Numbered from the stretch's first letter, positions 1 to 64,000 are shown. The stretch: DNA of 64,000 bases from an uncultured Gammaproteobacteria bacterium (GCA_964633995.1 CAZWKN010000002.1:5266-69265); one strand, 5' to 3'. Notes: generated by a model from the letters alone, not told the origin. Translations and numbers: made by a program.

Positions 1-39
1 ATCATTTGGCCGCATGAGCGGATATCACTCTCTGAAGAT

Positions 40-336
40 ATGCAAAAGGTAGTGAGGAGATATGCCTGGTTTGGCGTGAATATACAAGTGAGAGGCAATA
101 CTGTTGATGTGTTCATTGAAGGTGAGCATATCTACCATTTGTATCTTGAAGATCCGCTGAGAGTCGAAAAAGTTGAAAATATGGAGTACAAAGATGAGGA
201 AGGCAAAAATGTCGGCAATTTGCAGGCTAGAAAGCTAAATGTTTTCAGTTATTCTCAGGGTCGAGTAGGTTTCAGATGTTCCCCCACTGAAGAACACGCT
301 CACATTAGAAAAGTCAGAGTAAAACCAACTTGGTAA
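40..336 (+). CDS. hypothetical protein
   Basis: 98-aa ORF in an otherwise unoccupied region. No recognisable motif. Confidence 0.3.
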   Translation: MQKVVRRYAWFGVNIQVRGNTVDVFIEGEHIYHLYLEDPLRVEKVENMEYKDEEGKNVGNLQARKLNVFSYSQGRVGFRCSPTEEHAHIRKVRVKPTW

Positions 337-661
337 GGCTCTAGTATTTTACTACCCATCTTGGACAATTGGTGAGTATCATGGAGTTTGAAAAGGAACT
401 TATGGCCAATGATCACACAGAAACTGGTATTACAAATAACTGAAAGGGGTGAAGTAGTAAACAACCTATGGTGTTGGTATCTTGGTCAAACCAAGCAAGT
501 TGGTTAGGATGGCTCCAGCAATAATAATGGCAACTCCAATCGCAAGCTGTCCCCACCATGTCTGGTACCAATGTTTTTTTTCTTCGACTTTACGATTGTC
601 AATCTTTACAGACGGACTACTGCCAGTTTGGGTGATTTTGTCTCTTCCAGTTATTTCCATA

Positions 662-1099
662 TCAATTTTTTATATCGACTGTTGGATTATCGCCATATTG
701 AACAATTTTATCTCTGCCTACAACCTCTACTTTGACATTGAACTCATTTCGAATATATCTATCGTACTCTGTTAGACGCTTGACCCAAGCCTCGTGTTTA
801 TTGATGATTTCATTCCAATCAACGTTTGTGTTCACTCTCATCAACGGGGAAACTGGGGCATCTCTGAACTCGTACAGCTCTTTTTGTGAGACAAAAAGAT
901 TCGCCAATTTTTTCAGACAATCATCTGCCCAAGCATGAGATTGATCTCGCCATCGTGTGATTTTTTCACCATTTACTGTCGACCTATCTTGGAAATATTC
1001 TGCGTTTATCTGGTCTTTGATTTTGTATCCGCTTACTATACACTCATCCAACACTTGTATTGCTTCTTCTGGTTGGACTTTCAAATAAGGTAATCCCAT
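662..1099 (-). CDS. hypothetical protein
   Basis: 145-aa ORF, no recognisable motif. A 64-aa ORF with a TM-like segment (466..660) lies immediately downstream on the same strand. Confidence 0.35.
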   Translation of the reverse strand: MGLPYLKVQPEEAIQVLDECIVSGYKIKDQINAEYFQDRSTVNGEKITRWRDQSHAWADDCLKKLANLFVSQKELYEFRDAPVSPLMRVNTNVDWNEIINKHEAWVKRLTEYDRYIRNEFNVKVEVVGRDKIVQYGDNPTVDIKN

Positions 1100-1116
1100 G
1101 GGTGTATTTTATCAGA

Positions 1117-1428
1117 TCACGGAGTTGATATCGTCGACTTTCTAGTGTCATTGAGTATGTCTTCCATAATTTTTGCAAACCTTGGGGATATGGTGTGGGT
1201 TAGTGGGGTAGGTGGAATATAATCCTCTCCCTCGCTTGCTCTCAGATCAGGAATTGTTTTATTTAGAATTGCCTTAGCGGCTCCGAGACGAATCCCTTCA
1301 TTTTGGGAATTCTTCATCAAGTCATACAGTGTCTCTATTGCTTCTTTGGAGTGAGCAGCGGCCACTGCATACAAACTACCTCTGTTAGGTACTCCCCCTG
1401 TTTTAGCCTGGTGACTGGTATCATTCAT
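1117..1428 (-). CDS. hypothetical protein
   Basis: 103-aa ORF. A 16-nt palindrome (TGCGACACATGTCGCA) lies 13 nt upstream of its start. Confidence 0.35.
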   Translation of the reverse strand: MNDTSHQAKTGGVPNRGSLYAVAAAHSKEAIETLYDLMKNSQNEGIRLGAAKAILNKTIPDLRASEGEDYIPPTPLTHTISPRFAKIMEDILNDTRKSTISTP

Positions 1429-1440
1429 AGTTTATAAAGT

Positions 1441-1456
1441 TGCGACACATGTCGCA
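1441..1456. promoter_or_regulatory. inverted-repeat candidate operator TGCGACA-CA-TGTCGCA
   Basis: 7-bp arms separated by 2 nt, 13 nt upstream of the start codon at 1428 (minus-strand gene). Followed by TTTATAAA. Confidence 0.3.
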
Positions 1457-1649
1457 GTTTTCCAACGATACCTTACTGTGATCTATACTTCGAATACTCA
1501 TACGGAGTAGCTTACAGGGGCAAATGCCATCTGACCTAGTCTATTAGAGAATAAGTTGAAGAGAGTAATGAGATCAGGGATAATATGATTCCGAACCTCG
1601 ACCCTTTGGGTCACCCTTCGACAAGCTCAGGGTAAACTTTTCTTTTGCC

Positions 1650-1937
1650 ATGACTTGGTATACATATATTCTTCTTTGCGATCGTAAAACTTATTACGTT
1701 GGGATCACCAACGATCTTTCGGAAAGATTAAATTCTCACAAAGCCAAGAAGAACATTGCTACCAAGGAGTTTTACGATCTAGAGCTAGTACATTCTGAAG
1801 AGTATGTAAATCAAACATTGGCGGCAAAACGCGAAAAACAACTCAAAGGCTGGAGTTGGGCAAAGAAGAACGCCTTGGTTAGTGGCAATATTGGTTTACT
1901 CAAGTACCTGTGCTTGTCTAAGGGCCTGCGGGAATAA
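1650..1937 (+). CDS. GIY-YIG nuclease family protein (UPF0213-like)
   Basis: N-terminal YILLCDRKTYYVGITNDLSERLNSHK matches the GIY-YIG motif. 95 aa. Confidence 0.65.
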   Translation: MTWYTYILLCDRKTYYVGITNDLSERLNSHKAKKNIATKEFYDLELVHSEEYVNQTLAAKREKQLKGWSWAKKNALVSGNIGLLKYLCLSKGLRE

Positions 1938-1985
1938 TGGTGAGCCTGTCGAACCATCCCCGTTGGGGTCACAATTTTATAAAAA

Positions 1986-2025
1986 TACCAAAGGTAGCAA
2001 GGCTATTTCACCTCTAAGGTGGAAA
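1986..2025 (+). repeat. REP-like palindromic element, copy 1
   Basis: TACCAAAGGTAGCAAGGCTATTTCACCTCTAAGGTGGAAA. Near-identical to the copies at 22788 and 24313. Hairpin TTCACCT/AGGTG(G)AA. Lies between convergent genes and abuts the stop codon at 2027. Confidence 0.7.
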
Positions 2026-2026
2026 A

Positions 2027-2350
2027 TTACCCTACCTGATAGGTGGGTTTGGAAGTTTTAACAAAGGCTTTAATATTTTCGACCACCATAGCGTTCATAC
2101 TAGTCTTGGCCTCCTTGGAGCCATAAGCGGTATGGGGAGTGATAATGAATTTGCTGTCCGGGAGCGACAGTAAACCCCAATAATCTTCTTGTGTTGTAGG
2201 AACGGGTTCTTTGTAATACGAGTCAAAAGCAGCACAAGCAATTTTGTTTTCTACCAAAGCTTTTTTCAAAGCCTCTGGGTCGACTAACTCAGCTCTAGAA
2301 GTACAAACAAGAACAGCGTGAGGTTTCATCTGGAGAGCCATATGATCCAT
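2027..2350 (-). pseudogene. C-terminal fragment of a D-isomer-specific 2-hydroxyacid dehydrogenase (truncated)
   Basis: 107 aa. Resembles only the C-terminal end of the NAD-binding domain plus the tail (ITPHTAYGSKEA ~ TPHIAG..EA). The N-terminal ~200 aa of the family are absent. REP copy abuts the 3' end. Confidence 0.45.
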
Positions 2351-2365
2351 GCATTATTAAATATT

Positions 2366-3016
2366 TCATAGATTAAAGGTAAGGTATTTTCCTTCACTAG
2401 CAATTTCAACTTTGCCATCAACTATTTTAAGTGCAGAATTATCATCCAGTGCGTATACGGGCTCATTTAGATCTTTGGATGCTTGCTGTAAGTTTTCTTC
2501 TCTAATCTTATCGAAATAAGGCGAATTTAGGTGGGGGATAAACTGAAAAGGTACTAAGCCTAACCCTTCCTTTATCTCTAGGGCATATTTCTCGCCAAAG
2601 AGATTTTGGACTGAGTTGTAAATGGTTGGCCCGGCAATACAACTCCCAGCACTAATTCCTGCATATACCCTGGTTTTTAAGAGTTCTGGTAATTCCTCTT
2701 TCAACCCAGATTGTTTGACCCAATGCATCAGATAAAAAGTATTCCCACCACCCAAAAACAACACGTCAGATTCATTTAATCGAGGTAGCCAAATCTCTTT
2801 TGGAACGGCGGAGATGTCGACAATATCTACTTCAAATCCAGCTTTCTTAAAGTTGTTAAGATCATCAACCATCCAACTTTTATCACCTGGTTCCACGTTG
2901 GCAGCAGTAGGAATAAAGGCTAGTTTTACTCTCTTGGCAGATTTTCCCAGTAAGTCTTCCAAAGCTTTAGTAATGGTTGGATTGGATAGTCCGGCTGATG
3001 TTAATAGTAATTTCAT
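2366..3016 (-). CDS. peptidase S51 family (dipeptidase E-like)
   Basis: MKLLLTSAG..., LFLGGGNTFYL, GISAGSCIAG (catalytic Ser context), as expected for peptidase E / cyanophycinase-type S51. Confidence 0.65.
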   Translation of the reverse strand: MKLLLTSAGLSNPTITKALEDLLGKSAKRVKLAFIPTAANVEPGDKSWMVDDLNNFKKAGFEVDIVDISAVPKEIWLPRLNESDVLFLGGGNTFYLMHWVKQSGLKEELPELLKTRVYAGISAGSCIAGPTIYNSVQNLFGEKYALEIKEGLGLVPFQFIPHLNSPYFDKIREENLQQASKDLNEPVYALDDNSALKIVDGKVEIASEGKYLTFNL

Positions 3017-3018
3017 GC

Positions 3019-3402
3019 TTAGACGTTTTTGTCGAGAAAAGATTTTAGACTTATTAAGTCCTTTTTATCTGGATCGTAGTAATGGGAAGCTATTCCTAGC
3101 GCTTGGGCGCTTTTGACCGCGTCCATATTATGTTCAAAATAGATGGCATCTTCAGGCTTTAATTTGAAATGCTCGAGCATTTGTTTGAAATATGAAGGAT
3201 CGGTTTTGTCTGGATTATGTTTAAGTGTGAAAAGCTCGTAAGGTAAGTCAGTTAAACCAAACTGAATAATTTGTTCATCGTTTGCGTTTGTCAGTATTAT
3301 TTTTGGATTGTTATATTGTTCTAATAAATCGTTGAGAGGTTTATAAATACCAATTCCTTCTAAAACAAATGTGTCTACGGCATCAACTAGTATTGTTTTC
3401 AT
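3019..3402 (-). CDS. HAD-like hydrolase (putative)
   Basis: N-terminal ILVDAVDTFV acid-residue motif and small size. Weak. Confidence 0.35.
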   Translation of the reverse strand: MKTILVDAVDTFVLEGIGIYKPLNDLLEQYNNPKIILTNANDEQIIQFGLTDLPYELFTLKHNPDKTDPSYFKQMLEHFKLKPEDAIYFEHNMDAVKSAQALGIASHYYDPDKKDLISLKSFLDKNV

Positions 3403-3503
3403 AGATGTATTTTACTTTAACTTGCCTAGTGGATAAAGGCGATAGTCAACAACAACGACGGGCTGATAAAATACATGGAGCGAAAGTTTACTAAAGCAAT
3501 GAA

Positions 3504-4235
3504 TTAGGAATGTGTCGCTTGATCGTATTTGGCCTGCTTTGCAAGAGCCGGACGAAGATCTAGGCGGAAGACAGGATCTACTTGTTTTTCCTGGCTGGCG
3601 ACCTCTAGAGAAGCCAAAACTGCCTCCGTTAACGAACCTATTTCCTGAGCCCTAAATTTATAGTGTTGTAGCACATGGCCGTCTTCCAATTCTTTTTGAA
3701 TAGCTGTCGACACCTTCGGTAGCATTTGTAAATCGGTATAGGGAAGGTGAGCATTTTCAGCTTCTAGTAATACGTTAGAAGTAATGTATCTGACGGTGAC
3801 GTTGGCAGTATGCCTAGCTTTTTCTTCGGCAGTTAATTGATCTTTCTGACTTAATGAATTTGCTTCCTCATGAGCAATCCTCTCGTTTAAATAATGTTGA
3901 ATATCTGAATACGGGGGACGCAAGGCTTCGGCCAATCTGTCAATGGCGGCTTGTCTGGTCTTTAATGCGTAGTAATAATCTGGATAGTCTTGCTCTAGTT
4001 GGGCTAATCTTTGAGCTCCTAGTTCTAAATACCCAGTGTCTCCAAGTGGAGCAACTTCAGTTTTCAAGTTTGGATAGTCATTAGCTGCAGATGTAACAGT
4101 TTTTTTTATTTCAGGCGCAATCTTATCGTGTAAAATTCTGGCTTCGTCGTAAGCTTTTTCAAGTCCCAATCTGTCTTCTGGCATACGACTAATTATATCG
4201 ATCTCGTTTTTAAATTCAAGCTTTTTTGACCACAA
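3504..4235 (-). CDS. hypothetical protein (helical, charged)
   Basis: 243-aa ORF. Overlaps the start of the downstream 173-aa ORF by 20 nt (operon-like). Confidence 0.4.
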   Translation of the reverse strand: MWSKKLEFKNEIDIISRMPEDRLGLEKAYDEARILHDKIAPEIKKTVTSAANDYPNLKTEVAPLGDTGYLELGAQRLAQLEQDYPDYYYALKTRQAAIDRLAEALRPPYSDIQHYLNERIAHEEANSLSQKDQLTAEEKARHTANVTVRYITSNVLLEAENAHLPYTDLQMLPKVSTAIQKELEDGHVLQHYKFRAQEIGSLTEAVLASLEVASQEKQVDPVFRLDLRPALAKQAKYDQATHS

Positions 4236-4737
4236 TCTCGGAGTTGTCTTCCAGAAGGGCCTTGGTAATTTGTGGAATAGCTGTAAATTTTACCGCAATT
4301 TTATCTGGCCATTTTAGATACTCTTCGCCATACTTACTTTTGAATAGAAGTTCTGTTAGCTTTGATTCCGGTATAACCGTAGACAGGATTTTATTTGTCA
4401 TAAATTCGAAATGCTGAAAACCCAGAGCGTAGTCATCGCTGCCGCCCGGTTCTGCAAATTCTAAATAGTGAAACTTGGCTCCCCCAAACTCTAGAGGTTT
4501 TCTTAGCACAAATGCATGAAAGTGTCGATCGTGAAACAACTTAGTTGTATATAAAACGCTTTGAGACTTAAAAAAATCAAACAGCTGAGTATATGTTTCC
4601 AGCGAGTCTGCTCGATAACAAACATGATCGAGAGGAAAACTGGAAAAAGTGAGCCCTATTGACGAATGTCGCTTGGCAAGATCCCCTACAAATTCTATGT
4701 ACTGCTGGTTAAACAGTTCTAGAGACAAACTCGTCAT
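4216..4737 (-). CDS. hypothetical protein, possible VOC/glyoxalase-like metalloenzyme
   Basis: His/Glu-containing beta-strand motifs (LDHVCYRADSLE, FHYLEFAEP, GFQHFEF). Weak. Confidence 0.3.
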   Translation of the reverse strand: MTSLSLELFNQQYIEFVGDLAKRHSSIGLTFSSFPLDHVCYRADSLETYTQLFDFFKSQSVLYTTKLFHDRHFHAFVLRKPLEFGGAKFHYLEFAEPGGSDDYALGFQHFEFMTNKILSTVIPESKLTELLFKSKYGEEYLKWPDKIAVKFTAIPQITKALLEDNSEIVVKKA

Positions 4738-4791
4738 GAGTAGATTATAGCCCTTAACCCATCCTTAATCATTAGCGTTTATAATGGAAAA

Positions 4792-6231
4792 ATGGAACCA
4801 TTTGTCTTGGTTATTTTTGGCGTTTCTGGTAACTTGAGCCAGATCAAGTTACTACCTGCTATTTACGATCTGGAGGCCAAGGGGTTGCTGCATCCCGACA
4901 CTAGAATTGTGGGTATTTCCCGCCAGCCTTTTTCCAAGGCTGATTTTGAAAAATATGTGGAAACAACCTTACATGATGGCTCTCACCGCCATCACCACAA
5001 AACCGACCCGCTAGTAATTTCTTCACTTCTAAAAAAGCTGCATTACATCCAGGGAGATTTTTCTGAAGGGTCTGATGATTTATTCCCTGAATTAAAGAGA
5101 TTTTTGGATGATTACAAACCGCTTACTTCAAACCACTTATTTTATTTTGCTACTTACCCCGACCATTATGCCGCTATCTTGGAATCATTAAATAAGCACG
5201 ACATGAATAAATCTTTGGATGGCTGGGTGAGACTAATGATCGAAAAACCAATAGGACGCGACTTACCAACTGCTGTCGAACTAAACAAATTACTGCATCG
5301 ATACTTTGAGGAAAACCAGATATACCGGCTGGATCATTATTTGGGCAAGGAAACGATCCAAAATATTTTGGTCTTTAGATTTGGCAATACTTTAATCGGG
5401 CCGTTGATGAGTAGTGAATATGTGGATCATATCCAAATTTTGGCAGGTGAAGAATTTGGGATTGGTAGCCGGGGTGGATATTATGACACCGTAGGCGCAC
5501 TAAGAGATGTGGGGCAAAACCACCTACTTCAGATGCTGGTAGTGGGCACAATGGAAGAACCAAAACAACTAGAGAACGCCGAGGTGACACAAAAGCGCAT
5601 CGACATTTTGACCAAATTAAAACCAGATCCCAACAAACTTATTTTTGGCCAATATAACGGGTATTTGTACGAAAAAGGGGTAGATCCCCTATCGACAACC
5701 GATACGTATTTTGCCTTTAAAACCCACATTGATAACAGCCGCTGGGCCGGGGTGCCTATTTATGTGCGGGGCGGGAAAAAATTGGCCATGACCGCTACTG
5801 AAATATCCATCGTTTTTAAACCAAACTTGAAATCTTTGTTCGGCTCACTATCTCCCACCAACAAACCCAACGTGCTTACTTACCGCATTACACCAAATGA
5901 GGGTATCGGTTTTGAAATACTGACTAAGAAACCGGATCATAAATTTGTACTTGAAAATAGCTACTTACAATATTGTTACCGCGATTCCAGTTCAAAACCT
6001 GCCGACGCATACGAGAAACTTCTTTACGATGCGATTGCTGGTGACGGAACTTTTTTTAATGACGCAGAAGAAGTGGAAGCTAGTTGGGCGTTTATAGACC
6101 AAATGGCTGTCCAAAAACCAAACACATATGCCTATGAACCTGGGACTTGGGGACCTGACGAAGCTAAAATCTTAATTGAAGCCGACGGACGTAAATGGAT
6201 AGATCCATCGGAAGCATTGTGTAGAATTTAG
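4792..6231 (+). CDS. zwf: glucose-6-phosphate 1-dehydrogenase
   Basis: N-terminal Rossmann FVLVIFGVSGNLSQIKLLPAIYDL. Diagnostic G6PD active-site peptide RIDHYLGKE. 479 aa. Confidence 0.9.
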   Translation: MEPFVLVIFGVSGNLSQIKLLPAIYDLEAKGLLHPDTRIVGISRQPFSKADFEKYVETTLHDGSHRHHHKTDPLVISSLLKKLHYIQGDFSEGSDDLFPELKRFLDDYKPLTSNHLFYFATYPDHYAAILESLNKHDMNKSLDGWVRLMIEKPIGRDLPTAVELNKLLHRYFEENQIYRLDHYLGKETIQNILVFRFGNTLIGPLMSSEYVDHIQILAGEEFGIGSRGGYYDTVGALRDVGQNHLLQMLVVGTMEEPKQLENAEVTQKRIDILTKLKPDPNKLIFGQYNGYLYEKGVDPLSTTDTYFAFKTHIDNSRWAGVPIYVRGGKKLAMTATEISIVFKPNLKSLFGSLSPTNKPNVLTYRITPNEGIGFEILTKKPDHKFVLENSYLQYCYRDSSSKPADAYEKLLYDAIAGDGTFFNDAEEVEASWAFIDQMAVQKPNTYAYEPGTWGPDEAKILIEADGRKWIDPSEALCRI

Positions 6232-6998
6232 CGAGGCAAATGAATGATTTTTTTGTAAAAAGTTAAGCCGTTTAACGAACCTTGGGTATAACCCGTAAGA
6301 CTTATGGTTATAGCGGTAAGATCCTCTGCCGGACCGGAGTCGTCGTAATAAAACTCAAGAACAAGATTGCCGTTATTTAAAAAAGTAAGCGTAGTTGTAC
6401 CATCCGATTGCAAAACTTCTGAGCCGGGATCGATCATACCGGTTGCCGACGGCTGAATGGTAATAAGTTGTTTGTACATAGGATCCCTGCTGAGATTGCC
6501 TTGCACTTCCAACATAAACTGTCCTGAATATTTTGAGTCAAAATTGGCTTTATATGGAGTCAGGGTAATGCTTACTTTTCTATTTGTTGTTTTGGGAACA
6601 ACTTGCGTAACCTGTTCAATCTTAAAAAAGTCTTTGTTCTTGGTCTGAATCGCTACCGACAAATTATTAAGGTCTTCTTTCGTCTGGATAAATTTAAATT
6701 GTTGATACTGGTTAATAGCATGTGACAGTGGATACCACAAGAAAGCAAAAAGCAGATAAAACACCAGGTGAGACTTGCGGACTTGCCTAATGAAGGCTAC
6801 CAGGCTAAAAAGACAAGATATCGAGACAAACAGAAACAGGGGATTTATTTCGGTAATGAATACCACAGCAATTAACAGACCCCAGGGATAAAAGTGGGTA
6901 AAATCCTGGAGGACTAGTGAGTAAATTTCCAAAACTAGCAACCCTAACACAAGGTGAATGATAATTAACACCCACGAGGTAAGTTTTCTCTTGTCCAC
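6228..6998 (-). CDS. membrane protein (N-terminal TM bundle + beta-rich C-terminal domain)
   Basis: Four hydrophobic helices in the first 110 aa, then a soluble Thr/Ser-rich domain. Confidence 0.4.
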   Translation of the reverse strand: MDKRKLTSWVLIIIHLVLGLLVLEIYSLVLQDFTHFYPWGLLIAVVFITEINPLFLFVSISCLFSLVAFIRQVRKSHLVFYLLFAFLWYPLSHAINQYQQFKFIQTKEDLNNLSVAIQTKNKDFFKIEQVTQVVPKTTNRKVSITLTPYKANFDSKYSGQFMLEVQGNLSRDPMYKQLITIQPSATGMIDPGSEVLQSDGTTTLTFLNNGNLVLEFYYDDSGPAEDLTAITISLTGYTQGSLNGLTFYKKIIHLPR

Positions 6999-7033
6999 AA
7001 CCCAATGTTAACACTAAGATATATAATTGATCC

Positions 7034-7303
7034 ATGGAAACAGGACAAAAACTTCATAAAGTCCCAAACGACTTGCAAGCAAGATTGAAATCGGACAACA
7101 ATTTGTCAAAACTTTGGAACGGGCTGACTCCGCTTGCTAGAAACGAATGGATTTGTTGGATAACCAGCGTAAAAAAAGCTGAAACACGACAGGAACACTT
7201 GAAACGGCTTTGCCAAGACCTACAAAACGGTAAGCGCCGTCCATGTTGTTGGCCCGGTTGCCCGCACCGTAACCCCAATGCGAAAAAGTGGTTTAAAAGC
7301 TAA
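7034..7303 (+). CDS. YdeI/OmpD-associated family protein (DUF1801-like)
   Basis: LTPLARNEWICWITSVKKAETRQEHLKRL matches the YdeI/OmdA signature. Cys-rich tail. Confidence 0.5.
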   Translation: METGQKLHKVPNDLQARLKSDNNLSKLWNGLTPLARNEWICWITSVKKAETRQEHLKRLCQDLQNGKRRPCCWPGCPHRNPNAKKWFKS

Positions 7304-8036
7304 CTACTTCGGCGATTTGTTTTAAAGTCTTGATGCGCACAACTTCTTGGCTAACCGGCAAATTGTGAATTGACCAGATAGCCGAGTTTTCTACTAGAAA
7401 ACAATGTTTGACTCCAACTGTTTGGGCGGGAATGATATCTGACCTGGGGCTGTCCCCAACTACGGCACACTGGGCGGGTTTCACTTTAAAATAGTGCATG
7501 GCCTGAAGCCATGATTCCGAGGTCTTGTGACCGTCCTCACTAACGATATAAACTTGATCCGGTCGCACAAACCTTTCCAAGTTTAACCAAGCGTATTTCT
7601 GGTTTGTCCAATCTCTATTTGCGTGGGTGACAATGCCTATGGGGATGCCTGTATTTTTAACAATTTGAAGCCCTTCTTCGGCACCGTCCTGCATTTTAAG
7701 CGGCGTGGTGTATATTTTCTTGAATATCTGTTTCATTTCGCCCTCTAAACCCTTTTGAAATCTGTTCTTTGCTGCCATCTCGTTTACCACAAAGTTCCAG
7801 CGAATAGGATTGACACCGATTTGTTCAAAAAGCCGGTTGTTTATTTCTTCAATGTAGGTTAGCCAATCGGCGCGAGTTTGGTGTGGAGCGTGCAAACTTA
7901 ACAAGTCAGCCGCCTCGGATAACGCTTCACTAAAAAGATGCCTGGTGGAGCAAATAGTATCGTCCAGATCAAACAAAAACCGCTTTATGTCATGTTTGGC
8001 ACACCACATACTCAAACTTGATTTCTTTTTTGACAT
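7293..8036 (-). CDS. HAD family hydrolase
   Basis: Motif I FLFDLDDTI (DxDxT) and downstream motifs (VGDS). 247 aa. Confidence 0.65.
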   Translation of the reverse strand: MSKKKSSLSMWCAKHDIKRFLFDLDDTICSTRHLFSEALSEAADLLSLHAPHQTRADWLTYIEEINNRLFEQIGVNPIRWNFVVNEMAAKNRFQKGLEGEMKQIFKKIYTTPLKMQDGAEEGLQIVKNTGIPIGIVTHANRDWTNQKYAWLNLERFVRPDQVYIVSEDGHKTSESWLQAMHYFKVKPAQCAVVGDSPRSDIIPAQTVGVKHCFLVENSAIWSIHNLPVSQEVVRIKTLKQIAEVVSF

Positions 8037-8066
8037 GGAGAGATTATACTAATTGTCACAGGCGAT

Positions 8067-10217
8067 ATGGGGTTGATTTCAATTTTGTTTCTGATATCGG
8101 TACCCGTGTTTTACGTGTATGGAGTAATTTGTTTTTTTAGACAGTTTGGTAACAAGAAAACTGTTGATCAAATTCCCACCACACCCACACCCAGCCCACT
8201 TCCCGTTTCGGCCCCGGTCCAAATAGTTAAACCTGAAAAACACATAGACAACGTTAATGTCGTTCTTTACTTGGGGGCATTTTTGATAATTGTCGCATGT
8301 GGGATATTTGCGACCTATTCTTATGCAAACATATCAGACTTAAGTAAGGCCCTATTGATGTTTCTGTTTGCCAGCGGCTTTTATTTGTCCGGACTGCTGA
8401 TGTACAAATCGTCTGAAAAAATAAAACCGGCTGCGATTGTGTTTTCCTGCATTGGTCTTATTAGCTATCCATTGGTCGGGCTGGTAGCAAGTAATTTGAG
8501 CCACGAGCCTGCATACTTACGGATGATTTGGTTTTTAACGTCTCTGGTGTGTGCGGGATTGTACTACTACGCCAATGGCGTAATCCGGCATACCCTGCTG
8601 GATTATTTGGTTGTGTTTACTTCGCTTTCACTTTTCCAGTCCACAATTGGCTTATTTAATTTGCCCGTCCACTACTATTATTGGGGCCTGGCCATTTTTG
8701 CCATGATTAACACAATATTGAATAAGACGAAACTTGAATCTGAACCCGGAAATCCCACTTTGGTAGTCTCTCAAGTCTTGTTGCCGGTAGCCTTGGTATT
8801 TAGCCTGACTGATGTTGTTAACCGAAATTTTTTGCAATCTGGAATTACATTTGCCCTGGCCACCGGCTACTATGGAATGCTGGCTTATATATACAAACCC
8901 CAGGATAAACAACAGATCTTTGCCGCCATTGCGGCTCTGACTGCCCCCATTTCGATAGGATTTATTGGTAAACAGGTACTTCCGAATTTATTTTCTGCAG
9001 AAGAGGGACTTATTTTTGTAGGATTAGGAATTACCTACGCTTTGATAGCTGAGCTGCTAAGACAGGCCAAAAGACCCGATTTGGAACTGTTATTTGCGGC
9101 ATTTGGAAGTGGATTAGCCGGGATGGCTACAGTATTCACTCTTGGTATTCCTGCCTGGTATTTGTCTACGACGGTTGCGTGGGTGGTGCTAAATTATTAT
9201 TTTTATTACCGAACCAAGCATATAATCAATTTTGGAGTGCTAATACTATCTGCATTGGTACTGCCACATGCAATCACCCAGTACTTGACGATGATACAAA
9301 GTGAAGTTGCTTTGGCCTGCATGTATTTAACGTTACTAGTAATCCCACTGAGTGTCCGCGAGCACCTAAACTCTTACTTAAAGATGGCTAGTTATGCCAT
9401 TTTTTTGATAGCTTCAATCTATTTCGCATTTTTAGGGCAGGTGCCGTTGGGATTATTGGTGATTTTAATATCAGGGGGCGTTTGGTATGGGTTGTGCCAA
9501 CTGGAAAATGAACCCAAATTAAAATTCATTTCTGTTTGGATTGGCTATATCGCTGTCGCAAGCGCCAGCATGATTTACAAGCTTACATTGATTGATACCG
9601 CCTTGGGTTATTTATTAACCGCTACTGCCGTGTATTTGATTAATTTGATCAAGCCTCAAAACGCACTTGTTATTAGCGCCTTATTTGGATCAATGCTTGG
9701 GTTTTACCTGTCTTGTTACTTGCCACTTGGCGGGTGGTTGGCCTCTATTGCTCTGGTGGTGACCGGCGGAATGATTGTAGTGGAAGGTATGACCAGAAAG
9801 ATGAAAGTTTATATTCAAACTGGAGTGGCAATCGTCTTGGCCGGAATTCAATTCTATGCCGGAAGAGTATTATTGGTTGATGAAATGCAATTTTACATGC
9901 TGGGCTGGGCGGCTTACGCCTGGTGGATTGATATTGAAATACTGGCACTCGCATTGGCTACAGTCCCCATGGGAGTTCAGGCTTTAACTAGTCAAGTTAG
10001 AGGAGTGGTGTTAATCGGAGAGGGTTTGGCGCTTGTATTTGCCGGATTACATTTTAGGAGGCCGAACGTCTGGAGGTGGGGGTGTGCGGTGTTGGTGGCT
10101 GAAGTTATTTACTATACCAGGGGAATCCTATTGAACCTACCTGGGTGGGTGATCTTTGGCACGTTGGGTATTTTATTACTATCGGGATCGATTTACATAC
10201 TTCAAAAAAGGAAGTAA
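8067..10217 (+). CDS. polytopic integral membrane protein (about 20 TM), function unknown
   Basis: 716 aa, almost entirely hydrophobic helices. Pro/Thr-rich segment PTTPTPSPLPVSAPV near the N-terminus. Confidence 0.5.
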   Translation: MGLISILFLISVPVFYVYGVICFFRQFGNKKTVDQIPTTPTPSPLPVSAPVQIVKPEKHIDNVNVVLYLGAFLIIVACGIFATYSYANISDLSKALLMFLFASGFYLSGLLMYKSSEKIKPAAIVFSCIGLISYPLVGLVASNLSHEPAYLRMIWFLTSLVCAGLYYYANGVIRHTLLDYLVVFTSLSLFQSTIGLFNLPVHYYYWGLAIFAMINTILNKTKLESEPGNPTLVVSQVLLPVALVFSLTDVVNRNFLQSGITFALATGYYGMLAYIYKPQDKQQIFAAIAALTAPISIGFIGKQVLPNLFSAEEGLIFVGLGITYALIAELLRQAKRPDLELLFAAFGSGLAGMATVFTLGIPAWYLSTTVAWVVLNYYFYYRTKHIINFGVLILSALVLPHAITQYLTMIQSEVALACMYLTLLVIPLSVREHLNSYLKMASYAIFLIASIYFAFLGQVPLGLLVILISGGVWYGLCQLENEPKLKFISVWIGYIAVASASMIYKLTLIDTALGYLLTATAVYLINLIKPQNALVISALFGSMLGFYLSCYLPLGGWLASIALVVTGGMIVVEGMTRKMKVYIQTGVAIVLAGIQFYAGRVLLVDEMQFYMLGWAAYAWWIDIEILALALATVPMGVQALTSQVRGVVLIGEGLALVFAGLHFRRPNVWRWGCAVLVAEVIYYTRGILLNLPGWVIFGTLGILLLSGSIYILQKRK

Positions 10218-10293
10218 TGTCTGTTGTCGCTTGCAATTTGATTTTGTACATGGTGTAATTTTTATTGTGAATTCTAATTTGAAGAACTATTTG

Positions 10294-13041
10294 ATGGTGT
10301 TGGGTGCTGTTTTGATTCTTCCGGTCATGGTTTTGTCTGTCCAAGGAGCAAAAAGGTTGTATACAAGCGCTGCTACTTCAAGTTTGCTTTATGGCCAGGT
10401 TGCTATTTCTCCCGAAGCGGACACTATGGTGTATAAAGATAGACCGTCCACCAACTATGGTTATTCCAAAACGTTAGAGGTAAGCGGGAGTCCCGTAAAA
10501 TCTTCATATCTTAGATTTGATCTCAATGATCCAAAATTGATCGGGAAGACAATAACCTCAGCTAAACTGAGATTTAAAGTTTTTGACGGTTCCACCAATA
10601 CGCAAAATGTAAAGTATGTTGACAATACAACCTGGTCCGAGATTTCAACCTCTTATAACAACAGACCCGCGAGTAACCCCACGGTTGTAGCATATATTAA
10701 GAGCTCTAGCGCCGGAAATTGGAACGAGGTTAATCTCACCAATTTTGTGACTAAATTTGTTTCATCGGTGGGGCTAAAAAAGTTCTCACTTGCAATAGAC
10801 TCTACTGGATCCGATGGTTTGATTTTTTATTCTAAGGAAAACCCCACCGACAAACCCCAGCTGGTAGTTTCATATTCTTACACTCCAGGTGGTCCTAGTG
10901 CCCCCACTGCGTGTACACCGACCACGACAGGTGGGTTGGATTACTCGGGAAATTATCTCGAAAAGAATGGAATAAAAGTTGTAAACCTGGCTGGACAGGA
11001 TTATTTATTCTCAGCTTTTTCTAAACCAACTTCTCCATCCGGCTACTATCAGCTTTGGGTCGCTAAACGAAACTTGACAAACATGACTACTGCTCCTGAG
11101 TATTATCCGATACAGTTGGTGGTACCGCTTACGTTTGGATCGGGTCAGAACTGGCATAGAGGAATGGCTTTCGATAACGGAAAGTTGTATGAGGCGGTTT
11201 CGTTTGGATCTGGCCTGAATTTTAATAGTTCAATAGCGGTCTTTGACCCACTGGTCCCTGGTTTATTGGATCCAAATTCTACCTCAAACATGGCGTCAAC
11301 AGGTAGACTGGCAAGTACATCTATGATTTCGGACATAGACGTGTCCTCTATTTCTGGAAAGACCTGGGCTTTTGTATCTGAAACTTCTTCATCCGGAACT
11401 AGCGGTAGGATCGTCGCTTATGATTTGACTAACTTTTCGGTCGGAATGATTCCTACACCAGTGGTGCTTAAAACTTACTCTACCGCCAGCAGACAAACAC
11501 CTTTGAGTATAAAGGTTGTGGGTCAAAGAATTTACATTATTGTTAAACAGATGCCTCCAAGCTCTAATTATTCTGGACCATTTGGAACTGGGGTGGAGGC
11601 GTATGACTTTACGTATACCGGAACCAATGGTGCTCCTACGGCCTTGGCTGCCACTTCGTTGCCCCTTATTAACAACGCTACGCTAACGGGCGGAGTCGAA
11701 AATGGCTACTTGGGATATGCAAGTGATTTGGATTACAACACTACTGATGGTTTGGTTATATCCGACACTAAGAATAATAGAGTGTTGTTTTATAACGTAG
11801 CAACAACGCCACATACTTTGGTTAATAAATTGGGATTGACTAGGGAATCCGAGGCAATTACAACTTACTCAGGTAATGTAGGTGTTTTGAATTACGCAGG
11901 GAACAGCTTTGAAACTTATTCCGGAACTGCTTGCAAGACTAGCCCGGACACTGTAGAGCCCACCGGTACACCGTCTTTGGTGGGATATTGGAATTTTGAT
12001 AATGGATTGGTGGACTCAGTAACTGGCACCAGTACTTTTGTGAGACCTGCCTCTCCACCCATACCAATCAACGTCCAGGTGACTCCAGCCAATTACTCCT
12101 GTGGAAATGCCAGACAAAATTCGTCAGTTCCGTCAACATATGGCCATCTTTCCATGAGTGGTCTATCGACCCTTACTAATCCACTTAATCTTAAACGATT
12201 TACGATATCTTTGTTTTATAACCCTCAATCAACCAATGCTCAAATAATAGATACTGATGTTTATGAAATTTATGGTTATAGTCTGAACTACTACAGCAGC
12301 AAGCTGACATTTTGTCTTGGCTACGGGAATTGTGCTAGTCCGACCATAACCTTGACTGCAAATACTTGGTATCACATGGTGGCAAGCTATGATGGCATGA
12401 CGATTAAGCTTACTGTTTATGATTTGTTGGGTAATCAGCTTGCCACTAGTTCGTTTAATTATGTGGGCGGCCTGACATATCTTGGGGCAAACAACAAGAT
12501 TAGTTTGGTCGATTATTCAAACGGCATTATTGATAACCTAAAAATATATAAGGATGTCTATACCAATGTGACAGACATGAGATCATGTTCTGTGGTTCCC
12601 ACGTCTACTCCAATCCCGACTATTGTTCCAACCTCTACGCCCGTACCGCCTACCTCTACTCCTATTCCTCCAACCTCAACACCAATTCCACCTACTTCTA
12701 CACCCGTTCCGTCTTATAACCTGAATATGATTATTTACGTCGGACCCACTGCGGGCCCGTGCCATATTAATGTACCATGTAGCAGTCCACTTGTTGGGGA
12801 AAGCATTGATATATATTCAACTTCTTCTGGTAAACCTGTGTGGACCACCACATTGGTAACAGATGCTAATGGCCAGACTCAAGCTAATTTGCCTCCCGGA
12901 AGTTATATTGCTCAGTCTAAAGGTTATGATCCCTTGGGTAGCACTTTTAAAAACTTGAGAAAGTTATATCCAACTCCGTTTTCTGTAGTGGCCGGACAGG
13001 TGACTAATTTGGAACTTTCTGTCGATTCCGGATTAAGATGA
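10294..13041 (+). CDS. large secreted multidomain protein: signal peptide, DNRLRE-like beta-sandwich, LamG_3 (concanavalin-like), PTSTP[IV]P repeat linker, C-terminal Ig/CarbopepD_reg-like domain
   Basis: Start moved to the ATG at 10294 (MVLGAVLILPVMVLSVQGAKR signal peptide). SSYLRFDL...AKLRFKVFDG motif. GYWNFDNGLVDSVTG and W-HMVASYDG typical of Laminin_G_3. 5x tandem PTSTPxP. C-terminal IDIYSTSSGKPVWTTTLVTDANGQ beta-sandwich. Confidence 0.6.
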   Translation: MVLGAVLILPVMVLSVQGAKRLYTSAATSSLLYGQVAISPEADTMVYKDRPSTNYGYSKTLEVSGSPVKSSYLRFDLNDPKLIGKTITSAKLRFKVFDGSTNTQNVKYVDNTTWSEISTSYNNRPASNPTVVAYIKSSSAGNWNEVNLTNFVTKFVSSVGLKKFSLAIDSTGSDGLIFYSKENPTDKPQLVVSYSYTPGGPSAPTACTPTTTGGLDYSGNYLEKNGIKVVNLAGQDYLFSAFSKPTSPSGYYQLWVAKRNLTNMTTAPEYYPIQLVVPLTFGSGQNWHRGMAFDNGKLYEAVSFGSGLNFNSSIAVFDPLVPGLLDPNSTSNMASTGRLASTSMISDIDVSSISGKTWAFVSETSSSGTSGRIVAYDLTNFSVGMIPTPVVLKTYSTASRQTPLSIKVVGQRIYIIVKQMPPSSNYSGPFGTGVEAYDFTYTGTNGAPTALAATSLPLINNATLTGGVENGYLGYASDLDYNTTDGLVISDTKNNRVLFYNVATTPHTLVNKLGLTRESEAITTYSGNVGVLNYAGNSFETYSGTACKTSPDTVEPTGTPSLVGYWNFDNGLVDSVTGTSTFVRPASPPIPINVQVTPANYSCGNARQNSSVPSTYGHLSMSGLSTLTNPLNLKRFTISLFYNPQSTNAQIIDTDVYEIYGYSLNYYSSKLTFCLGYGNCASPTITLTANTWYHMVASYDGMTIKLTVYDLLGNQLATSSFNYVGGLTYLGANNKISLVDYSNGIIDNLKIYKDVYTNVTDMRSCSVVPTSTPIPTIVPTSTPVPPTSTPIPPTSTPIPPTSTPVPSYNLNMIIYVGPTAGPCHINVPCSSPLVGESIDIYSTSSGKPVWTTTLVTDANGQTQANLPPGSYIAQSKGYDPLGSTFKNLRKLYPTPFSVVAGQVTNLELSVDSGLR
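12598..12711 (+). repeat. tandem 21-nt repeat encoding a PTSTP[IV]P linker
   Basis: ccaacctctacgcccgtaccg / cctacctctactcctattcct / ccaacctcaacaccaattcca / cctacttctacacccgttccg. Confidence 0.6.
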
Positions 13042-15046
13042 CAATTGCATAGATTAGAAGACTGATAGTAGATAGCAAACTTCCGACTAGTAATGAATTT
13101 GGATAATAGGTAATTTTTAATTGATTAGTAACTAAATTAGCGGGAATTTCGGCTGAAAGCAAAGTGTCTAAATATGGTTTGGGGTGATATATCTTCCCAC
13201 TGGATACAATCTTCCATCCGGAATCGTAATTTGTAGCAAAAACGACTTGCTTGAATCCAGGACGTGACGAGGCTTTCTCATACACAAAGGGCATGGCCAA
13301 AGGATCCTGGTAAACATCTACGCCTTCGTCGGAAAAGAGCTTGGTAAGCCCTGTGGGGACGGGTTGGCCGCTTTTGACTAAGTAATAGCCAACATTGGCC
13401 AGACGCATAAGAGTGAGGTTTGGTGAACTAATTTCGATAAACCTCCCCGGTGTGCTGGAGGCTGGTTGATTGTTGGCCAGCTGGGAAAATTTATTGAAAG
13501 ATAATAGATAGAGTGGATCATAGCCTCCAAACGACCTGATCTTGTACCACATCCACGAGTTTGGGGGCATGACATCCTTACTTAAACTAACAAAAGCGTA
13601 ATCCCTATGGCTTTGCAGGAACTTAGTGATTTTGGTATCCGGAAAAATTAGCCTGGCCGGCACGAAGGGATTGTATTTACGATAAAACCGCACCAAGTCA
13701 AAAGAAATCAAAAGTAAAAAGGCAAAATATACTAATTTGCGTGGATTTATCCCCGCGACCGCAACTATCAACATAGCCACCGGGATAAGCGAGTTTCGCA
13801 GAGAAACCGGTGATGGGTGGCGAATAAGGAAAGATCCTGTAAGAGCCAGGGTAACAAGACTAATGAATAAATAAGTTCGACGGGATGTAAAAGAGAAAGA
13901 CCTGGCAACCAGAAAACCTGCTGAAAACACGGTCAGAAAGTAAATCCTGGTGGCTAGCGAAAAAGTAAGTAGCGGCACCGGCTGACTGAAAATAAATCGG
14001 GTAATCGGAGTGTCGAAAGATAAAAATAGTGAACCTAAAAACGAGATTACGAAGACGGTGTCTGTTTTGTCGGTAAACTTATTTCTGATTATAGTTAAGG
14101 CTGCGTAACTGGCTAGAACTAATGAAATCGTCCCAAAAAACGGAGAATAATCGTGATATGGGTAATCGCTTGTAAAATTATTGGTAACCGGGTGGCCAAA
14201 AAAATCGGGAGCTATTAACCTAATTGCTTGGGAATAAGAGTTTAGACCATAATTGAAATGGGTAACATATTTATCCTCGGACCTGATTGATTTGGTATAT
14301 AAATCAATGGTGGGGACAAGCTGGATTGCAGAGAGACCTATTCCCAAAATCAAACAGCCCAGAAGCTTTAATAAGTTGTTGCGGGGTAGTATAAGCAAAC
14401 CATATAAACAAATAAAACCGGTGGCATATGTAAGCACCTGGACGTTGCCTGCTAGAATTAGGGCCAGAAAAAAGACTGGAATATTTTTGTATTTTTTGGT
14501 ATCTATGCTCCACAAGATTAGCGGCAACATGGCCATGGCCCAAACAGCTGTGCCAAATTCGGACCAGGTAGACATAGGTCCACCTAGGGCAAACACTACC
14601 GACCCCAACGCTCTTGCTATTGGACTTTGGACATGATTTCTCAAATACAAATACATGGATAAAAAGGCCGCAAGCGTAGAACTTATGATATACAGATTCC
14701 AGCCCCAGGGAATTGGAAGCACCATAAGAATGTTTGCCGGGTGTAATAGAGCAGAATGAAACGTGGCCAAAAACGGGGTTCCTAAAAATACATAGGGGTT
14801 CCAGGTGGGAACATGGCCAGAGAGAAGCTCTGCCACCCCTAAATGTTTCCAAATAAAGAACTGATCAAATACGTCGGATAAAAGGCCATTTTTGACCGGA
14901 ACGCCTGTCGAATAGCCCCAGTGATACGAAACCCATGGATAATAGGCTCCAACCAGTGTGTCTAATGGGGCCGCAACCAAACTTTTAAACCCTAAATCCC
15001 AAAATAAAAATCCAAATAATAAACAAACAAACAAAAGTTTTTTCAT
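13004..15046 (-). CDS. GT-C fold membrane glycosyltransferase-like protein (YfhO/PMT-like), function unknown
   Basis: 680 aa with more than 12 TM helices plus a C-terminal soluble domain and terminal TM. Adjacent to two further GT-C genes. Confidence 0.45.
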   Translation of the reverse strand: MKKLLFVCLLFGFLFWDLGFKSLVAAPLDTLVGAYYPWVSYHWGYSTGVPVKNGLLSDVFDQFFIWKHLGVAELLSGHVPTWNPYVFLGTPFLATFHSALLHPANILMVLPIPWGWNLYIISSTLAAFLSMYLYLRNHVQSPIARALGSVVFALGGPMSTWSEFGTAVWAMAMLPLILWSIDTKKYKNIPVFFLALILAGNVQVLTYATGFICLYGLLILPRNNLLKLLGCLILGIGLSAIQLVPTIDLYTKSIRSEDKYVTHFNYGLNSYSQAIRLIAPDFFGHPVTNNFTSDYPYHDYSPFFGTISLVLASYAALTIIRNKFTDKTDTVFVISFLGSLFLSFDTPITRFIFSQPVPLLTFSLATRIYFLTVFSAGFLVARSFSFTSRRTYLFISLVTLALTGSFLIRHPSPVSLRNSLIPVAMLIVAVAGINPRKLVYFAFLLLISFDLVRFYRKYNPFVPARLIFPDTKITKFLQSHRDYAFVSLSKDVMPPNSWMWYKIRSFGGYDPLYLLSFNKFSQLANNQPASSTPGRFIEISSPNLTLMRLANVGYYLVKSGQPVPTGLTKLFSDEGVDVYQDPLAMPFVYEKASSRPGFKQVVFATNYDSGWKIVSSGKIYHPKPYLDTLLSAEIPANLVTNQLKITYYPNSLLVGSLLSTISLLIYAIVILIRNRQKVPN

Positions 15047-17133
15047 TTGGGAACTACTGTAACTTTATAGGCAGATAATTGGCTTACGGAATAATTTTTG
15101 ACTACGCGAATCGGATCCGAATCTGAGACCAGGAGGGTGGTGCCAATACAACCCGGCACGTCGAGCTGGGACTTAAAAAGAGAAAAGTAGTCTTCGAGAT
15201 CAAGAATTAACGAGGAAGGGGCTTTGGTGTTGCAGCCTACGATATACCACAATCCCCTGTCTAGGGTAAAGGCATTGCCGGAAATGACGATTTTTTTAGG
15301 GAGTTTGGCAATCTGCAGGTCGTATTTTTCGACAGACGATACAAGCGGAGCAAATTGGTAGGCGGCAAATTTGTCTCCTATTAAATCGGGCTTGTTTTTC
15401 ATCTGATTAAAGATATAAAACCAAGGATTGACTCCTTTTTTGACCCACTCTTTTTGGGTAATCACAAAATAGTCAAATGGCGACCAGGCTAGATATTTTG
15501 CCAAATAACTCCAATATTCAAGTCGTGCCAAAATTACATCTGAGGGGGTCTTGCCAAAAACCGTACCCTCAAAAACATGCCTCCCCATGGTCTCAAAGAC
15601 TCCATGGTCTGACCCAATATTACCTGCAATATACACCCCCGAATCGTAAAGATGGGGACTTAATAACGTTTTCCACCCTAAGGGCGGAATATAAAAAGCC
15701 CAATTTTCTTTTTGATAGGCTGCGAGTTTGGTTTCTTTTGGAAGTTTTCTAGCCCAAGTAATCAACTGACTATCCTCGACGGTTAAAATCCGCCTGTCCT
15801 TCCAGGAATTGACATGCTCATACAAATAGCCATATGCACTAAATCCTAAGTTGATTGCAAGTATCAGTAAGAAAATAACACGGGCGGCAGGGCTTTTAAG
15901 CTTTTCGTAAATCATACCCACAGCCATAGGTACTAGTAGTTGAATAGGTAAAATACTACGCATACCAAAGTCGTTGGGCCCTGGGGTCCTGATAAACCAG
16001 GTGATAAGGATGGGAAGCAGCATGGCAAGTCCTATATATCCATTGGGTATGGCCAATAAACTAATCAGGGCAAGTGGTCCGTATTCTACGATTATGTTTA
16101 ATAGCCGGTTTAAAAGCGCTTGAGAAGTTATAAACGTATAAAACCCTGGCGTGTAGAAATAAAAAAGATTGGCCCGGTTACTAAGTTGTGATAAATAGGG
16201 TAATGCCAAAGCGAGCGCGCACACTCCTGACAAAATTAGGCAATATCTTTTTTCAGGATATTTTAGGAAAAAAAGTCCTAGCCAAAGTACCGCGGTGATG
16301 GCAACAAAAAAACTGGTAAGACCGATGTAGACTAGGCCCGTAGACACAAGAATGAAATTTAGAATAGTAAGTTTTTCTTTGTGAAGAAGATAGGCTAGAT
16401 AAATAAGGGCTAGTGCTGCCAACACGTGCTGGGGAACCCAAAGATAGGACATGAAAGTGTTGTTTACGATTAGGCCCAAATTTAGTTCCTGGGACCAGGA
16501 TTCGATGTGGCGAATATTGGGACTATTGATTTTTAGTGTGGGAACAATGTCTAAACCAGTACCAGTAATAAGCACAATGACCATGAGGATTCTGACCCAC
16601 TTTGAAGTGATAAAAAGTTTTGAAAGGGAATACAAAAAGGCTAATGTGAGGGCTATGGTAAGTGGCGGATATAACCACATAACCACGTTGTAGCCCACGC
16701 CAGTAACTTTGGCGATGGCGGCAGGGATAAGATAATAGCCATAGTAATAGGATAAATTGGCATTGGGATAATATGGGTGAACTGGAGGCAATCCCCTATT
16801 TAAAATGGCGGTGATGGCATAAACATGTTTGTAGTAATCATTGATACCCGTAAATTCGTAGAACTTAAATCCGTTGATAGTCTGGGTCAAAACTAACGGT
16901 GAGAGCACAAAAAGCAAAGTACAGATTTCGAAAAAAATTAAGCCTGTTACAACAAGATGTTCAGAAGTTATTTGCGTAAAGTGTATATCAAAATAACTAC
17001 GTAGTTTGAGGATGGCCAACAACGGCAAAAGCAGTATGGCCAAAAAAGCAAACCAGTCGATACCAAAGAAGCTCATCCAAAAATACAAGCCTACCGTGGT
17101 GGTAAACAGGTAGAAAAAACAAGCCTTCAACAT
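15043..17133 (-). CDS. GT-C fold membrane glycosyltransferase-like protein, function unknown
   Basis: 696 aa, polytopic N-terminal two-thirds and a soluble C-terminal domain. 4-nt overlap with the upstream gene. Confidence 0.45.
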   Translation of the reverse strand: MLKACFFYLFTTTVGLYFWMSFFGIDWFAFLAILLLPLLAILKLRSYFDIHFTQITSEHLVVTGLIFFEICTLLFVLSPLVLTQTINGFKFYEFTGINDYYKHVYAITAILNRGLPPVHPYYPNANLSYYYGYYLIPAAIAKVTGVGYNVVMWLYPPLTIALTLAFLYSLSKLFITSKWVRILMVIVLITGTGLDIVPTLKINSPNIRHIESWSQELNLGLIVNNTFMSYLWVPQHVLAALALIYLAYLLHKEKLTILNFILVSTGLVYIGLTSFFVAITAVLWLGLFFLKYPEKRYCLILSGVCALALALPYLSQLSNRANLFYFYTPGFYTFITSQALLNRLLNIIVEYGPLALISLLAIPNGYIGLAMLLPILITWFIRTPGPNDFGMRSILPIQLLVPMAVGMIYEKLKSPAARVIFLLILAINLGFSAYGYLYEHVNSWKDRRILTVEDSQLITWARKLPKETKLAAYQKENWAFYIPPLGWKTLLSPHLYDSGVYIAGNIGSDHGVFETMGRHVFEGTVFGKTPSDVILARLEYWSYLAKYLAWSPFDYFVITQKEWVKKGVNPWFYIFNQMKNKPDLIGDKFAAYQFAPLVSSVEKYDLQIAKLPKKIVISGNAFTLDRGLWYIVGCNTKAPSSLILDLEDYFSLFKSQLDVPGCIGTTLLVSDSDPIRVVKNYSVSQLSAYKVTVVPK

Positions 17134-17136
17134 AAA

Positions 17137-18804
17137 CTATTTTGTAAACGTGTAGAAGGCGGGGGTCGAATCGGGATAATGTATCTTTGAGATGACTGTC
17201 ATACGATCCAGTTGGGGCTGATCGGCCGCTGAAATGATCAAGTTGTTGCCATGGAATGAGCTATTCTGAAAAATGTCAAACCAATTTCTGCTTCCGGGAG
17301 ATAAAAAAAGCATATTGGAAAAGGCGATGCCTGAAATACCGGGCACGACCTCCACTTGGTTAAGAGGATGCATGGATTGAAAAGCAGCCGGGGCTAGTCG
17401 GGAATTAAAAAGATAAGCCATAAGGCCTGAGTCTTCGTGCAAGTCCACTATCACCCGATCGTAGGATTTTGAATTATTGACTGCTATGTTGACAACCTGG
17501 TCGAAACCATACTGAAACGGTTTGGCAGATTCAAAACGGTAAAAGCTGAAAAAATAATCAAATATAAATAGACCAGAGATAATAAACAAGAGACAATAAC
17601 CAAGAGACAAAAGTTTAAATTTGGAAAATAAATAGTTTATCCCAAGGGAAATTGTGAGAATGAAGGCTGGAAGCATCAAGAAAGTCCTGGCGGCATGCGG
17701 ACCCCCGTCACGTGTAAGCGCTGACGGAATCGGGCCTACTAGAAGCCAAAAAAACAACAACCTAGACGCTGGATGCTTGATACTAGATGCTAGGAGAAAG
17801 AGACCGAGTAGAAATGGGACAATTTCTATGAGATGAAACTGGCCGATGGAGTCTTTGCTTGGAGAATGGCGGAGTTGTTGATCCCCTTTTAAAAATAAGT
17901 ATTCCAGCGAAAAGGTGCGGGTGTAATTGCTTAAGAAGGTATTGAAAATAAATACGGGTTTATTGATTAATAATTTGTCGATTAATGACGGCTGCATGCC
18001 AACCTGTCTTTGAACCCCAGCCGATACGGCATGGTCCTCGCGCTTGAGATTAACACTGGCTGAAATCGTGGGGTCGGTAAAAATCGACACATCGTGAAAC
18101 CTGGTACCGGAAACCCCAAAGAAACCATCGTAAAGAATTGGCCCGGAAATAATAGCCAGTGCAAATGCAGCCAAGACAGATAGCCGAAGTGCCTGAGCCA
18201 AATGTTTTAAATTTTGGAGCATCAGAAGCAAGACTAAAAGTGGGACAAAAAACTTGGCCGGACTATACGAAGCGATGCTTAATCCAAAAGCCAGACCGGA
18301 AAGAATAAGCCAAGAGGGGCGGGTAAAAGATTTGTAGAAACCTACTAGCCCAAGAAGTAAAAACATTAACATGGCATTGCACTCTACACTTTGCCGGCCA
18401 TAGAGCACGTGCCAGGGAGATGCAGCCATTGATATGGCTGCGAAATTTCTAATTCCTAATGACAAATTTCTAAATAATAGGCCTGTCAGGATATAAATAA
18501 AAAAAACCGACAAAATGCCGTAGATGGCTGAGGGAAGGCGGACTGCAAGTGAAGTAAGACCGAGGAATTTAACAAACGGGACAACCGAATAAATAAAAAC
18601 CGGGGTGCGATAGTCTGCAAACGAATGCAAAAATAACGGAAGGGAGTTGCCAAAATAATCCTTGCCAGTGGTCAAGAGTGAATAGGCTTGATAACCAGTG
18701 TCTTGTTCGTCCCAATGCAGTCCATTTGGAAGATGTGGCAGGTCGTATAAACGAAGAAAAGCAGCCAAAAGGATTATGGCGGCAAGCAGGAGACGAATTT
18801 TCAT
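17137..18804 (-). CDS. glycosyltransferase family 39/83 (PMT_2 / ArnT-like dolichyl-phosphate-mannose protein mannosyltransferase family)
   Basis: Characteristic N-terminus LLLAAIILLAAFLRLYDL...HWDEQDTGYQAYSLL and the loop DYFGNSLPLF. 555 aa, polytopic. Confidence 0.7.
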   Translation of the reverse strand: MKIRLLLAAIILLAAFLRLYDLPHLPNGLHWDEQDTGYQAYSLLTTGKDYFGNSLPLFLHSFADYRTPVFIYSVVPFVKFLGLTSLAVRLPSAIYGILSVFFIYILTGLLFRNLSLGIRNFAAISMAASPWHVLYGRQSVECNAMLMFLLLGLVGFYKSFTRPSWLILSGLAFGLSIASYSPAKFFVPLLVLLLMLQNLKHLAQALRLSVLAAFALAIISGPILYDGFFGVSGTRFHDVSIFTDPTISASVNLKREDHAVSAGVQRQVGMQPSLIDKLLINKPVFIFNTFLSNYTRTFSLEYLFLKGDQQLRHSPSKDSIGQFHLIEIVPFLLGLFLLASSIKHPASRLLFFWLLVGPIPSALTRDGGPHAARTFLMLPAFILTISLGINYLFSKFKLLSLGYCLLFIISGLFIFDYFFSFYRFESAKPFQYGFDQVVNIAVNNSKSYDRVIVDLHEDSGLMAYLFNSRLAPAAFQSMHPLNQVEVVPGISGIAFSNMLFLSPGSRNWFDIFQNSSFHGNNLIISAADQPQLDRMTVISKIHYPDSTPAFYTFTK

Positions 18805-18809
18805 TGATG

Positions 18810-19136
18810 TTAGTGAGCTTGGGTGATGGAGGCCACTTGGCGCGCACTCTTTTGCCGGACATAATTAAGCTTGGCACGACGCACTTGACCGGCCTTTTTG
18901 ATTTCTATCTTTGAGATCCACGGGGAGAGAAGGGGGAAAATACGTTCGACTCCGACGTTGTTGGCTGCTATTTTACGGACTGTGAAACTCTTGTTTTCAC
19001 CACGCCCGCGGATGCCGATAACCATACCCTCGTAGACTTGAATGCGTTCCTTATCACCTTCCAAGACCCTAAGAGATACTTTGACCAGGTCCCCGACGTG
19101 AAATGAGGTTTCTTTGATAGTTGCTTGATTTGCCAT
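18810..19136 (-). CDS. rplS: 50S ribosomal protein L19
   Basis: FHVGDLVKVSLRVLEGDKERIQVYEGMVIGIRGRG matches the L19 core. 108 aa. Confidence 0.85.
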   Translation of the reverse strand: MANQATIKETSFHVGDLVKVSLRVLEGDKERIQVYEGMVIGIRGRGENKSFTVRKIAANNVGVERIFPLLSPWISKIEIKKAGQVRRAKLNYVRQKSARQVASITQAH

Positions 19137-19154
19137 GACGAGAGTGATTTTAAC

Positions 19155-22100
19155 CTAAACTGGCGAGTTTAACAACATATCTACTTTGGCCTTTAACTCG
19201 GCTGACCAGTTTAGGCCATAAGGTAAGGGTAGTGTCTTGGAACTACTAGATTTGGAAAAAATAAGGTCGGCCGGTTGATTACCTTTGTGTTCTTGAAGTA
19301 ACGAATTGAGACTAACCAACTTTGAGGCCGGTAAACCTTCGGGGATATAAATTGAGACTGGGGGTTTGGGTGCCGGTGGAGGAGGTGGTGAATAGGATGG
19401 GTTTTTGCGAACAACTTGAGGCAGAACTGTTTCAGGGCCTATGTATGCCGCAGCTGAATCCACAATAATCGTTAGTTCATGGGGTAAGTCGCTGGAATCT
19501 TCGGCAGAATCTTTGGATTTGTCCTGACGGGATTCGACTTTTCCCTCGAAAATAACCATATTGTCAGGCTGCCAAATGGTGGGTGATAAGGCATAAGTTT
19601 TGGGGAAAACTACAACTTCGACATTTTTTGAAAGATCGGAAATTTTGGCAAAACACATGGGCAGATTGCCGTTTTTGGTGACCACATTTCTACAGGACTC
19701 AATGATACCTCCGGTGATAACTGTTTTATTTGTGTAATCTTCTAAGTATAAGTCGCTGATGTGACATGTAATTAGATCCCCTATCTGAGCCATTTTTGCT
19801 GCATGCGGATGTTCGGTAAGATAAAAGCCCAGAAGCTCCTTTTCCAAAGCCAGTTTTTGATCCTTTTCAAATTCGGGAATGTCGGGAAGAGAGTCTTTGG
19901 TGTCTACCTCTTCTGATTCACCAAATAAAGTGGTTTGGCCAGAATTTTTTAATTTACTTATGGAAGTCCCCATGTCTCGAATTTTGTCTAGACCAGCCAA
20001 CATAGAGGCACGCTTGCCAAATAAATCTAGCGCGCCAGCTTTGATTAAACTCTCCAAAACTTTGCGGTTGACCTTTTGGCTATCTACCCTAAGACAAAAG
20101 TCTGTAAGCGACGTAAACTGACCAGCGCTTCTGGCATGTAGTATTGAAGAAATGGCGGCCTCACCCACGTTTTTTATAGCTGAAAAGCCAAACCTGATGC
20201 TTTTGCCTTCCTCGATAGTAAAACCGGTATCCGAACTATTTATATCCGGGGCGAGAACCTTTATTTTGATCCGGCGACATTCTTCGACCGCCTCGACAAT
20301 TTTTTCTGTATCCCCTGCTTCGGCGGTTAGTAATGCCGTCATATATTCCACTGGATAATTAGCCTTGAGATACGCCGTCTGATAAGACAATAAGCCGTAT
20401 GAAGCGGCGTGGGCTTTGTTGAAACCGTAACCCTGAAAAGGTACAAAAAGATCCCAGATTTTTTCGGCGTCTTCTTTGGTCATGCCTGAGGTCTTGACGC
20501 AACCATCAACAAAAATGACGTGCTGTTCGGCCATTTCTTTTGGTTTTTTCTTGCCTATGGCCTGACGAAGTGCATCGACACTACCCCAATCGTATCCCGC
20601 TAACTCAAGAGCGGTAAAAAGAATATCTTCCTGATAGACCAAAATGCCATAGGACTTGTCTAGAAAATTTGCCATTTTGGGGTGCAAATATGTAACCGGG
20701 CTTTTGCCATTTTTCCTGGAAATGAATTCAGGAATATTTGCCATAGGACCTGGCCTAAAAAGGGCGATCATAACCATGATATCTTCAACCCGATTGGGTC
20801 TAAGTTCCTTTAACCACTTGGTCATGCCCGAGCCTCCCAACTGAAAAGCTCCCATGGTTTCCCCGCGGGCAAGCATGGAAAATGTCTTTTTGTCGTCAAT
20901 AGGTAGGTTGGCTAAATCTATTTTGATGTTTCGCGATTTCTCTATGATGTCACGAGCAGCGCCTAATATCGACAAGTTCCTAATACCCAAAATATCGAAT
21001 TTGACCAGACCCACATCCTCACATGCATGCATTTCATATTGGGTAATTACTTTTTCACCATTGGGTTCCAATTGAAGCGGAGTGTAATCCGTCATAGGAC
21101 CTGGAGAAACGACGGTACCCGCTGCGTGAACAGAAGCGTGGCGGGCGTTGCCCTCTACGTCTTTGGCTAAGTCTAATATTTGTTTGGCCGACGGATCTGT
21201 ATCGTAGGCTAATTTTAATTCTGGGGAAATCTCAAGAGCGTGCTCCAAAGTCATCGGGAAGCCCTGAGAGCCCATGGGGATAAGCTTGGCGAGATGATCT
21301 CCTATTGAATACGGGTGACCCAGAACCCGGGCCACATCTCTGACTGCTGCTCGTGCCAACATCCGGCCAAATGTACAAATCTGGGCCACTTTGTCTTTTC
21401 CGTATTGAGTTGTTATATAACGAATGAGGTCCTCGCGCCGATCGTCGGCAATATCCAAATCAATATCAGGAGCTTTGGGACGAAGTGGATTTAAGAAACG
21501 CTCAAATGGCAAGGCGTAACGGAGTGGATCTACACTCGTAATACCCAAGACGAACGACACCAACGAACCCGCTGCAGAACCCCTGGTGTTGGTGATAATG
21601 CCATTGTCAGTACACCAATTGACCATGTCTGACATCATCAAAAAATATGAGGCATAACCTTTGGAAATAATAACTTCGAGCTCGTAATCAAGCCGCTTGA
21701 GAGTTTGATCGTCGGTATTAGGAAATTTTAACGGTAGTCTGGCGTGAGCTAGCTCCCGTAAATAACCCTGGGCGGTTTTATTGTCTGGTATTTCGAAATT
21801 TGGAAAATACCATTTACCAAGCTCTATTTGGACATCTACCGCTTCGGCGACTTTTAGAGTGTTTGTGAGCGCATCTGGAAAGTCCGGAAAATTGGAGGAC
21901 ATTTCTTCTTGGGTCGTGAGATAAAAAGTGGGCGTGTCCACGTACCTTAACCGGTCAATGTCCGAAACGTTTTTGCCAGTGGAAATACAAACCAAGGCAT
22001 CTTGAGCGGTAGCATCGCTTTGTTTGATATAGTGGGCATCATTGGTTGCAACCAATGGGATACCCAGTTCCCGGCTTAATTTGGTAATTCCAGACACCCA

Positions 22101-22715
22101 AATGTCTTCACTTTTTTGGATTGCCACAAGTTTGTCGTAAAGCCTTGAATTTGATTTGACTGCGTCCCAATAATCGCGGTAGTGGTGCCTTTGAATTTCA
22201 AGAAAATAATTTTCCTGACCGAAGGTGTCCTGATACCAGGCAATTGTCTCTTTGGCTTTGTCCATATTGCCTGAGACAATCAGCTCGGCAATTTCACCTT
22301 TTGGACAGGCAGATAAACAAATTATGCCTTCGCTGTATTGTCTTAGTACGTCCTTACTAACACGAGGGCGGTAATAAAAACCCTCGAGGTGGGCAATTGT
22401 GGTTAATTTCATCAGGTTTTTATAACCTGTGTAATTTTTGGCTATTAAAACCAAATGATTATTTTCACCTTTACCGGCTTTTTCTTTATGGTCGCGATTT
22501 ACCACGTAACCCTCCATCCCAATTAAGGGCTTCACGCCTTCTTTTTGGCAATTTTTGTAAAATTCGATGGCTCCATACATGGTGCCATGGTCAGTCAAAG
22601 CGATGGCAGACATTTCCAACTCTTTGGCACGAGCAACCATTTTTTTGGTCTTGGATAGACCATCTAGAAGTGAATATTCGGAGTGGTTGTGGAGATGGAT
22701 AAAGTTTGAGGCCAT
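19155..22715 (-). CDS. dnaE: DNA polymerase III subunit alpha
   Basis: PHP domain start FIHLHNHSEYSLLDG. Full-length 1186 aa with palm, fingers and OB regions. Pro-rich insert near the C-terminus. Confidence 0.95.
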   Translation of the reverse strand: MASNFIHLHNHSEYSLLDGLSKTKKMVARAKELEMSAIALTDHGTMYGAIEFYKNCQKEGVKPLIGMEGYVVNRDHKEKAGKGENNHLVLIAKNYTGYKNLMKLTTIAHLEGFYYRPRVSKDVLRQYSEGIICLSACPKGEIAELIVSGNMDKAKETIAWYQDTFGQENYFLEIQRHHYRDYWDAVKSNSRLYDKLVAIQKSEDIWVSGITKLSRELGIPLVATNDAHYIKQSDATAQDALVCISTGKNVSDIDRLRYVDTPTFYLTTQEEMSSNFPDFPDALTNTLKVAEAVDVQIELGKWYFPNFEIPDNKTAQGYLRELAHARLPLKFPNTDDQTLKRLDYELEVIISKGYASYFLMMSDMVNWCTDNGIITNTRGSAAGSLVSFVLGITSVDPLRYALPFERFLNPLRPKAPDIDLDIADDRREDLIRYITTQYGKDKVAQICTFGRMLARAAVRDVARVLGHPYSIGDHLAKLIPMGSQGFPMTLEHALEISPELKLAYDTDPSAKQILDLAKDVEGNARHASVHAAGTVVSPGPMTDYTPLQLEPNGEKVITQYEMHACEDVGLVKFDILGIRNLSILGAARDIIEKSRNIKIDLANLPIDDKKTFSMLARGETMGAFQLGGSGMTKWLKELRPNRVEDIMVMIALFRPGPMANIPEFISRKNGKSPVTYLHPKMANFLDKSYGILVYQEDILFTALELAGYDWGSVDALRQAIGKKKPKEMAEQHVIFVDGCVKTSGMTKEDAEKIWDLFVPFQGYGFNKAHAASYGLLSYQTAYLKANYPVEYMTALLTAEAGDTEKIVEAVEECRRIKIKVLAPDINSSDTGFTIEEGKSIRFGFSAIKNVGEAAISSILHARSAGQFTSLTDFCLRVDSQKVNRKVLESLIKAGALDLFGKRASMLAGLDKIRDMGTSISKLKNSGQTTLFGESEEVDTKDSLPDIPEFEKDQKLALEKELLGFYLTEHPHAAKMAQIGDLITCHISDLYLEDYTNKTVITGGIIESCRNVVTKNGNLPMCFAKISDLSKNVEVVVFPKTYALSPTIWQPDNMVIFEGKVESRQDKSKDSAEDSSDLPHELTIIVDSAAAYIGPETVLPQVVRKNPSYSPPPPPAPKPPVSIYIPEGLPASKLVSLNSLLQEHKGNQPADLIFSKSSSSKTLPLPYGLNWSAELKAKVDMLLNSPV

Positions 22716-22787
22716 ATTTTTGTTGCCAGTCGACCAGCGACTGTTTCAGTTTTTATGATATACCGCTGGAAGTGTCATAACAAGTAA

Positions 22788-22827
22788 TACCAAAGGTCGC
22801 AAGGCTATTTCACCTCTAAGGTGAAGG
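22788..22827 (+). repeat. REP-like palindromic element, copy 2
   Basis: TACCAAAGGTCGCAAGGCTATTTCACCTCTAAGGTGAAGG. In the dnaE upstream gap, abutting the stop at 22829. Confidence 0.7.
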
Positions 22828-22828
22828 A

Positions 22829-23596
22829 TTAACGATACCCTTCTCCACAGGAGATGTTGGTAAAGGAAAAATTTGTGGTGTCTAATTTTCCCGTGCACCC
22901 ACCTTCAAAATGCCATGCCGTATTTACGGTACATACTAAATCGACTCCGCACTTTACGGCGAATGGCACTCCGCTAAAGTTGGTTGGAAGTTGTAATGTT
23001 TTTAGGGGCGTAAAGGTTTTTTCTTGCTGGAACTGGTCGTTAATAGCGTAAATGCTGATCGAGTTGGAAATGGCGTTAATCGAGACTAGTTTATTACCGG
23101 CGATGTCAGACAAATTTTCGTCTCCATACAGCGGACTTTTTGTGGAAATGACTGCGTACGAATAAGAACCGTCTTTACCCCAGTCTGACGACGGGCTGTT
23201 TTCTTGTTTTACATAGTAAATCCCGTCCAGATTTTGGTCTGAATATGTGTAAATATTTAAATTTATGCCCTTAAATTTTAGGGTTTTGACAATTCTTGTG
23301 TGCACTTGTTGTGGGGTGGGTATTATTTCTTGAGTTAGTTGAGCATTCCTTGGTTTAGTTAAAGCCGTAATTTGCCTGTTTAAGGATTTAATAACCATTG
23401 AGTAATAAAGTGAACCTCCGATTGCTGCGAAAGCGACCAGAGTAAGAAGGAAGGGAATAAACTGACTAAACTGGAATCTGGGTTTTGGATTGGTGTTCAC
23501 ATCGGGTTCCATGGGTTTATTGCTTTGATTTTGTTTTTGTAATTTACTATACAACCACCGGTTTGGAATTACTATCTCTATCTGATTTCTTTCCAC
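22829..23596 (-). CDS. hypothetical exported or membrane-anchored protein
   Basis: 255-aa ORF with an N-terminal TM/signal segment. The annotated GTG start lies inside the inverted REP hairpin. An alternative ATG start is at 23512. Flanked by REP copies. Confidence 0.4.
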   Translation of the reverse strand: MERNQIEIVIPNRWLYSKLQKQNQSNKPMEPDVNTNPKPRFQFSQFIPFLLTLVAFAAIGGSLYYSMVIKSLNRQITALTKPRNAQLTQEIIPTPQQVHTRIVKTLKFKGINLNIYTYSDQNLDGIYYVKQENSPSSDWGKDGSYSYAVISTKSPLYGDENLSDIAGNKLVSINAISNSISIYAINDQFQQEKTFTPLKTLQLPTNFSGVPFAVKCGVDLVCTVNTAWHFEGGCTGKLDTTNFSFTNISCGEGYR

Positions 23597-23629
23597 CTTG
23601 AAGGTGGAAAGTTAAGTTGCGTGGTATCC
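23591..23629 (-). repeat. REP-like element, inverted and degenerate copy
   Basis: TTCCACCT-TGA-AGGTGGAA hairpin followed by GTTAAGTTGCGTGGTATCC. Approximates the reverse complement of the REP consensus. 8 nt upstream of the RAYT start. Confidence 0.55.
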
Positions 23630-23636
23630 TTTATAT

Positions 23637-24311
23637 ATGCCCGGGCGCGAGATTCCCCTGGTGACTGGTGAGTATTACCACGTGCTTAACAGAGGGGTAA
23701 ATAGTGTACCCACCTTTTCTACTTCAAAAGACTATTTACAATTTCTATTTAGTTTAGAGTACTACAACTTTACTAGTCCACCTGTAAGACTATCAAGATT
23801 TAAGGTTATGCCAAGACCCGAAAAGGAAGACTTACTTGATCAGCTTCGAAGCAATTCTGCTAAATACGTCGAATTACTCGCTTATACGTTAATGCCCAAC
23901 CATTTTCACCTGCTACTAAGACAGATTAAAGATGGTGGAATTTCTAAATTTACCGGAAAACTCGTAAACAGTTATACGAGGTATTTTAATACTATTCACC
24001 ACAGAACAGGACCCTTGTTCCAAGGAAAGTTTAAAGCTGTGTTAGTTGAATCCGAAGAACAGCTTATCCATCTATCAAGATATATTCACTTAAATCCGTT
24101 TGTATCTTCGGTGGTAAAGAAGGATCAATTGGAAGCGTACTTGTGGTCATCCTTGTCTGAGTATTTGACGGGAAAGGCGCAAAGATGTGAAATTAATACG
24201 GTCATGAATAGTTTTAAAAACTCGGAGGCGTACAGATCGTTTGTGTTTGATCACGCCGATTATGCAGCGAGAATTTCAATAGTTAAGCATTTAGCTTTGG
24301 AAAATGAGTAG
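23637..24311 (+). CDS. REP-associated tyrosine transposase (RAYT; IS200-like Y1 HUH transposase)
   Basis: YHVLNRG, HUH motif LMPNHFHLLL, catalytic Tyr context LSRYIHLNP. 224 aa. Flanked by inverted REP copies. Confidence 0.8.
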   Translation: MPGREIPLVTGEYYHVLNRGVNSVPTFSTSKDYLQFLFSLEYYNFTSPPVRLSRFKVMPRPEKEDLLDQLRSNSAKYVELLAYTLMPNHFHLLLRQIKDGGISKFTGKLVNSYTRYFNTIHHRTGPLFQGKFKAVLVESEEQLIHLSRYIHLNPFVSSVVKKDQLEAYLWSSLSEYLTGKAQRCEINTVMNSFKNSEAYRSFVFDHADYAARISIVKHLALENE

Positions 24312-24312
24312 G

Positions 24313-24353
24313 TACCAAAGGTCGCAAGGCTATTTCACCTCTAAGGTGAAAGG
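24313..24353 (+). repeat. REP-like palindromic element, copy 3
   Basis: TACCAAAGGTCGCAAGGCTATTTCACCTCTAAGGTGAAAGG. Starts 2 nt after the RAYT stop. Confidence 0.7.
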
Positions 24354-24365
24354 TATGTTACAAAC

Positions 24366-25631
24366 TTAACTGTTGATAAGTGAGGAAAGGGTTTGGTGAA
24401 TCAATTGGGCGTCGATGTTACCGAGTTCTTTTTTGACTAGGCCGATTAGAAAGCCCATGACTTGGGTTTTGCCGGCTTTAATACTGGCAACTGCCGAAGG
24501 ATTAGTTGTAAGTATTTTTTCACATGTTTCACGAAGAACAGATGAGTCGATTTGGGGTTGTGAATCGGTGGTCACTAAAGGTCGTTTATTGATTAGGGAA
24601 TCGGCAATTTGTTTTGCAGTATGATTGCCAATTGCAAGAGTTTGAGTAAATAAAGTATACATATCTTTATTTTCGCTTATTATCTTTGCATAATCTGAAG
24701 ATAGAGAATAGTTTGTAATCAATTCTTGCCGAATTTCGGCTGGTAATTTGGGAAGCTGATCACGCCAGGCCCTAATCTGGTCAGAAGTAAAGACTACTGG
24801 CGGGATATCTGGGTCTGGGAAATATCTGTAGTCGTGAGCCTGTTCCTTGGTGCGTTGACTGAAAGTCTCCCCTGTTGTTTCTTTGAATCCCCGGGTTTCC
24901 CTTTGTGGCTTGGTTCCTGCTTTGAGAAGCTCAATTTGGCGGCCAACCTCGTAGTCGATGGCTTTTTTGATAAACCTAAACGAATTTACATTTTTTATTT
25001 CGACCTGAAAATCCGGCAGTTCAACTTGATCCTCTAGCCTAACTGAAATATTGGCCTCCAGACGCATGGAGCCTTTTTCCATATCTGCGGTTGAGATCCC
25101 CAAAGCCCTAACAATAGTTTGAAGTTCCTTGAGAAACTCATCAGATTCTTGTGACGAGGCAAAGTCTGGCTCCGTAACTACTTCTACCAAAGGAACTCCA
25201 GAACGATTGAAATCTATGAGCGTAGACCCACCCACATGTTGGAGTTTGCCTGTATCCTCTTCCATGTGAACCCTGCGGATCCTGATCGGTTTGCCCGATC
25301 CAGGAAGACTAAGCACCCCTGAATGGCAAAACGGCAGATCGAACTGGCTGATTTGATAACCTTTGGGTAAATCTGGGTAAAAATAGTTCTTGCGATCAAA
25401 TTTGGAAAACAGATTTATTTGGCAACCCAAAGCGAGTCCAAGCTTGATACACCATTCGATAGCTTTGGCGTTTGGTACAGGAAGAGCTCCGGGAAGCCCT
25501 AAACAGACCGGGCAGGTTTGGGTGTTTGGGGTTTTGCCAAAATGATCTGCCGGACAACCGCAAAACATCTTGGAGGCCGTAGCTAACTCGATGTGGATTT
25601 CGAATCCGATAACAGGATTGTAGTTTGGCAT
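24366..25631 (-). CDS. gatB: Asp/Glu-tRNA(Asn/Gln) amidotransferase subunit B
   Basis: MPNYNPVIGFEIHIELATASKMFCGC. 421 aa. Confidence 0.9.
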   Translation of the reverse strand: MPNYNPVIGFEIHIELATASKMFCGCPADHFGKTPNTQTCPVCLGLPGALPVPNAKAIEWCIKLGLALGCQINLFSKFDRKNYFYPDLPKGYQISQFDLPFCHSGVLSLPGSGKPIRIRRVHMEEDTGKLQHVGGSTLIDFNRSGVPLVEVVTEPDFASSQESDEFLKELQTIVRALGISTADMEKGSMRLEANISVRLEDQVELPDFQVEIKNVNSFRFIKKAIDYEVGRQIELLKAGTKPQRETRGFKETTGETFSQRTKEQAHDYRYFPDPDIPPVVFTSDQIRAWRDQLPKLPAEIRQELITNYSLSSDYAKIISENKDMYTLFTQTLAIGNHTAKQIADSLINKRPLVTTDSQPQIDSSVLRETCEKILTTNPSAVASIKAGKTQVMGFLIGLVKKELGNIDAQLIHQTLSSLINS

Positions 25632-26923
25632 TATGATGAATGATTATTTAATAAAAAATCACCCCGACGGTTAATAAAAACAAATACTCCCAAGAGAATT
25701 GATCCCAAAATAGCGACCAGTGAGGACACTCCTAAGGCGTCGGCTATTGAGGCGGAAATAAGCAGTGGCAAGGTGGTCGACAAAATAAGTAAAAAGCTAA
25801 GTTGGCCATAAACCCGGCCACGAAGCCAAGCAGGAGTGTGCTGTTGGATGAGCGTCTGGGTGGGAATAATTATGACGGCAATTGATACCCCAATACCAAT
25901 CGAAGACAGGATGGCTAATGCTACTTTTATGGATGGGAACATGCCCAAAACGGCCAATGACAAAAGCGATAAGCCGCTAACTACAAAACCAGCTTCTATT
26001 ATTTTTTTCTTGCGGTATTTTTTGGCAAGCCTCGGAAAAAGATAGGTGATAATTAATGCCCCAATCGTGCCAGGAACCAACATAATAACTCCGGCGTGAT
26101 TGAGGTTTACACCCAACACATTTTGGGTGTAAGACGGAATGGTGGTAGCAATAATGGATATAAAAATCTGAGAAAGAATTATGGTAGCTAGTGGCAACAT
26201 GACCGATCGATGATTTTTTATAAATTCATAACCATCTTTGAACTCTTCAAAAAATTGGAACAGATCTTTTTCAAATAACTCTGTCTTTGGCCGATCTGAC
26301 GGTAAGAAATAAACAGAAAATGAGGCCAAAAGTAGGTTTATGGTGATAGCAACCACGGTAAGCACTGGCCCCAAAAGCGAAAGCAATACTCCGCCTAGTC
26401 CCATACCAATGAGAAATGATGTTTGCTGGGTGAGCAAAAACAGACCATTGGCGGCATCTAAATAATTCTTGTCTACCAGATAAGGAACACTGGCTTGCTG
26501 ACTGGGTAAATACAGCTGATCAAAAGCCCAGTAGAAAAACACAATCACATATAGAGCAAAAACGTGACTTCCCACGAATAAAGCACAAAAAACAGTTAGA
26601 GCCTGAAGAAGGTTCGTAACAATTAGGATTTTTCTCCTGCTAAAACTATCCACAACAGCCCCGGAAAACGGCCCAAACAATAGGGCCGGCAGAGACCCGG
26701 CTAACCACATCAACGATACAGCGATTGAGGAACCTGTTACGGAAAAAATCCGGGTCAAGACATAAAAATTCATAATATTGATAGTCAACTGAGACAATGT
26801 ATGGGAAATCCACAACCTGACGAAGTTTTTGTTTTTGAAAAGTTGCCTATATTGCGGGTTTTTCATGGTGCCATGAGGTAGATAACTGATAGGCGTTGGC
26901 CGCCTGAATAACCAACTGTTCAC
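25631..26923 (-). CDS. MFS transporter
   Basis: 12 predicted TM helices. The GTG start at 26923 overlaps the gatA 3' end by 77 nt. An in-frame ATG at 26866 (MKNPQYRQLF...) may be the real start. Confidence 0.7.
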   Translation of the reverse strand: MNSWLFRRPTPISYLPHGTMKNPQYRQLFKNKNFVRLWISHTLSQLTINIMNFYVLTRIFSVTGSSIAVSLMWLAGSLPALLFGPFSGAVVDSFSRRKILIVTNLLQALTVFCALFVGSHVFALYVIVFFYWAFDQLYLPSQQASVPYLVDKNYLDAANGLFLLTQQTSFLIGMGLGGVLLSLLGPVLTVVAITINLLLASFSVYFLPSDRPKTELFEKDLFQFFEEFKDGYEFIKNHRSVMLPLATIILSQIFISIIATTIPSYTQNVLGVNLNHAGVIMLVPGTIGALIITYLFPRLAKKYRKKKIIEAGFVVSGLSLLSLAVLGMFPSIKVALAILSSIGIGVSIAVIIIPTQTLIQQHTPAWLRGRVYGQLSFLLILSTTLPLLISASIADALGVSSLVAILGSILLGVFVFINRRGDFLLNNHSS

Positions 26924-28232
26924 TAAATTGCGGGCCGATTATTTGCATTCCTATCGGAAGCCCATCCACAAAACCACAAGGAACATTTATACCAGTCAAA
27001 CCAGCAACGCTGGATGGTTCTACCAAAACGTCTTCCATTTCTCCGAACATTGGAGAATCTAAGCTTGCTCCAACTTTTAAAGCCGGGCCCGGGGATGTGG
27101 GGCCGACTATCAGATCAACTTTTTTGTACGCTTGTGAAAAATCATTTATGATTTGGGTTCTTACCTTTTGAGCTTTATTGTAATATTGATCATAATATCC
27201 CGAAGATAGGGCATATGTTCCCAACATTATTCTTCTTTTAGCCTCCTGACCGAACGAATCCCTGCCATGTCCATATCTAACGCCATCGTATCTGGCTAAA
27301 TTCGAAGAAACTTCTGATCTCTGCACTATGGTGTAGACACCAATTGCATATTGGGGGTCGATTAGTGAGATTTCTTCGATTAAAGCTCCAAGCTCAGTAA
27401 ATTTCTTGGCAGCATTTAGAATTAAATCCTTCACGTCTTGCCGCATATTTTTTAATAAATATTCTTTGGGCAAACCAATTCTAAGCCCCGAAACACCAGT
27501 AGATAGTCCGGCTATCATGTTCTGTACCGGGTTTTTTGACGTAGTGGCGTCATGAGGATCATGACCAGAAATAATCTGAGCAATTAGAGCTGAATCTTCT
27601 ACTGACTTTGTAAGTGGCCCCGGAGAATCGGTTGATGAAGCCATTGCCACAACCCCATATCGTGACACCCTACCATATGTTGGCTTGAAGCCAGTGACTC
27701 CACACCAAGCTGCCGGTTGACGAATTGAACCCGCCGTTTCACTGCCAATTGCCGCAATACACATATCTGACGCAACTGCGGCAGCTGACCCCCCAGACGA
27801 CCCGCCAGGTAGATGGTTTGTATTCCAGGGATTGAACGTAGGTCCAAAATCTGACGTCTCTGTTGAACTCCCATGAGCCCATGCATCCATGTTTGTCTTT
27901 CCCAAAAACAATGCACCTGCCTCGTTTAATTTTGTAGTGACCGTCGATTCATACACCGGCATATAACCATCTAACACATTTGACGACGCCGTGGTTGGAA
28001 GCCCGATTGTTAAAAAATTGTCTTTTATAGCCAAAGGAATACCACCAAGCGGTTTTGAAACATCGGCTTTTTCTGCTTCTGCAAGCACGTTATTGTTTAG
28101 GCTTAAAAACGCGTGGATTTTGGGATCGTATTTTTTAATTTGGTCCAGACAAGCTTGAACCAACTCCCTGCTGGAAAATTTTTTGGAACGAAGGCCTTGT
28201 TGAGCCTGGGCGAGAGTCAAATTGTTTAGCAT
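26847..28232 (-). CDS. gatA: Glu-tRNA(Gln) amidotransferase subunit A (amidase)
   Basis: Amidase signature GGSSGGSAAAVA. 461 aa. Confidence 0.9.
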   Translation of the reverse strand: MLNNLTLAQAQQGLRSKKFSSRELVQACLDQIKKYDPKIHAFLSLNNNVLAEAEKADVSKPLGGIPLAIKDNFLTIGLPTTASSNVLDGYMPVYESTVTTKLNEAGALFLGKTNMDAWAHGSSTETSDFGPTFNPWNTNHLPGGSSGGSAAAVASDMCIAAIGSETAGSIRQPAAWCGVTGFKPTYGRVSRYGVVAMASSTDSPGPLTKSVEDSALIAQIISGHDPHDATTSKNPVQNMIAGLSTGVSGLRIGLPKEYLLKNMRQDVKDLILNAAKKFTELGALIEEISLIDPQYAIGVYTIVQRSEVSSNLARYDGVRYGHGRDSFGQEAKRRIMLGTYALSSGYYDQYYNKAQKVRTQIINDFSQAYKKVDLIVGPTSPGPALKVGASLDSPMFGEMEDVLVEPSSVAGLTGINVPCGFVDGLPIGMQIIGPQFSEQLVIQAANAYQLSTSWHHEKPAI

Positions 28233-28233
28233 G

Positions 28234-28527
28234 TCAAAAAATTGCGGGGACGACGAAATAACCGTTTTTGGCTGAGGGGGAGTTTGATAATGCCTGCTTT
28301 TGGGTCAAGACCCGGGAAGTATCCACCACATCTTCTCTTAATACATTGGTCAAACCGGTAACCTGGGAGGTGGGCTCGACCCCGGTAGTATCTAAGCTAT
28401 TGATTAAATCGACCGTCTTTAGTGTGTCTGCAAATTGAGAAGCTAATTTTTCTTCCTCCCCTGGCTTTAAGACCAGATTGGCCAGTTTTGCAATATGCTT
28501 AACGTCCATTAGCCTCAAGTTTAGCAC
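28234..28527 (-). CDS. gatC: Glu-tRNA(Gln) amidotransferase subunit C
   Basis: 97 aa, VKHIAKLANLVLKPGEEEKL, sits immediately upstream of gatA. Confidence 0.8.
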   Translation of the reverse strand: MLNLRLMDVKHIAKLANLVLKPGEEEKLASQFADTLKTVDLINSLDTTGVEPTSQVTGLTNVLREDVVDTSRVLTQKQALSNSPSAKNGYFVVPAIF

Positions 28528-29873
28528 AAAATTTCCTGATTGAGAGTGGGGAGCGAGATGTCCTGAATGGCTAAATCCGATTTAATTTTTTCTGCCAACG
28601 CCATTCTTGGTACATCTTCACCATGTGTCAGTATGACTTTTTTTACACCACGGATGTGTGAAAGCCATGCCATAAGCTGGGATTGATCCGCATGTGAACT
28701 CATAGCTTGGGTATTGGAGATAGTAGCCGAAACCTGGATGTTTTGACCGTAAATATCTACATTTTTTGCTCCTTCTAATAACTGTCTACCCAGTGTCCCC
28801 TCACCCTGAAAACCAACTATTAAGAACCGGGCCGAGGAATCCGGAAGATAGAAAGCCGCGTGACTTACAATTCTTCCTCCTGCCATCATGCCACTGCCGG
28901 CCATAATTATCTTGGCTCCGGTGACATCATGAATAGCCTGACTTTCCGCGCGGGTTTTTGTATATTTTAGACCCTCAAAATCGAATGGGTCGCCGATTTT
29001 AATATCATCCCTGATGTGAGAATTAAAAATTTGGGGATAGTGGGTGTAAATAGTTGTCGCTTTTTCGGCCATGGGACTGTCGAGAAAAACCGGCAAGTCG
29101 CGTGCTATTTGATTGATTTTTTTAAGATGCATAATCATGTGCAATAATTCCTGGGTCCGCTCTAGTGAAAAAGCCGGAATAAGTAAGGTGGCGGACGTGC
29201 TTTGGATTTTTTTTATTTCCGATAACAGAATCTCCATGGGATTGTCTTTTGGGTGCAGGCGATCGCCATAGGTCGATTCCATAACTACGACGTCTGAACT
29301 ACCAATTGTTTCGGTTTCGGCTAATAAGGCTTCCGGGGAATTACCCAAATCGCCGCTAAAAACAATCTTTTTATATTCCGAATCGGGCTTTAGATCCTCG
29401 ATCTCCAAGATAGCCGAGCCCAAAATATGGCCAGCGTCTCTAAAAACTACTGAGAAATCACCCAGAGTAGTTTTTTGGTGATAACTGGTAGTGACGAACC
29501 GTTTGACGACCTGGGCCACCAATTCCTTGTCATACAGAACCTGTTTTTGATCTTCCTGTGCAATTTTGGCGCTATCTAAAAGTGATAATTCCGTAAGATC
29601 CAGGGTGGGAGCGGTCATCCAGAAGTAGCCGGCAAAACCTTTTGGCACTATTATCGGCAGACGTCCACAATGATCCAAATGTGCGTGGGTAAGAAGTGCC
29701 GCCGAAAGTTGGCTGGGATCGTAGTCGAAAGGAAGATAATTTAATTTTTCAATATCAGGACCCCCCTGAAACATACCCAAATCAATCAAAATAGATTGTC
29801 CTGAACCAGAGGTTAGGACATAAGACGAACCAGTCACAGTACCCGCCGCACCTAAAAATTTTATTTTCATCAA
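28521..29873 (-). CDS. MBL-fold beta-CASP ribonuclease (CPSF/Ysh1-like RNA-processing exonuclease family)
   Basis: HAHLDHCG (HxHxDH). beta-CASP motifs downstream. 450 aa. Confidence 0.75.
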   Translation of the reverse strand: MMKIKFLGAAGTVTGSSYVLTSGSGQSILIDLGMFQGGPDIEKLNYLPFDYDPSQLSAALLTHAHLDHCGRLPIIVPKGFAGYFWMTAPTLDLTELSLLDSAKIAQEDQKQVLYDKELVAQVVKRFVTTSYHQKTTLGDFSVVFRDAGHILGSAILEIEDLKPDSEYKKIVFSGDLGNSPEALLAETETIGSSDVVVMESTYGDRLHPKDNPMEILLSEIKKIQSTSATLLIPAFSLERTQELLHMIMHLKKINQIARDLPVFLDSPMAEKATTIYTHYPQIFNSHIRDDIKIGDPFDFEGLKYTKTRAESQAIHDVTGAKIIMAGSGMMAGGRIVSHAAFYLPDSSARFLIVGFQGEGTLGRQLLEGAKNVDIYGQNIQVSATISNTQAMSSHADQSQLMAWLSHIRGVKKVILTHGEDVPRMALAEKIKSDLAIQDISLPTLNQEILC

Positions 29874-29877
29874 TAAA

Positions 29878-30822
29878 TTATGACATGTTTTGGAGGACTT
29901 TTATACGTTCGGCCAAGGGGGGGTGAGTATTGAAAAGGCCGGCCATTTTGTCTAAGGCTCCATGAACATCTTTGAAAGGATTAACTATGTATAGGTGGGC
30001 AGTAGCCTTGTTGGCCACTTCTAATGGTTCTTTGTCTGCCCCCAGTTTTGCGAGGGCTGAAATAAGACCTCCGGGTTGCCTAGTAAGTTTGACTGACGAT
30101 GCGTCCGCCAAAAACTCTCGCCTCCTGGAAATAGCTAATTGAATGAGCTGGGCGACAATTGGAGATAAAATGGCAAACAGAATGCCAAGTATCAAAAAAA
30201 TAGCCCCGGCATTGCCCTCATCCCGATCTCTACTTTTGCCAGATCTACCCCAATACATAGACCTTAAGAACCAATCACCCAAAAGAGTAATTAAACCTAC
30301 CAAAATAGTCACAACGGACATTAGCCTGGTGTCATAGTTGGCTACATGCGATAACTCATGACCAATAACCCCTTCAAGTTCGGTGCGGTTTAAACTAGCT
30401 AGCAAACCCGTGGTCGCACAGACTACTGCGTGAGCGGGATCCCTGCCGGTGGCAAAAGCGTTCATGGCGGTGTCGTCTACGGTGTACAGCTTTGGCATTG
30501 GCAAACCTGCTGCCAAACATAAATTTTCGGTAACAGTGTAAAACAAAAAATCCGACTTACGGTCTGCGGGTCTGGCTCCTGACATGCCTAAAATAATTTT
30601 GTCGCTCCAATAATATGACGCAAAACTCATAATCCCAGAAAAAACCAAGCCCAACCCCATAAATTCCAAACCCGTTGATTGGTAACCATAATATGCCGCC
30701 ATGCCTTTGGAGATAAAAAACGACGCAAGAAGAACGAAGAGTGAAAAAAGCACTACGATTAGAGCGCTTTTGCGCTTGTTGGCATCGACTGATTCGTAAA
30801 TGTTTACCATGATTAAACTCAC
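29878..30822 (-). CDS. htpX: protease HtpX (M48 family zinc metalloprotease)
   Basis: HELSHV zinc motif. Four TM helices. 314 aa. Confidence 0.8.
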   Translation of the reverse strand: MSLIMVNIYESVDANKRKSALIVVLFSLFVLLASFFISKGMAAYYGYQSTGLEFMGLGLVFSGIMSFASYYWSDKIILGMSGARPADRKSDFLFYTVTENLCLAAGLPMPKLYTVDDTAMNAFATGRDPAHAVVCATTGLLASLNRTELEGVIGHELSHVANYDTRLMSVVTILVGLITLLGDWFLRSMYWGRSGKSRDRDEGNAGAIFLILGILFAILSPIVAQLIQLAISRRREFLADASSVKLTRQPGGLISALAKLGADKEPLEVANKATAHLYIVNPFKDVHGALDKMAGLFNTHPPLAERIKVLQNMS

Positions 30823-30867
30823 CCCTTCTATTCCCCTCTCTTTATTTAAAGAGAGGGGCGGAGGTAG

Positions 30868-31419
30868 TTAAAGGGATACTTTTGGGGTTTTGGTCTCGGA
30901 TTCGGAGACTGTTAAAAATTCTCCCGCAACAGGAGCTTTTAGGCCGTCTGCCGGCTTGAACCCAAAAGAACTGGCGACTAAATTGCTTGGGAAAGTAACC
31001 AATTGGGTATTGTAGTCCGCAGAAAGATCGATAAGAGTCCTTCTGGAATACATTACCTTGTCAGAAGTATCGCGCAACTCGTCCATGAGTTTGGAAATAA
31101 CATCTGCTCCCTTTAGCTGTGGATTGCTTTCAACTACGACTTGTAGCTTGGGCAACAACTCAGAAACTTTGGCGCTGGCATCTTTACCCTGCGATGTTAG
31201 TTTTCGGGCATCAGCTAACAACTCCAAAATGCCTTTTTCGTGTTTTAAATAGGCCTTGGCTGAAGTTTCCAAATTGGGAATCAGATCCGACTGACGTTTC
31301 AGTTGGTTAGCGATTTCCTGGATCGAAGCTGAAATCCGGGTTTTAATCCTGACTAGTCCGTTGTATACGGATATGACGTAAAGTACAATGGCGACAATGA
31401 TAAGTGGAAATAACCACAT
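30868..31419 (-). CDS. LemA family protein
   Basis: N-terminal TM plus LemA-type coiled region (VYNGLVRIKTRI...). Classic LemA-HtpX gene pair. Confidence 0.7.
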   Translation of the reverse strand: MWLFPLIIVAIVLYVISVYNGLVRIKTRISASIQEIANQLKRQSDLIPNLETSAKAYLKHEKGILELLADARKLTSQGKDASAKVSELLPKLQVVVESNPQLKGADVISKLMDELRDTSDKVMYSRRTLIDLSADYNTQLVTFPSNLVASSFGFKPADGLKAPVAGEFLTVSESETKTPKVSL

Positions 31420-32635
31420 AGATGTAAATCACCTCCTTTATAAACCTGATCCTATCATTTTACACCGATATGCAAAGGTGTTGGTAAACTTTGCCCTGAA
31501 TTCCGGCCTGGGGGTAAGGCCCGGCGAGGTGGTAAGACTTGTGGTTTCCGAATCTGCCAAACCCTTACTGGTTGAACTTCGAAACCAAGTATTGCGATCC
31601 GGGGCGATTCCCTTGATTCATTTTCAACCGGACGACATGCAAAAAGAATATTTTGAATTGGCGAGTGAAACCCAACTTAAATTTTTTCCCAAAAAATATC
31701 TAAGGGGCTTGGTTGATCAAATAGACCATTCAATCTCCATAATCTCCGAAACCAATAAGCACGAACTTGAAGGCATTGACCCTGAGAAGATAATGACCAG
31801 ATCGGCGAGTTTTCGGAAGCAACGAGAGTGGCTGGATAAAAAAGAAAACATGGGGAAGTACACCTGGAGTTTGGCTTTGTACGGTACGCCTGCCATGTCC
31901 TCTGAAGCCGGGATGAGCCTATCTGAGTATTGGGACCAAATTACTAAAGCCTGTTTTTTGGACAGAGAAGATCCGATTGAGAGCTGGAGGCAGGTTAGTA
32001 AAGAAACTGAGAGATTAAGAGACAGGCTTGACGAGCTAAAAATAGAAAGGCTGCACGTGGCGGGAAAGGGAGTGGATCTGTGGGTAAAAATAGGTCCGGG
32101 GAGAAAGTGGCTGGGCGGATCTGGGAGAAATATCCCGTCGTTTGAGGTGTTTATTAGCCCTGATTGGAGGGGAACCGAGGGACACATCGAGTTTGACCAG
32201 CCCCTCTACCGATATGGTAATTTAATAAATGGAATTTCTTTGGATTTTGAAAACGGGAGAGTAGTGAAGAGTTCTGCCAAAACGAATTACGAGGTGCTAA
32301 GACAAATGATAAGCCAAAAAAATGCGGATAAAATCGGCGAGTTTTCTTTGACTGATAAAAGATTATCCAGAATTGACCGGTTTATGGCTGAGACCTTGTT
32401 TGACGAAAACATATCGGGGCCGTATGGGAATACCCACATTGCCTTGGGAAATGCCTATAACGATTCGTTTGACGGCGACCCAGCTAAGGTAAGTAAAAGT
32501 GAATGGAAGACGATGGGGTATAACTCCTCGGTGGTTCATACCGATATGGTGTCCACCACTCCAAGAACGGTCACGGCATACTTGGGTAATGGAACAGAAA
32601 AAGTGATCTACAAGGACGGAGAATTTACGATATAA
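31388..32635 (+). CDS. aminopeptidase, M29 (AmpS/PepS) family
   Basis: About 410 aa. N-terminal YAKVLVNFALN...GEVV and C-terminal GNTHIALGNAY resemble thermophilic metalloprotease M29. Start uncertain because the 5' end overlaps the lemA start (divergent). Confidence 0.55.
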   Translation: MATMISGNNHIDVNHLLYKPDPIILHRYAKVLVNFALNSGLGVRPGEVVRLVVSESAKPLLVELRNQVLRSGAIPLIHFQPDDMQKEYFELASETQLKFFPKKYLRGLVDQIDHSISIISETNKHELEGIDPEKIMTRSASFRKQREWLDKKENMGKYTWSLALYGTPAMSSEAGMSLSEYWDQITKACFLDREDPIESWRQVSKETERLRDRLDELKIERLHVAGKGVDLWVKIGPGRKWLGGSGRNIPSFEVFISPDWRGTEGHIEFDQPLYRYGNLINGISLDFENGRVVKSSAKTNYEVLRQMISQKNADKIGEFSLTDKRLSRIDRFMAETLFDENISGPYGNTHIALGNAYNDSFDGDPAKVSKSEWKTMGYNSSVVHTDMVSTTPRTVTAYLGNGTEKVIYKDGEFTI

Positions 32636-34424
32636 GCTTGTGTAAATCTGAAAACGATAGGGTATTTATTACGTCTGATTTGGTACACCAGGCACGCCTG
32701 GCAACGCTGATACCGTAGCGCATGTAAGTAAGCTGGCTTGCCGCATGGCTATCAGTGTCTACTACCAATTTAATTCCGTACTTGATGGCATCGTGAGCAA
32801 CTACGTCCGGTAAATCAAGCCTATTTGGCCAGCCGTCTATTTCCAACCATTTGCCGTTTTTCAGACAAAAATCAAAAATCGTATCCCAGTCCAGATCTAC
32901 TCCCTCTCTTTGATTTAACAATCTGCCGGTGGGGTGGGCTAAAAACTTTACTTTTGGGTGGGATAATGCCCGGACCACCCTTAGGGTGGCCAGTTTTTTT
33001 GATTGCCTGAAACTACTATGAATACTGACACAAGCGTAGTCGAGTAGATCCAAACACGCATCGGGGAGAGCTAATTTGCCATCTGGCTGAATATCTATCT
33101 CCATGCCATTTAATATGTGAAACTTGTCGTGAAAAGATTGAATAAGTTCTGTCCTCTTTTGTACCAGGCTTAATATTTGACCTTGCGTGTGACCCGAAAC
33201 CGATGGATTGTGGTCTGTTAGACCGATGTAGGAGTAACCCTGGTCTTTGGCGGCCTGAATAAGATCTGAGATTGAGCTTTGGCCTAGATCATGGCTAGGC
33301 TCGATATTAAAATCACTATGCACATGTAAGTCCCCCTTTATGTCGCCGGTCTCAATTAGCTGGGGCAGGGTGTGATTTTTGGCAGCTTCTATCTCCCCTT
33401 TGCCTTCACGAAGTTCTGGGGGAATGTAATCCAGACCCAGAAAATTGTAAAACTTTTGCTCGGAGTCAAAAACCTTAACCTCACCCCCAACCCCCTCCAA
33501 TACCACCCCTTTTCGTTCCCCTCCTAAATTAGGAGGGGAATTTAGGATCTTGATACCGTGTTCGGAAAGAGATAAACCTTTTTTTAATGCGTACTCACGA
33601 AGGGCGATGTTGTGATGCTTTGAACCGGTAAAATGCTGAAGAAGTGATCCGTAGGATTCGGGGGGCTGAACCATAAGATCGACCTGGCGATCCCCGGGGA
33701 GAATCAACGAGGCAGACTGCGTGCCAGCTTCCAACACTCTGGATTTGAGGGGGTATTTACAAAAATAATCGATAACCGCTTTGGGATTTTTTGTAGATAC
33801 TGAGAGATCTATGTCCCCCACTGTACTGGCCTGACGGCGTAGTGACCCTAGATAGTCCGCACACAAAACGTCTGAGTTTTTTCTAAGATAAGTAAGCAAT
33901 GAATCGACAATGGCATGGGCTGAATCCAGAAGTAGTCTTTGGGTCCTGCCTGAAAACTCGGTTATGCCCTGCAAAACCCGGGTTTGAGAATCTTCTCCAA
34001 AGCCTTCCAACTTGGCAATCAGGCCTTTTTTGGCTGCTTTTTCCAATTTTGCAATTGCGCCATGTGCGCGGGTGATACCAAAAGCTTTGCAAAACTTGAG
34101 AGCGTTTTTGGGGCCGATACCCGGGACTTCCATGAGCTCAAATAAGGCTTTTGGAAAGGGCTTAAGAATGCTTTCTAAATGCGGGCTTTTACCTGTAGTA
34201 ATAATGTCGTTAAGATGTGCCGCAATGGCTTGCCCAATACCTGCCAAATCTTTGAGTTTGCCGGCATCCCATAAATCTTTGACCTCGGAAGACGAATGCT
34301 CGATGGCGTCGGCTGCCCGATCGTAAGCTATTATACGAAAACGATTGTCCCCTGCCGATAAACTCAAGGCGGCTGAAACAGAACGGAACAATTTGGCAAG
34401 TTCGAGATTAGTAGGATAGGTCAT
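32625..34424 (-). CDS. polX: DNA polymerase/3'-5' exonuclease PolX (family X polymerase with C-terminal PHP domain)
   Basis: Start placed at MTYPTNLELAKLF (ATG 34424). It overlaps the upstream Nudix stop as ATGA. HhH GIGPKNALKF. YIPPELRE. PHP DLHVHSDFN. Confidence 0.8.
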   Translation of the reverse strand: MTYPTNLELAKLFRSVSAALSLSAGDNRFRIIAYDRAADAIEHSSSEVKDLWDAGKLKDLAGIGQAIAAHLNDIITTGKSPHLESILKPFPKALFELMEVPGIGPKNALKFCKAFGITRAHGAIAKLEKAAKKGLIAKLEGFGEDSQTRVLQGITEFSGRTQRLLLDSAHAIVDSLLTYLRKNSDVLCADYLGSLRRQASTVGDIDLSVSTKNPKAVIDYFCKYPLKSRVLEAGTQSASLILPGDRQVDLMVQPPESYGSLLQHFTGSKHHNIALREYALKKGLSLSEHGIKILNSPPNLGGERKGVVLEGVGGEVKVFDSEQKFYNFLGLDYIPPELREGKGEIEAAKNHTLPQLIETGDIKGDLHVHSDFNIEPSHDLGQSSISDLIQAAKDQGYSYIGLTDHNPSVSGHTQGQILSLVQKRTELIQSFHDKFHILNGMEIDIQPDGKLALPDACLDLLDYACVSIHSSFRQSKKLATLRVVRALSHPKVKFLAHPTGRLLNQREGVDLDWDTIFDFCLKNGKWLEIDGWPNRLDLPDVVAHDAIKYGIKLVVDTDSHAASQLTYMRYGISVARRAWCTKSDVINTLSFSDLHKLIS

Positions 34425-34858
34425 TGCATCGCAAAATATGCCTGTTTGATTTCGGCACTGGCTATTGGATACAGCGAACAAAGTGAGTCGAATTCACTCA
34501 TGGGTACCCAGGTAAGTATATACTGATTATCTGCCGAGTTGTTTTTACTCTCTGGGCCATCCCCCAAACAGGGTTCTCCAACTGTGTCACAGATAAAAAA
34601 TGGGTAGATGTCCGTCTTGGCAGTTATTTTGTTGACCATAATTTTGCCGGTGTAGTCGAATGCCTTGGTAAACGAAAGTAGCTTTAGACTAGTTTCTTCT
34701 AATACCTCCCGCCTAAGAGCCGTTTCTATATCCTCCCCATCTTCCACTCCACCACCCGGAACCGTCCAGTATTCTTTACCGTATCTAAACCGGTGAATTA
34801 ATAGAATTTTGCCGTCTCGAAAAATCAGAGCTGATACGCGAACATTTGTCCTGGCCAT
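34421..34858 (-). CDS. Nudix hydrolase
   Basis: Nudix box GGGVEDGEDIETALRREVLEETSL. 145 aa. Confidence 0.75.
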   Translation of the reverse strand: MARTNVRVSALIFRDGKILLIHRFRYGKEYWTVPGGGVEDGEDIETALRREVLEETSLKLLSFTKAFDYTGKIMVNKITAKTDIYPFFICDTVGEPCLGDGPESKNNSADNQYILTWVPMSEFDSLCSLYPIASAEIKQAYFAMQ

Positions 34859-34870
34859 ATGTTAAATATT

Positions 34871-35314
34871 TTAATTTGGTTTGTGCATTTTGGAAATGGC
34901 CCAATTACCGGCCATTGTTAAAACAAATCCCACGGCCACTTTGGCAATCAGATTTTCCCAGGCAAACCTAGCCCCAGTTAGAGCTATCCCATCTACCGGA
35001 TTGAGTCCCAAAATCCAGCCTTTGAGAGTTCCAAAAATAATTGCCGGGGCCATGCGATGTGTTTTTTGATAATAGGCGGTGGCCACCAGATCACAACAAC
35101 CTTCTGTCTCCCGCATGACTTTCACCTGGTACGAGGTGCCTGCCAAGAATGCCAACCCAACGGCTGCCAGTCCAATGACGGGCAACCAGTTTGTTTCGAT
35201 GCCCCGCCCTAACTCGTGAACAGCACTAAATACCACGGCCTGTGCCCCAATCGCAGAGACCGCTTTGGCAACCTCCGCTCCGGCTGAAAGTTTGAGTACA
35301 TCTGGCTTGATCAT
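34871..35314 (-). CDS. small integral membrane protein
   Basis: 147 aa, four hydrophobic helices. Confidence 0.4.
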   Translation of the reverse strand: MIKPDVLKLSAGAEVAKAVSAIGAQAVVFSAVHELGRGIETNWLPVIGLAAVGLAFLAGTSYQVKVMRETEGCCDLVATAYYQKTHRMAPAIIFGTLKGWILGLNPVDGIALTGARFAWENLIAKVAVGFVLTMAGNWAISKMHKPN

Positions 35315-35347
35315 GTAGTGGGCGAATTATATTACTGATGCCAAGTA

Positions 35348-35629
35348 TTGTGGTGCTATAATCCGGACATGGCCTGGATAAAAGAATTGTTTAACAAGCC
35401 GGTCGGATCAGAGGCTCAAATAAATGCAGCGCAAAGCACAAAAAATGCTTTAGTCACCGGGGAAGCGATGTTGACAATGGCTGCTTTGGTAAGCTTGGGA
35501 CTCGTGGACCGAGAGCTGATAATACCGGTTATCCACTTATATTTAGCTCAACTGCTTTTGGTAAGTAGTTTTGTTTTTGGATACGTTGAACCCAGGTTAG
35601 ATGAACTAAAACAAAAAAGAAAAAAATAA
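35348..35629 (+). CDS. hypothetical small membrane protein
   Basis: 93 aa, two hydrophobic segments. Confidence 0.3.
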   Translation: MWCYNPDMAWIKELFNKPVGSEAQINAAQSTKNALVTGEAMLTMAALVSLGLVDRELIIPVIHLYLAQLLLVSSFVFGYVEPRLDELKQKRKK

Positions 35630-35633
35630 GTAT

Positions 35634-35882
35634 ATGATTGAAACAAATTATAGATCCAGAGCAACAAATGAAGTTAAAAATATAGCGCTGGGTGGTATTA
35701 ACTTAGTAGTAACCCTGACCGCAAGCCTCGGGAGGAGTGAAAAAATTGACTTTGATCTGGCGCATTTGATTGGAATGGCCAAACAGTTGGGTGCTACTGG
35801 GACAGAATTACGGCTGGCTTTGGGTTTGCCTGATCTGAAAGAACGAAAAAAGTTTTACCATACTGGAAAAGGCTCAATCTAG
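35634..35882 (+). CDS. hypothetical protein
   Basis: 82 aa. 4-nt spacing from the upstream ORF. Confidence 0.3.
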   Translation: MIETNYRSRATNEVKNIALGGINLVVTLTASLGRSEKIDFDLAHLIGMAKQLGATGTELRLALGLPDLKERKKFYHTGKGSI

Positions 35883-36008
35883 CTCTTTGGGATAAGCTGT
35901 GGATCGAATCCCATCCATCGAGGGCTTGCTCAAGCCGGAATAAAAGCTTAATCCCAACATTCGCGACACCAGATTAAAATGGCTTGAACTGAATTATGCT
36001 AGAGAATT

Positions 36009-36557
36009 TTATAGAAGATTGATTAGTTGGGTTTGGAACATTTCAAAAATTGCTTTATTTTTTGTTCTTCCATTGGGGTTTATTGGCGAAGGGTGAAAAA
36101 TTGCCAATATTGAGTATTTTTTACTCCCAACAAAAACTTGGTCCAATTTTCCAATTTGCAAATTTAACCCAGAAATCAGATTAAATATTCTTAGCGTCTC
36201 CACTCCCAAAATAATCAGTAATTTGTAGTCAGTAGAGGCTAGCTGATTCAAAAAGATCGGCCAACATTTTTGACTGCACGACAATAATTGGTGCCTGTTT
36301 TTACCGACAAAACATTTGGAAAGCTCCGTAAAACCACAAACTTCGACTGACAGCCCTAAACCCGAAAGTAATTCATTGAGCCGTTTGCCGGTTGGCAATA
36401 GCTTTCCTTCCGGGGCATAACACGCCTTGCCGGATTTCCTCCAACCGTTGGGAGCAGGTGACTCGCCTACCAACAAAACATATTTACCCTTGCCAACTCC
36501 TCTTTGATGAAACTTATTAATTGGAAACTCGTTCGGGGATTCACAATAGTGTTCCAT
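36009..36557 (-). CDS. uracil-DNA glycosylase superfamily protein (family 4/5-like)
   Basis: VLLVGESPAPNGW (GExPG-type motif A) and C-terminal IFHPSPINPNG (HPSP motif B). 182 aa. Confidence 0.55.
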   Translation of the reverse strand: MEHYCESPNEFPINKFHQRGVGKGKYVLLVGESPAPNGWRKSGKACYAPEGKLLPTGKRLNELLSGLGLSVEVCGFTELSKCFVGKNRHQLLSCSQKCWPIFLNQLASTDYKLLIILGVETLRIFNLISGLNLQIGKLDQVFVGSKKYSILAIFHPSPINPNGRTKNKAIFEMFQTQLINLL

Positions 36558-36653
36558 TTCCGAATTATATGCCCTTGCCGTGTGGGCTTAGTATAGCGAA
36601 AAAAGCTTGCCTTGTTTCCAGACGGCAGTATCATTGGTTTATAATTAGCTGTA

Positions 36654-37277
36654 ATGATACCGTTAAAGGAAAAGATTAACCCCAAAGATACAGCATTGGT
36701 TGTTATTGATGTTCAAAACGACTTTGCCTCACCGGATAAGAGATTTTTTCGGGCAAGTAGAAATGGCGATTTGTCTCTGGTTGACCCCATGATAGACAAG
36801 ATGGAGAAAGTAATCCCTGAGGCTGAAAAAGCCGGAGTGTTGGTAATCTATACTCAGCAGATTTATGACCGAAGTAAGCTAAATGATTTACAAAAAGAAC
36901 AATATGATTTGGATGGAAAATTAGTCACTTGCGATTTTTCATCTAATGGATATAGGTTTTACCGGCTTAATCCTCCTCAAGATATGGTTTTTCCCAAATA
37001 CAACTTCAATATTTTCTCAAATAAAGAATTGGTCGGCTTGCTAGAAGCCAGAAGGATAAAAACGCTAGTTATTAGCGGAATGGACACGATTTTCTGTGTC
37101 GAGACAGCGATAAGAAACGGCTATGATTTAGGTTACAAAATTGTGGTTCCTGCAGACATGGTTGCGGGGAATGCTAAAGCAAAGGAAATGAACGACAGGA
37201 CACTAGATTTAGTGAAAAAAACCTATGGAGTACTCACTACTTCTGATGAGTTAATTAAACTTTGGAAAGTGGCATAA
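36654..37277 (+). CDS. isochorismatase family cysteine hydrolase (nicotinamidase-like)
   Basis: ALVVIDVQNDF and VISGMDTIFCVETAIRNG (catalytic Cys). 207 aa. Confidence 0.7.
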   Translation: MIPLKEKINPKDTALVVIDVQNDFASPDKRFFRASRNGDLSLVDPMIDKMEKVIPEAEKAGVLVIYTQQIYDRSKLNDLQKEQYDLDGKLVTCDFSSNGYRFYRLNPPQDMVFPKYNFNIFSNKELVGLLEARRIKTLVISGMDTIFCVETAIRNGYDLGYKIVVPADMVAGNAKAKEMNDRTLDLVKKTYGVLTTSDELIKLWKVA

Positions 37278-37387
37278 CCTTTATTCCATATAACCGGACT
37301 GAAACTCTTTTAGCTTCAATGCGGGCAGCCTGAACGAAATTCGGAGCTGGTGGTTAATTAACTCATCCGAACAACTAAGGCTAAAGG

Positions 37388-38047
37388 CTATTTTAAACTT
37401 AACTCCTTCTGATTCAGGTGCGGCCTTGCCGCGTAAATAAGAGAAATCAGCCAGCCAAACGTAATCACCATGATTATTTTTTGAAAGACGCCCAAGTATT
37501 GGTAAAAATCACCTTTTATAAACCAATACGTCCAAAGATAACAAAGAATTGAACTTATATATCCCGATATTGCAGTAAATTTGGCTAAGTGAGCAAATTT
37601 AGGTTCACCTTTTAATGCTTTTTGCAGGTGGTATATTCCCAAGGGAGCTAGCAGGAAGAAAGCTGCTAAAGCTGACAAGTGGACTACTCCCATAACCGTA
37701 AGATGAGTGTGGGTAATTGGGATTTGGCCAACTAAGTCAGTTGGAAAAATGATTACAACCGCTACGAATGCGATGCAAAAAAGCACAATTCTATTCCAAA
37801 CATTCTGTGCATATTTGCTTGCCAGTTTGTGATTAACCATAAATCCAGCAATCACCAGACCAATGCCTATTTGCATAAAATTTAGTTGTTGGATGATGCC
37901 ATATTTCATGATTGCTAAAATGCTTATTGTATCTCGTAGGTGATCATATCCAGGCGTTATTAACCCCAACACAAGCACAATTACAAAAAAAACAATGGGG
38001 CTTAAAATCGCGTAACACCAACTGATTATCGATATTTTTCTGTTCAT
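37388..38047 (-). CDS. integral membrane protein
   Basis: 219 aa, six hydrophobic helices. Confidence 0.4.
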   Translation of the reverse strand: MNRKISIISWCYAILSPIVFFVIVLVLGLITPGYDHLRDTISILAIMKYGIIQQLNFMQIGIGLVIAGFMVNHKLASKYAQNVWNRIVLFCIAFVAVVIIFPTDLVGQIPITHTHLTVMGVVHLSALAAFFLLAPLGIYHLQKALKGEPKFAHLAKFTAISGYISSILCYLWTYWFIKGDFYQYLGVFQKIIMVITFGWLISLIYAARPHLNQKELSLK

Positions 38048-38121
38048 GGGATGATTATATCTCCAAAGTAGTCAATTGCAGTCGACTATACAGGGCAAAT
38101 ATTCGGGGAGATAATACCGTC

Positions 38122-38835
38122 ATGGATGAACTTCACCCGATTCAAATGAAGATTTTGACCAAACTGCTGTTTAATCCTTCACTTCGCTATTCGGAAATGA
38201 AGCCAGATAAAGAAATGGAAAACAACACATTTCAGTTCCACTTAGACCAACTAACCAAATTAGGTTTAGTTGAAAAGGCGGATAACGCCTATATTCTCAC
38301 AAAAGACGGCAAGAAATTTGCCTTACGGATTAAGGCTGAAAATTCAAAGTTGGTCGTCCAGGCAAAGATTGGAGTATCCATGGGATGTGTCAGGAAGAGC
38401 GAAGGTAAAGCCCAAGTACTCATCTATACCCGCCTCAAACACGCTTATTACGGTTGCCAGGGCTTTCCAGCTGGAAAGATAGAACAAGGAGAAGCTTTCC
38501 TTGATGCTGCCAGGAGAGAGTTGCAAGAGGAAACTGGCTTGATTGGTAATCCAAAACTGGCTGGAATCATTCATTACCGTATTTTTAACCAGGAAGGGAC
38601 AGAGCTACTTGACGACCTACTTCCCTTTTTATGCCGTTTTGATGACCCCACGGGGGAATTAGTCAGTAGCCGTGAAGGAAAGTACGAATGGATTGATATA
38701 GAATCTGTCAGTGATTTCATTACTAAACCTTTCCAAAGCAAAGAATGGTTTATGGAAGAGGTTAAAACTATTACAGACTTCAAAAAGATGCCAACTTTTG
38801 TTGAAAAGACATATCACGACTTCAAGAACTTCTAA
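38122..38835 (+). CDS. winged-helix DNA-binding domain fused to Nudix hydrolase domain
   Basis: N-terminal HTH (IQMKILTKLLFNPSLRYSEM...LTKLGLVEK), then Nudix box GKIEQGEAFLDAARRELQEETGL. 237 aa. Confidence 0.65.
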   Translation: MDELHPIQMKILTKLLFNPSLRYSEMKPDKEMENNTFQFHLDQLTKLGLVEKADNAYILTKDGKKFALRIKAENSKLVVQAKIGVSMGCVRKSEGKAQVLIYTRLKHAYYGCQGFPAGKIEQGEAFLDAARRELQEETGLIGNPKLAGIIHYRIFNQEGTELLDDLLPFLCRFDDPTGELVSSREGKYEWIDIESVSDFITKPFQSKEWFMEEVKTITDFKKMPTFVEKTYHDFKNF

Positions 38836-38970
38836 ACGGATATCCTTGGTTGCTTGGGTTATGGATGACACGTATTCTATTAATCCCTATAGCGAAAATG
38901 GAACCCTTGGTAAAGGAGATTACGGCGATTTACTATATCTTGGGTAAACTTAACTTACTTCGAGATAATT

Positions 38971-39075
38971 TTATTCAAGCCAGTTTGTAATCTTTGAAAA
39001 ATCTCTTTGTTCCTTACTCTTCCGGTGGGATTTATGGGCGAAGGATGAAATATTGCCAGTACATAATCCATAGAT
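38971..39075 (-). pseudogene. decayed remnant of a UDG-superfamily gene 3' end (paralogue of 36009..36557)
   Basis: About 80% nt identity over the last ~50 nt to the 3' end of the UDG gene (cttccggtgggatttatgggcgaaggatgaaatattgcc vs cttccattggggtttattggcgaagggtgaaaaattgcc). Translation IS.FAHKSHRKSKEQ ~ IFHPSPINPNGRTKNK. Truncated by the adjacent hydrolase gene. Confidence 0.45.
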
Positions 39076-39630
39076 CTACCCAAACATCTTCTTCAAACTG
39101 TCCAAAACTTCTTTAAATGTGAAATAGCCGCTGGCGCTATTGAAGTGGCCGCCGCCCGAGACAATGGTAAGTTCGCCATTTAATTCTTTGGAAAGAATTT
39201 GGGCATTTTCAATTGGCACATATGGGTCGTTGTCGCTGTGAATTATTGCGAAATGGTCTGCCATTGATTTGATCTTGGGAAAATTGAACGGTTTTTCCAG
39301 AAAAGAGTCAATGCTCCTATTGTCATTTTTCATACACGGCCCGGAAACAAGAACCGCACCTGATATGTGTTTTGCATCTGATGATTCTAGATATCTCAAA
39401 ATCGCGGTTGCCCCCAAACTATGACCCACTAAATACACATCGGCGTCTGGATCCATGACCACCTGGTGAGCTATCTCGTCAACCCACGCCCCGGGAACAG
39501 GGCTATTTGGACTGGGCAATGCAATTGAGGCCGCATATATATCTAATTTCTCAAGTTCGGACAAAATCCACGGCTTCCAATTACCGTTTGGGGTGCCACA
39601 AAAGCCGTGAAGTAACAGTACTTTTTTCAT
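39076..39630 (-). CDS. alpha/beta serine hydrolase, YdeN/RBBP9 family
   Basis: MKKVLLLHGFCGTPNGNW and nucleophile elbow VGHSLGA. 184 aa. Confidence 0.6.
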   Translation of the reverse strand: MKKVLLLHGFCGTPNGNWKPWILSELEKLDIYAASIALPSPNSPVPGAWVDEIAHQVVMDPDADVYLVGHSLGATAILRYLESSDAKHISGAVLVSGPCMKNDNRSIDSFLEKPFNFPKIKSMADHFAIIHSDNDPYVPIENAQILSKELNGELTIVSGGGHFNSASGYFTFKEVLDSLKKMFG

Positions 39631-40775
39631 TTATCTTTAAACCCGTTTTGAAAGTAATCCATAATTATTTGTCTTTTTTTTTCTGGAGTGTCTGACCCAG
39701 CTATTTTAGTTTGCAAGTCAACTATATCCAAATTTGGATCACGATCAAAATAATGATATCCGCTGGTTGCGTATTTGGCAAAGGCCACCGCCCTTATGTG
39801 GTGAGTACTTTCTCCTGCCATAGATTTAAATACCATTGCAATAACTTCATCTCTGGCGTTTCTTGTTGCGTCTTTTAGGTACGCGTGTCCAGCTTGTGGA
39901 TCATCGCCAATGGCATTTACGACCGCATTCATCAATCTGTGGTTAATTTGAACAAGCTCATCATTTGTGATTTCTTTTTCTGTTTTATCAGCGACAGAGT
40001 CGTATTTGACCGTAAGGGGTTCATCAGTAAAAAATTGTGTCCTAAGTGTTTCAACTCGTTTTAATAATTCTTCATCAGGTAAATGAGTAGGAAAATTTCG
40101 ATCGTTAACAAAATGGGTCCTTTCGTGGACTTCGATATTGATCGCTCCAGCCGCAATTGACCCCCCCTCGCCTTCCATTGTGGTTATTGCGAACTGAGAA
40201 CCAGCTAGTGCCAAACCATAAATTGACCTATATATTTTTTGCCTCTGTAATTTGTCAACAACGCCGGCTTCGACCAGCTCTTGTACTTGACTAAAGCCCA
40301 AAAATGATAAGTTTTTAAAGTCTTGGGATCCAAACTGCACCGCCATTGGATCGCTAGCCAAATCCATGGCAATTTCTAATAATTGGGGTCTAATATTTAC
40401 AGGCAATTTTTCGCCTACGCACAATTCTTCCAAAGTTGTTCTGACAGTGGCCCTACATGCCAAAGCGTCAGGATTGGAACGTGCCATGTACTTCATTTCG
40501 TTTTCAACATGACCCACATCCAAAGTAATTGTGATATTTTTTGTCGCTGGGTCAAAACCATTGTTTGGCTCATCCTTATCCCAGCCATATTTATAGAAAA
40601 CTTGTGCTAATCCTGCTTCCGGATAAATCTCTGTTAGAAGTCTCATCCCGTTCGAATTTCTCGCATCGAATCTAATCCTACTTTCGACTAACGCGTCTGG
40701 GTTTGAAAGGAGCTTTGTTTCAGTTGGTAAGGGTGTATTGATCTCAAAATCGGATGCGGACGGTCCTGAATACAT
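39627..40775 (-). CDS. hypothetical protein with HExxH motif (possible zincin-like metallopeptidase)
   Basis: 382 aa. GAINIEVHERTHFV contains HExxH. 4-nt overlap with the downstream hydrolase gene. No further family assignment possible by eye. Confidence 0.4.
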   Translation of the reverse strand: MYSGPSASDFEINTPLPTETKLLSNPDALVESRIRFDARNSNGMRLLTEIYPEAGLAQVFYKYGWDKDEPNNGFDPATKNITITLDVGHVENEMKYMARSNPDALACRATVRTTLEELCVGEKLPVNIRPQLLEIAMDLASDPMAVQFGSQDFKNLSFLGFSQVQELVEAGVVDKLQRQKIYRSIYGLALAGSQFAITTMEGEGGSIAAGAINIEVHERTHFVNDRNFPTHLPDEELLKRVETLRTQFFTDEPLTVKYDSVADKTEKEITNDELVQINHRLMNAVVNAIGDDPQAGHAYLKDATRNARDEVIAMVFKSMAGESTHHIRAVAFAKYATSGYHYFDRDPNLDIVDLQTKIAGSDTPEKKRQIIMDYFQNGFKDK

Positions 40776-40804
40776 CTTAATATTTCGATAGACAACAAGT
40801 GTGC

Positions 40805-40881
40805 TGGCGGGACCGACGGGGCTCGGACCCGCGACCTCGGCCTTGACAGGGCCGCGCTCTAACCAACTGAGCTACGATCCC
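40805..40881 (-). tRNA. tRNA-Asp (GTC)
   Basis: Reverse complement GGGATCGTAGCTCAGTTGGTTAGAGCGCGGCCCTGTCAAGGCCGAGGTCGCGGGTCCGAGCCCCGTCGGTCCCGCCA folds as a cloverleaf. Anticodon loop CTGTCAA. CCA encoded. T-loop TCCGAGC. Confidence 0.8.
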
Positions 40882-40909
40882 AGCTTACATGTAGTATTTT
40901 ACATTACTC

Positions 40910-40938
40910 TTGCAATTTTGGCTGGGAGGATTTATATT
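40910..40938 (+). promoter_or_regulatory. candidate sigma70-like promoter for the LysM gene
   Basis: TTGCAA-17 nt-TATATT, 37 nt upstream of the TTG start at 40975, which has a GGAAG Shine-Dalgarno. Confidence 0.3.
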
Positions 40939-40974
40939 CGCACTTAACTCAAACCTGCCCGGAAGTGGAAGAAA

Positions 40975-41445
40975 TTGAAGATAAATCAAAAATTATTAAT
41001 GAATTTGGCAGGTGTCGCAATCGTAGTCGGTACGGTGTGGGGATTGTTTTCGTATCTAGTGTCTGTAAATTCTGTCGGCAAAATAGCATCCGGGGTGAAT
41101 ACAGAACTTGAAAACGTAGGAAAATTTGAGTACGTCGTGGCTAAGGGCGACACTTTGTGGGCAATCGCTGAAAAAAACCTGGGAACAGGGTATGGATGGG
41201 TGGAAATTGCCAACACTAACAAATCAGTGATAAGTAATCCCGACGTGCTTGAGGCTGGGATGAAAATTACAATACCGGCTCCAAAAATAACCGACCATAC
41301 CGTAGTTTTGGGTGATAACTTGTGGGATTTGGGGGTCAGATATTGCAATAACGGCTTTGCCTGGACAAACATTGCCACATTCAACAACTTGGAGAATCCG
41401 AGAGTAATAGAGATCGGACAATTGCTTAAGATTAAGTGCATTTAG
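40975..41445 (+). CDS. LysM domain-containing protein (two LysM repeats, N-terminal membrane anchor)
   Basis: YVVAKGDTLWAIAEKNLG and HTVVLGDNLWDLGVRY are LysM cores. 156 aa. Confidence 0.7.
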   Translation: MKINQKLLMNLAGVAIVVGTVWGLFSYLVSVNSVGKIASGVNTELENVGKFEYVVAKGDTLWAIAEKNLGTGYGWVEIANTNKSVISNPDVLEAGMKITIPAPKITDHTVVLGDNLWDLGVRYCNNGFAWTNIATFNNLENPRVIEIGQLLKIKCI

Positions 41446-41484
41446 GTGAGGTTGTTGTAAAATGATAATTGCGCTACGCGCTGC

Positions 41485-41512
41485 GGGATATTGAACTTTT
41501 GGTTCATATCCC
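41485..41512 (+). terminator. candidate intrinsic terminator hairpin
   Basis: GGGATATTGAAC-TTTTG-GTTCATATCCC (11-bp stem, one bulge) followed by a T-rich stretch, 40 nt after the LysM stop. Confidence 0.35.
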
Positions 41513-41573
41513 TTAGATTGCTTAGTTGCTCAATGCTCAAGCTAAAGCTTTCCGCTTTCGCAAGTCACAATCT

Positions 41574-41647
41574 GCGGGATTAGTTCACCGGTAGAATGCG
41601 TCCTTCCCAAGGATGAGAAGGGGGTCCGATTCCCCTATCCCGCTCCA
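41574..41647 (+). tRNA. tRNA-Gly (CCC)
   Basis: GCGGGATTAGTTCACCGGTAGAATGCGTCCTTCCCAAGGATGAGAAGGGGGTCCGATTCCCCTATCCCGCTCCA. Perfect 7-bp acceptor. Anticodon loop TTCCCAA. CCA encoded. T-loop TCCGATT. Confidence 0.65.
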
Positions 41648-41691
41648 AAAGTAACAGAAATGTACATAAAGTTACTAGAAACTTACATAAA

Positions 41692-42165
41692 ATGACAATA
41701 ATACACAATCACGAACCCAAAAATTACGATTGTCCTTTTTGTAGATTAGTTCACGGTCAAGATGATGAGATTAATAAACAAGAATATATTGTTTATCAAG
41801 ATAGCAAAACTGTTGCATATGTAGCACCTAAATGGTGGGATAAGAATCCGGGACATGTTTTAGTTGTTCCGAAAGAGCATATTGAAAATATTTACAATAT
41901 CCCGGACGAATTATTGGCCGACGTTTATAAAACAGTAAAAAAGGTCGCCATTGCAATCAAAGAAACATATAAATCTGATGGCACTTCAACTCGTCAGCAC
42001 AATGAACCTGCAGGTAATCAAGACGTTTGGCATTTCCATGTCCACGTTTTTCCAAGATATGAAAATGATGAATTATATAAGAATCATGATAATAAAAGAT
42101 GGGTTAATCACGAAGAAAGGTTAGAATTTGTCAACAAGCTCAAAAAATACTTTGCAAATAAATAG
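41692..42165 (+). CDS. HIT family protein (histidine triad nucleotide hydrolase/transferase)
   Basis: Histidine triad WHFHVHVFPR. Zinc-ribbon-like CPFC near the N-terminus. 157 aa. Confidence 0.75.
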   Translation: MTIIHNHEPKNYDCPFCRLVHGQDDEINKQEYIVYQDSKTVAYVAPKWWDKNPGHVLVVPKEHIENIYNIPDELLADVYKTVKKVAIAIKETYKSDGTSTRQHNEPAGNQDVWHFHVHVFPRYENDELYKNHDNKRWVNHEERLEFVNKLKKYFANK

Positions 42166-42282
42166 CTAAACTCTACTTCTGTGCTGCTTACCAAATACTT
42201 CCAGAAACAAAAATGGGTTGATTTTCTCCAGGTAGCCCTTAAGAACTGTAAGTTGTAAAATTAATTCAGGAGAAATAAGACG

Positions 42283-42705
42283 GTGCAGGTTCGAGCTGAG
42301 TACCGTCTCCAGCTCCATAAGGGACTTACACAAATGACAAAAACAGTCAAAACAATAAAGGAAGCACAAAAGTTGGTAAGAGATTTTGCTAAACGCAACA
42401 ATTGGAAAGATTTACCAAATGTTGATAAATTTGATCATCTTCATGAAGAATTAATAGAAATGTCCCAGTATCTTAGGTATAAAACGGAAGAGGAAAGAAC
42501 AATGTGTGTTAAAGAAAATAAAGAAGCGTTTAAAGATGGTATCGGTGACTTATTTTTTGGAACTTGCCGTTTGGCTAACCAATTAGGTGTTGATATTGAA
42601 GACGCTTTTAATATGGTTCAAAAAGAAATTCTGGCAAAATATAATCATAAAAACCCTGAAAATAACATCGTCAAACTCGAGTTGGTCCATAAGCAACCTG
42701 GCTGA
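42283..42705 (+). CDS. MazG-like nucleoside triphosphate pyrophosphohydrolase domain protein
   Basis: HLHEELIEMSQ...KDGIGDLFFGTCRLANQLGVDIEDAF (EExxE / D motif). GTG start at 42283 with an AGGAGA SD 9 nt upstream. An alternative ATG is at 42334. Confidence 0.55.
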   Translation: MQVRAEYRLQLHKGLTQMTKTVKTIKEAQKLVRDFAKRNNWKDLPNVDKFDHLHEELIEMSQYLRYKTEEERTMCVKENKEAFKDGIGDLFFGTCRLANQLGVDIEDAFNMVQKEILAKYNHKNPENNIVKLELVHKQPG

Positions 42706-43800
42706 TTCACCATAATTGGCGGCTAGTTCTGTAGATATATCTTTTACTAGTACTTCGGGCTTGTTTAAAAAGTTATCTGGTTCTTTACCCCGATTGAATA
42801 AATCAATGATGCCGGCGTGTAATATCTCCAGTTCCTGTTCTTTTGATTCCTTTTGGGGAACGCTATTTAGCGACTCGCGACGAAATAAATCCTGAGCATA
42901 TTTGGAACTATGATGATAAATAACTGCGTCATTTTGTTTGGCCTGTAATAAAATTAAGGCTAGAGAATCGGAATCCTCATGACTTTGGTCGACCATGTGT
43001 TCGAGAATGCTCCCGTTATTATGAGCTAGCGTGTGAGAAGCGTTTATTAAACTTAAACTTGAATCCGCGGTGAATTGCGTGGTAAATCGGTTGGTTCTGA
43101 AATTTGCCAAAAGGGATACCCCGCCCTGCCAACCATCTACCTTGCCTATTTGATCATTGGCTACACTACCAACGTCTTGAACCACTAGTGAGATTGCCTG
43201 GCTTAGAGCTTCTTCATCCCGACCCAGAGATTTTAAATATTTTCCATATAGATCTGCCAGCGCGTCTTTGTGATACCCATACCTAGTGCCAATAGCGTGA
43301 ATTTTATAAGTTAGATGCTCGCGGATGATGGCCTGGGCTAGCGCGTCATAATATTGCTGGCCCATAAAAGAAAGGTATTTAGTCACTTCCGGATCACAAT
43401 CAGGCCTCCTGACTAACGGCTCGAGCAAGGCGACGTCATATGGATCGGACGGCTTTACCGATCCGCACTCGTTTTTTAATGCATAGGCAGCCGCACAAAC
43501 CTCCTTATCGTTATTAAACTTTGGCTTCGAATCCCAAGTTTTGTCCGTGAAAACTTGACCAGATAGGTGAAGACCGAACATGTCCGGAACTTCGCCCCTG
43601 ACAACCGCCGAGGCAAAACCGTCAAATCCCCCCCGGGAGCAAAGCAGGCCTATGGCAGCTTTTTGCTCTGGCCTACGACTGACCTCAGTGTGGATTTCTC
43701 CATCTCCGACTGGCATGTGAAAAATTATACACCGCGAAAATAGTTTATAATTAAACCATGACGAAATATAAACAAGCGGTCGCAGACATGCTGGCTGCAC
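42583..43800 (-). CDS. hypothetical protein
   Basis: 405-aa ORF. A likelier start is the ATG at 43716 (MPVGDGEIH...). The 3' end overlaps the MazG-like gene by ~120 nt (convergent), so one of the two ends may be miscalled. Confidence 0.4.
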   Translation of the reverse strand: MQPACLRPLVYISSWFNYKLFSRCIIFHMPVGDGEIHTEVSRRPEQKAAIGLLCSRGGFDGFASAVVRGEVPDMFGLHLSGQVFTDKTWDSKPKFNNDKEVCAAAYALKNECGSVKPSDPYDVALLEPLVRRPDCDPEVTKYLSFMGQQYYDALAQAIIREHLTYKIHAIGTRYGYHKDALADLYGKYLKSLGRDEEALSQAISLVVQDVGSVANDQIGKVDGWQGGVSLLANFRTNRFTTQFTADSSLSLINASHTLAHNNGSILEHMVDQSHEDSDSLALILLQAKQNDAVIYHHSSKYAQDLFRRESLNSVPQKESKEQELEILHAGIIDLFNRGKEPDNFLNKPEVLVKDISTELAANYGESARLLMDQLEFDDVIFRVFMIIFCQNFFLNHIKSVFNINT

Positions 43801-44027
43801 ACAAAAACGAGTTTGATGAATTTAAAAAATACGGCGTAGAAGACCCGGAGTTTAATGAGTTGGGCAAACCGTTGCTTCGGATAATTTCCGAAACCGAAAA
43901 TAGATTGTGCGGAAAGATGGAGGGAGCTGGGAAGGGGTCGTATTCTGCCAATCTAGCTGAAAAATTCCGCCAGGAGTTACGAATTCACATCCCCTTGGTG
44001 GACATGATTGGCGTGGTGTTTAAATAA
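43758..44027 (+). CDS. hypothetical protein
   Basis: 89-aa ORF filling the gap between convergent genes. Confidence 0.3.
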   Translation: MTKYKQAVADMLAAHKNEFDEFKKYGVEDPEFNELGKPLLRIISETENRLCGKMEGAGKGSYSANLAEKFRQELRIHIPLVDMIGVVFK

Positions 44028-44847
44028 CGTACACGTCCTGGCCGAAATCGTTGACGCCCACAAATTTGCCCTTGCCGGAGGCGGCAGCTTCTAGAGGCAA
44101 ACAGTCGCGACATCCTGAGATTTTTGGGCATTGGAAATGATTTAATTTACGGGCTAAAGCAACTTTTTTGGCGACAGATAATACCCGGGCAAGCGCTTCC
44201 TGAGTATCGGGCAAATTCACCGGAGTGGGGGCATTGTCGCGACCCAGGTACCAATAGGAAACGCCCTCGACGGTTCTGCTTTGACACTTGGAAGCCAAGA
44301 GAAGATAAATCGGGAGTTGAAGGGAATCGGGATCTTCGTCGTATTTGCCGGTTTTGAAATCTAAAATTCTCACCCCGTCGGTAGCTTCGTCGTACTCTAA
44401 CCAATCGATCTTGCCACAGAGAATAATATTATCTTCCTCGGATAGCCAAAAATACGGAAGTTCCTGGCGGATTTTGACTGTCTTCCTTAAAATAGGACCA
44501 GGGTGATCTGTAACTCGTTGGAGCATATCCAGGCCCTTTAAATGAGTTTCTGCTTCTTGGGACGAGTCTTTGAAGCCACCTTTTTGACCTTCTACCTTGG
44601 CCCATGCCTGGTTAAATTTTTCTGCCAGAGGGACGGAAAACCGTTCTGAGACTGGAAGAATAGAAAGTGATTCGATAACTTCGTGAACCGATTGGCCCAG
44701 GGCTAGTGCAGGTGACATGATACTTATTTTATGATGGGTCTTGGGGTCTTTGTAGACATTTTTTAGATAATAAGCCCGAGGGCACTTGAGATAATCCCCC
44801 ATGGAGGAGTGCGAGACCCAAACAGCTGAAAATTTATCCCTGGTCAT
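44020..44847 (-). CDS. PD-(D/E)XK nuclease superfamily protein (Cas4/RecB-like with Cys cluster)
   Basis: N-terminal Cys (DYLKCPRAYYLK). DFKTGK and QLPIY motifs of RecB-family nucleases. C-terminal Cys pair CPKISGCRDC. 275 aa. Confidence 0.55.
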   Translation of the reverse strand: MTRDKFSAVWVSHSSMGDYLKCPRAYYLKNVYKDPKTHHKISIMSPALALGQSVHEVIESLSILPVSERFSVPLAEKFNQAWAKVEGQKGGFKDSSQEAETHLKGLDMLQRVTDHPGPILRKTVKIRQELPYFWLSEEDNIILCGKIDWLEYDEATDGVRILDFKTGKYDEDPDSLQLPIYLLLASKCQSRTVEGVSYWYLGRDNAPTPVNLPDTQEALARVLSVAKKVALARKLNHFQCPKISGCRDCLPLEAAASGKGKFVGVNDFGQDVYVI

Positions 44848-45406
44848 GAATTAATTGCGCTAGTTTTAACTCTATTTCATCTAATTGAGCTACTAAACGT
44901 CCTTTGAGTTTAGATTTAATAATTGATATTCTTTTGGAATCGGCATCCAAATATTGTTGTGGGTTGGCTTTGAATGGTGCCCAGGTTGAAATACCTTTTG
45001 TTTCAAGACTAATTAATAAAGTCAGCCTATTGGCCAATAAATCGGCTGCTGAAATGGCCAACACTTCTCTGGATTGCTTTTTTAGGTGGTCGCGGTAATC
45101 TTGTTTGCGTTTTTCCCAGTTGTCGGTCTTATTTTTTTCAGTAACACCAGAAACAAGATTGGCAATTCGCTTACCAAATTTGCTTTCGATATCCAAGAGA
45201 GTCGTTGGGGTGTCCTCGACCAAGTCATGAAAAAGCCCGGCTATAACCACGTCTTCGCTAAAACCACAATCCGCCAAGATATGGGCAACAATGTACGGGT
45301 GTGAAACATAGGGTACATTTTTGGGGACCTTACGATATTGACCTCGATGGGTGACTGCTGTAAATTCTACAGCTAAAAGAAATTTTTTTGAAAGCGCTTG
45401 TTTCAT
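44834..45406 (-). CDS. HD domain protein, RelA/SpoT-type (p)ppGpp hydrolase-like (small alarmone hydrolase candidate)
   Basis: YVSHPYIVAHILA...GLFHDLVEDT matches the SpoT-type HD hydrolase core. 190 aa. 14-nt overlap with the downstream nuclease gene. Confidence 0.6.
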   Translation of the reverse strand: MKQALSKKFLLAVEFTAVTHRGQYRKVPKNVPYVSHPYIVAHILADCGFSEDVVIAGLFHDLVEDTPTTLLDIESKFGKRIANLVSGVTEKNKTDNWEKRKQDYRDHLKKQSREVLAISAADLLANRLTLLISLETKGISTWAPFKANPQQYLDADSKRISIIKSKLKGRLVAQLDEIELKLAQLIHDQG

Positions 45407-45481
45407 TGGAGCCGGGGGGGAGATTCGGACTCCCGACCCGCGGTTTACGATACCGCTGCTCTACCCCTGAGCTACCCCGGC
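45407..45481 (-). tRNA. tRNA-Thr (CGT)
   Basis: Reverse complement GCCGGGGTAGCTCAGGGGTAGAGCAGCGGTATCGTAAACCGCGGGTCGGGAGTCCGAATCTCCCCCCCGGCTCCA. Anticodon loop ATCGTAA. CCA encoded. T-loop TCCGAAT. Confidence 0.8.
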
Positions 45482-45512
45482 TTGTTAGCGTAGTATAATT
45501 AATTTTAGCATT

Positions 45513-46229
45513 ATGTATAGATCCAGGCTGCAGAGATTGGAAGAAAAGAGAAATATCCGTACGGCGTCACTACTGGGAATAGGGGCAGTAGTTGTGGTGA
45601 TTCTAGTGGTTATATTGGGTGTGCCGGCGTTGGTCAGGTTGGCGGTTTTTTTGGGCGACCTTAAGTCCACCCATAGTCCTGTCGACAAAAACGACCTCAT
45701 ATCCCCTGCTCCGCCAAGGCTTTTTTCTGAATACGAAGCCACGAATAGCGCCGAACTCACAATTTCCGGATCTGCCGAACCAGGATCCACTGTGTTTTTA
45801 ACAAAAAACAGTAAATCGGTGGGAAACGTGGTAGTCAGGGACGATGGGGGCTTTGAGTTTAATGCCGTTAAATTGGATGATGGAAATAATGAGTTTGCTG
45901 CGATTGCCGTTGACCAATCCAGCAACAAGAGTCCAACGTCGGAAAAGTTGGCCGTAGTGTACACAACCAAGAGTCCAGATTTGAAGATCGATAGCCCTAC
46001 TGATCAACAAAAAATAACCACAAAAGAAGGCATGGTTGATATCCGTGGATCCAGTAATTCTGATTTGAGATCACTAACTTTGAACGATCGATTTATTGTC
46101 TTGTCTTCTGAGGGCAGATTTAATACAACCTATAAACTAAATTCAGGTGACAATACGATGGTTTTTGTCGCCACGGACAAAGCTGGTAATACTACCCGAC
46201 GCGAGATGATAGTAAACTGGAGTCCTTAG
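45513..46229 (+). CDS. membrane-anchored protein with tandem Ig-like beta-sandwich domains
   Basis: N-terminal TM (LLGIGAVVVVILVVILGV), then two repeats resembling bacterial Ig-like domains. 238 aa. Confidence 0.4.
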   Translation: MYRSRLQRLEEKRNIRTASLLGIGAVVVVILVVILGVPALVRLAVFLGDLKSTHSPVDKNDLISPAPPRLFSEYEATNSAELTISGSAEPGSTVFLTKNSKSVGNVVVRDDGGFEFNAVKLDDGNNEFAAIAVDQSSNKSPTSEKLAVVYTTKSPDLKIDSPTDQQKITTKEGMVDIRGSSNSDLRSLTLNDRFIVLSSEGRFNTTYKLNSGDNTMVFVATDKAGNTTRREMIVNWSP

Positions 46230-47304
46230 ATACAAGCAGGGCCAACCAAACCAAAACAAAAGGGTAGAACTGGGAATTTAAGAACAAACTGTGAAAGAAA
46301 AGTGCCAGTAAACTGGCCCTAAGAATGGGGTCAGATTTGGAGAATCGCCAATAAGACTTGATATATGAACCATAGAAAAAAAGACCCACAACGCCTGTCG
46401 TGGCCGCGACAAAAAGCAATGACGAATCGGCGCCCGCTCCAGCATGCGTAGTGACCCAATCATTAGAGCCTAAAAATCCGTACTCATTTTGGGCATAGCG
46501 GTAAGTATTGAAGCCCACCCCCAAAATTGGATGATCAATAAAGATTGTCAAAGAGTTCTTCCAATTAATCAGCCGGGCCAATATGGAATTTGTGCGTTCC
46601 AGCCGGACGCCCTCCCCGGTAGGCTTGGGCAAAAGGGGTAAGGTAATTGCCAAGAGTATCCAAGTAAGTAGAAGCAACCTAACACTTTTTCTGTGCCAAG
46701 AGACTGCTCCCATGGCAATTAAATATGCCAGATACGAGCTCCGAGAATAGGTCAGGGCCATAGTAATAAAGGTAATAAACCAAGAAAGAGGTTTGTTGCG
46801 ATAATAAAAATAAATTAATAAAAAGACCAACATCAGGCCCGTAAATCCCGGATCTAGTAAAGATCCTACTACACGATAGTAGTGAGGGTCCCATCCAAGA
46901 GGGATCAGGAAATTAATTTTGGGTATAAAGAAATATTGAAAAAGGCCGGACAGAACTAAGACCCATCCCACCTTTGACAATGAAGGAAGGTTTGGAACTA
47001 GGAGCAAACTCGAGTATGCCCAAAACCGAAACAAGTAAGCTAAACCCACTAGCATCGCGGTCGACCCATAAGCATGCCCAGAGATGAATAACGAAAATAG
47101 GGCAATAACAGAAAAAATGGACACTGATTTGGTAACCGGATGTGTGAAAATACTCGTGAAAATATATTTGACATTTAGAAGCAGGACAATGCACACGGAG
47201 ATATCTAACAGAGAAAGCCTTAGACTGTCAGAAAAAAAACTAATTTTGTATATATTGCCCACCACAAAGGCGGCGATAAAGAATAGGGTGCTCAAATTAA
47301 GCAT
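46192..47304 (-). CDS. O-antigen ligase/polymerase-like (Wzy_C-type) membrane protein
   Basis: 370 aa, about 10 TM helices with a larger periplasmic loop. Located in a glycan cluster. Family assignment is tentative. Confidence 0.4.
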   Translation of the reverse strand: MLNLSTLFFIAAFVVGNIYKISFFSDSLRLSLLDISVCIVLLLNVKYIFTSIFTHPVTKSVSIFSVIALFSLFISGHAYGSTAMLVGLAYLFRFWAYSSLLLVPNLPSLSKVGWVLVLSGLFQYFFIPKINFLIPLGWDPHYYRVVGSLLDPGFTGLMLVFLLIYFYYRNKPLSWFITFITMALTYSRSSYLAYLIAMGAVSWHRKSVRLLLLTWILLAITLPLLPKPTGEGVRLERTNSILARLINWKNSLTIFIDHPILGVGFNTYRYAQNEYGFLGSNDWVTTHAGAGADSSLLFVAATTGVVGLFFYGSYIKSYWRFSKSDPILRASLLALFFHSLFLNSQFYPFVLVWLALLVSKDSSLLSSRVG

Positions 47305-48055
47305 GTTTGGAGGGAATGCCCTTTTTCAACAAATAGAGCTTGGAGGCAACCAGGTAAGCATACATTGCCATAAGCATGGCGTGGACAAACCCGGCGGTAC
47401 CATCTAAAAAGCCTAGTTTAATTATATAAAGTTGTAGAAAACGAGCAATTGGGGCGAAAATTATCTCAAATACATTGCTGGATCGACCGCGTGAAAAGAA
47501 TTCGTCAGCTTTCAGGGTTGAATAATAATTCAAATGAGACAAAAAATCTGATACTGTCTGGTGGGGAGTGTGTATTAGGGGTGATGATAAGCTCAGAACT
47601 TGACCTGAAACTTGCCAAGACTCGTGTACCTTGCCTGTCCAAGTACCCGAATTTAAGTTTGCTAAACGCAATAACCTAGTGTTTCCCGAGTCCCCGTGAA
47701 AAAGAGGTTTGCCCCACATAATGTCACGCCTTGGAATTAAAAACCCTTTTGCGGTTTTGAAATGCTTAATTGAGTATAAAATTTCTTCAGAAAGAGCCGG
47801 TGACACAATTTCGTCGGCGTCCACAAATAAAACCCACCCCGATTTGACTTGGGAAAGGGCAAAATTTCTTTGGGCAGAAAAATCGTTTGCCAGAGGGTGA
47901 GCAACAATTTTGGCTTTATATTTTTTGGCAATTGCCAAAGTGTCATCGCTCGATCCTCCATCTACAACTAAAATGGAATCGCAAAATTTAAGACTTTTTA
48001 AACAATTGACTAAGCATTCAGATTCGTTGTAGGTAAGAATTATTGCTGTAAGCAT
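47297..48055 (-). CDS. glycosyltransferase family 2
   Basis: MLTAIILTYNE...VVDGGSSDDT and FVDADE (DxD). 252 aa. Confidence 0.75.
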   Translation of the reverse strand: MLTAIILTYNESECLVNCLKSLKFCDSILVVDGGSSDDTLAIAKKYKAKIVAHPLANDFSAQRNFALSQVKSGWVLFVDADEIVSPALSEEILYSIKHFKTAKGFLIPRRDIMWGKPLFHGDSGNTRLLRLANLNSGTWTGKVHESWQVSGQVLSLSSPLIHTPHQTVSDFLSHLNYYSTLKADEFFSRGRSSNVFEIIFAPIARFLQLYIIKLGFLDGTAGFVHAMLMAMYAYLVASKLYLLKKGIPSKHA

Positions 48056-48059
48056 ATGG

Positions 48060-49133
48060 TTATTTTAGCACTGTAACTGTCGACGAAGACTCATTGATCG
48101 TGAAGTGAGAATAACTGCCTGAGAGCTTGGTATTTCGCGATAACATCCAAATTAAATAGTTGTATGGCATAGTGGACGAGGCAAACTGGGAACCTGGCCC
48201 AGACAGTGTTATCTTGGGTGTGGGCGTATTTGACTTTGTGAAAACGTACCGTGAAATCCCCAGGCGATGAGCATAAGAAAGGCCGTAATGATTTGGAGTA
48301 AGAAAATAATGGTAGTAAATTATGGCTACAGTACTGCCGATACCGCCCAACACCAACAGGGAGGTCGTTAATATCTTTGGCATCTTTGATAAAACCAACC
48401 CCACCAAAAGAGCAACCGGAGCAATAAATAAGGCTAAGTAGGACTCGGAAAACGGAGTAATGCCAGATGCTCCCACCAAAATTCTCCTGGCAACCCAGGC
48501 AAATACTCCAAGAGTTTGAACTGGGCCAGATAGTAAAAAGGGCAGGATGCCAAAGCTAAATCCAAGTATAAATAGTAGGGTTGCTTTAGATTTTGTGGGG
48601 AGCAATAAGATTGCCACCGGCCAAAGAATAAAAGTGAGAAGATGTAATTGGTATAAAAATCCCAAAAACAGACCTGATAATAAATAACGTTTTTTAATCA
48701 TCAAAATACCAAAAATAGTCATAAAAAGAGGAATAGGGGAAGTGTGATATGCCATACGAGAATGAAGCACTGCATGAGGAGCAAAAGCGATGACCACTGC
48801 CGAGAACAACCCGGCTTTTCGGCCAAACAAAGTGCTTGAGAAAGAATAAAGCATAATAATAGTTAACAAACCAAGGATTGATGTAAAAATAACACCGAAC
48901 TGGAGACTGGGTCCTGTGGGTATGAGTAGATATGTCCAAAGAGGACCTTGGTGCAACCAGGTGATACTACTTGTGATTCCCAATAACGGAAGTTTGGAAG
49001 TTTGAACTGCATCCCTGGCTGATAAATAGAACCAAGCCATATCCCCAAAGAAAGGAACTTCTGTCGTAATACGGTAAAAGCGAACTGGAAAACTTAGTAA
49101 AATGATTATTATCAGTGGGGCGAAACGTTTCAT
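48060..49133 (-). CDS. polytopic membrane protein, GT-C-like
   Basis: 357 aa, N-terminus FPVRFYRITTEVPFFGDMAWFYLSARDA resembles PMT/ArnT-like GT-C starts. Confidence 0.4.
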   Translation of the reverse strand: MKRFAPLIIIILLSFPVRFYRITTEVPFFGDMAWFYLSARDAVQTSKLPLLGITSSITWLHQGPLWTYLLIPTGPSLQFGVIFTSILGLLTIIMLYSFSSTLFGRKAGLFSAVVIAFAPHAVLHSRMAYHTSPIPLFMTIFGILMIKKRYLLSGLFLGFLYQLHLLTFILWPVAILLLPTKSKATLLFILGFSFGILPFLLSGPVQTLGVFAWVARRILVGASGITPFSESYLALFIAPVALLVGLVLSKMPKILTTSLLVLGGIGSTVAIIYYHYFLTPNHYGLSYAHRLGISRYVFTKSNTPTPKITLSGPGSQFASSTMPYNYLIWMLSRNTKLSGSYSHFTINESSSTVTVLK

Positions 49134-50359
49134 GGTGAAATCTCGTTTATGGTTTTGACGACCAAGAAAACCGCGACCGGAACTGCCAAAAACGACCCAA
49201 TTATTGCTGCAATACCAGCTCCGATTAGTCCATAACTATTGACCAATGGCACAATAGAGACCGAAAGTCCCAGGATACTGGCCAGAGTAACCCAAGTCAC
49301 AAAGGACTGTTTTTTTAAAGCCAAAAACAAGGGCAATGATGTCTGGGAAATGGATTTGGCTATTCCATATATCGATAATATCTTTAAAACGGGTATTGCG
49401 GCAGTCCAGTTTGGACCAAAACCAATAGTTACGATGGGAACCGCTAACAAATACACGCCGATTCCACTTGCGACAGCAATGACAACCTGGACAAAGGCCG
49501 TACGCAAAAATGCCGATTTTAGACGATTTTTCTCACTTGATATCTGGGAGTAAATTGGGAAAGTAACCCTACCAAATACGTCTGAGATTTCTGAAATTGG
49601 GATGCTACTAACTTTATAAGCAATATCGTATATACCCAAAGATGATTTGCCCAACAATCTACCGACGACGATGTTGTCCAGATTTTGATAGAGATAGTTA
49701 AAAATGCCGGCAACTGTGATCCATTTTCCTCGCCCAAGAATTTTTCTGGCACGTAGGTTGTCGAAGTGAACCCTGGGAACAGGTGAAAAAAGTTTCCAGG
49801 ACAGAAGGACTTCTAATAATGCTCCAGCTATCATCCCCCAGACTAAACTAGAGGCGGATTTGGTGATTAGGGCAGCAAGTACTGAGACTAAACACTCGAC
49901 CAAAAATAATACTGATTTGAATCCGAATTCTTTGCCAAACAATAGATTTTTTTGAAGCTTTATTGACGAAGGATTGATAAACCCCCTAATTAACGGGACT
50001 ACACTAATAAGGTAAATAACAGCCAAAGAATCTGGGTTTTTGAAAAATAAAGAAACGAAAGGCGCACATATAAGAACAACCAAGAAAACGAGAACTCCAC
50101 GAATGATAGAAATAAGCCAAGCCGTATCAATGTAGGCGTCAATATCCCCTTTTTCCTGAACTAAAAAAATGTTTACCCAGGTCTCGGTGAAAATTTCCAA
50201 AAAGGCTAAAACCAAATTTGCTACACCAAAGGTCCCAAATTGAGCCGGAATAAGCAATCTCGCTAATATGGCGGTCCGAACGACTGTTATCCCCCGCATA
50301 AACATGCGAAGCGACATCGTCCAAGATAGGCCATGAAATGTTTTTTTGAAATAACTCAT
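49130..50359 (-). CDS. polysaccharide (Wzx-type) flippase, MOP superfamily
   Basis: Start moved to the ATG at 50359 (MSYFKKTFHGLSW...), directly abutting the upstream GT2 stop. 12-14 TM helices. Confidence 0.5.
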   Translation of the reverse strand: MSYFKKTFHGLSWTMSLRMFMRGITVVRTAILARLLIPAQFGTFGVANLVLAFLEIFTETWVNIFLVQEKGDIDAYIDTAWLISIIRGVLVFLVVLICAPFVSLFFKNPDSLAVIYLISVVPLIRGFINPSSIKLQKNLLFGKEFGFKSVLFLVECLVSVLAALITKSASSLVWGMIAGALLEVLLSWKLFSPVPRVHFDNLRARKILGRGKWITVAGIFNYLYQNLDNIVVGRLLGKSSLGIYDIAYKVSSIPISEISDVFGRVTFPIYSQISSEKNRLKSAFLRTAFVQVVIAVASGIGVYLLAVPIVTIGFGPNWTAAIPVLKILSIYGIAKSISQTSLPLFLALKKQSFVTWVTLASILGLSVSIVPLVNSYGLIGAGIAAIIGSFLAVPVAVFLVVKTINEISP

Positions 50360-51267
50360 TTTAAAGTGGAAAACAAACCGACAGCAGATCCAAATAATAC
50401 CGACAAATCCGCCGTTATTTGTAATATCGGAAGCCAGATAATTGCTCGGATATCTTTGACGTAACGATAATTTTTTCGAATCGAAAGTAGTAGATAGCAA
50501 ATCGCAAGTAGGATAATAAATGGTTTTAGAATAGTTAACTCAAATGATAAAAAGAAAAGATAGACAAACACTAAATAACGCATGGCTAGGCGCTTAACCT
50601 GAGGTCGAATTATTTTGGCTTGAATGTCACCAATAGCAAATCGCATAAACATCCAGGCTGCTTGAATTAATGTTTTACGCGGAATCCAGGAAACAACGGC
50701 GAGTGGGGCGAAAGTAAATGAATAGCCTAATGATTTTAGTCGATGGGCATAAGCATAATCTTCATTGTGATATAACGTCGGATCGAAACCCCCTGACTTG
50801 TCCCAGACTACACGCCTTAGAGCCATGGATCTAGTGGATGGATAAAACTCTGATTTGTTGGCAACATCGGGCATAACTAAGACGTATGGAATTAGACATT
50901 TTTGGAAAATGTTTTTTGATTCGCCGCGATAATAACCACTAACAACTGAAACCGCGGAGTCGGCAAAGGGTTTCAATAACTCTTCTAACCAATTTAAATC
51001 TGGCACACACCCTGCGTCTGTAAAGGCAATTAATGGGTATTTCGATTTTGATACACCAAAATTTCGCCCTACTGATCTGTTTCCTGGATTTTGAAAGTAC
51101 CTAACACCTTTTGTTTTTTGAAGCAGTTTCCAGGTGGAGTCCGTAGATCCACCGTCGACGATAATTATTTCGGTAGCAGAAGATGTCTGGTTGGTCAGCG
51201 CTTTAATGAGGGGGAGTAGCGTGTCTTCTTCGTTAAAAACCGTCACTATTACCGATACTTTTGCCAT
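50356..51267 (-). CDS. glycosyltransferase family 2
   Basis: VSVIVTVFNEEDTL...IIIVDGGSTDST. 303 aa with C-terminal TM helices. Confidence 0.75.
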   Translation of the reverse strand: MAKVSVIVTVFNEEDTLLPLIKALTNQTSSATEIIIVDGGSTDSTWKLLQKTKGVRYFQNPGNRSVGRNFGVSKSKYPLIAFTDAGCVPDLNWLEELLKPFADSAVSVVSGYYRGESKNIFQKCLIPYVLVMPDVANKSEFYPSTRSMALRRVVWDKSGGFDPTLYHNEDYAYAHRLKSLGYSFTFAPLAVVSWIPRKTLIQAAWMFMRFAIGDIQAKIIRPQVKRLAMRYLVFVYLFFLSFELTILKPFIILLAICYLLLSIRKNYRYVKDIRAIIWLPILQITADLSVLFGSAVGLFSTLK

Positions 51268-52170
51268 AATCTTTCGTATTGAGATGCAAGATTGTCCCAG
51301 GTTTGTTTTTTGGCCCAGGCTTGAGCATCCTTGACCATTTTAGCCTTTTGAGGCATCGAAAGCGACAATAACTTATTTGTAAGTTCTGAAACCGATCCTC
51401 CTATCACCATGCTTGAGTTTTGGGGGTGGGTTAACAAATAGTCCTTTCTAAGGGGGTTTGAGTAAGAAGCTATTACTAATTTTCCGACTAGCATTGCCTC
51501 CAAGATTGTGAGATAGCCCGACGCAAAAACTAGATCTGATTTGTTAAAAAAACTTGTGACATCGCTGGTTTGACCGGTAAGTTCCGTTAATTGCAACCTT
51601 AGTTTGATGGATAATTCACGGCAAATATCGTAGCCAGTGTCTGGGTCTAGTCTTCCAACAAATAGAATTTTTTTAAACTGCGCCATATGTGATTGCGGTG
51701 GGCTTTGTGCCATACCAAGTAGAAATAAATGTGCCCACACAAATGTTGGCATTTGCCATAACTTCGGTAATTTTGCGAATAATTCTATTTTTTAACGGGA
51801 TAGGGAATTTGCCTTCCCAGCCATGATAGGTTACAAAGGTGTTTTTGAATGGATATATTATTTTGAAAGGAATGATCCAGAAATAAACATCGTGGGCGTG
51901 AATTACATCTGCATTATTTAGAAGTTGTTCGTGGGATTTTAACCATTTCCAAATAAACCATTTTTTAGACGATGTTGACGCATTTTTTGTGGGAATTCGA
52001 TAAATCTCGAGACCGTCTATCACTTCATGTTCTGGTAGTTTTGGGTCGTGCTGTTCGGTAATAATTGCTATTTTGTGATGTTTTTTTAATATTTGGGAAA
52101 TGCCATAAACATGTTTTTCCACCCCGCCGATGTGGGGATAAAATAACCTGGTCAGGAAAACGACATTCAT
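51249..52170 (-). pseudogene. glycosyltransferase family 4 (GT1 fold) gene split by a frameshift
   Basis: N-terminal domain ORF 51673..52170 (FYPHIGGVEKHV, HAHD). C-terminal domain ORF 51249..51752 (FVGRLDPDTG, ILEAMLVGKLVIA). The two are in different frames and overlap by about 80 nt. Confidence 0.5.
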
Positions 52171-52913
52171 GGTTTTTGGGCAATGAGAATGAGATCTGAC
52201 TCACTAAATATATTTAGCGACAAATTGTCGAGTATTGTAACTACGTCTGAGATTGGTCCTCTGATGAATCTTATGATCCACCCCAATGATGGCTGAGTAA
52301 ATAATAAAATTCTGATAATTCCTTCGTTTTTTATTATCTTTTTAACAACATACCCTGATTTTTCGACTTGAAGTTTCAACTTTGTTTCGTTATACCTTCT
52401 TAAATGTCCAACTTGTTTATCGAAAGAATTAAGTAGCCCTAGTTTGTATAATGGTGAATTTAAACTTGGAGTAGACAAAAACAGAAAAGCATTTCTTTTG
52501 CTTAAACTGAAAAGAACCTTTAGTGTGCTAATTGGGTCTTTAATGTGCTCTATTACCTCTGTACAAAGTACTAAATCATATTGCTTTTTTTGAGCAATAT
52601 CGAACTCTCCATTGAGGAAGAATCTACAATTATTTGAGAGCTTGAGATGCTCTGCTGAACTTTTTGCTATTTGGATTGCTTTAGAAGAGATATCTACTCC
52701 ATCAACCATATTTCCCATTTTTCCCAAATAAAGATCTAACGTCCCAACTCCGCAACCATAATCTAAAACGGACAACTTCTCATTGTCTGCGATTATTCCA
52801 TTTGAATAAAGAACCGACAAAATATTTCTGTACGTAAAATTTTTACGACCAATAATTGATCCAGACTTCCTACTAGATCGATGAAATATATTGTAGAAAA
52901 TTGAAGTCTTCAT
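52167..52913 (-). CDS. class I SAM-dependent methyltransferase
   Basis: Motif I VLDYGCGVGTL. Motif post-I DGVDIS. 248 aa. Confidence 0.7.
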   Translation of the reverse strand: MKTSIFYNIFHRSSRKSGSIIGRKNFTYRNILSVLYSNGIIADNEKLSVLDYGCGVGTLDLYLGKMGNMVDGVDISSKAIQIAKSSAEHLKLSNNCRFFLNGEFDIAQKKQYDLVLCTEVIEHIKDPISTLKVLFSLSKRNAFLFLSTPSLNSPLYKLGLLNSFDKQVGHLRRYNETKLKLQVEKSGYVVKKIIKNEGIIRILLFTQPSLGWIIRFIRGPISDVVTILDNLSLNIFSESDLILIAQKP

Positions 52914-52969
52914 AGTAGTATTTTACCGTAATGTTGATTCAGTTACCAAACCAGGTGTAGACTTAATTT

Positions 52970-55543
52970 GTGATCAAGTTGTGTCGAGCGTTATTGGTGG
53001 TATTTGTTTTAGAATTTACACTTCTAATATCTTCATCATATTTCTCTATCGGAGCATTTGTAGATAGTTCCTCGTGGATAACGACCACCTCTATGCCATA
53101 CTTGTTGGCCAGCCATGTTTCGTTTGAGGATGCAGGTTATTTATATGTCTTGGGTGGTTCGGCCAGGATTGGAAATAGTCGATCCGAGATTATTCGTTCA
53201 CTAGCTCAGCTTGACGGATTATTGCCCCCATGGCAAATTGATTCACATTTTCCATTAAGACTTATCTATCACTCCATTGCTAAACAGGACGATAGTGTTT
53301 ATGTTCTTGGGGGTTACTTTGATAACATAGATGGCCTAATTGGTTTTAATAACAAGGTTTACCTTGCTAAATTACAAGCTGGAGGAGGAGTGGGGGCATG
53401 GCAGGAGGTGGCCAGTCTGCCAATGGGACTCGGGCTGGGGGGGTCGGTGATTATAAATAACCGACTTTATTACGCTGGGGGAACATATGGAAGCCAAAAC
53501 CAAAATGTATACGTGACCAACATAAACGCCGATGGAACTTTGACTGGGTGGACCGTGGCCGGTACGCTTCCCTACTCTCTTGAGGGTTTCGGAATGATGG
53601 GAATTGACGGCAGAATATTAATTGCTGGGGGTCGAAGTGACAATTCAGGCGGGTATATGAGTAAGGTTCAATTGGGAATTGTTAATTCGGATGGCACCAT
53701 AGCTTCTTGGGTTGAACAACCCGAATTGCCTGCTTCTTCATACCGGGGAGGTTTGGCCAGGGTAGGAAATCAACTAATATTCTCCGGCGGAGTAAATGGT
53801 TCCGGGTATTCTGACAAAGTTTATTTAGCTGATATACTGGAGAACGGAGATATTTCTGATTGGACACTTTCAACAAACAAACTGCCTTCTGGAAATTGTT
53901 GTTTTTCGACTGCTGTCTCTGGAAATTATTTGTACATCTTTGGTGGTCACGATGGCGGTCAATACTTGGATACCGTATGGAGATCGTCTGTCGGTCCCAT
54001 TCCCACTTCCTCGCCATTGCCTTCTCCCACTATCAATCCCACCCCAACCCCGACTCTTATTCCGACCCCAACCCCACTCCCGTTATTGATATTAATCCCG
54101 GGTGGAGGGGCGAGTTGGAATTCGGAAGCAATGCTACACAACAAAACCAACATTCCGGATGCCCAGTGGAAAATTCCCAGCTTTATTAAAACGTATGATG
54201 GTTTAATTAAGACTATTAAAGATCTCGGTTATTCAGAGGGAAAAAATTTCTTCGTTTATGCTTACGATTGGAGAAGGCCAATCAATATAACAGGAACTTA
54301 TTTTGCAAATTTTGTCATCAATTCGGTATTGACTGGAAGGCCAGATGGCACTAAGGTGAATATAGTTGGCCACAGTGAGGGTGGTTTGGTGGCGAGAAAA
54401 TTTGGTCAATTGAATTCCGACAGGGTTAATAAGCTAATTACTGTTGGCACTCCCCATGAGGGTGTTGCTAATTTTTATAATACATGGGAAGGGGGCTTAA
54501 TAGAGGGATTATCATGGGATAGACTGTTTGGAATTGAGATTATTTTGGGAGTAAATAGATCCCGATACCCAAGTAGAGTGTCCGAGATTCAAAACATGGT
54601 CCCCAGCTTGAAACAGATGCTTCCTGTTGAAAATTACTTAATGAGGCCCAATGGGTCTTACATTAATATTGGCGACATGGTGGTTAAAAATACTTTTTTA
54701 CCTGCCTTAAATGACGACCTCTTTTACATACTTCCAAAACTATCAACCCTGTCGGGTAAAGGATTTACCACCCTTAGGAGCTTGATTGTTGTACCTAGAA
54801 ATTCAATCGACAAACTGGCTGATAAATGGGTCGACGGGAAACCGGTAAATAGACTGTCTTCCGATGGCGATAATACTGTACTTTTGGGTAATGGACTGTT
54901 TCAGAATGGCTTTGAAAACGTAATCATGGAAGGATTGGACCATGAGGGTTTGGTTCAAAAGGCCACCGGAATTAGTAATATTTTGCAATTGTTGGATTTG
55001 CCTGAAAACTCCCAAGAACAACCTTTTTACAAAAACAAAAAGATGATTATAGTGACAGTTCTTTCACCAGCAACTTTTGTCGTAGTTGATCCAGATGGTT
55101 TAACAACATCCCCAACTGACGGTGTCGTTGTTATTCCCGACCCAAAGGATGGTAACTATTTGGTCAAATTAACCTCGACAGGAAGAGGACAATATACTGT
55201 TTTATTTGGAAGAACCAATGGAGCAACTGACGGTTGGAGTGAAGACTTTGGATTTTTTTCCAAGAAAGGTCAACAAGCAAGTTATGAATTTAAAGTAAAA
55301 TATTTGCTACCAAAGTTGGGAGCCGATCCATATTCTGACATCATAAAAAGACTGAAAAAGTTTAGAAAATACGAAGTATGTAGACTCCTGGAAAAATATT
55401 TCGAGGTCTCCCGAGGGCGTAGGGAAATTCCTGAATGGATGATAAAATCTTTAGATAATCTGACCGAGAAGGTTGTTGACCAGACTGAAAAAAGTGAGTT
55501 TAAAGTAATAAGGCGTGATATTGAAAGATATTTGGAAGATTAG
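52970..55543 (+). CDS. secreted fusion protein: Kelch-repeat beta-propeller + Pro/Thr linker + LCAT/PGAP1-like alpha/beta-hydrolase (lipase/acyltransferase) + C-terminal beta-sandwich
   Basis: N-terminal signal/TM. Repeated Kelch cores (YVLGG, YYAGG, LIAGG, IFSGG, YIFGG). Linker IPTSSPLPSPTINPTPTPTLIPTPTPLP. YAYDWRRP (LCAT-family YDWR motif) and VNIVGHSEGGLVARKF (GHSxG nucleophile elbow). Confidence 0.6.
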   Translation: MIKLCRALLVVFVLEFTLLISSSYFSIGAFVDSSSWITTTSMPYLLASHVSFEDAGYLYVLGGSARIGNSRSEIIRSLAQLDGLLPPWQIDSHFPLRLIYHSIAKQDDSVYVLGGYFDNIDGLIGFNNKVYLAKLQAGGGVGAWQEVASLPMGLGLGGSVIINNRLYYAGGTYGSQNQNVYVTNINADGTLTGWTVAGTLPYSLEGFGMMGIDGRILIAGGRSDNSGGYMSKVQLGIVNSDGTIASWVEQPELPASSYRGGLARVGNQLIFSGGVNGSGYSDKVYLADILENGDISDWTLSTNKLPSGNCCFSTAVSGNYLYIFGGHDGGQYLDTVWRSSVGPIPTSSPLPSPTINPTPTPTLIPTPTPLPLLILIPGGGASWNSEAMLHNKTNIPDAQWKIPSFIKTYDGLIKTIKDLGYSEGKNFFVYAYDWRRPINITGTYFANFVINSVLTGRPDGTKVNIVGHSEGGLVARKFGQLNSDRVNKLITVGTPHEGVANFYNTWEGGLIEGLSWDRLFGIEIILGVNRSRYPSRVSEIQNMVPSLKQMLPVENYLMRPNGSYINIGDMVVKNTFLPALNDDLFYILPKLSTLSGKGFTTLRSLIVVPRNSIDKLADKWVDGKPVNRLSSDGDNTVLLGNGLFQNGFENVIMEGLDHEGLVQKATGISNILQLLDLPENSQEQPFYKNKKMIIVTVLSPATFVVVDPDGLTTSPTDGVVVIPDPKDGNYLVKLTSTGRGQYTVLFGRTNGATDGWSEDFGFFSKKGQQASYEFKVKYLLPKLGADPYSDIIKRLKKFRKYEVCRLLEKYFEVSRGRREIPEWMIKSLDNLTEKVVDQTEKSEFKVIRRDIERYLED

Positions 55544-55544
55544 G

Positions 55545-56795
55545 ATGAGAAGATATTTTGCAGTTTGGATAGTGTGTTCTTTGATTTTTTTGATTCATTA
55601 TCGATTTACTGGTCAGGCGGTATACGGTGACGGAATCGATTACTGGGCATATCTACATAGTGTGTATTTTGATAAGGATTTAGATTTTTCGAACGAATAC
55701 CGGCACATCTACAATCCCACTAATAACAATTCTCGTATTGAGACCTTATACGAAACTATTCATAAAACCTGGAAGACAGACAAAGGGTTGACTGACAACC
55801 TTCACCCACCGGGAACGGCGATATTATTGGCGCCGTTTTATATCCTTTCCGACCATGTAGTGCGGGTTCTTAATTTCTTTGGGGCCCATTTGGCAAGAAA
55901 TGGATACTCTGACACCTATCAAATAATCTGTGGGCTGGGGGCAATAGGATATGTCGTTGCTGGTCTCGCATTTATGGAACGGACGCTTCGGATTTTTCAA
56001 TTCGAAAAAAAAACAAGCTTTCTCGCAACTGTGGGGATGTTACTTACCTCTCCACTGCTTTACTACAGCTCAATCGATGTTTTGAATTCACATTTCGCTT
56101 CCTTTTTTTGGGTTTGCGCTTTTTGGGCAATATGGTTATCACCAAAATATAATACAGGGCTATTAGCTGGCCTAATTGCGGGTATGGCCATACTGAGTCG
56201 AAATCAGGAATTTATTTTAATTGTTCCTGTTCTTATCCGGGATCATGGTTTAAAACTTGTTACGTTTTTTATAGGGCTACTTATTGCACTATTGCCCATG
56301 TTTTATACGTGGAGTGTTTTGTATCAATCAATCTTTCACCACACATACTTACATACATTTATTTACAAAGGAATTATTGGTAGTTTGATTCACCCAATAA
56401 ACGGCCTACTTACCAAAACCCCCCTACTGTTGTTTCTTGTGTTTAGCATCCCCCTGGCCTGGAAGAAAGTTGTTGGAAGCTGGAAATACTTATTACTGTT
56501 TGGAATCATACAAATGGTTATTATCACCATTCAGGGCGGATGGGTTGCGGCTGCTTACGGAGGGAGAATGTATATTTCCAGTTTACCTTTGTTTGCTGCA
56601 TTGTTGGCGAATCTTATTCGCATTAAATCGCGTGTTTTTGTAGTCTTGAGCCTGTTTGCGGTTCTTAACGTCTTCAGTATATTGAATTTTGGTTTATTTG
56701 AAAAAGAAAGTGGAAATATGGAGGGAAGAGGGCTGGAAAACTCGACAAGGTATCGTCTGGAGCGATTGTGGACCCGACAGGGCTCGAACCTGTGA
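55545..56795 (+). CDS. polytopic membrane protein, GT-C-like (mannosyltransferase-like)
   Basis: Start moved to the ATG at 55545 just after the upstream stop (GGAAG SD). 416 aa, more than 10 TM helices. The 3' end overlaps tRNA-Val on the opposite strand by 27 nt. Confidence 0.45.
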   Translation: MRRYFAVWIVCSLIFLIHYRFTGQAVYGDGIDYWAYLHSVYFDKDLDFSNEYRHIYNPTNNNSRIETLYETIHKTWKTDKGLTDNLHPPGTAILLAPFYILSDHVVRVLNFFGAHLARNGYSDTYQIICGLGAIGYVVAGLAFMERTLRIFQFEKKTSFLATVGMLLTSPLLYYSSIDVLNSHFASFFWVCAFWAIWLSPKYNTGLLAGLIAGMAILSRNQEFILIVPVLIRDHGLKLVTFFIGLLIALLPMFYTWSVLYQSIFHHTYLHTFIYKGIIGSLIHPINGLLTKTPLLLFLVFSIPLAWKKVVGSWKYLLLFGIIQMVIITIQGGWVAAAYGGRMYISSLPLFAALLANLIRIKSRVFVVLSLFAVLNVFSILNFGLFEKESGNMEGRGLENSTRYRLERLWTRQGSNL

Positions 56796-56840
56796 CCCCA
56801 CGCATGTGAAGCGTGTGCTCTACCACTGAGCTACGGATCC
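56769..56840 (-). tRNA. tRNA-Val (CAC)
   Basis: Reverse complement GGATCCGTAGCTCAGTGGTAGAGCACACGCTTCACATGCGTGGGGTCACAGGTTCGAGCCCTGTCGGGTCCA. Anticodon loop TTCACAT. CCA not encoded. Canonical TTCGAGC T-loop. Confidence 0.8.
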
Positions 56841-56887
56841 TTTTGATCTAAATTGTAGACAAATTTTATCATAAGCTTCATAATGAC

Positions 56888-57445
56888 TTGATGCGACGAG
56901 GAAGTATTGCGATCTTAGATGCTTTGGAACCAGTGGTAGTAGCTTTTGCCATCTTTATGATGGTTTACTTGTTTCTATTTCAACCTCACAAGGTTGACGG
57001 AAGGTCAATGTATCCTAATTTTTACGATAAGGAATATATATTGACCGATAAAGTTAGTTATCAGCGAGGCGATCCACGCAGGGGCGATGTGGTCGTTTTC
57101 CATGCTCCACCGCCTTATGACAGTGATTTTATCAAGCGAATCATAGGCATGCCCGGGGAGTCGATAATGGTTAAGGGTGGAAAGATATTTTTGAATGGTA
57201 GTATGTTGGACGAAGAGTACCTACCGGGTGATTATGTTACAACTGAAAAATCATTTTTAAGAGAGGGCGTTCCGTATACTATCCCCATAGGTTACTACAT
57301 GGTTTTTGGAGACAACAGAAGCTTTAGTTCAGACTCCAGAGAATGGGGCCCTATTTCACGTAAGTCAATTGTAGGGAAAGCCTGGATTAGATATTGGCCA
57401 ATAAACCGAATCGGAATAACTCCACACCAAACGTATACTAATTAG
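56888..57445 (+). CDS. lepB: signal peptidase I
   Basis: Catalytic Ser box GRSMYPNF. Box D/E YMVFGDNRSFSSDSREWGPI. 185 aa. Confidence 0.8.
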   Translation: MMRRGSIAILDALEPVVVAFAIFMMVYLFLFQPHKVDGRSMYPNFYDKEYILTDKVSYQRGDPRRGDVVVFHAPPPYDSDFIKRIIGMPGESIMVKGGKIFLNGSMLDEEYLPGDYVTTEKSFLREGVPYTIPIGYYMVFGDNRSFSSDSREWGPISRKSIVGKAWIRYWPINRIGITPHQTYTN

Positions 57446-58269
57446 TTGGCAACTGATTTGAATATCTTTTGCAACCGACCCTCTGTATCTTCGAGATTTC
57501 CCTTGAGGATGAAGGTAAGTCTGGTTTCGGCACGCGACCTAGACAAACGTACAATCGAACCGGCGGATTTTCCACCCAACCCCTCCTCCATTTTTTGCCG
57601 TAAATTGTCTATGGCCTCACTTACTTCATGTGCAGGCCTGAAACCAACAGTCTTAGGTTTATTTCCTATCTGGCTGCGCATTTTTCTGGCAAGCTCTTCG
57701 GCCCGCCGTACAGAACCAGACTCGCGAAGAATTATCTTGTAAGCCTCTACTATCAGTTTGGGATCTTCGATGGCCGCTAGAGCCCTTGCATGACCTTCTG
57801 AAATCAAGCCAGTAAGTAATCCATCTTTTAGGGCATCGGGTAGGCTTAGAAGCCGAAGTGAATTACTAATATAGGCAGGACTTTTGCTTATTCGTTGAGA
57901 AATTTCACTATTTGACAGACCAAACTCACTAATCAGCCTCTCAAAGGCCTTGGCTCGATCGATAGAATTTAAGTCGGTTCTTTGAACATTTTCTACGATG
58001 GCCATTTCCAACATCCCTTGGGGAGTTGTCTCTTTTATTATCGCCGGAACCATTTTTATCCCTGCTAGTTTTGAAGCCCTCCATCGGCGTTCACCTGCAA
58101 TGATTTGATACCCAGCCGGAGTTTTAGCTACCACCAAGGGCTCTAATATTCCGTGCTCTCGAATTGAATCCACTAAGTCTACAAGTGATTCTGGGGTAAT
58201 TATCCCTCGCGGCTGAAGTGGATTTGGCTGAAGGGAATCAATTTCTAAGTCAACTATTTGTTGAATCAT
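57442..58269 (-). CDS. parB: chromosome partitioning protein ParB/Spo0J
   Basis: LQPNPLQPRG, GILEPLVV, YQIIAGERRWRASKLAG (ParB box). 275 aa. Confidence 0.85.
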   Translation of the reverse strand: MIQQIVDLEIDSLQPNPLQPRGIITPESLVDLVDSIREHGILEPLVVAKTPAGYQIIAGERRWRASKLAGIKMVPAIIKETTPQGMLEMAIVENVQRTDLNSIDRAKAFERLISEFGLSNSEISQRISKSPAYISNSLRLLSLPDALKDGLLTGLISEGHARALAAIEDPKLIVEAYKIILRESGSVRRAEELARKMRSQIGNKPKTVGFRPAHEVSEAIDNLRQKMEEGLGGKSAGSIVRLSRSRAETRLTFILKGNLEDTEGRLQKIFKSVAN

Positions 58270-58514
58270 TACTTTACCGCAATAAGCATCCGGCCAAGAC
58301 GTTTAACAAACTCTACGGTGCCATTCTTAATCGCGTACAAAGTGAAATCTTTACCAGTTTTTACCCCAGGACCAGCATGATACGTACTTCCACGCTGTCT
58401 GACGATAATGTTTCCAGAAACTACTTTTTGCCCACCATAAACCTTTACACCGAGACGTTTGCCCCTACGATTACCTTTTTGCCTTGTGCTTCCACCAGCT
58501 TTTGTATGTGCCAT
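58269..58514 (-). CDS. rpmA: 50S ribosomal protein L27
   Basis: [29 protein letters not shown]. 81 aa. Confidence 0.9.
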
Positions 58515-58554
58515 ATGTTGTTATATTTAATTATAAGTTTTCACGAATGTCAAG

Positions 58555-58920
58555 TTACTTTACACGAGTCTTTTTGCTTGTAGTTTTTTGAGGTTGCTGA
58601 TCCGCTTGTTTTTCAGTCGTAATAGTATTTATTCTTAACCTAGTTAATTGAGGTCTAAAACCTATAGTTTTTCGGTACCTACTTTTGGCTTTAAATTTCG
58701 AGACGGCAAGTTTCTTGCCTTTAATGTTTGCCAAAATTGTGGCTGAAATCGCTGCGTTTGGAACGGTGGGTTGCCCAACCAAGGTTTGGCTCTCGGAGAC
58801 GATAAGCAATATTTGATCCAACGTTATCTCTGGGCTAGATGCCGGAAGTCGGTCAACAACGATTTCTTCGCCTGGGCTGACCAAATACTGACTTGACCCT
58901 ATCTTTACAACAGCTTGCAT
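58555..58920 (-). CDS. rplU: 50S ribosomal protein L21
   Basis: MQAVVKIGSSQYLVSPGEEIVVDRL. 121 aa with a basic C-terminal extension. Immediately upstream of rpmA. Confidence 0.85.
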   Translation of the reverse strand: MQAVVKIGSSQYLVSPGEEIVVDRLPASSPEITLDQILLIVSESQTLVGQPTVPNAAISATILANIKGKKLAVSKFKAKSRYRKTIGFRPQLTRLRINTITTEKQADQQPQKTTSKKTRVK

Positions 58921-58938
58921 AGTTTGGATATTATAACA

Positions 58939-60000
58939 TTAGTGAATTTGGATGGAAAGATGGCGCTGGTTCTGAGAGATTGAATTGATTATGCCCATTA
59001 AAATACCCAATGACAGGAGCGATGATCCTCCGTACGATAAAAAGGGGAGGGTGATACCTGTAATTGGAACCACCCCAACATTCATACCCATATTTACAAA
59101 AGCTTGAAAACCAAGCATGGCCATTGAAGCCAGACAGTACAAGGTGGCAGTACGACCACTACAACGCTGCGAAATAGTAAAAATCTTATATAACAACAGG
59201 GTGATCAAAACAATAGTTAAGGAGGTCCCAACAAATCCCAATTCTTCGGCCAGGGAGGCAAAAATAAAATCTGTGTGATGCTCTGGAAGAAATCGGAGTT
59301 GAGACTGAGTCCCCTGGCCTAGGCCCTTTCCAGTTAAACCGCCTGATCCGGTAGCTATGATCGACTGAATTACATGATATCCCCTTCCAAGTGGATCTGA
59401 ATATGGATTGATAAAGGTCATTATTCGCTCTTTTTGGTAAGTCTTGAGACCAAAATTGTAAAAAGGAAATACCAAAAGCATCAGACCCAAAGCACTTAAT
59501 ATTACGGTTTTTAGCCTTAATTGATACAATAAGGTGGCCGCCCAGCCTGCTGCTAGTACCAAAGCAGATCCTAAGTCGGGTTGATTAAAAATGAGAAAAA
59601 TTGGAATGAACCCCAAACTCAAAGTAATTAATGTCTTATGTTTATAGTCAGAAGTGGCTATTACGGCAAAAAAAGCGATTAAAAATGGCTTGACGAGCTC
59701 TGATGGTTGAAGTGTTAGTTGGCCTATTTGTATCCACCGCAAGGCTCCCCTGCTTGCCAAACCAAAAACAGCAGGGGTTAGTAAGAATATATTTGACAGT
59801 ACGTAGATCGGCGCGTGAAGAGCAAATATAACCTGATAGTCTAGTGATGAAAACAATAAAAAAGCACTAGCTGAAATCCCAATAAAGACTGCTTGATAGA
59901 TGGTTAACTGAGGAGCGACACTGCGAATAATCGTAAGACCTAGCATTAGTAAGAGAATGATAGGGAGTACGAAAGACCATTCAAACTTTGGTCGAAACAT
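58939..60000 (-). CDS. ftsW: SEDS family cell-division/elongation protein (FtsW/RodA)
   Basis: 353 aa, 10 TM helices, conserved NQPDLGSA and GLTGKGLGQG motifs. Confidence 0.75.
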   Translation of the reverse strand: MFRPKFEWSFVLPIILLLMLGLTIIRSVAPQLTIYQAVFIGISASAFLLFSSLDYQVIFALHAPIYVLSNIFLLTPAVFGLASRGALRWIQIGQLTLQPSELVKPFLIAFFAVIATSDYKHKTLITLSLGFIPIFLIFNQPDLGSALVLAAGWAATLLYQLRLKTVILSALGLMLLVFPFYNFGLKTYQKERIMTFINPYSDPLGRGYHVIQSIIATGSGGLTGKGLGQGTQSQLRFLPEHHTDFIFASLAEELGFVGTSLTIVLITLLLYKIFTISQRCSGRTATLYCLASMAMLGFQAFVNMGMNVGVVPITGITLPFLSYGGSSLLSLGILMGIINSISQNQRHLSIQIH

Positions 60001-60001
60001 A

Positions 60002-62842
60002 TTAAAGTAAATCCAAAGCTAGGGTGTCACCGGGTTTTATGTTCTTTGCTAGGGTATGGCGTTTTAAGTAGTCTATTAGTTTGGAGTTTTGTGGAAGGTA
60101 TGGAGAACTAATTGAAACAAACTGGTCAGTTTTCGCGCCCATTGATTTGCGCAATTCTTGAATATCTCTAATCAGATCACGTGTTTTTCCCTCCTCAACC
60201 AACTCTGGAGTAAGTTCCGAATTAAATTGAACCGAAAACTCTTCTGCCTTGGTCCAATGAATGTTTTTTACGTTGAGTTCATCTAGTATCAACTCAAGCA
60301 AGTCGTGGTCCTCCAAACTCCAAGGTGCCTTGATGGTAATTTCGGAAAGAGGTTGTCTTACTTTTAGGTTAAGTGACTTGCGTTGAGATAGACCGGCTTC
60401 GGTAATTTTTCTTACTAATTTCATTTGCTCAATTATTAATTTGTCGCCTTTAGTAATCTTTTTAGCGACTGGCCAGCTTGAGAGATGAACAGATTCCAGT
60501 TGGGAAATATTTTTAAATATTTCTTCAGAAATAAATGGGGTAAACGGCGCTAGAAGTTTGGATAGCGTAACAAGAACACTATATAGAGTATCAAAACAAA
60601 CCATTTTATCTTTCATGTTTTCAGCGGAGGGTCCAACTCTGTCTCTAGATCTTCGCACATACCAAAGTGACAAGTCTGATACCAATTCCTCGATTGATTT
60701 ACTAGATGTGTATGGGTCAAATTTGTTTAACGCAGTTGTGGTATTCAAAACTGTCTGATTTAGGCGGGCGAGAATCCACCTATCTAGACTTGTAAGTGCT
60801 TGTCTGCTTGTGATTTGTTTGGGCGAGTAACCATCAATATTCGCATACGTAACAAAAAAATTATATACATTCCAGAGAATCAGGTGAAATTTTCTGCGGG
60901 TTTCATCGGCCAATTTATATCCAAAAAGCATGTTGTCGTTGGGGTTGTGAGTAACAAACATCCATCTCATTACATCAGACCCAATTTTATCTGCACCTTC
61001 ATTAAACTCTATCGAGTTCCCCCACGACTTGTGCATAGGCCTACCATCTTCGGCAAGAAGTGAGGCGTAACCCAAAACAGTTTTGAATGGGTTTGTTTTG
61101 GACAAAACAGTACTCATAGCTATCATGGAATAAAACCAATTTTTAAATTGACCTGGAAATGATTCGGTAATGAAATCTGCGGGAAACCAACCTGCTGGTA
61201 GTGTCGAAAATGGGACTATACCCGCGTCCAACCACACATTTCCTACGTCTTCAATTCTCGAAACTTGATTCTTACAATTTGAACATAATATTTTTACGTT
61301 ATCCACCCAAGGCTTGTGTGGGGAATTTCCTAAGAATTCGGACCAACCTGCTATGGCGCGCTTTTCCAGCTCTTGTTTTCCGCCAATAACCTCAAAGTGG
61401 TGACAATTGGAACATTCATAAATAGGGAGTGCGAGGCCCCAGTATCGATTTTTTTTAGATATAAGCCAATCGTGCATATTTTTCAACCAATCAAGTTCCC
61501 TTTCTAAACCAAATGCTGGTAGCCATTTTATTTTTTTTGCAACCTTGATCATTTGTTTGCGTAAGCTCAGTCCGCTCGAATCTGGTATGTCCATGGCTAT
61601 GTACCACTCATCAGCTATTTTCCAAACTAACTCGGTTTTACAACGCCAACATGCAGGATATCTGTGGGTATAATTTTCTATCCTAAGTGACCAACCGCCT
61701 GAAACCAGATAATCTAGAATAATTTCGGGGTGTTTTTTTGCATTTTGTCCCGTAAGATCTCCTAAATCAGAGAGATAGTCGGCGTTGTCAGCAATGATTG
61801 GTATCATTGGCAAACCCAACTTTTTTCCTAATTTAAAATCTTCTATTCCCGCCGAAACAGCAGTATGAACTAGTCCGGTACCATCGGTGGTGGTAATGGG
61901 CAAGATGCGGGAATCCGTAGCGACAACTACATGGAAATTTTTGTGTGAGGCAATGTCCTTAACACGAGCCAAGTGGTCATATGGCCCGGTATATCTTAGG
62001 CCAACCAATTTTTTTCCAGGGACAGTTTTTGCGATAACCGCCTTTTCTCCAAATACTCTTGTCACCGCATCGGTCGCAATCCAACAATTTTCTACCAATG
62101 AATAATTTATTTTTGAGTCGACTGCTACGGCTATATTTGCCGGAATGGTCCATGGAGTAGTGGTCCAAATCAACAGAAATTCATCCTTTCGACCGGAAAT
62201 GGGAAATTTAAGAAAAACTGATTTATGGGTAAGTTCTTTATAGTCTTCAGTAAGCATTTCGTGTTGAGAAATTGCGGTTTCACAACGAGGACACCAAGGT
62301 ACTGAGTCGTGACCTTTATACAACCATCCCCTCTGCCAACAAACTTTGAGAAAATTCCAAATGGCGTAATTATTTTCGTCTGACATGGTGTAATACGAGT
62401 TGTCCCAATCCATAAAATTACCCAAGCGTTTAGACTGCTCTGTTTGAATAGAAGAATACTTAATGACACGTTCTTTACATTTGTTAATAAAATTTGCTAC
62501 CCCGTAATTTTCGATATCTTTTTTTGACTTAAAGCCAAGCTCCTTTTCTACTTCTACTTCAACCCATAGGCCCTGACAGTCAAATCCATTCTGGTACCTT
62601 CCCGCGTCTCCTTTCAGAGTGTGATATCTCTGCCAAAGATCCTTATATGTCCGACCCCAAGCATGGTGCACCCCCATGGGATTGTTGGCAGTAATAGGAC
62701 CATCTTGAAAAGAAAATTTTGTGTTGGAGTCTTTGTTTTTTTCTAGATATTTTTTCGCTATTCCAGAACCATACCACCACGCCAACAGCTCTTTCTCCAT
62801 TTCCGGAAAGTTTATTTGGGGGTTGACCGGCCTAAATGACAT
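60002..62842 (-). CDS. ileS: isoleucine--tRNA ligase
   Basis: HIGH-region PITANNPMGVHHAWGRTYKD. Editing and anticodon-binding regions present. KMSKS-like PMHKSWGNS. 946 aa. Confidence 0.9.
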   Translation of the reverse strand: MSFRPVNPQINFPEMEKELLAWWYGSGIAKKYLEKNKDSNTKFSFQDGPITANNPMGVHHAWGRTYKDLWQRYHTLKGDAGRYQNGFDCQGLWVEVEVEKELGFKSKKDIENYGVANFINKCKERVIKYSSIQTEQSKRLGNFMDWDNSYYTMSDENNYAIWNFLKVCWQRGWLYKGHDSVPWCPRCETAISQHEMLTEDYKELTHKSVFLKFPISGRKDEFLLIWTTTPWTIPANIAVAVDSKINYSLVENCWIATDAVTRVFGEKAVIAKTVPGKKLVGLRYTGPYDHLARVKDIASHKNFHVVVATDSRILPITTTDGTGLVHTAVSAGIEDFKLGKKLGLPMIPIIADNADYLSDLGDLTGQNAKKHPEIILDYLVSGGWSLRIENYTHRYPACWRCKTELVWKIADEWYIAMDIPDSSGLSLRKQMIKVAKKIKWLPAFGLERELDWLKNMHDWLISKKNRYWGLALPIYECSNCHHFEVIGGKQELEKRAIAGWSEFLGNSPHKPWVDNVKILCSNCKNQVSRIEDVGNVWLDAGIVPFSTLPAGWFPADFITESFPGQFKNWFYSMIAMSTVLSKTNPFKTVLGYASLLAEDGRPMHKSWGNSIEFNEGADKIGSDVMRWMFVTHNPNDNMLFGYKLADETRRKFHLILWNVYNFFVTYANIDGYSPKQITSRQALTSLDRWILARLNQTVLNTTTALNKFDPYTSSKSIEELVSDLSLWYVRRSRDRVGPSAENMKDKMVCFDTLYSVLVTLSKLLAPFTPFISEEIFKNISQLESVHLSSWPVAKKITKGDKLIIEQMKLVRKITEAGLSQRKSLNLKVRQPLSEITIKAPWSLEDHDLLELILDELNVKNIHWTKAEEFSVQFNSELTPELVEEGKTRDLIRDIQELRKSMGAKTDQFVSISSPYLPQNSKLIDYLKRHTLAKNIKPGDTLALDLL

Positions 62843-62863
62843 GAAGCTATTCTAGCACAAGGA

Positions 62864-64000
62864 CTATCGACCCTGTCTTAAAAATGCTGGAATGTCGTAG
62901 TCATCTTCCTGTGGCTTATCTTCATTTTGAACTGGAGGTTGAACAGTCTGGGGCTGGGGATTAGATTGGAATTGACCGAGCTCCTCCTTCATTTCAACTT
63001 TTTCGGTATATGTTTTAGGTTTTTCGCTTACTAAGCCCGTAGAAACCTGGCTGCCTGAATGCACTGGGCGATTTGTTCTTGTCATCATGCTGGCAAGCCT
63101 AGATCTTGTTTCATCAAACCCGGTAGCGATAACGGTAATTTTCATCTGATCGATTAACTTATCATTGATTGCTGAACCAAAAATTATATTTGCGTCGGCG
63201 TCTGCAGCTTCGGCAATTATTTTTGCCGCCTCGTCTACCTCTGACATGGTCATGTCAGGACCTCCAGTTATATTAAACAAAACCCCCTTTGCGCCCTCAA
63301 TTGAAACCTCAAGAAGTGGCGAAGAAACAGCTGCTCTAGCAGCCATCTGGGCTCTATTGTCTCCGACCCCGGTTCCAATACCCATTAACGCAGAACCAGC
63401 ATCTTTCATTATGGTCTTAACATCGGCAAAATCGACATTAATAAGCCCCGGAACAGTAATGATATCCGAAATACCCTGAACGCCCTGTGTAAGGACTGAA
63501 TCTGCTACCCTAAATGCCTCTAGCAATGTCATCTTTCGATCGACAACATCGAGTAGCCTTTGATTGGGAATAACTATGAGAGTGTCTACTTTTGTTTTTA
63601 ACTTTTCTATGCCATCTTCGGCGTTTACTAATCGCCTTGTCCCCTCGAAGGCAAATGGCTTGGTGACAATAGCTACTGTAAGTGCGCCTTGTTCTTTTGC
63701 TATTTCGGCTATAACTGGCGCTGCGCCGGTCCCAGTACCTCCGCCCATACCCGCTGTGATAAAAACCATGTCTGAATCTATCAAATATTCCTTGATTTTT
63801 TCTCTTGATTCTTCGGCTGCTTGTCCACCAATATCCGGATTTCCACCTGATCCTAGCCCACGAGTAAGATTATCCCCTATTTGCAGCTTGGTCTGTGCGA
63901 GATTTGTTAGAAGAACTTGGGCATCTGTATTGACAGCAATGAAGTCGACTCCACTGATATTATTGCTCCCAATCATCGAGTTGAGGGCATTGCCCCCACC
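62864..64000 (-). CDS. ftsZ: cell division protein FtsZ (5' end beyond window edge)
   Basis: [14 protein letters not shown] tubulin signature. The reading frame continues to the window end ([11 protein letters not shown]...), so the N-terminus is truncated by the window. Confidence 0.9.

Follow-up and report, generated by a model that had tools for sequence, protein, structure and literature searches.

Introduction

What would a bacterium do with an exported protein that joins a Kelch propeller to a lipase of the LCAT type? The question is raised by one gene in a 64,000-nucleotide stretch of DNA, referred to here as the window, and by an original prediction, made from the sequence alone, that singled the gene out as an unusual fusion. 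The producer is a patescibacterial (Microgenomates, Amesbacteria-like) cell. CPR/Patescibacteria, which are ultra-small symbionts, account for a large share of bacterial diversity, and almost all of them are uncultured. CPR membranes contain ordinary acyl-lipids and are unusually rich in lysolipids; fatty-acid and phospholipid synthesis is generally lacking (PMC7242380).

We felt that the most probable function, with a likelihood of roughly 50%, is that of a (phospho)lipase or transacylase that is exported, targeted to surfaces and predicted to act on foreign membranes. The lipase is related to animal lecithin:cholesterol acyltransferase (LCAT) and lysosomal phospholipase A2 (LPLA2, group XV PLA2) and is predicted to be exported and surface-tethered, and Amesbacteria-type genomes keep its gene as part of a syntenic core. 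It is a concrete candidate for lipid acquisition by CPR cells.

Gene structure and N-terminus

The features of the locus are listed in Table 1. The start codon of the 857-aa ORF is GTG, and 56 nt separate the gene from a divergent methyltransferase gene. A database version of the protein starts at Met42 (P0001, 816 aa). It is truncated, since the conserved sequence of the relatives extends upstream of Met42. An identical protein (100%) is found in the independent assembly SRR8893623. From the N-terminus the protein consists of a signal or anchor helix, a Kelch propeller, a disordered Pro/Thr linker, an alpha/beta hydrolase, a beta-sandwich and a helical tail. The full-length AlphaFold model has a pLDDT of 90.5, and a 492-residue model of the C-terminal half has a pLDDT of 92.5 and a pTM of 0.90.

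Table 1. Features of the lipase locus, in window coordinates.
Feature	Residues	Position	Strand	Basis
Shine-Dalgarno-like AGGTG		52953..52957	+	Sequence reading; 12 nt upstream of GTG start
Complete gene, 857-aa Kelch/LCAT-like lipase protein		52970..55543	+	ORF list; stop codon included
N-terminal hydrophobic segment (Sec signal peptide or signal anchor)	1-29	52970..53056	+	Hydropathy, AlphaFold
Six-bladed Kelch beta-propeller	about 36-340	53075..53989	+	Pfam, Foldseek, GG cores
Pro/Thr-rich flexible linker (~28 residues)	344-371	53999..54082	+	Sequence, AlphaFold
LCAT/LPLA2-like alpha/beta-hydrolase (lipase) domain	372-675	54083..54994	+	PF02450, profile, Foldseek
Ser469 codon, predicted nucleophile in GHSEGG	469	54374..54376	+	Alignment with LPLA2 Ser165 (AHSMG)
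Asp634 codon, predicted triad acid in DGDNTV	634	54869..54871	+	Alignment with LPLA2 Asp327 (GDGTV)
His658 codon, predicted triad base	658	54941..54943	+	Alignment with LPLA2 His359 (SEHIEM)
Family-conserved beta-sandwich	692-776	55043..55297	+	AlphaFold strands; near-invariant residues
Four-helix C-terminal tail, poorly conserved	787-857	55328..55540	+	AlphaFold helices 787-856
Multi-pass membrane protein, 416 aa, 1 nt after lipase stop		55545..56795	+	Called 416 aa in independent assembly

Residues 1-28 form the sole strongly hydrophobic segment and contain the only 19-aa window with a Kyte-Doolittle hydropathy >1.6. AlphaFold models residues 2-24 as a helix. Relatives have hydrophobic N-termini of an equivalent kind, and all CPR relatives examined carry signal-like N-termini except one fragment that is missing its N-terminus; one relative also has a C-terminal membrane anchor. 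These observations agree with the N-terminal signal originally proposed. The protein is predicted to be exported via this segment, which may be cleaved.

The Kelch propeller

The original prediction called for at least five Kelch blades. All of the cores that it quoted are present, and the count is six: YVLGG stands at both residue 59 and residue 111, and after these come YYAGG (167), LIAGG (217), IFSGG (270) and YIFGG (322). Three Pfam Kelch models were above their gathering scores: PF24681 (58.1 bits vs 50; E 1e-15), PF01344 (36.5 bits vs 20.1; E 3e-9) and PF13964 (32.9 bits vs 25.3). In the confident AlphaFold model strands run throughout residues 50-340 and form a closed six-bladed propeller. 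Foldseek matched it to the Kelch domains of NS1-BP, KLHL12 and Keap1 with E 1e-21, TM 0.80-0.86 and rmsd 2.6-3.0 A. In these proteins too the Kelch fold has six blades, each bearing a GG doublet, whereas their BTB/BACK domains are absent here. Thus Pfam and Foldseek both identify a Kelch propeller and not a PQQ propeller, the outcome that had been named beforehand as counting against the prediction.

Sugar-binding Kelch proteins of the NanM/mutarotase type gave weak matches to the propeller, far from the NanM family cut-offs (36 bits vs 45 for Pfam, 35 vs 243 for TIGR03548). The nearest relatives of the propeller are Kelch modules in uncharacterised proteins of about 1,400 aa. A few of these large proteins are labelled Saccharibacteria or Saccharimonas by their sources.

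The hydrolase domain and its active site

The Pro/Thr linker of the original prediction begins at residue 344, and residues 344-365 are modelled as disordered (pLDDT <50). Relatives have Pro/Thr linkers too. The assignment of the next domain to the LCAT family also held up. Both YAYDWRRP (residue 430) and GHSEGG (residue 467) are present, and PF02450 (LCAT) was matched with 33.1 bits against a gathering score of 21 (E 4.8e-8), over profile positions 68-179 of 392 only. The same model matched 48/50 sampled family members with a best E of 3.2e-17.

Conservation was counted in up to 150 of the closest family representatives, clustered at 50% identity. The triad of LPLA2 is Ser165/Asp327/His359 (PMC6027918), and the family profile aligns over all three residues. 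The position of Ser469 is Ser in 147/149 representatives and Cys in 2, while Asp634 is kept in 149/149 and His658 in 148/148. By alignment and conservation, the triad Ser469-Asp634-His658 is predicted to be intact, with every member conserved in at least 147/149 representatives; a broken triad had been named beforehand as counting against the original prediction. In the YDWR motif Y432 and W434 are each found in 149/150, D433 in 142/150 and R435 in 135/150 representatives. P377 and G378 of the PGxxG oxyanion strand, which opens the domain, are present in 145/150.

The two oxyanion-hole positions are both atypical. Gly379 stands where the other representatives have L, M or F, and Glu470 where 133/149 have L or M. 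Therefore substrate preference or activity may differ from that of the rest of the family. LPLA2 also has an acidic residue near the oxyanion hole, Asp13, which lies on the N-terminal strand whereas Glu470 lies at the elbow. By analogy with Asp13, the unusual Gly379/Glu470 pair might have retuned the enzyme's preference for substrate or pH in this lineage specifically. That Gly379 is unique and Glu470 rare could instead suggest a non-catalytic surface adhesin with the hydrolase fold as a decayed pseudo-enzyme scaffold. However, the three triad residues are kept here and in essentially all of the 150 representatives, at an overall identity of ~25-40%. Oxyanion holes of alpha/beta hydrolases are formed by backbone amides, and side-chain changes need not abolish them. 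We regard a decayed enzyme as highly improbable.

Gly379 and Tyr432 are 53 residues apart, compared with about 116 residues between Asp13 and the YDWR Tyr of LPLA2, and positions 1-67 of PF02450 have no match in the hydrolase. Judged from these alignments, the membrane-binding subdomain of LCAT/LPLA2 appears to be largely missing, and a full-size version cannot be present. Between the elbow and Asp634 AlphaFold places a helical insertion (~501-582) and beta-hairpins (591-633), a region (~501-633) that aligns with the LPLA2 cap only with many gaps. Cysteines occur at residues 5, 310, 311 and 804 only, so no disulfide is possible within the lipase half.

A C-terminal beta-sandwich and a helical tail had been anticipated, and the confident model contains both, at residues 692-776 and 787-856, respectively. 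In the 150 representatives the beta-sandwich has seven near-invariant residues (S699, P700, G728, G740, Y742, G747 and W756), and family matches mostly run on through it.

A modular lipase family

The lipase and beta-sandwich core belongs to a large, mainly patescibacterial family with 620 clusters at E<1e-30. Pro/Thr linkers connect this core to N-terminal modules that are swapped among members. The same Kelch module is found on about 20% of the 150 closest representatives, and the remainder have other propellers or lectin-like modules. Modules seen besides Kelch are GH130-, GH43- and GH32-like propellers, 3-keto-disaccharide-hydrolase (lectin-like) domains, BNR/sortilin domains and beta-helices. 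A search of the available literature found no characterised bacterial Kelch-LCAT fusion and neither a characterised member of this family nor a paper on it. The fusion is not singular; the sequences indicate that the unit of interest is a modular family and not a single odd gene. Full-length relatives are found mainly in Patescibacteria, including Amesbacteria, Collierbacteria, Shapirobacteria, Gottesmanbacteria, Paceibacterota and Jorgensenbacteria. Homologues in Chloroflexi have neither a signal segment nor an N-terminal module, so the core enzyme is not intrinsically tied to symbiosis.

Most of the alternative modules resemble carbohydrate enzymes, and the enzyme could act on an acylated glycan instead of a membrane lipid. 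More broadly, the protein might be a general extracellular esterase or lipase that serves nutrition on non-membrane substrates such as free triacylglycerols, polyesters (PHB, cutin-like material) or acyl groups on polysaccharides, with a propeller that binds carbohydrate or polymer and does not target cells. The GH130-, GH43- and GH32-like propellers and lectin-like domains are consistent with such an enzyme, as are weak profile matches to the PHB depolymerase PhaZ7, a cinnamoyl esterase and family I/II lipases, and the name 'Triacylglycerol lipase' given to some family entries in databases. On the other hand, the strongest relatives by sequence and fold (LPLA2, LCAT and Tle4) act on phospholipids, and the fast divergence of the Kelch domain in syntenic orthologues fits variable cell surfaces better than a uniform polymer. 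A general lipase is possible, though to us not likely. Were the protein only a generic lipase, corrections to the annotation would remain, namely the start codon, the six blades and the definition of the family.

Genomic context and divergence

The lipase gene has a Wzx/Wzy polysaccharide cluster on one side and signal peptidase I and ParB on the other. The divergent cluster reads Wzy, GT2, Wzx, GT2, GT4, methyltransferase, and signal peptidase I follows shortly downstream of the lipase gene; the neighbouring genes are those for polysaccharide, signal peptidase, ParB and cell division. Amesbacteria-type relatives have the gene in the same slot, even where identity is only 29-40%. The Kelch-lipase fusion is thus conserved in relatives; a lack of such conservation had been named beforehand as counting against the original prediction.

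Conservation of position is accompanied by fast change in sequence. Syntenic relatives are 82-85% identical in ParB, 72-77% in signal peptidase and 47-67% in IleRS. For the lipase protein, identity drops to 27-42% over the Kelch domain and 35-41% over the lipase domain, with the triad fixed throughout; no similarity of the tail was detectable in the syntenic orthologues, in which it could not be aligned. This makes the lipase the fastest-evolving gene of its syntenic block. On this sequence comparison, fast divergence around a fixed triad fits the signature of an interaction protein.

The 416-aa membrane protein encoded downstream belongs to a Microgenomates-wide family, in which PMT_2 was matched by 8/39 homologues (best E 1.8e-6). 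From these matches it is possibly a divergent GT-C glycosyltransferase, translationally coupled to the lipase, and it might O-glycosylate the Pro/Thr tether. It is present in one syntenic locus (L003) and absent from that position in four others (L001, L002, L004 and L005).

Conserved synteny beside the organism's Wzx/Wzy cluster could point to a role in its own envelope. The protein would then remodel lipids, lipoproteins or lipid-linked surface glycan of its producer, as a PGAP1-like deacylase or LCAT-like acyltransferase, and the Kelch propeller would bind the Wzx/Wzy polysaccharide. The divergent arrangement, so close to the polysaccharide cluster and upstream of signal peptidase I, agrees with this proposal, and so does the possible GT-C glycosyltransferase downstream. 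PGAP1 (PF07819) was also above its gathering score (28.7 vs 24.3 bits). However, the match to PGAP1 spans just 44 residues at the nucleophile elbow (455-498) and lies beneath the stronger LCAT match, and a PDB match to GPI inositol-deacylase is local (1.4e-5). The polysaccharide-cluster context was shown for Kelch-bearing members, and most relatives examined do not have the downstream membrane protein at that position. Housekeeping enzymes of the envelope are usually well conserved, whereas the lipase evolves faster than any other gene of the block. An own-envelope enzyme is in our view unlikely.

Predicted role

For an exported lipase or transacylase of foreign membranes, the following mechanism can be proposed. 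After Sec export the Kelch propeller would anchor the enzyme by binding a ligand at a surface, probably a glycan or protein in the envelope of another cell, and the tether of ~28 residues would let the LCAT/LPLA2-like hydrolase reach the lipid layer beneath. Ser469, activated by His658 and Asp634, would attack the acyl ester of a glycerolipid and form an acyl-enzyme. This intermediate would be resolved by water (lipase or phospholipase A) or by an alcohol acceptor (LCAT-like transacylation), yielding fatty acid and lysolipid that the producer organism would take up. The beta-sandwich would be integral to the catalytic unit and may be an interface-binding element. Export, the lipid substrate, the Kelch ligand, the choice of foreign over own membranes and the use of the products for nutrition are parts of this mechanism that we infer. 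The role originally suggested, that of a lipase or acyltransferase targeted to the contact between cells, is consistent with the evidence.

In CPR cells, which as a rule do not synthesise lipids, lysolipids are enriched, and it has been proposed that these come from other bacteria, possibly via phospholipase A (PMC7242380). As a tentative extension, well short of an even chance, the lipase and beta-sandwich family as a whole may be the missing route of lipid acquisition in many CPR/Patescibacteria, its exported members stripping acyl chains or lysolipids from the envelopes of host bacteria, with the swappable, fast-evolving N-terminal module recognising the host surface and so setting the host range. 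Module swapping would offer a handle on host specificity in these mostly uncultured organisms.

Comparison with known enzymes

The family profile was compared with PDB sequences, and the models with solved structures using Foldseek. BlEst2 of Bacillus licheniformis (6WPX) and PlaB, a Legionella phospholipase A (6ZTI), aligned over >500 columns with the 492-residue half model. As the alignment exceeds the ~310-residue hydrolase, the models suggest that these enzymes share a layout of a hydrolase plus an extra C-terminal domain. They differ in domain geometry (TM 0.30-0.36), have no sequence kinship past the elbow and lack a propeller module.

The family I.1/I.2 lipases (LipA of P. aeruginosa and the lipases of Burkholderia cepacia/glumae) are secreted; their nucleophile elbow is similar, and PG is followed by a hydrophobic residue. 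They are single-domain, Lif foldase-dependent enzymes without YDWR, Kelch propeller or beta-sandwich. PDB matches were 2e-6 with the single sequence and about 3e-8 with the profile, and Foldseek gave about 1e-7 with rmsd 11-14 A. Classification as a family I true lipase was rejected, the match being limited to ~50 elbow residues and ranking below LPLA2/LCAT by both profile and fold.

Tle4 (TplE, PA1510 of Pseudomonas aeruginosa, PDB 4R1D) is a T6SS phospholipase effector (PMC4832377), a bacterial lipase-family enzyme used against the membranes of other cells, and the top PDB profile match (E 3.9e-13, local). Such a match, together with divergence as fast as that of effector proteins, could indicate an offensive membrane-lytic toxin that permeabilises or kills a prey or host bacterium, lipid harvest being secondary. 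Tle4 and the family share Y(N/D)W...HSMGGLVAR and GDxTV-type motifs. The likeness is only local, however, with one significant stretch of ~60 residues (YxW...GHSMGGLVAR), while the PG strand and GDxTV match more weakly, and Tle4 was not among the top 50 Foldseek matches. Tle4 is delivered by T6SS, is paired with an immunity protein and has no Kelch module, whereas the lipase has a Sec-type N-terminus. Neither T6SS genes (VgrG/Hcp) nor an adjacent immunity-like gene was seen in the neighbourhood, and the gene has a fixed place in the syntenic core and does not belong to a mobile effector-immunity pair. Membership of the Tle4 effector family was rejected on the local match and these neighbours, and we consider a toxin quite improbable.

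By profile and model comparison the closest solved fold is LCAT/LPLA2. The profile E values were 1.8e-12 for LPLA2 and 2e-10 for LCAT, and those of Foldseek 1e-12 and 2e-11, respectively; the structural similarity to LPLA2 is moderate (TM about 0.53, rmsd 6.7-8 A). LCAT-family proteins of giant viruses and phospholipase proteins were among the top matches in BFVD, a viral structure library. Each of the closest relatives is an enzyme that works on lipids, which supports a lipid-acting enzyme as far as sequences and models go. LPLA2 and LCAT are extracytoplasmic and act at lipid surfaces through an acyl-serine intermediate that is resolved by hydrolysis or transacylation (PMC6027918). In common with the hydrolase described here they have the PGxxG N-terminal strand, YDWR, the GHSxG elbow, the GDxTV acid motif and a late His. 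They lack the Kelch propeller, the Pro/Thr tether, the family-specific beta-sandwich and the helical tail, all of which are present in the CPR protein.

The gene and its N-terminus

Kelch-lipase, an 857-aa protein that joins a Kelch propeller to a lipase domain, is encoded by a single ORF with a GTG start in the six-frame ORF list. The sequence AGGTG is found 12 nt 5' of the GTG, and a divergent methyltransferase gene lies 56 nt away. Residues 1–28 are the sole strongly hydrophobic stretch of the protein. This segment is missing from the database copy, P0001 (816 aa), which begins only at Met42; a gene call in another assembly starts at Val10 (848 aa). The NCBI-derived Met42 start was rejected on the strength of that call, the signal-like segment and the conserved sequence upstream. 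Relatives possess comparable hydrophobic N-termini, and a conserved 'W...LPY..A.HVSF' in the homolog alignment reaches 5' of Met42. The longer reading is therefore taken as right, and the alignment favors 52970, or a position close to it, as the start. The protein is predicted to be exported because of its signal-like N-terminal segment. A protein with 100% identity is encoded in an independent assembly of run SRR8893623, and the atypical residues Gly379 and Glu470 are therefore not sequencing errors.

Domain architecture

The motifs quoted in the original prediction were all located in the sequence. Kelch cores occur at residues 59, 111, 167, 217, 270 and 322, with YVLGG used twice (59 and 111). 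The Pro/Thr linker begins at residue 344, YAYDWRRP at 430 and GHSEGG at 467. Two Kelch models from Pfam scored above their gathering scores, PF24681 (58.1 bits vs 50) and PF01344 (36.5 vs 20.1). A full-length AlphaFold2 model built on a 36-sequence alignment had a mean pLDDT of 90.5. The propeller was matched by Foldseek against the PDB to the six-bladed Kelch domains of NS1-BP, KLHL12, Keap1 and LZTR1 (E ~1e-21, TM 0.80–0.86, rmsd 2.6–3.0 Å). Passing the Kelch cut-offs and matching six-bladed Kelch folds eliminates PQQ or another propeller, the alternative that had been raised at the outset. The modelled domain is thus a six-bladed Kelch propeller; the original prediction of 'at least five' was correct in type, and its count is now raised to six on the cores and the fold matches. 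The model also contains the predicted C-terminal β-sandwich and helical tail, and the linker between propeller and hydrolase is modelled as disordered from its first residue.

Positions of features of Kelch-lipase (residues) and its neighborhood (window nucleotides)
Feature	Position	Strand	Remark
Kelch-lipase ORF	52970..55543	+	857 aa
Stretch concerned by the Met42 start	52970..53093		missing from P0001
N-terminal helix	residues 2-24		AlphaFold2 model
All-beta region	residues 50-340		AlphaFold2 model
Disordered stretch	residues 344-365		AlphaFold2 model
Alpha/beta region	residues 372-675		AlphaFold2 model
Beta-sandwich	residues 692-776		AlphaFold2 model
Four helices	residues 787-856		AlphaFold2 model
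Gly379 codon	54104..54106		
Glu470 codon	54377..54379		
416-aa multi-pass membrane protein	55545..56795	+	starts 1 nt after Kelch-lipase stop codon
tRNA-Val (CAC)	56768..56840	-	
Split GT4 gene	51249..52170	-	overlapping ORFs, different frames
GT4 N-terminal domain ORF	51673..52170	-	
GT1-type C-terminal domain ORF	51249..51752	-	
GT2 upstream of Wzx	50356..51267		
Wzx-type flippase, longest ORF	49130..50500	-	TTG start at 50500
357-aa ORF inside Wzx/Wzy cluster	48060..49133	-	no Pfam match

Catalytic residues and oxyanion hole

The catalytic triad of lysosomal phospholipase A2 (LPLA2) is Ser165/Asp327/His359 (PMC6027918). In the profile alignment the Ser of GHSxGG, the Asp of GDxTV and a late His fall on AHSMG, GDGTV and SEH of LPLA2. 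Conservation was counted in 150 representatives, the best-scoring family members of the lipase half clustered at 50% identity. Position 469 is Ser in 147/149 and Cys in 2, Asp634 is kept in 149/149 and His658 in 148/148. Also near-invariant are P377, G378, W400, Y432, W434, H468, G471, G472, G623 and G633. The alignment thus points to the intact Ser-Asp-His triad on which the original prediction depended. With the triad essentially invariant, a degenerate hydrolase was dropped; the same invariance contradicts a pseudo-enzyme that serves as an adhesin, which we regard as very improbable.

Asp13 of LPLA2, which directly follows the PG strand, is an atypical residue beside the oxyanion hole; its position is Cys31 in LCAT (lecithin:cholesterol acyltransferase) and M/V/L in type I lipases, and the residue there tunes pH optimum and acyl selectivity (PMC6027918). 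In Kelch-lipase the acid by the oxyanion hole is on the elbow (Glu470) instead. Glu470 follows the nucleophile at a position that is L/M in 133/149 representatives, E in 2 and Q in 1, with F/Y among the remainder. At the position equivalent to Asp13, Gly (Gly379) is found in Kelch-lipase alone among the 150 representatives, 140/150 having L/M/F/I/H. Both oxyanion-hole positions are therefore unusual. Because the oxyanion hole is built from backbone amides, these residues need not inactivate the enzyme, and they possibly reflect a retuned substrate or pH preference.

The wider family

When the lipase half was used as query in an exhaustive HMMER search, the cluster representatives matched numbered 3,409 at E<=1e-3, 1,550 at <=1e-10 and 620 at <=1e-30. 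Most of the best 150 of these 3,409 are 600–970 aa long, with a lipase that begins at residue 200–380 and a match that runs through the β-sandwich. PF02450 was matched by 48/50 sampled members. N-terminal modules were surveyed by Pfam in the 50 sampled sequences and by local BLAST clustering of the 150 best representatives. The Pfam sample contained GH130-like (13/50), Kelch (7/50), GH32N (5/50), GH43 (3/50), sortilin/BNR (2/50) and 3-keto-disaccharide-hydrolase-like (2/50) modules, and β-helix modules also occur in the family. The window's Kelch group makes up 30/150 of the clustered representatives; the largest cluster (101 sequences), which may be swollen by shared low-complexity linkers, was left out of the module counts. 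So many carbohydrate-enzyme-like modules would suit a generic nutrient esterase or lipase acting on non-membrane substrates. The nearest relatives of the hydrolase act on lipids, however, and we consider this explanation unlikely.

Among the matches listed, full-length relatives with a name or genome were overwhelmingly Patescibacteria (CPR), including Amesbacteria, Collierbacteria, Shapirobacteria, Gottesmanbacteria, Paceibacterota and Jorgensenbacteria. The taxonomic picture is partial, as the contig scan pattern [LIV][VI][GA]HS[ML]GGLV excludes the window's GHSEGG, and Amesbacteria were not recovered among the matches listed from that scan. Signal-like N-termini are present in all CPR members examined except one N-terminally truncated fragment, and one member, P0031, has a C-terminal transmembrane anchor as well. 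A Chloroflexaceae/Oscillochloris branch has neither signal segment nor N-terminal module. Also among the matches listed, two loci (L006 and L011) that encode full-length lipase-core relatives lie on TPA-bin contigs with the label 'uncultured Gammaproteobacteria bacterium', which could reflect mis-binning, mislabelling or a real occurrence outside Patescibacteria.

Conservation of the fusion and divergence at a fixed position

The Kelch plus LCAT architecture is present at full length in homologs P0002-P0006, P0008, P0016 and P0046 from CPR metagenomes, with 23–39% identity. The named members are Candidatus Amesbacteria proteins, annotated as 'hypothetical', 'PGAP1 family protein' or 'GPI inositol-deacylase PGAP1-like domain-containing protein'. 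The genes for P0002, P0003 and P0006 occupy a genomic position identical to that of the Kelch-lipase gene. A Wzy / GT2 / x / Wzx / GT2 / GT4 / methyltransferase cluster lies on the divergent side, and signal peptidase I, ParB, L27, L21, FtsW, IleRS and FtsZ lie downstream. Together with the Kelch group among the representatives, these homologs and syntenic loci dispose of a one-off fusion and answer the original prediction's question of conservation in relatives.

Amino acid identity between the window and its syntenic relatives
Protein or domain	Identity
ParB	82-85%
Signal peptidase I	72-77%
GT2	59-65%
IleRS	47-67%
FtsW	52-55%
Wzx	43-55%
Kelch domain	27-42%
Lipase domain	35-41%
Beta-sandwich	35-48%
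Helical tail	none detectable

From the fixed position and these identities, the Kelch-lipase gene is a core gene passed on vertically, and its product diverges faster than any other protein of the neighborhood. Its catalytic residues are fixed among the syntenic relatives despite this divergence, a pattern typical of proteins facing other organisms; relaxed constraint may instead explain it. Action on the producer's own envelope could be argued from the place that the gene keeps next to the Wzx/Wzy cluster, and from a PGAP1-like Pfam match. The fast divergence and the very local extent of the PGAP1 match speak against such a role; we hold it somewhat less probable than the nutrient enzyme.

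The downstream membrane protein and neighboring genes

Relatives of the 416-aa membrane protein form a family of 'hypothetical' proteins that extends across Microgenomates, and neither its single sequence nor its profile matched Pfam, NCBIfam or the PDB. PMT_2, the GT-C protein-mannosyltransferase/ArnT-type family, was matched by 8/39 homologs (best E 1.8e-6), and Asp43/Asp45 in the first loop are invariant in the family. The protein could be a glycosyltransferase and, more speculatively, might conceivably glycosylate Pro/Thr linkers. Because it is absent at this position in most syntenic relatives, it is kept as a side observation only.

A Rfam scan of the 64-kb window identified four tRNAs and nothing else. 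One, the tRNA-Val, overlaps the last ~28 nt of the membrane protein ORF in antisense, which is unusual. Only these two features separate the lipase gene from signal peptidase I in the window; in the relatives L001, L002 and L003 a minus-strand Peptidase_C39_2 gene (245–246 aa), absent from this position in the window, lies in between. The GT4 gene of the window's polysaccharide cluster is split. Its equivalent is one 334–341-aa gene in L002 and L003, so the split is probably a frameshift (pseudogene or assembly error); in L001 it is shortened to 251 aa. Residues 80–146 of the 357-aa ORF weakly match TIGR04154 (archaeal STT3-type oligosaccharyltransferase; E 5e-7), far sub-threshold at 28.5 bits vs a cut-off of 450, and relatives have a 314-aa gene without Pfam matches in its position. 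The longest flippase ORF overlaps the upstream GT2, likewise on the minus strand, by ~145 nt; as relatives' flippases are 399–409 aa, its real start is probably further downstream.

Proposed function

Kelch-lipase combines a binding-type propeller on a flexible tether with an LCAT/LPLA2-like catalytic unit and conserved β-sandwich, its N-terminal domain is exchanged modularly in the family, and it diverges rapidly. We give roughly even odds (about 0.5) to the proposal that the exported protein docks on other cells and acts on their glycerolipid esters. The propeller would bind a ligand on the surface of another cell and so dock the enzyme there. The lipase would take the acyl chain of a glycerolipid ester onto Ser469 as an acyl-enzyme intermediate, and then release fatty acid and lysolipid or pass the chain to an acceptor. 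CPR bacteria lack lipid synthesis yet are lysolipid-rich, and it has been proposed that their lipids come from co-occurring bacteria, possibly via phospholipase A (PMC7242380), which the suggested mechanism matches. For the acquisition of lipids by CPR bacteria, Kelch-lipase is a concrete candidate that can be tested, its function throughout being one that we infer. A literature search on CPR lipases and Kelch-LCAT fusions found nothing specific, no paper on the architecture and no characterized family member, in agreement with the original prediction that no characterized bacterial Kelch-LCAT fusion is known. The proteins themselves have been in databases under generic names since the first CPR genome surveys.

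Comparison with LCAT, LPLA2 and Tle4

The hydrolase was assigned to the LCAT family by PF02450 (33.1 bits vs a gathering score of 21), as originally predicted, with weaker, overlapping Palm_thioest and PGAP1 matches around the nucleophile elbow. The C-terminal half (residues 366–857), modelled apart on a 63-sequence alignment, had a pLDDT of 92.5 and a pTM of 0.90. Its top PDB fold matches were LPLA2 (4X92, E 1.1e-12) and LCAT (4X96, 1.9e-11), followed by BlEst2 and then family I lipases at ~1e-7. Ranks 2–4 in a viral structure library went to proteins from large DNA viruses that are LCAT-family members or phospholipases. BFVD rank 1 for the lipase half was A0A7D3UVQ5, an unnamed 463-aa viral protein (E 2.7e-17, 511 alignment columns), a match that may span the hydrolase plus a second domain.

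A profile of 63 family members gave a single alignment with LPLA2 that starts in the YDWR region and reaches the C-terminal His (E 1.8e-12), and it matched LCAT at 2e-10. The top PDB profile match (4R1D, E 3.9e-13) was the Pseudomonas aeruginosa protein Tle4, which is a (phospho)lipase effector of the T6SS (PMC4832377). This raises the idea of a Tle4-like offensive toxin. The profile match is carried by one stretch of ~60 residues, Tle4 was not found among the top Foldseek matches of the C-terminal half, and the neighboring genes inspected provide no T6SS context; we rate a toxin slightly below an own-envelope role.

The hydrolase passes the Pfam cut-off and has LPLA2 and LCAT as its closest folds; with them it shares the order and motifs of the triad, YDWR and the PGxxG strand. 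The likeness is less clear in the segment that makes up their membrane-binding subdomain, which has 53 residues vs ~116 in LPLA2, under half. PF02450 positions 1–67 have no match, many gaps interrupt the alignment of the cap region, and TM is ~0.53 overall. We conclude that the hydrolase represents a bacterial branch of LCAT/LPLA2-like lipases that is divergent and carries accessory domains of its own. The component folds are known; Kelch-lipase puts together an LCAT/LPLA2-like lipase and a bacterial-specific β-sandwich with putative interchangeable targeting propellers.
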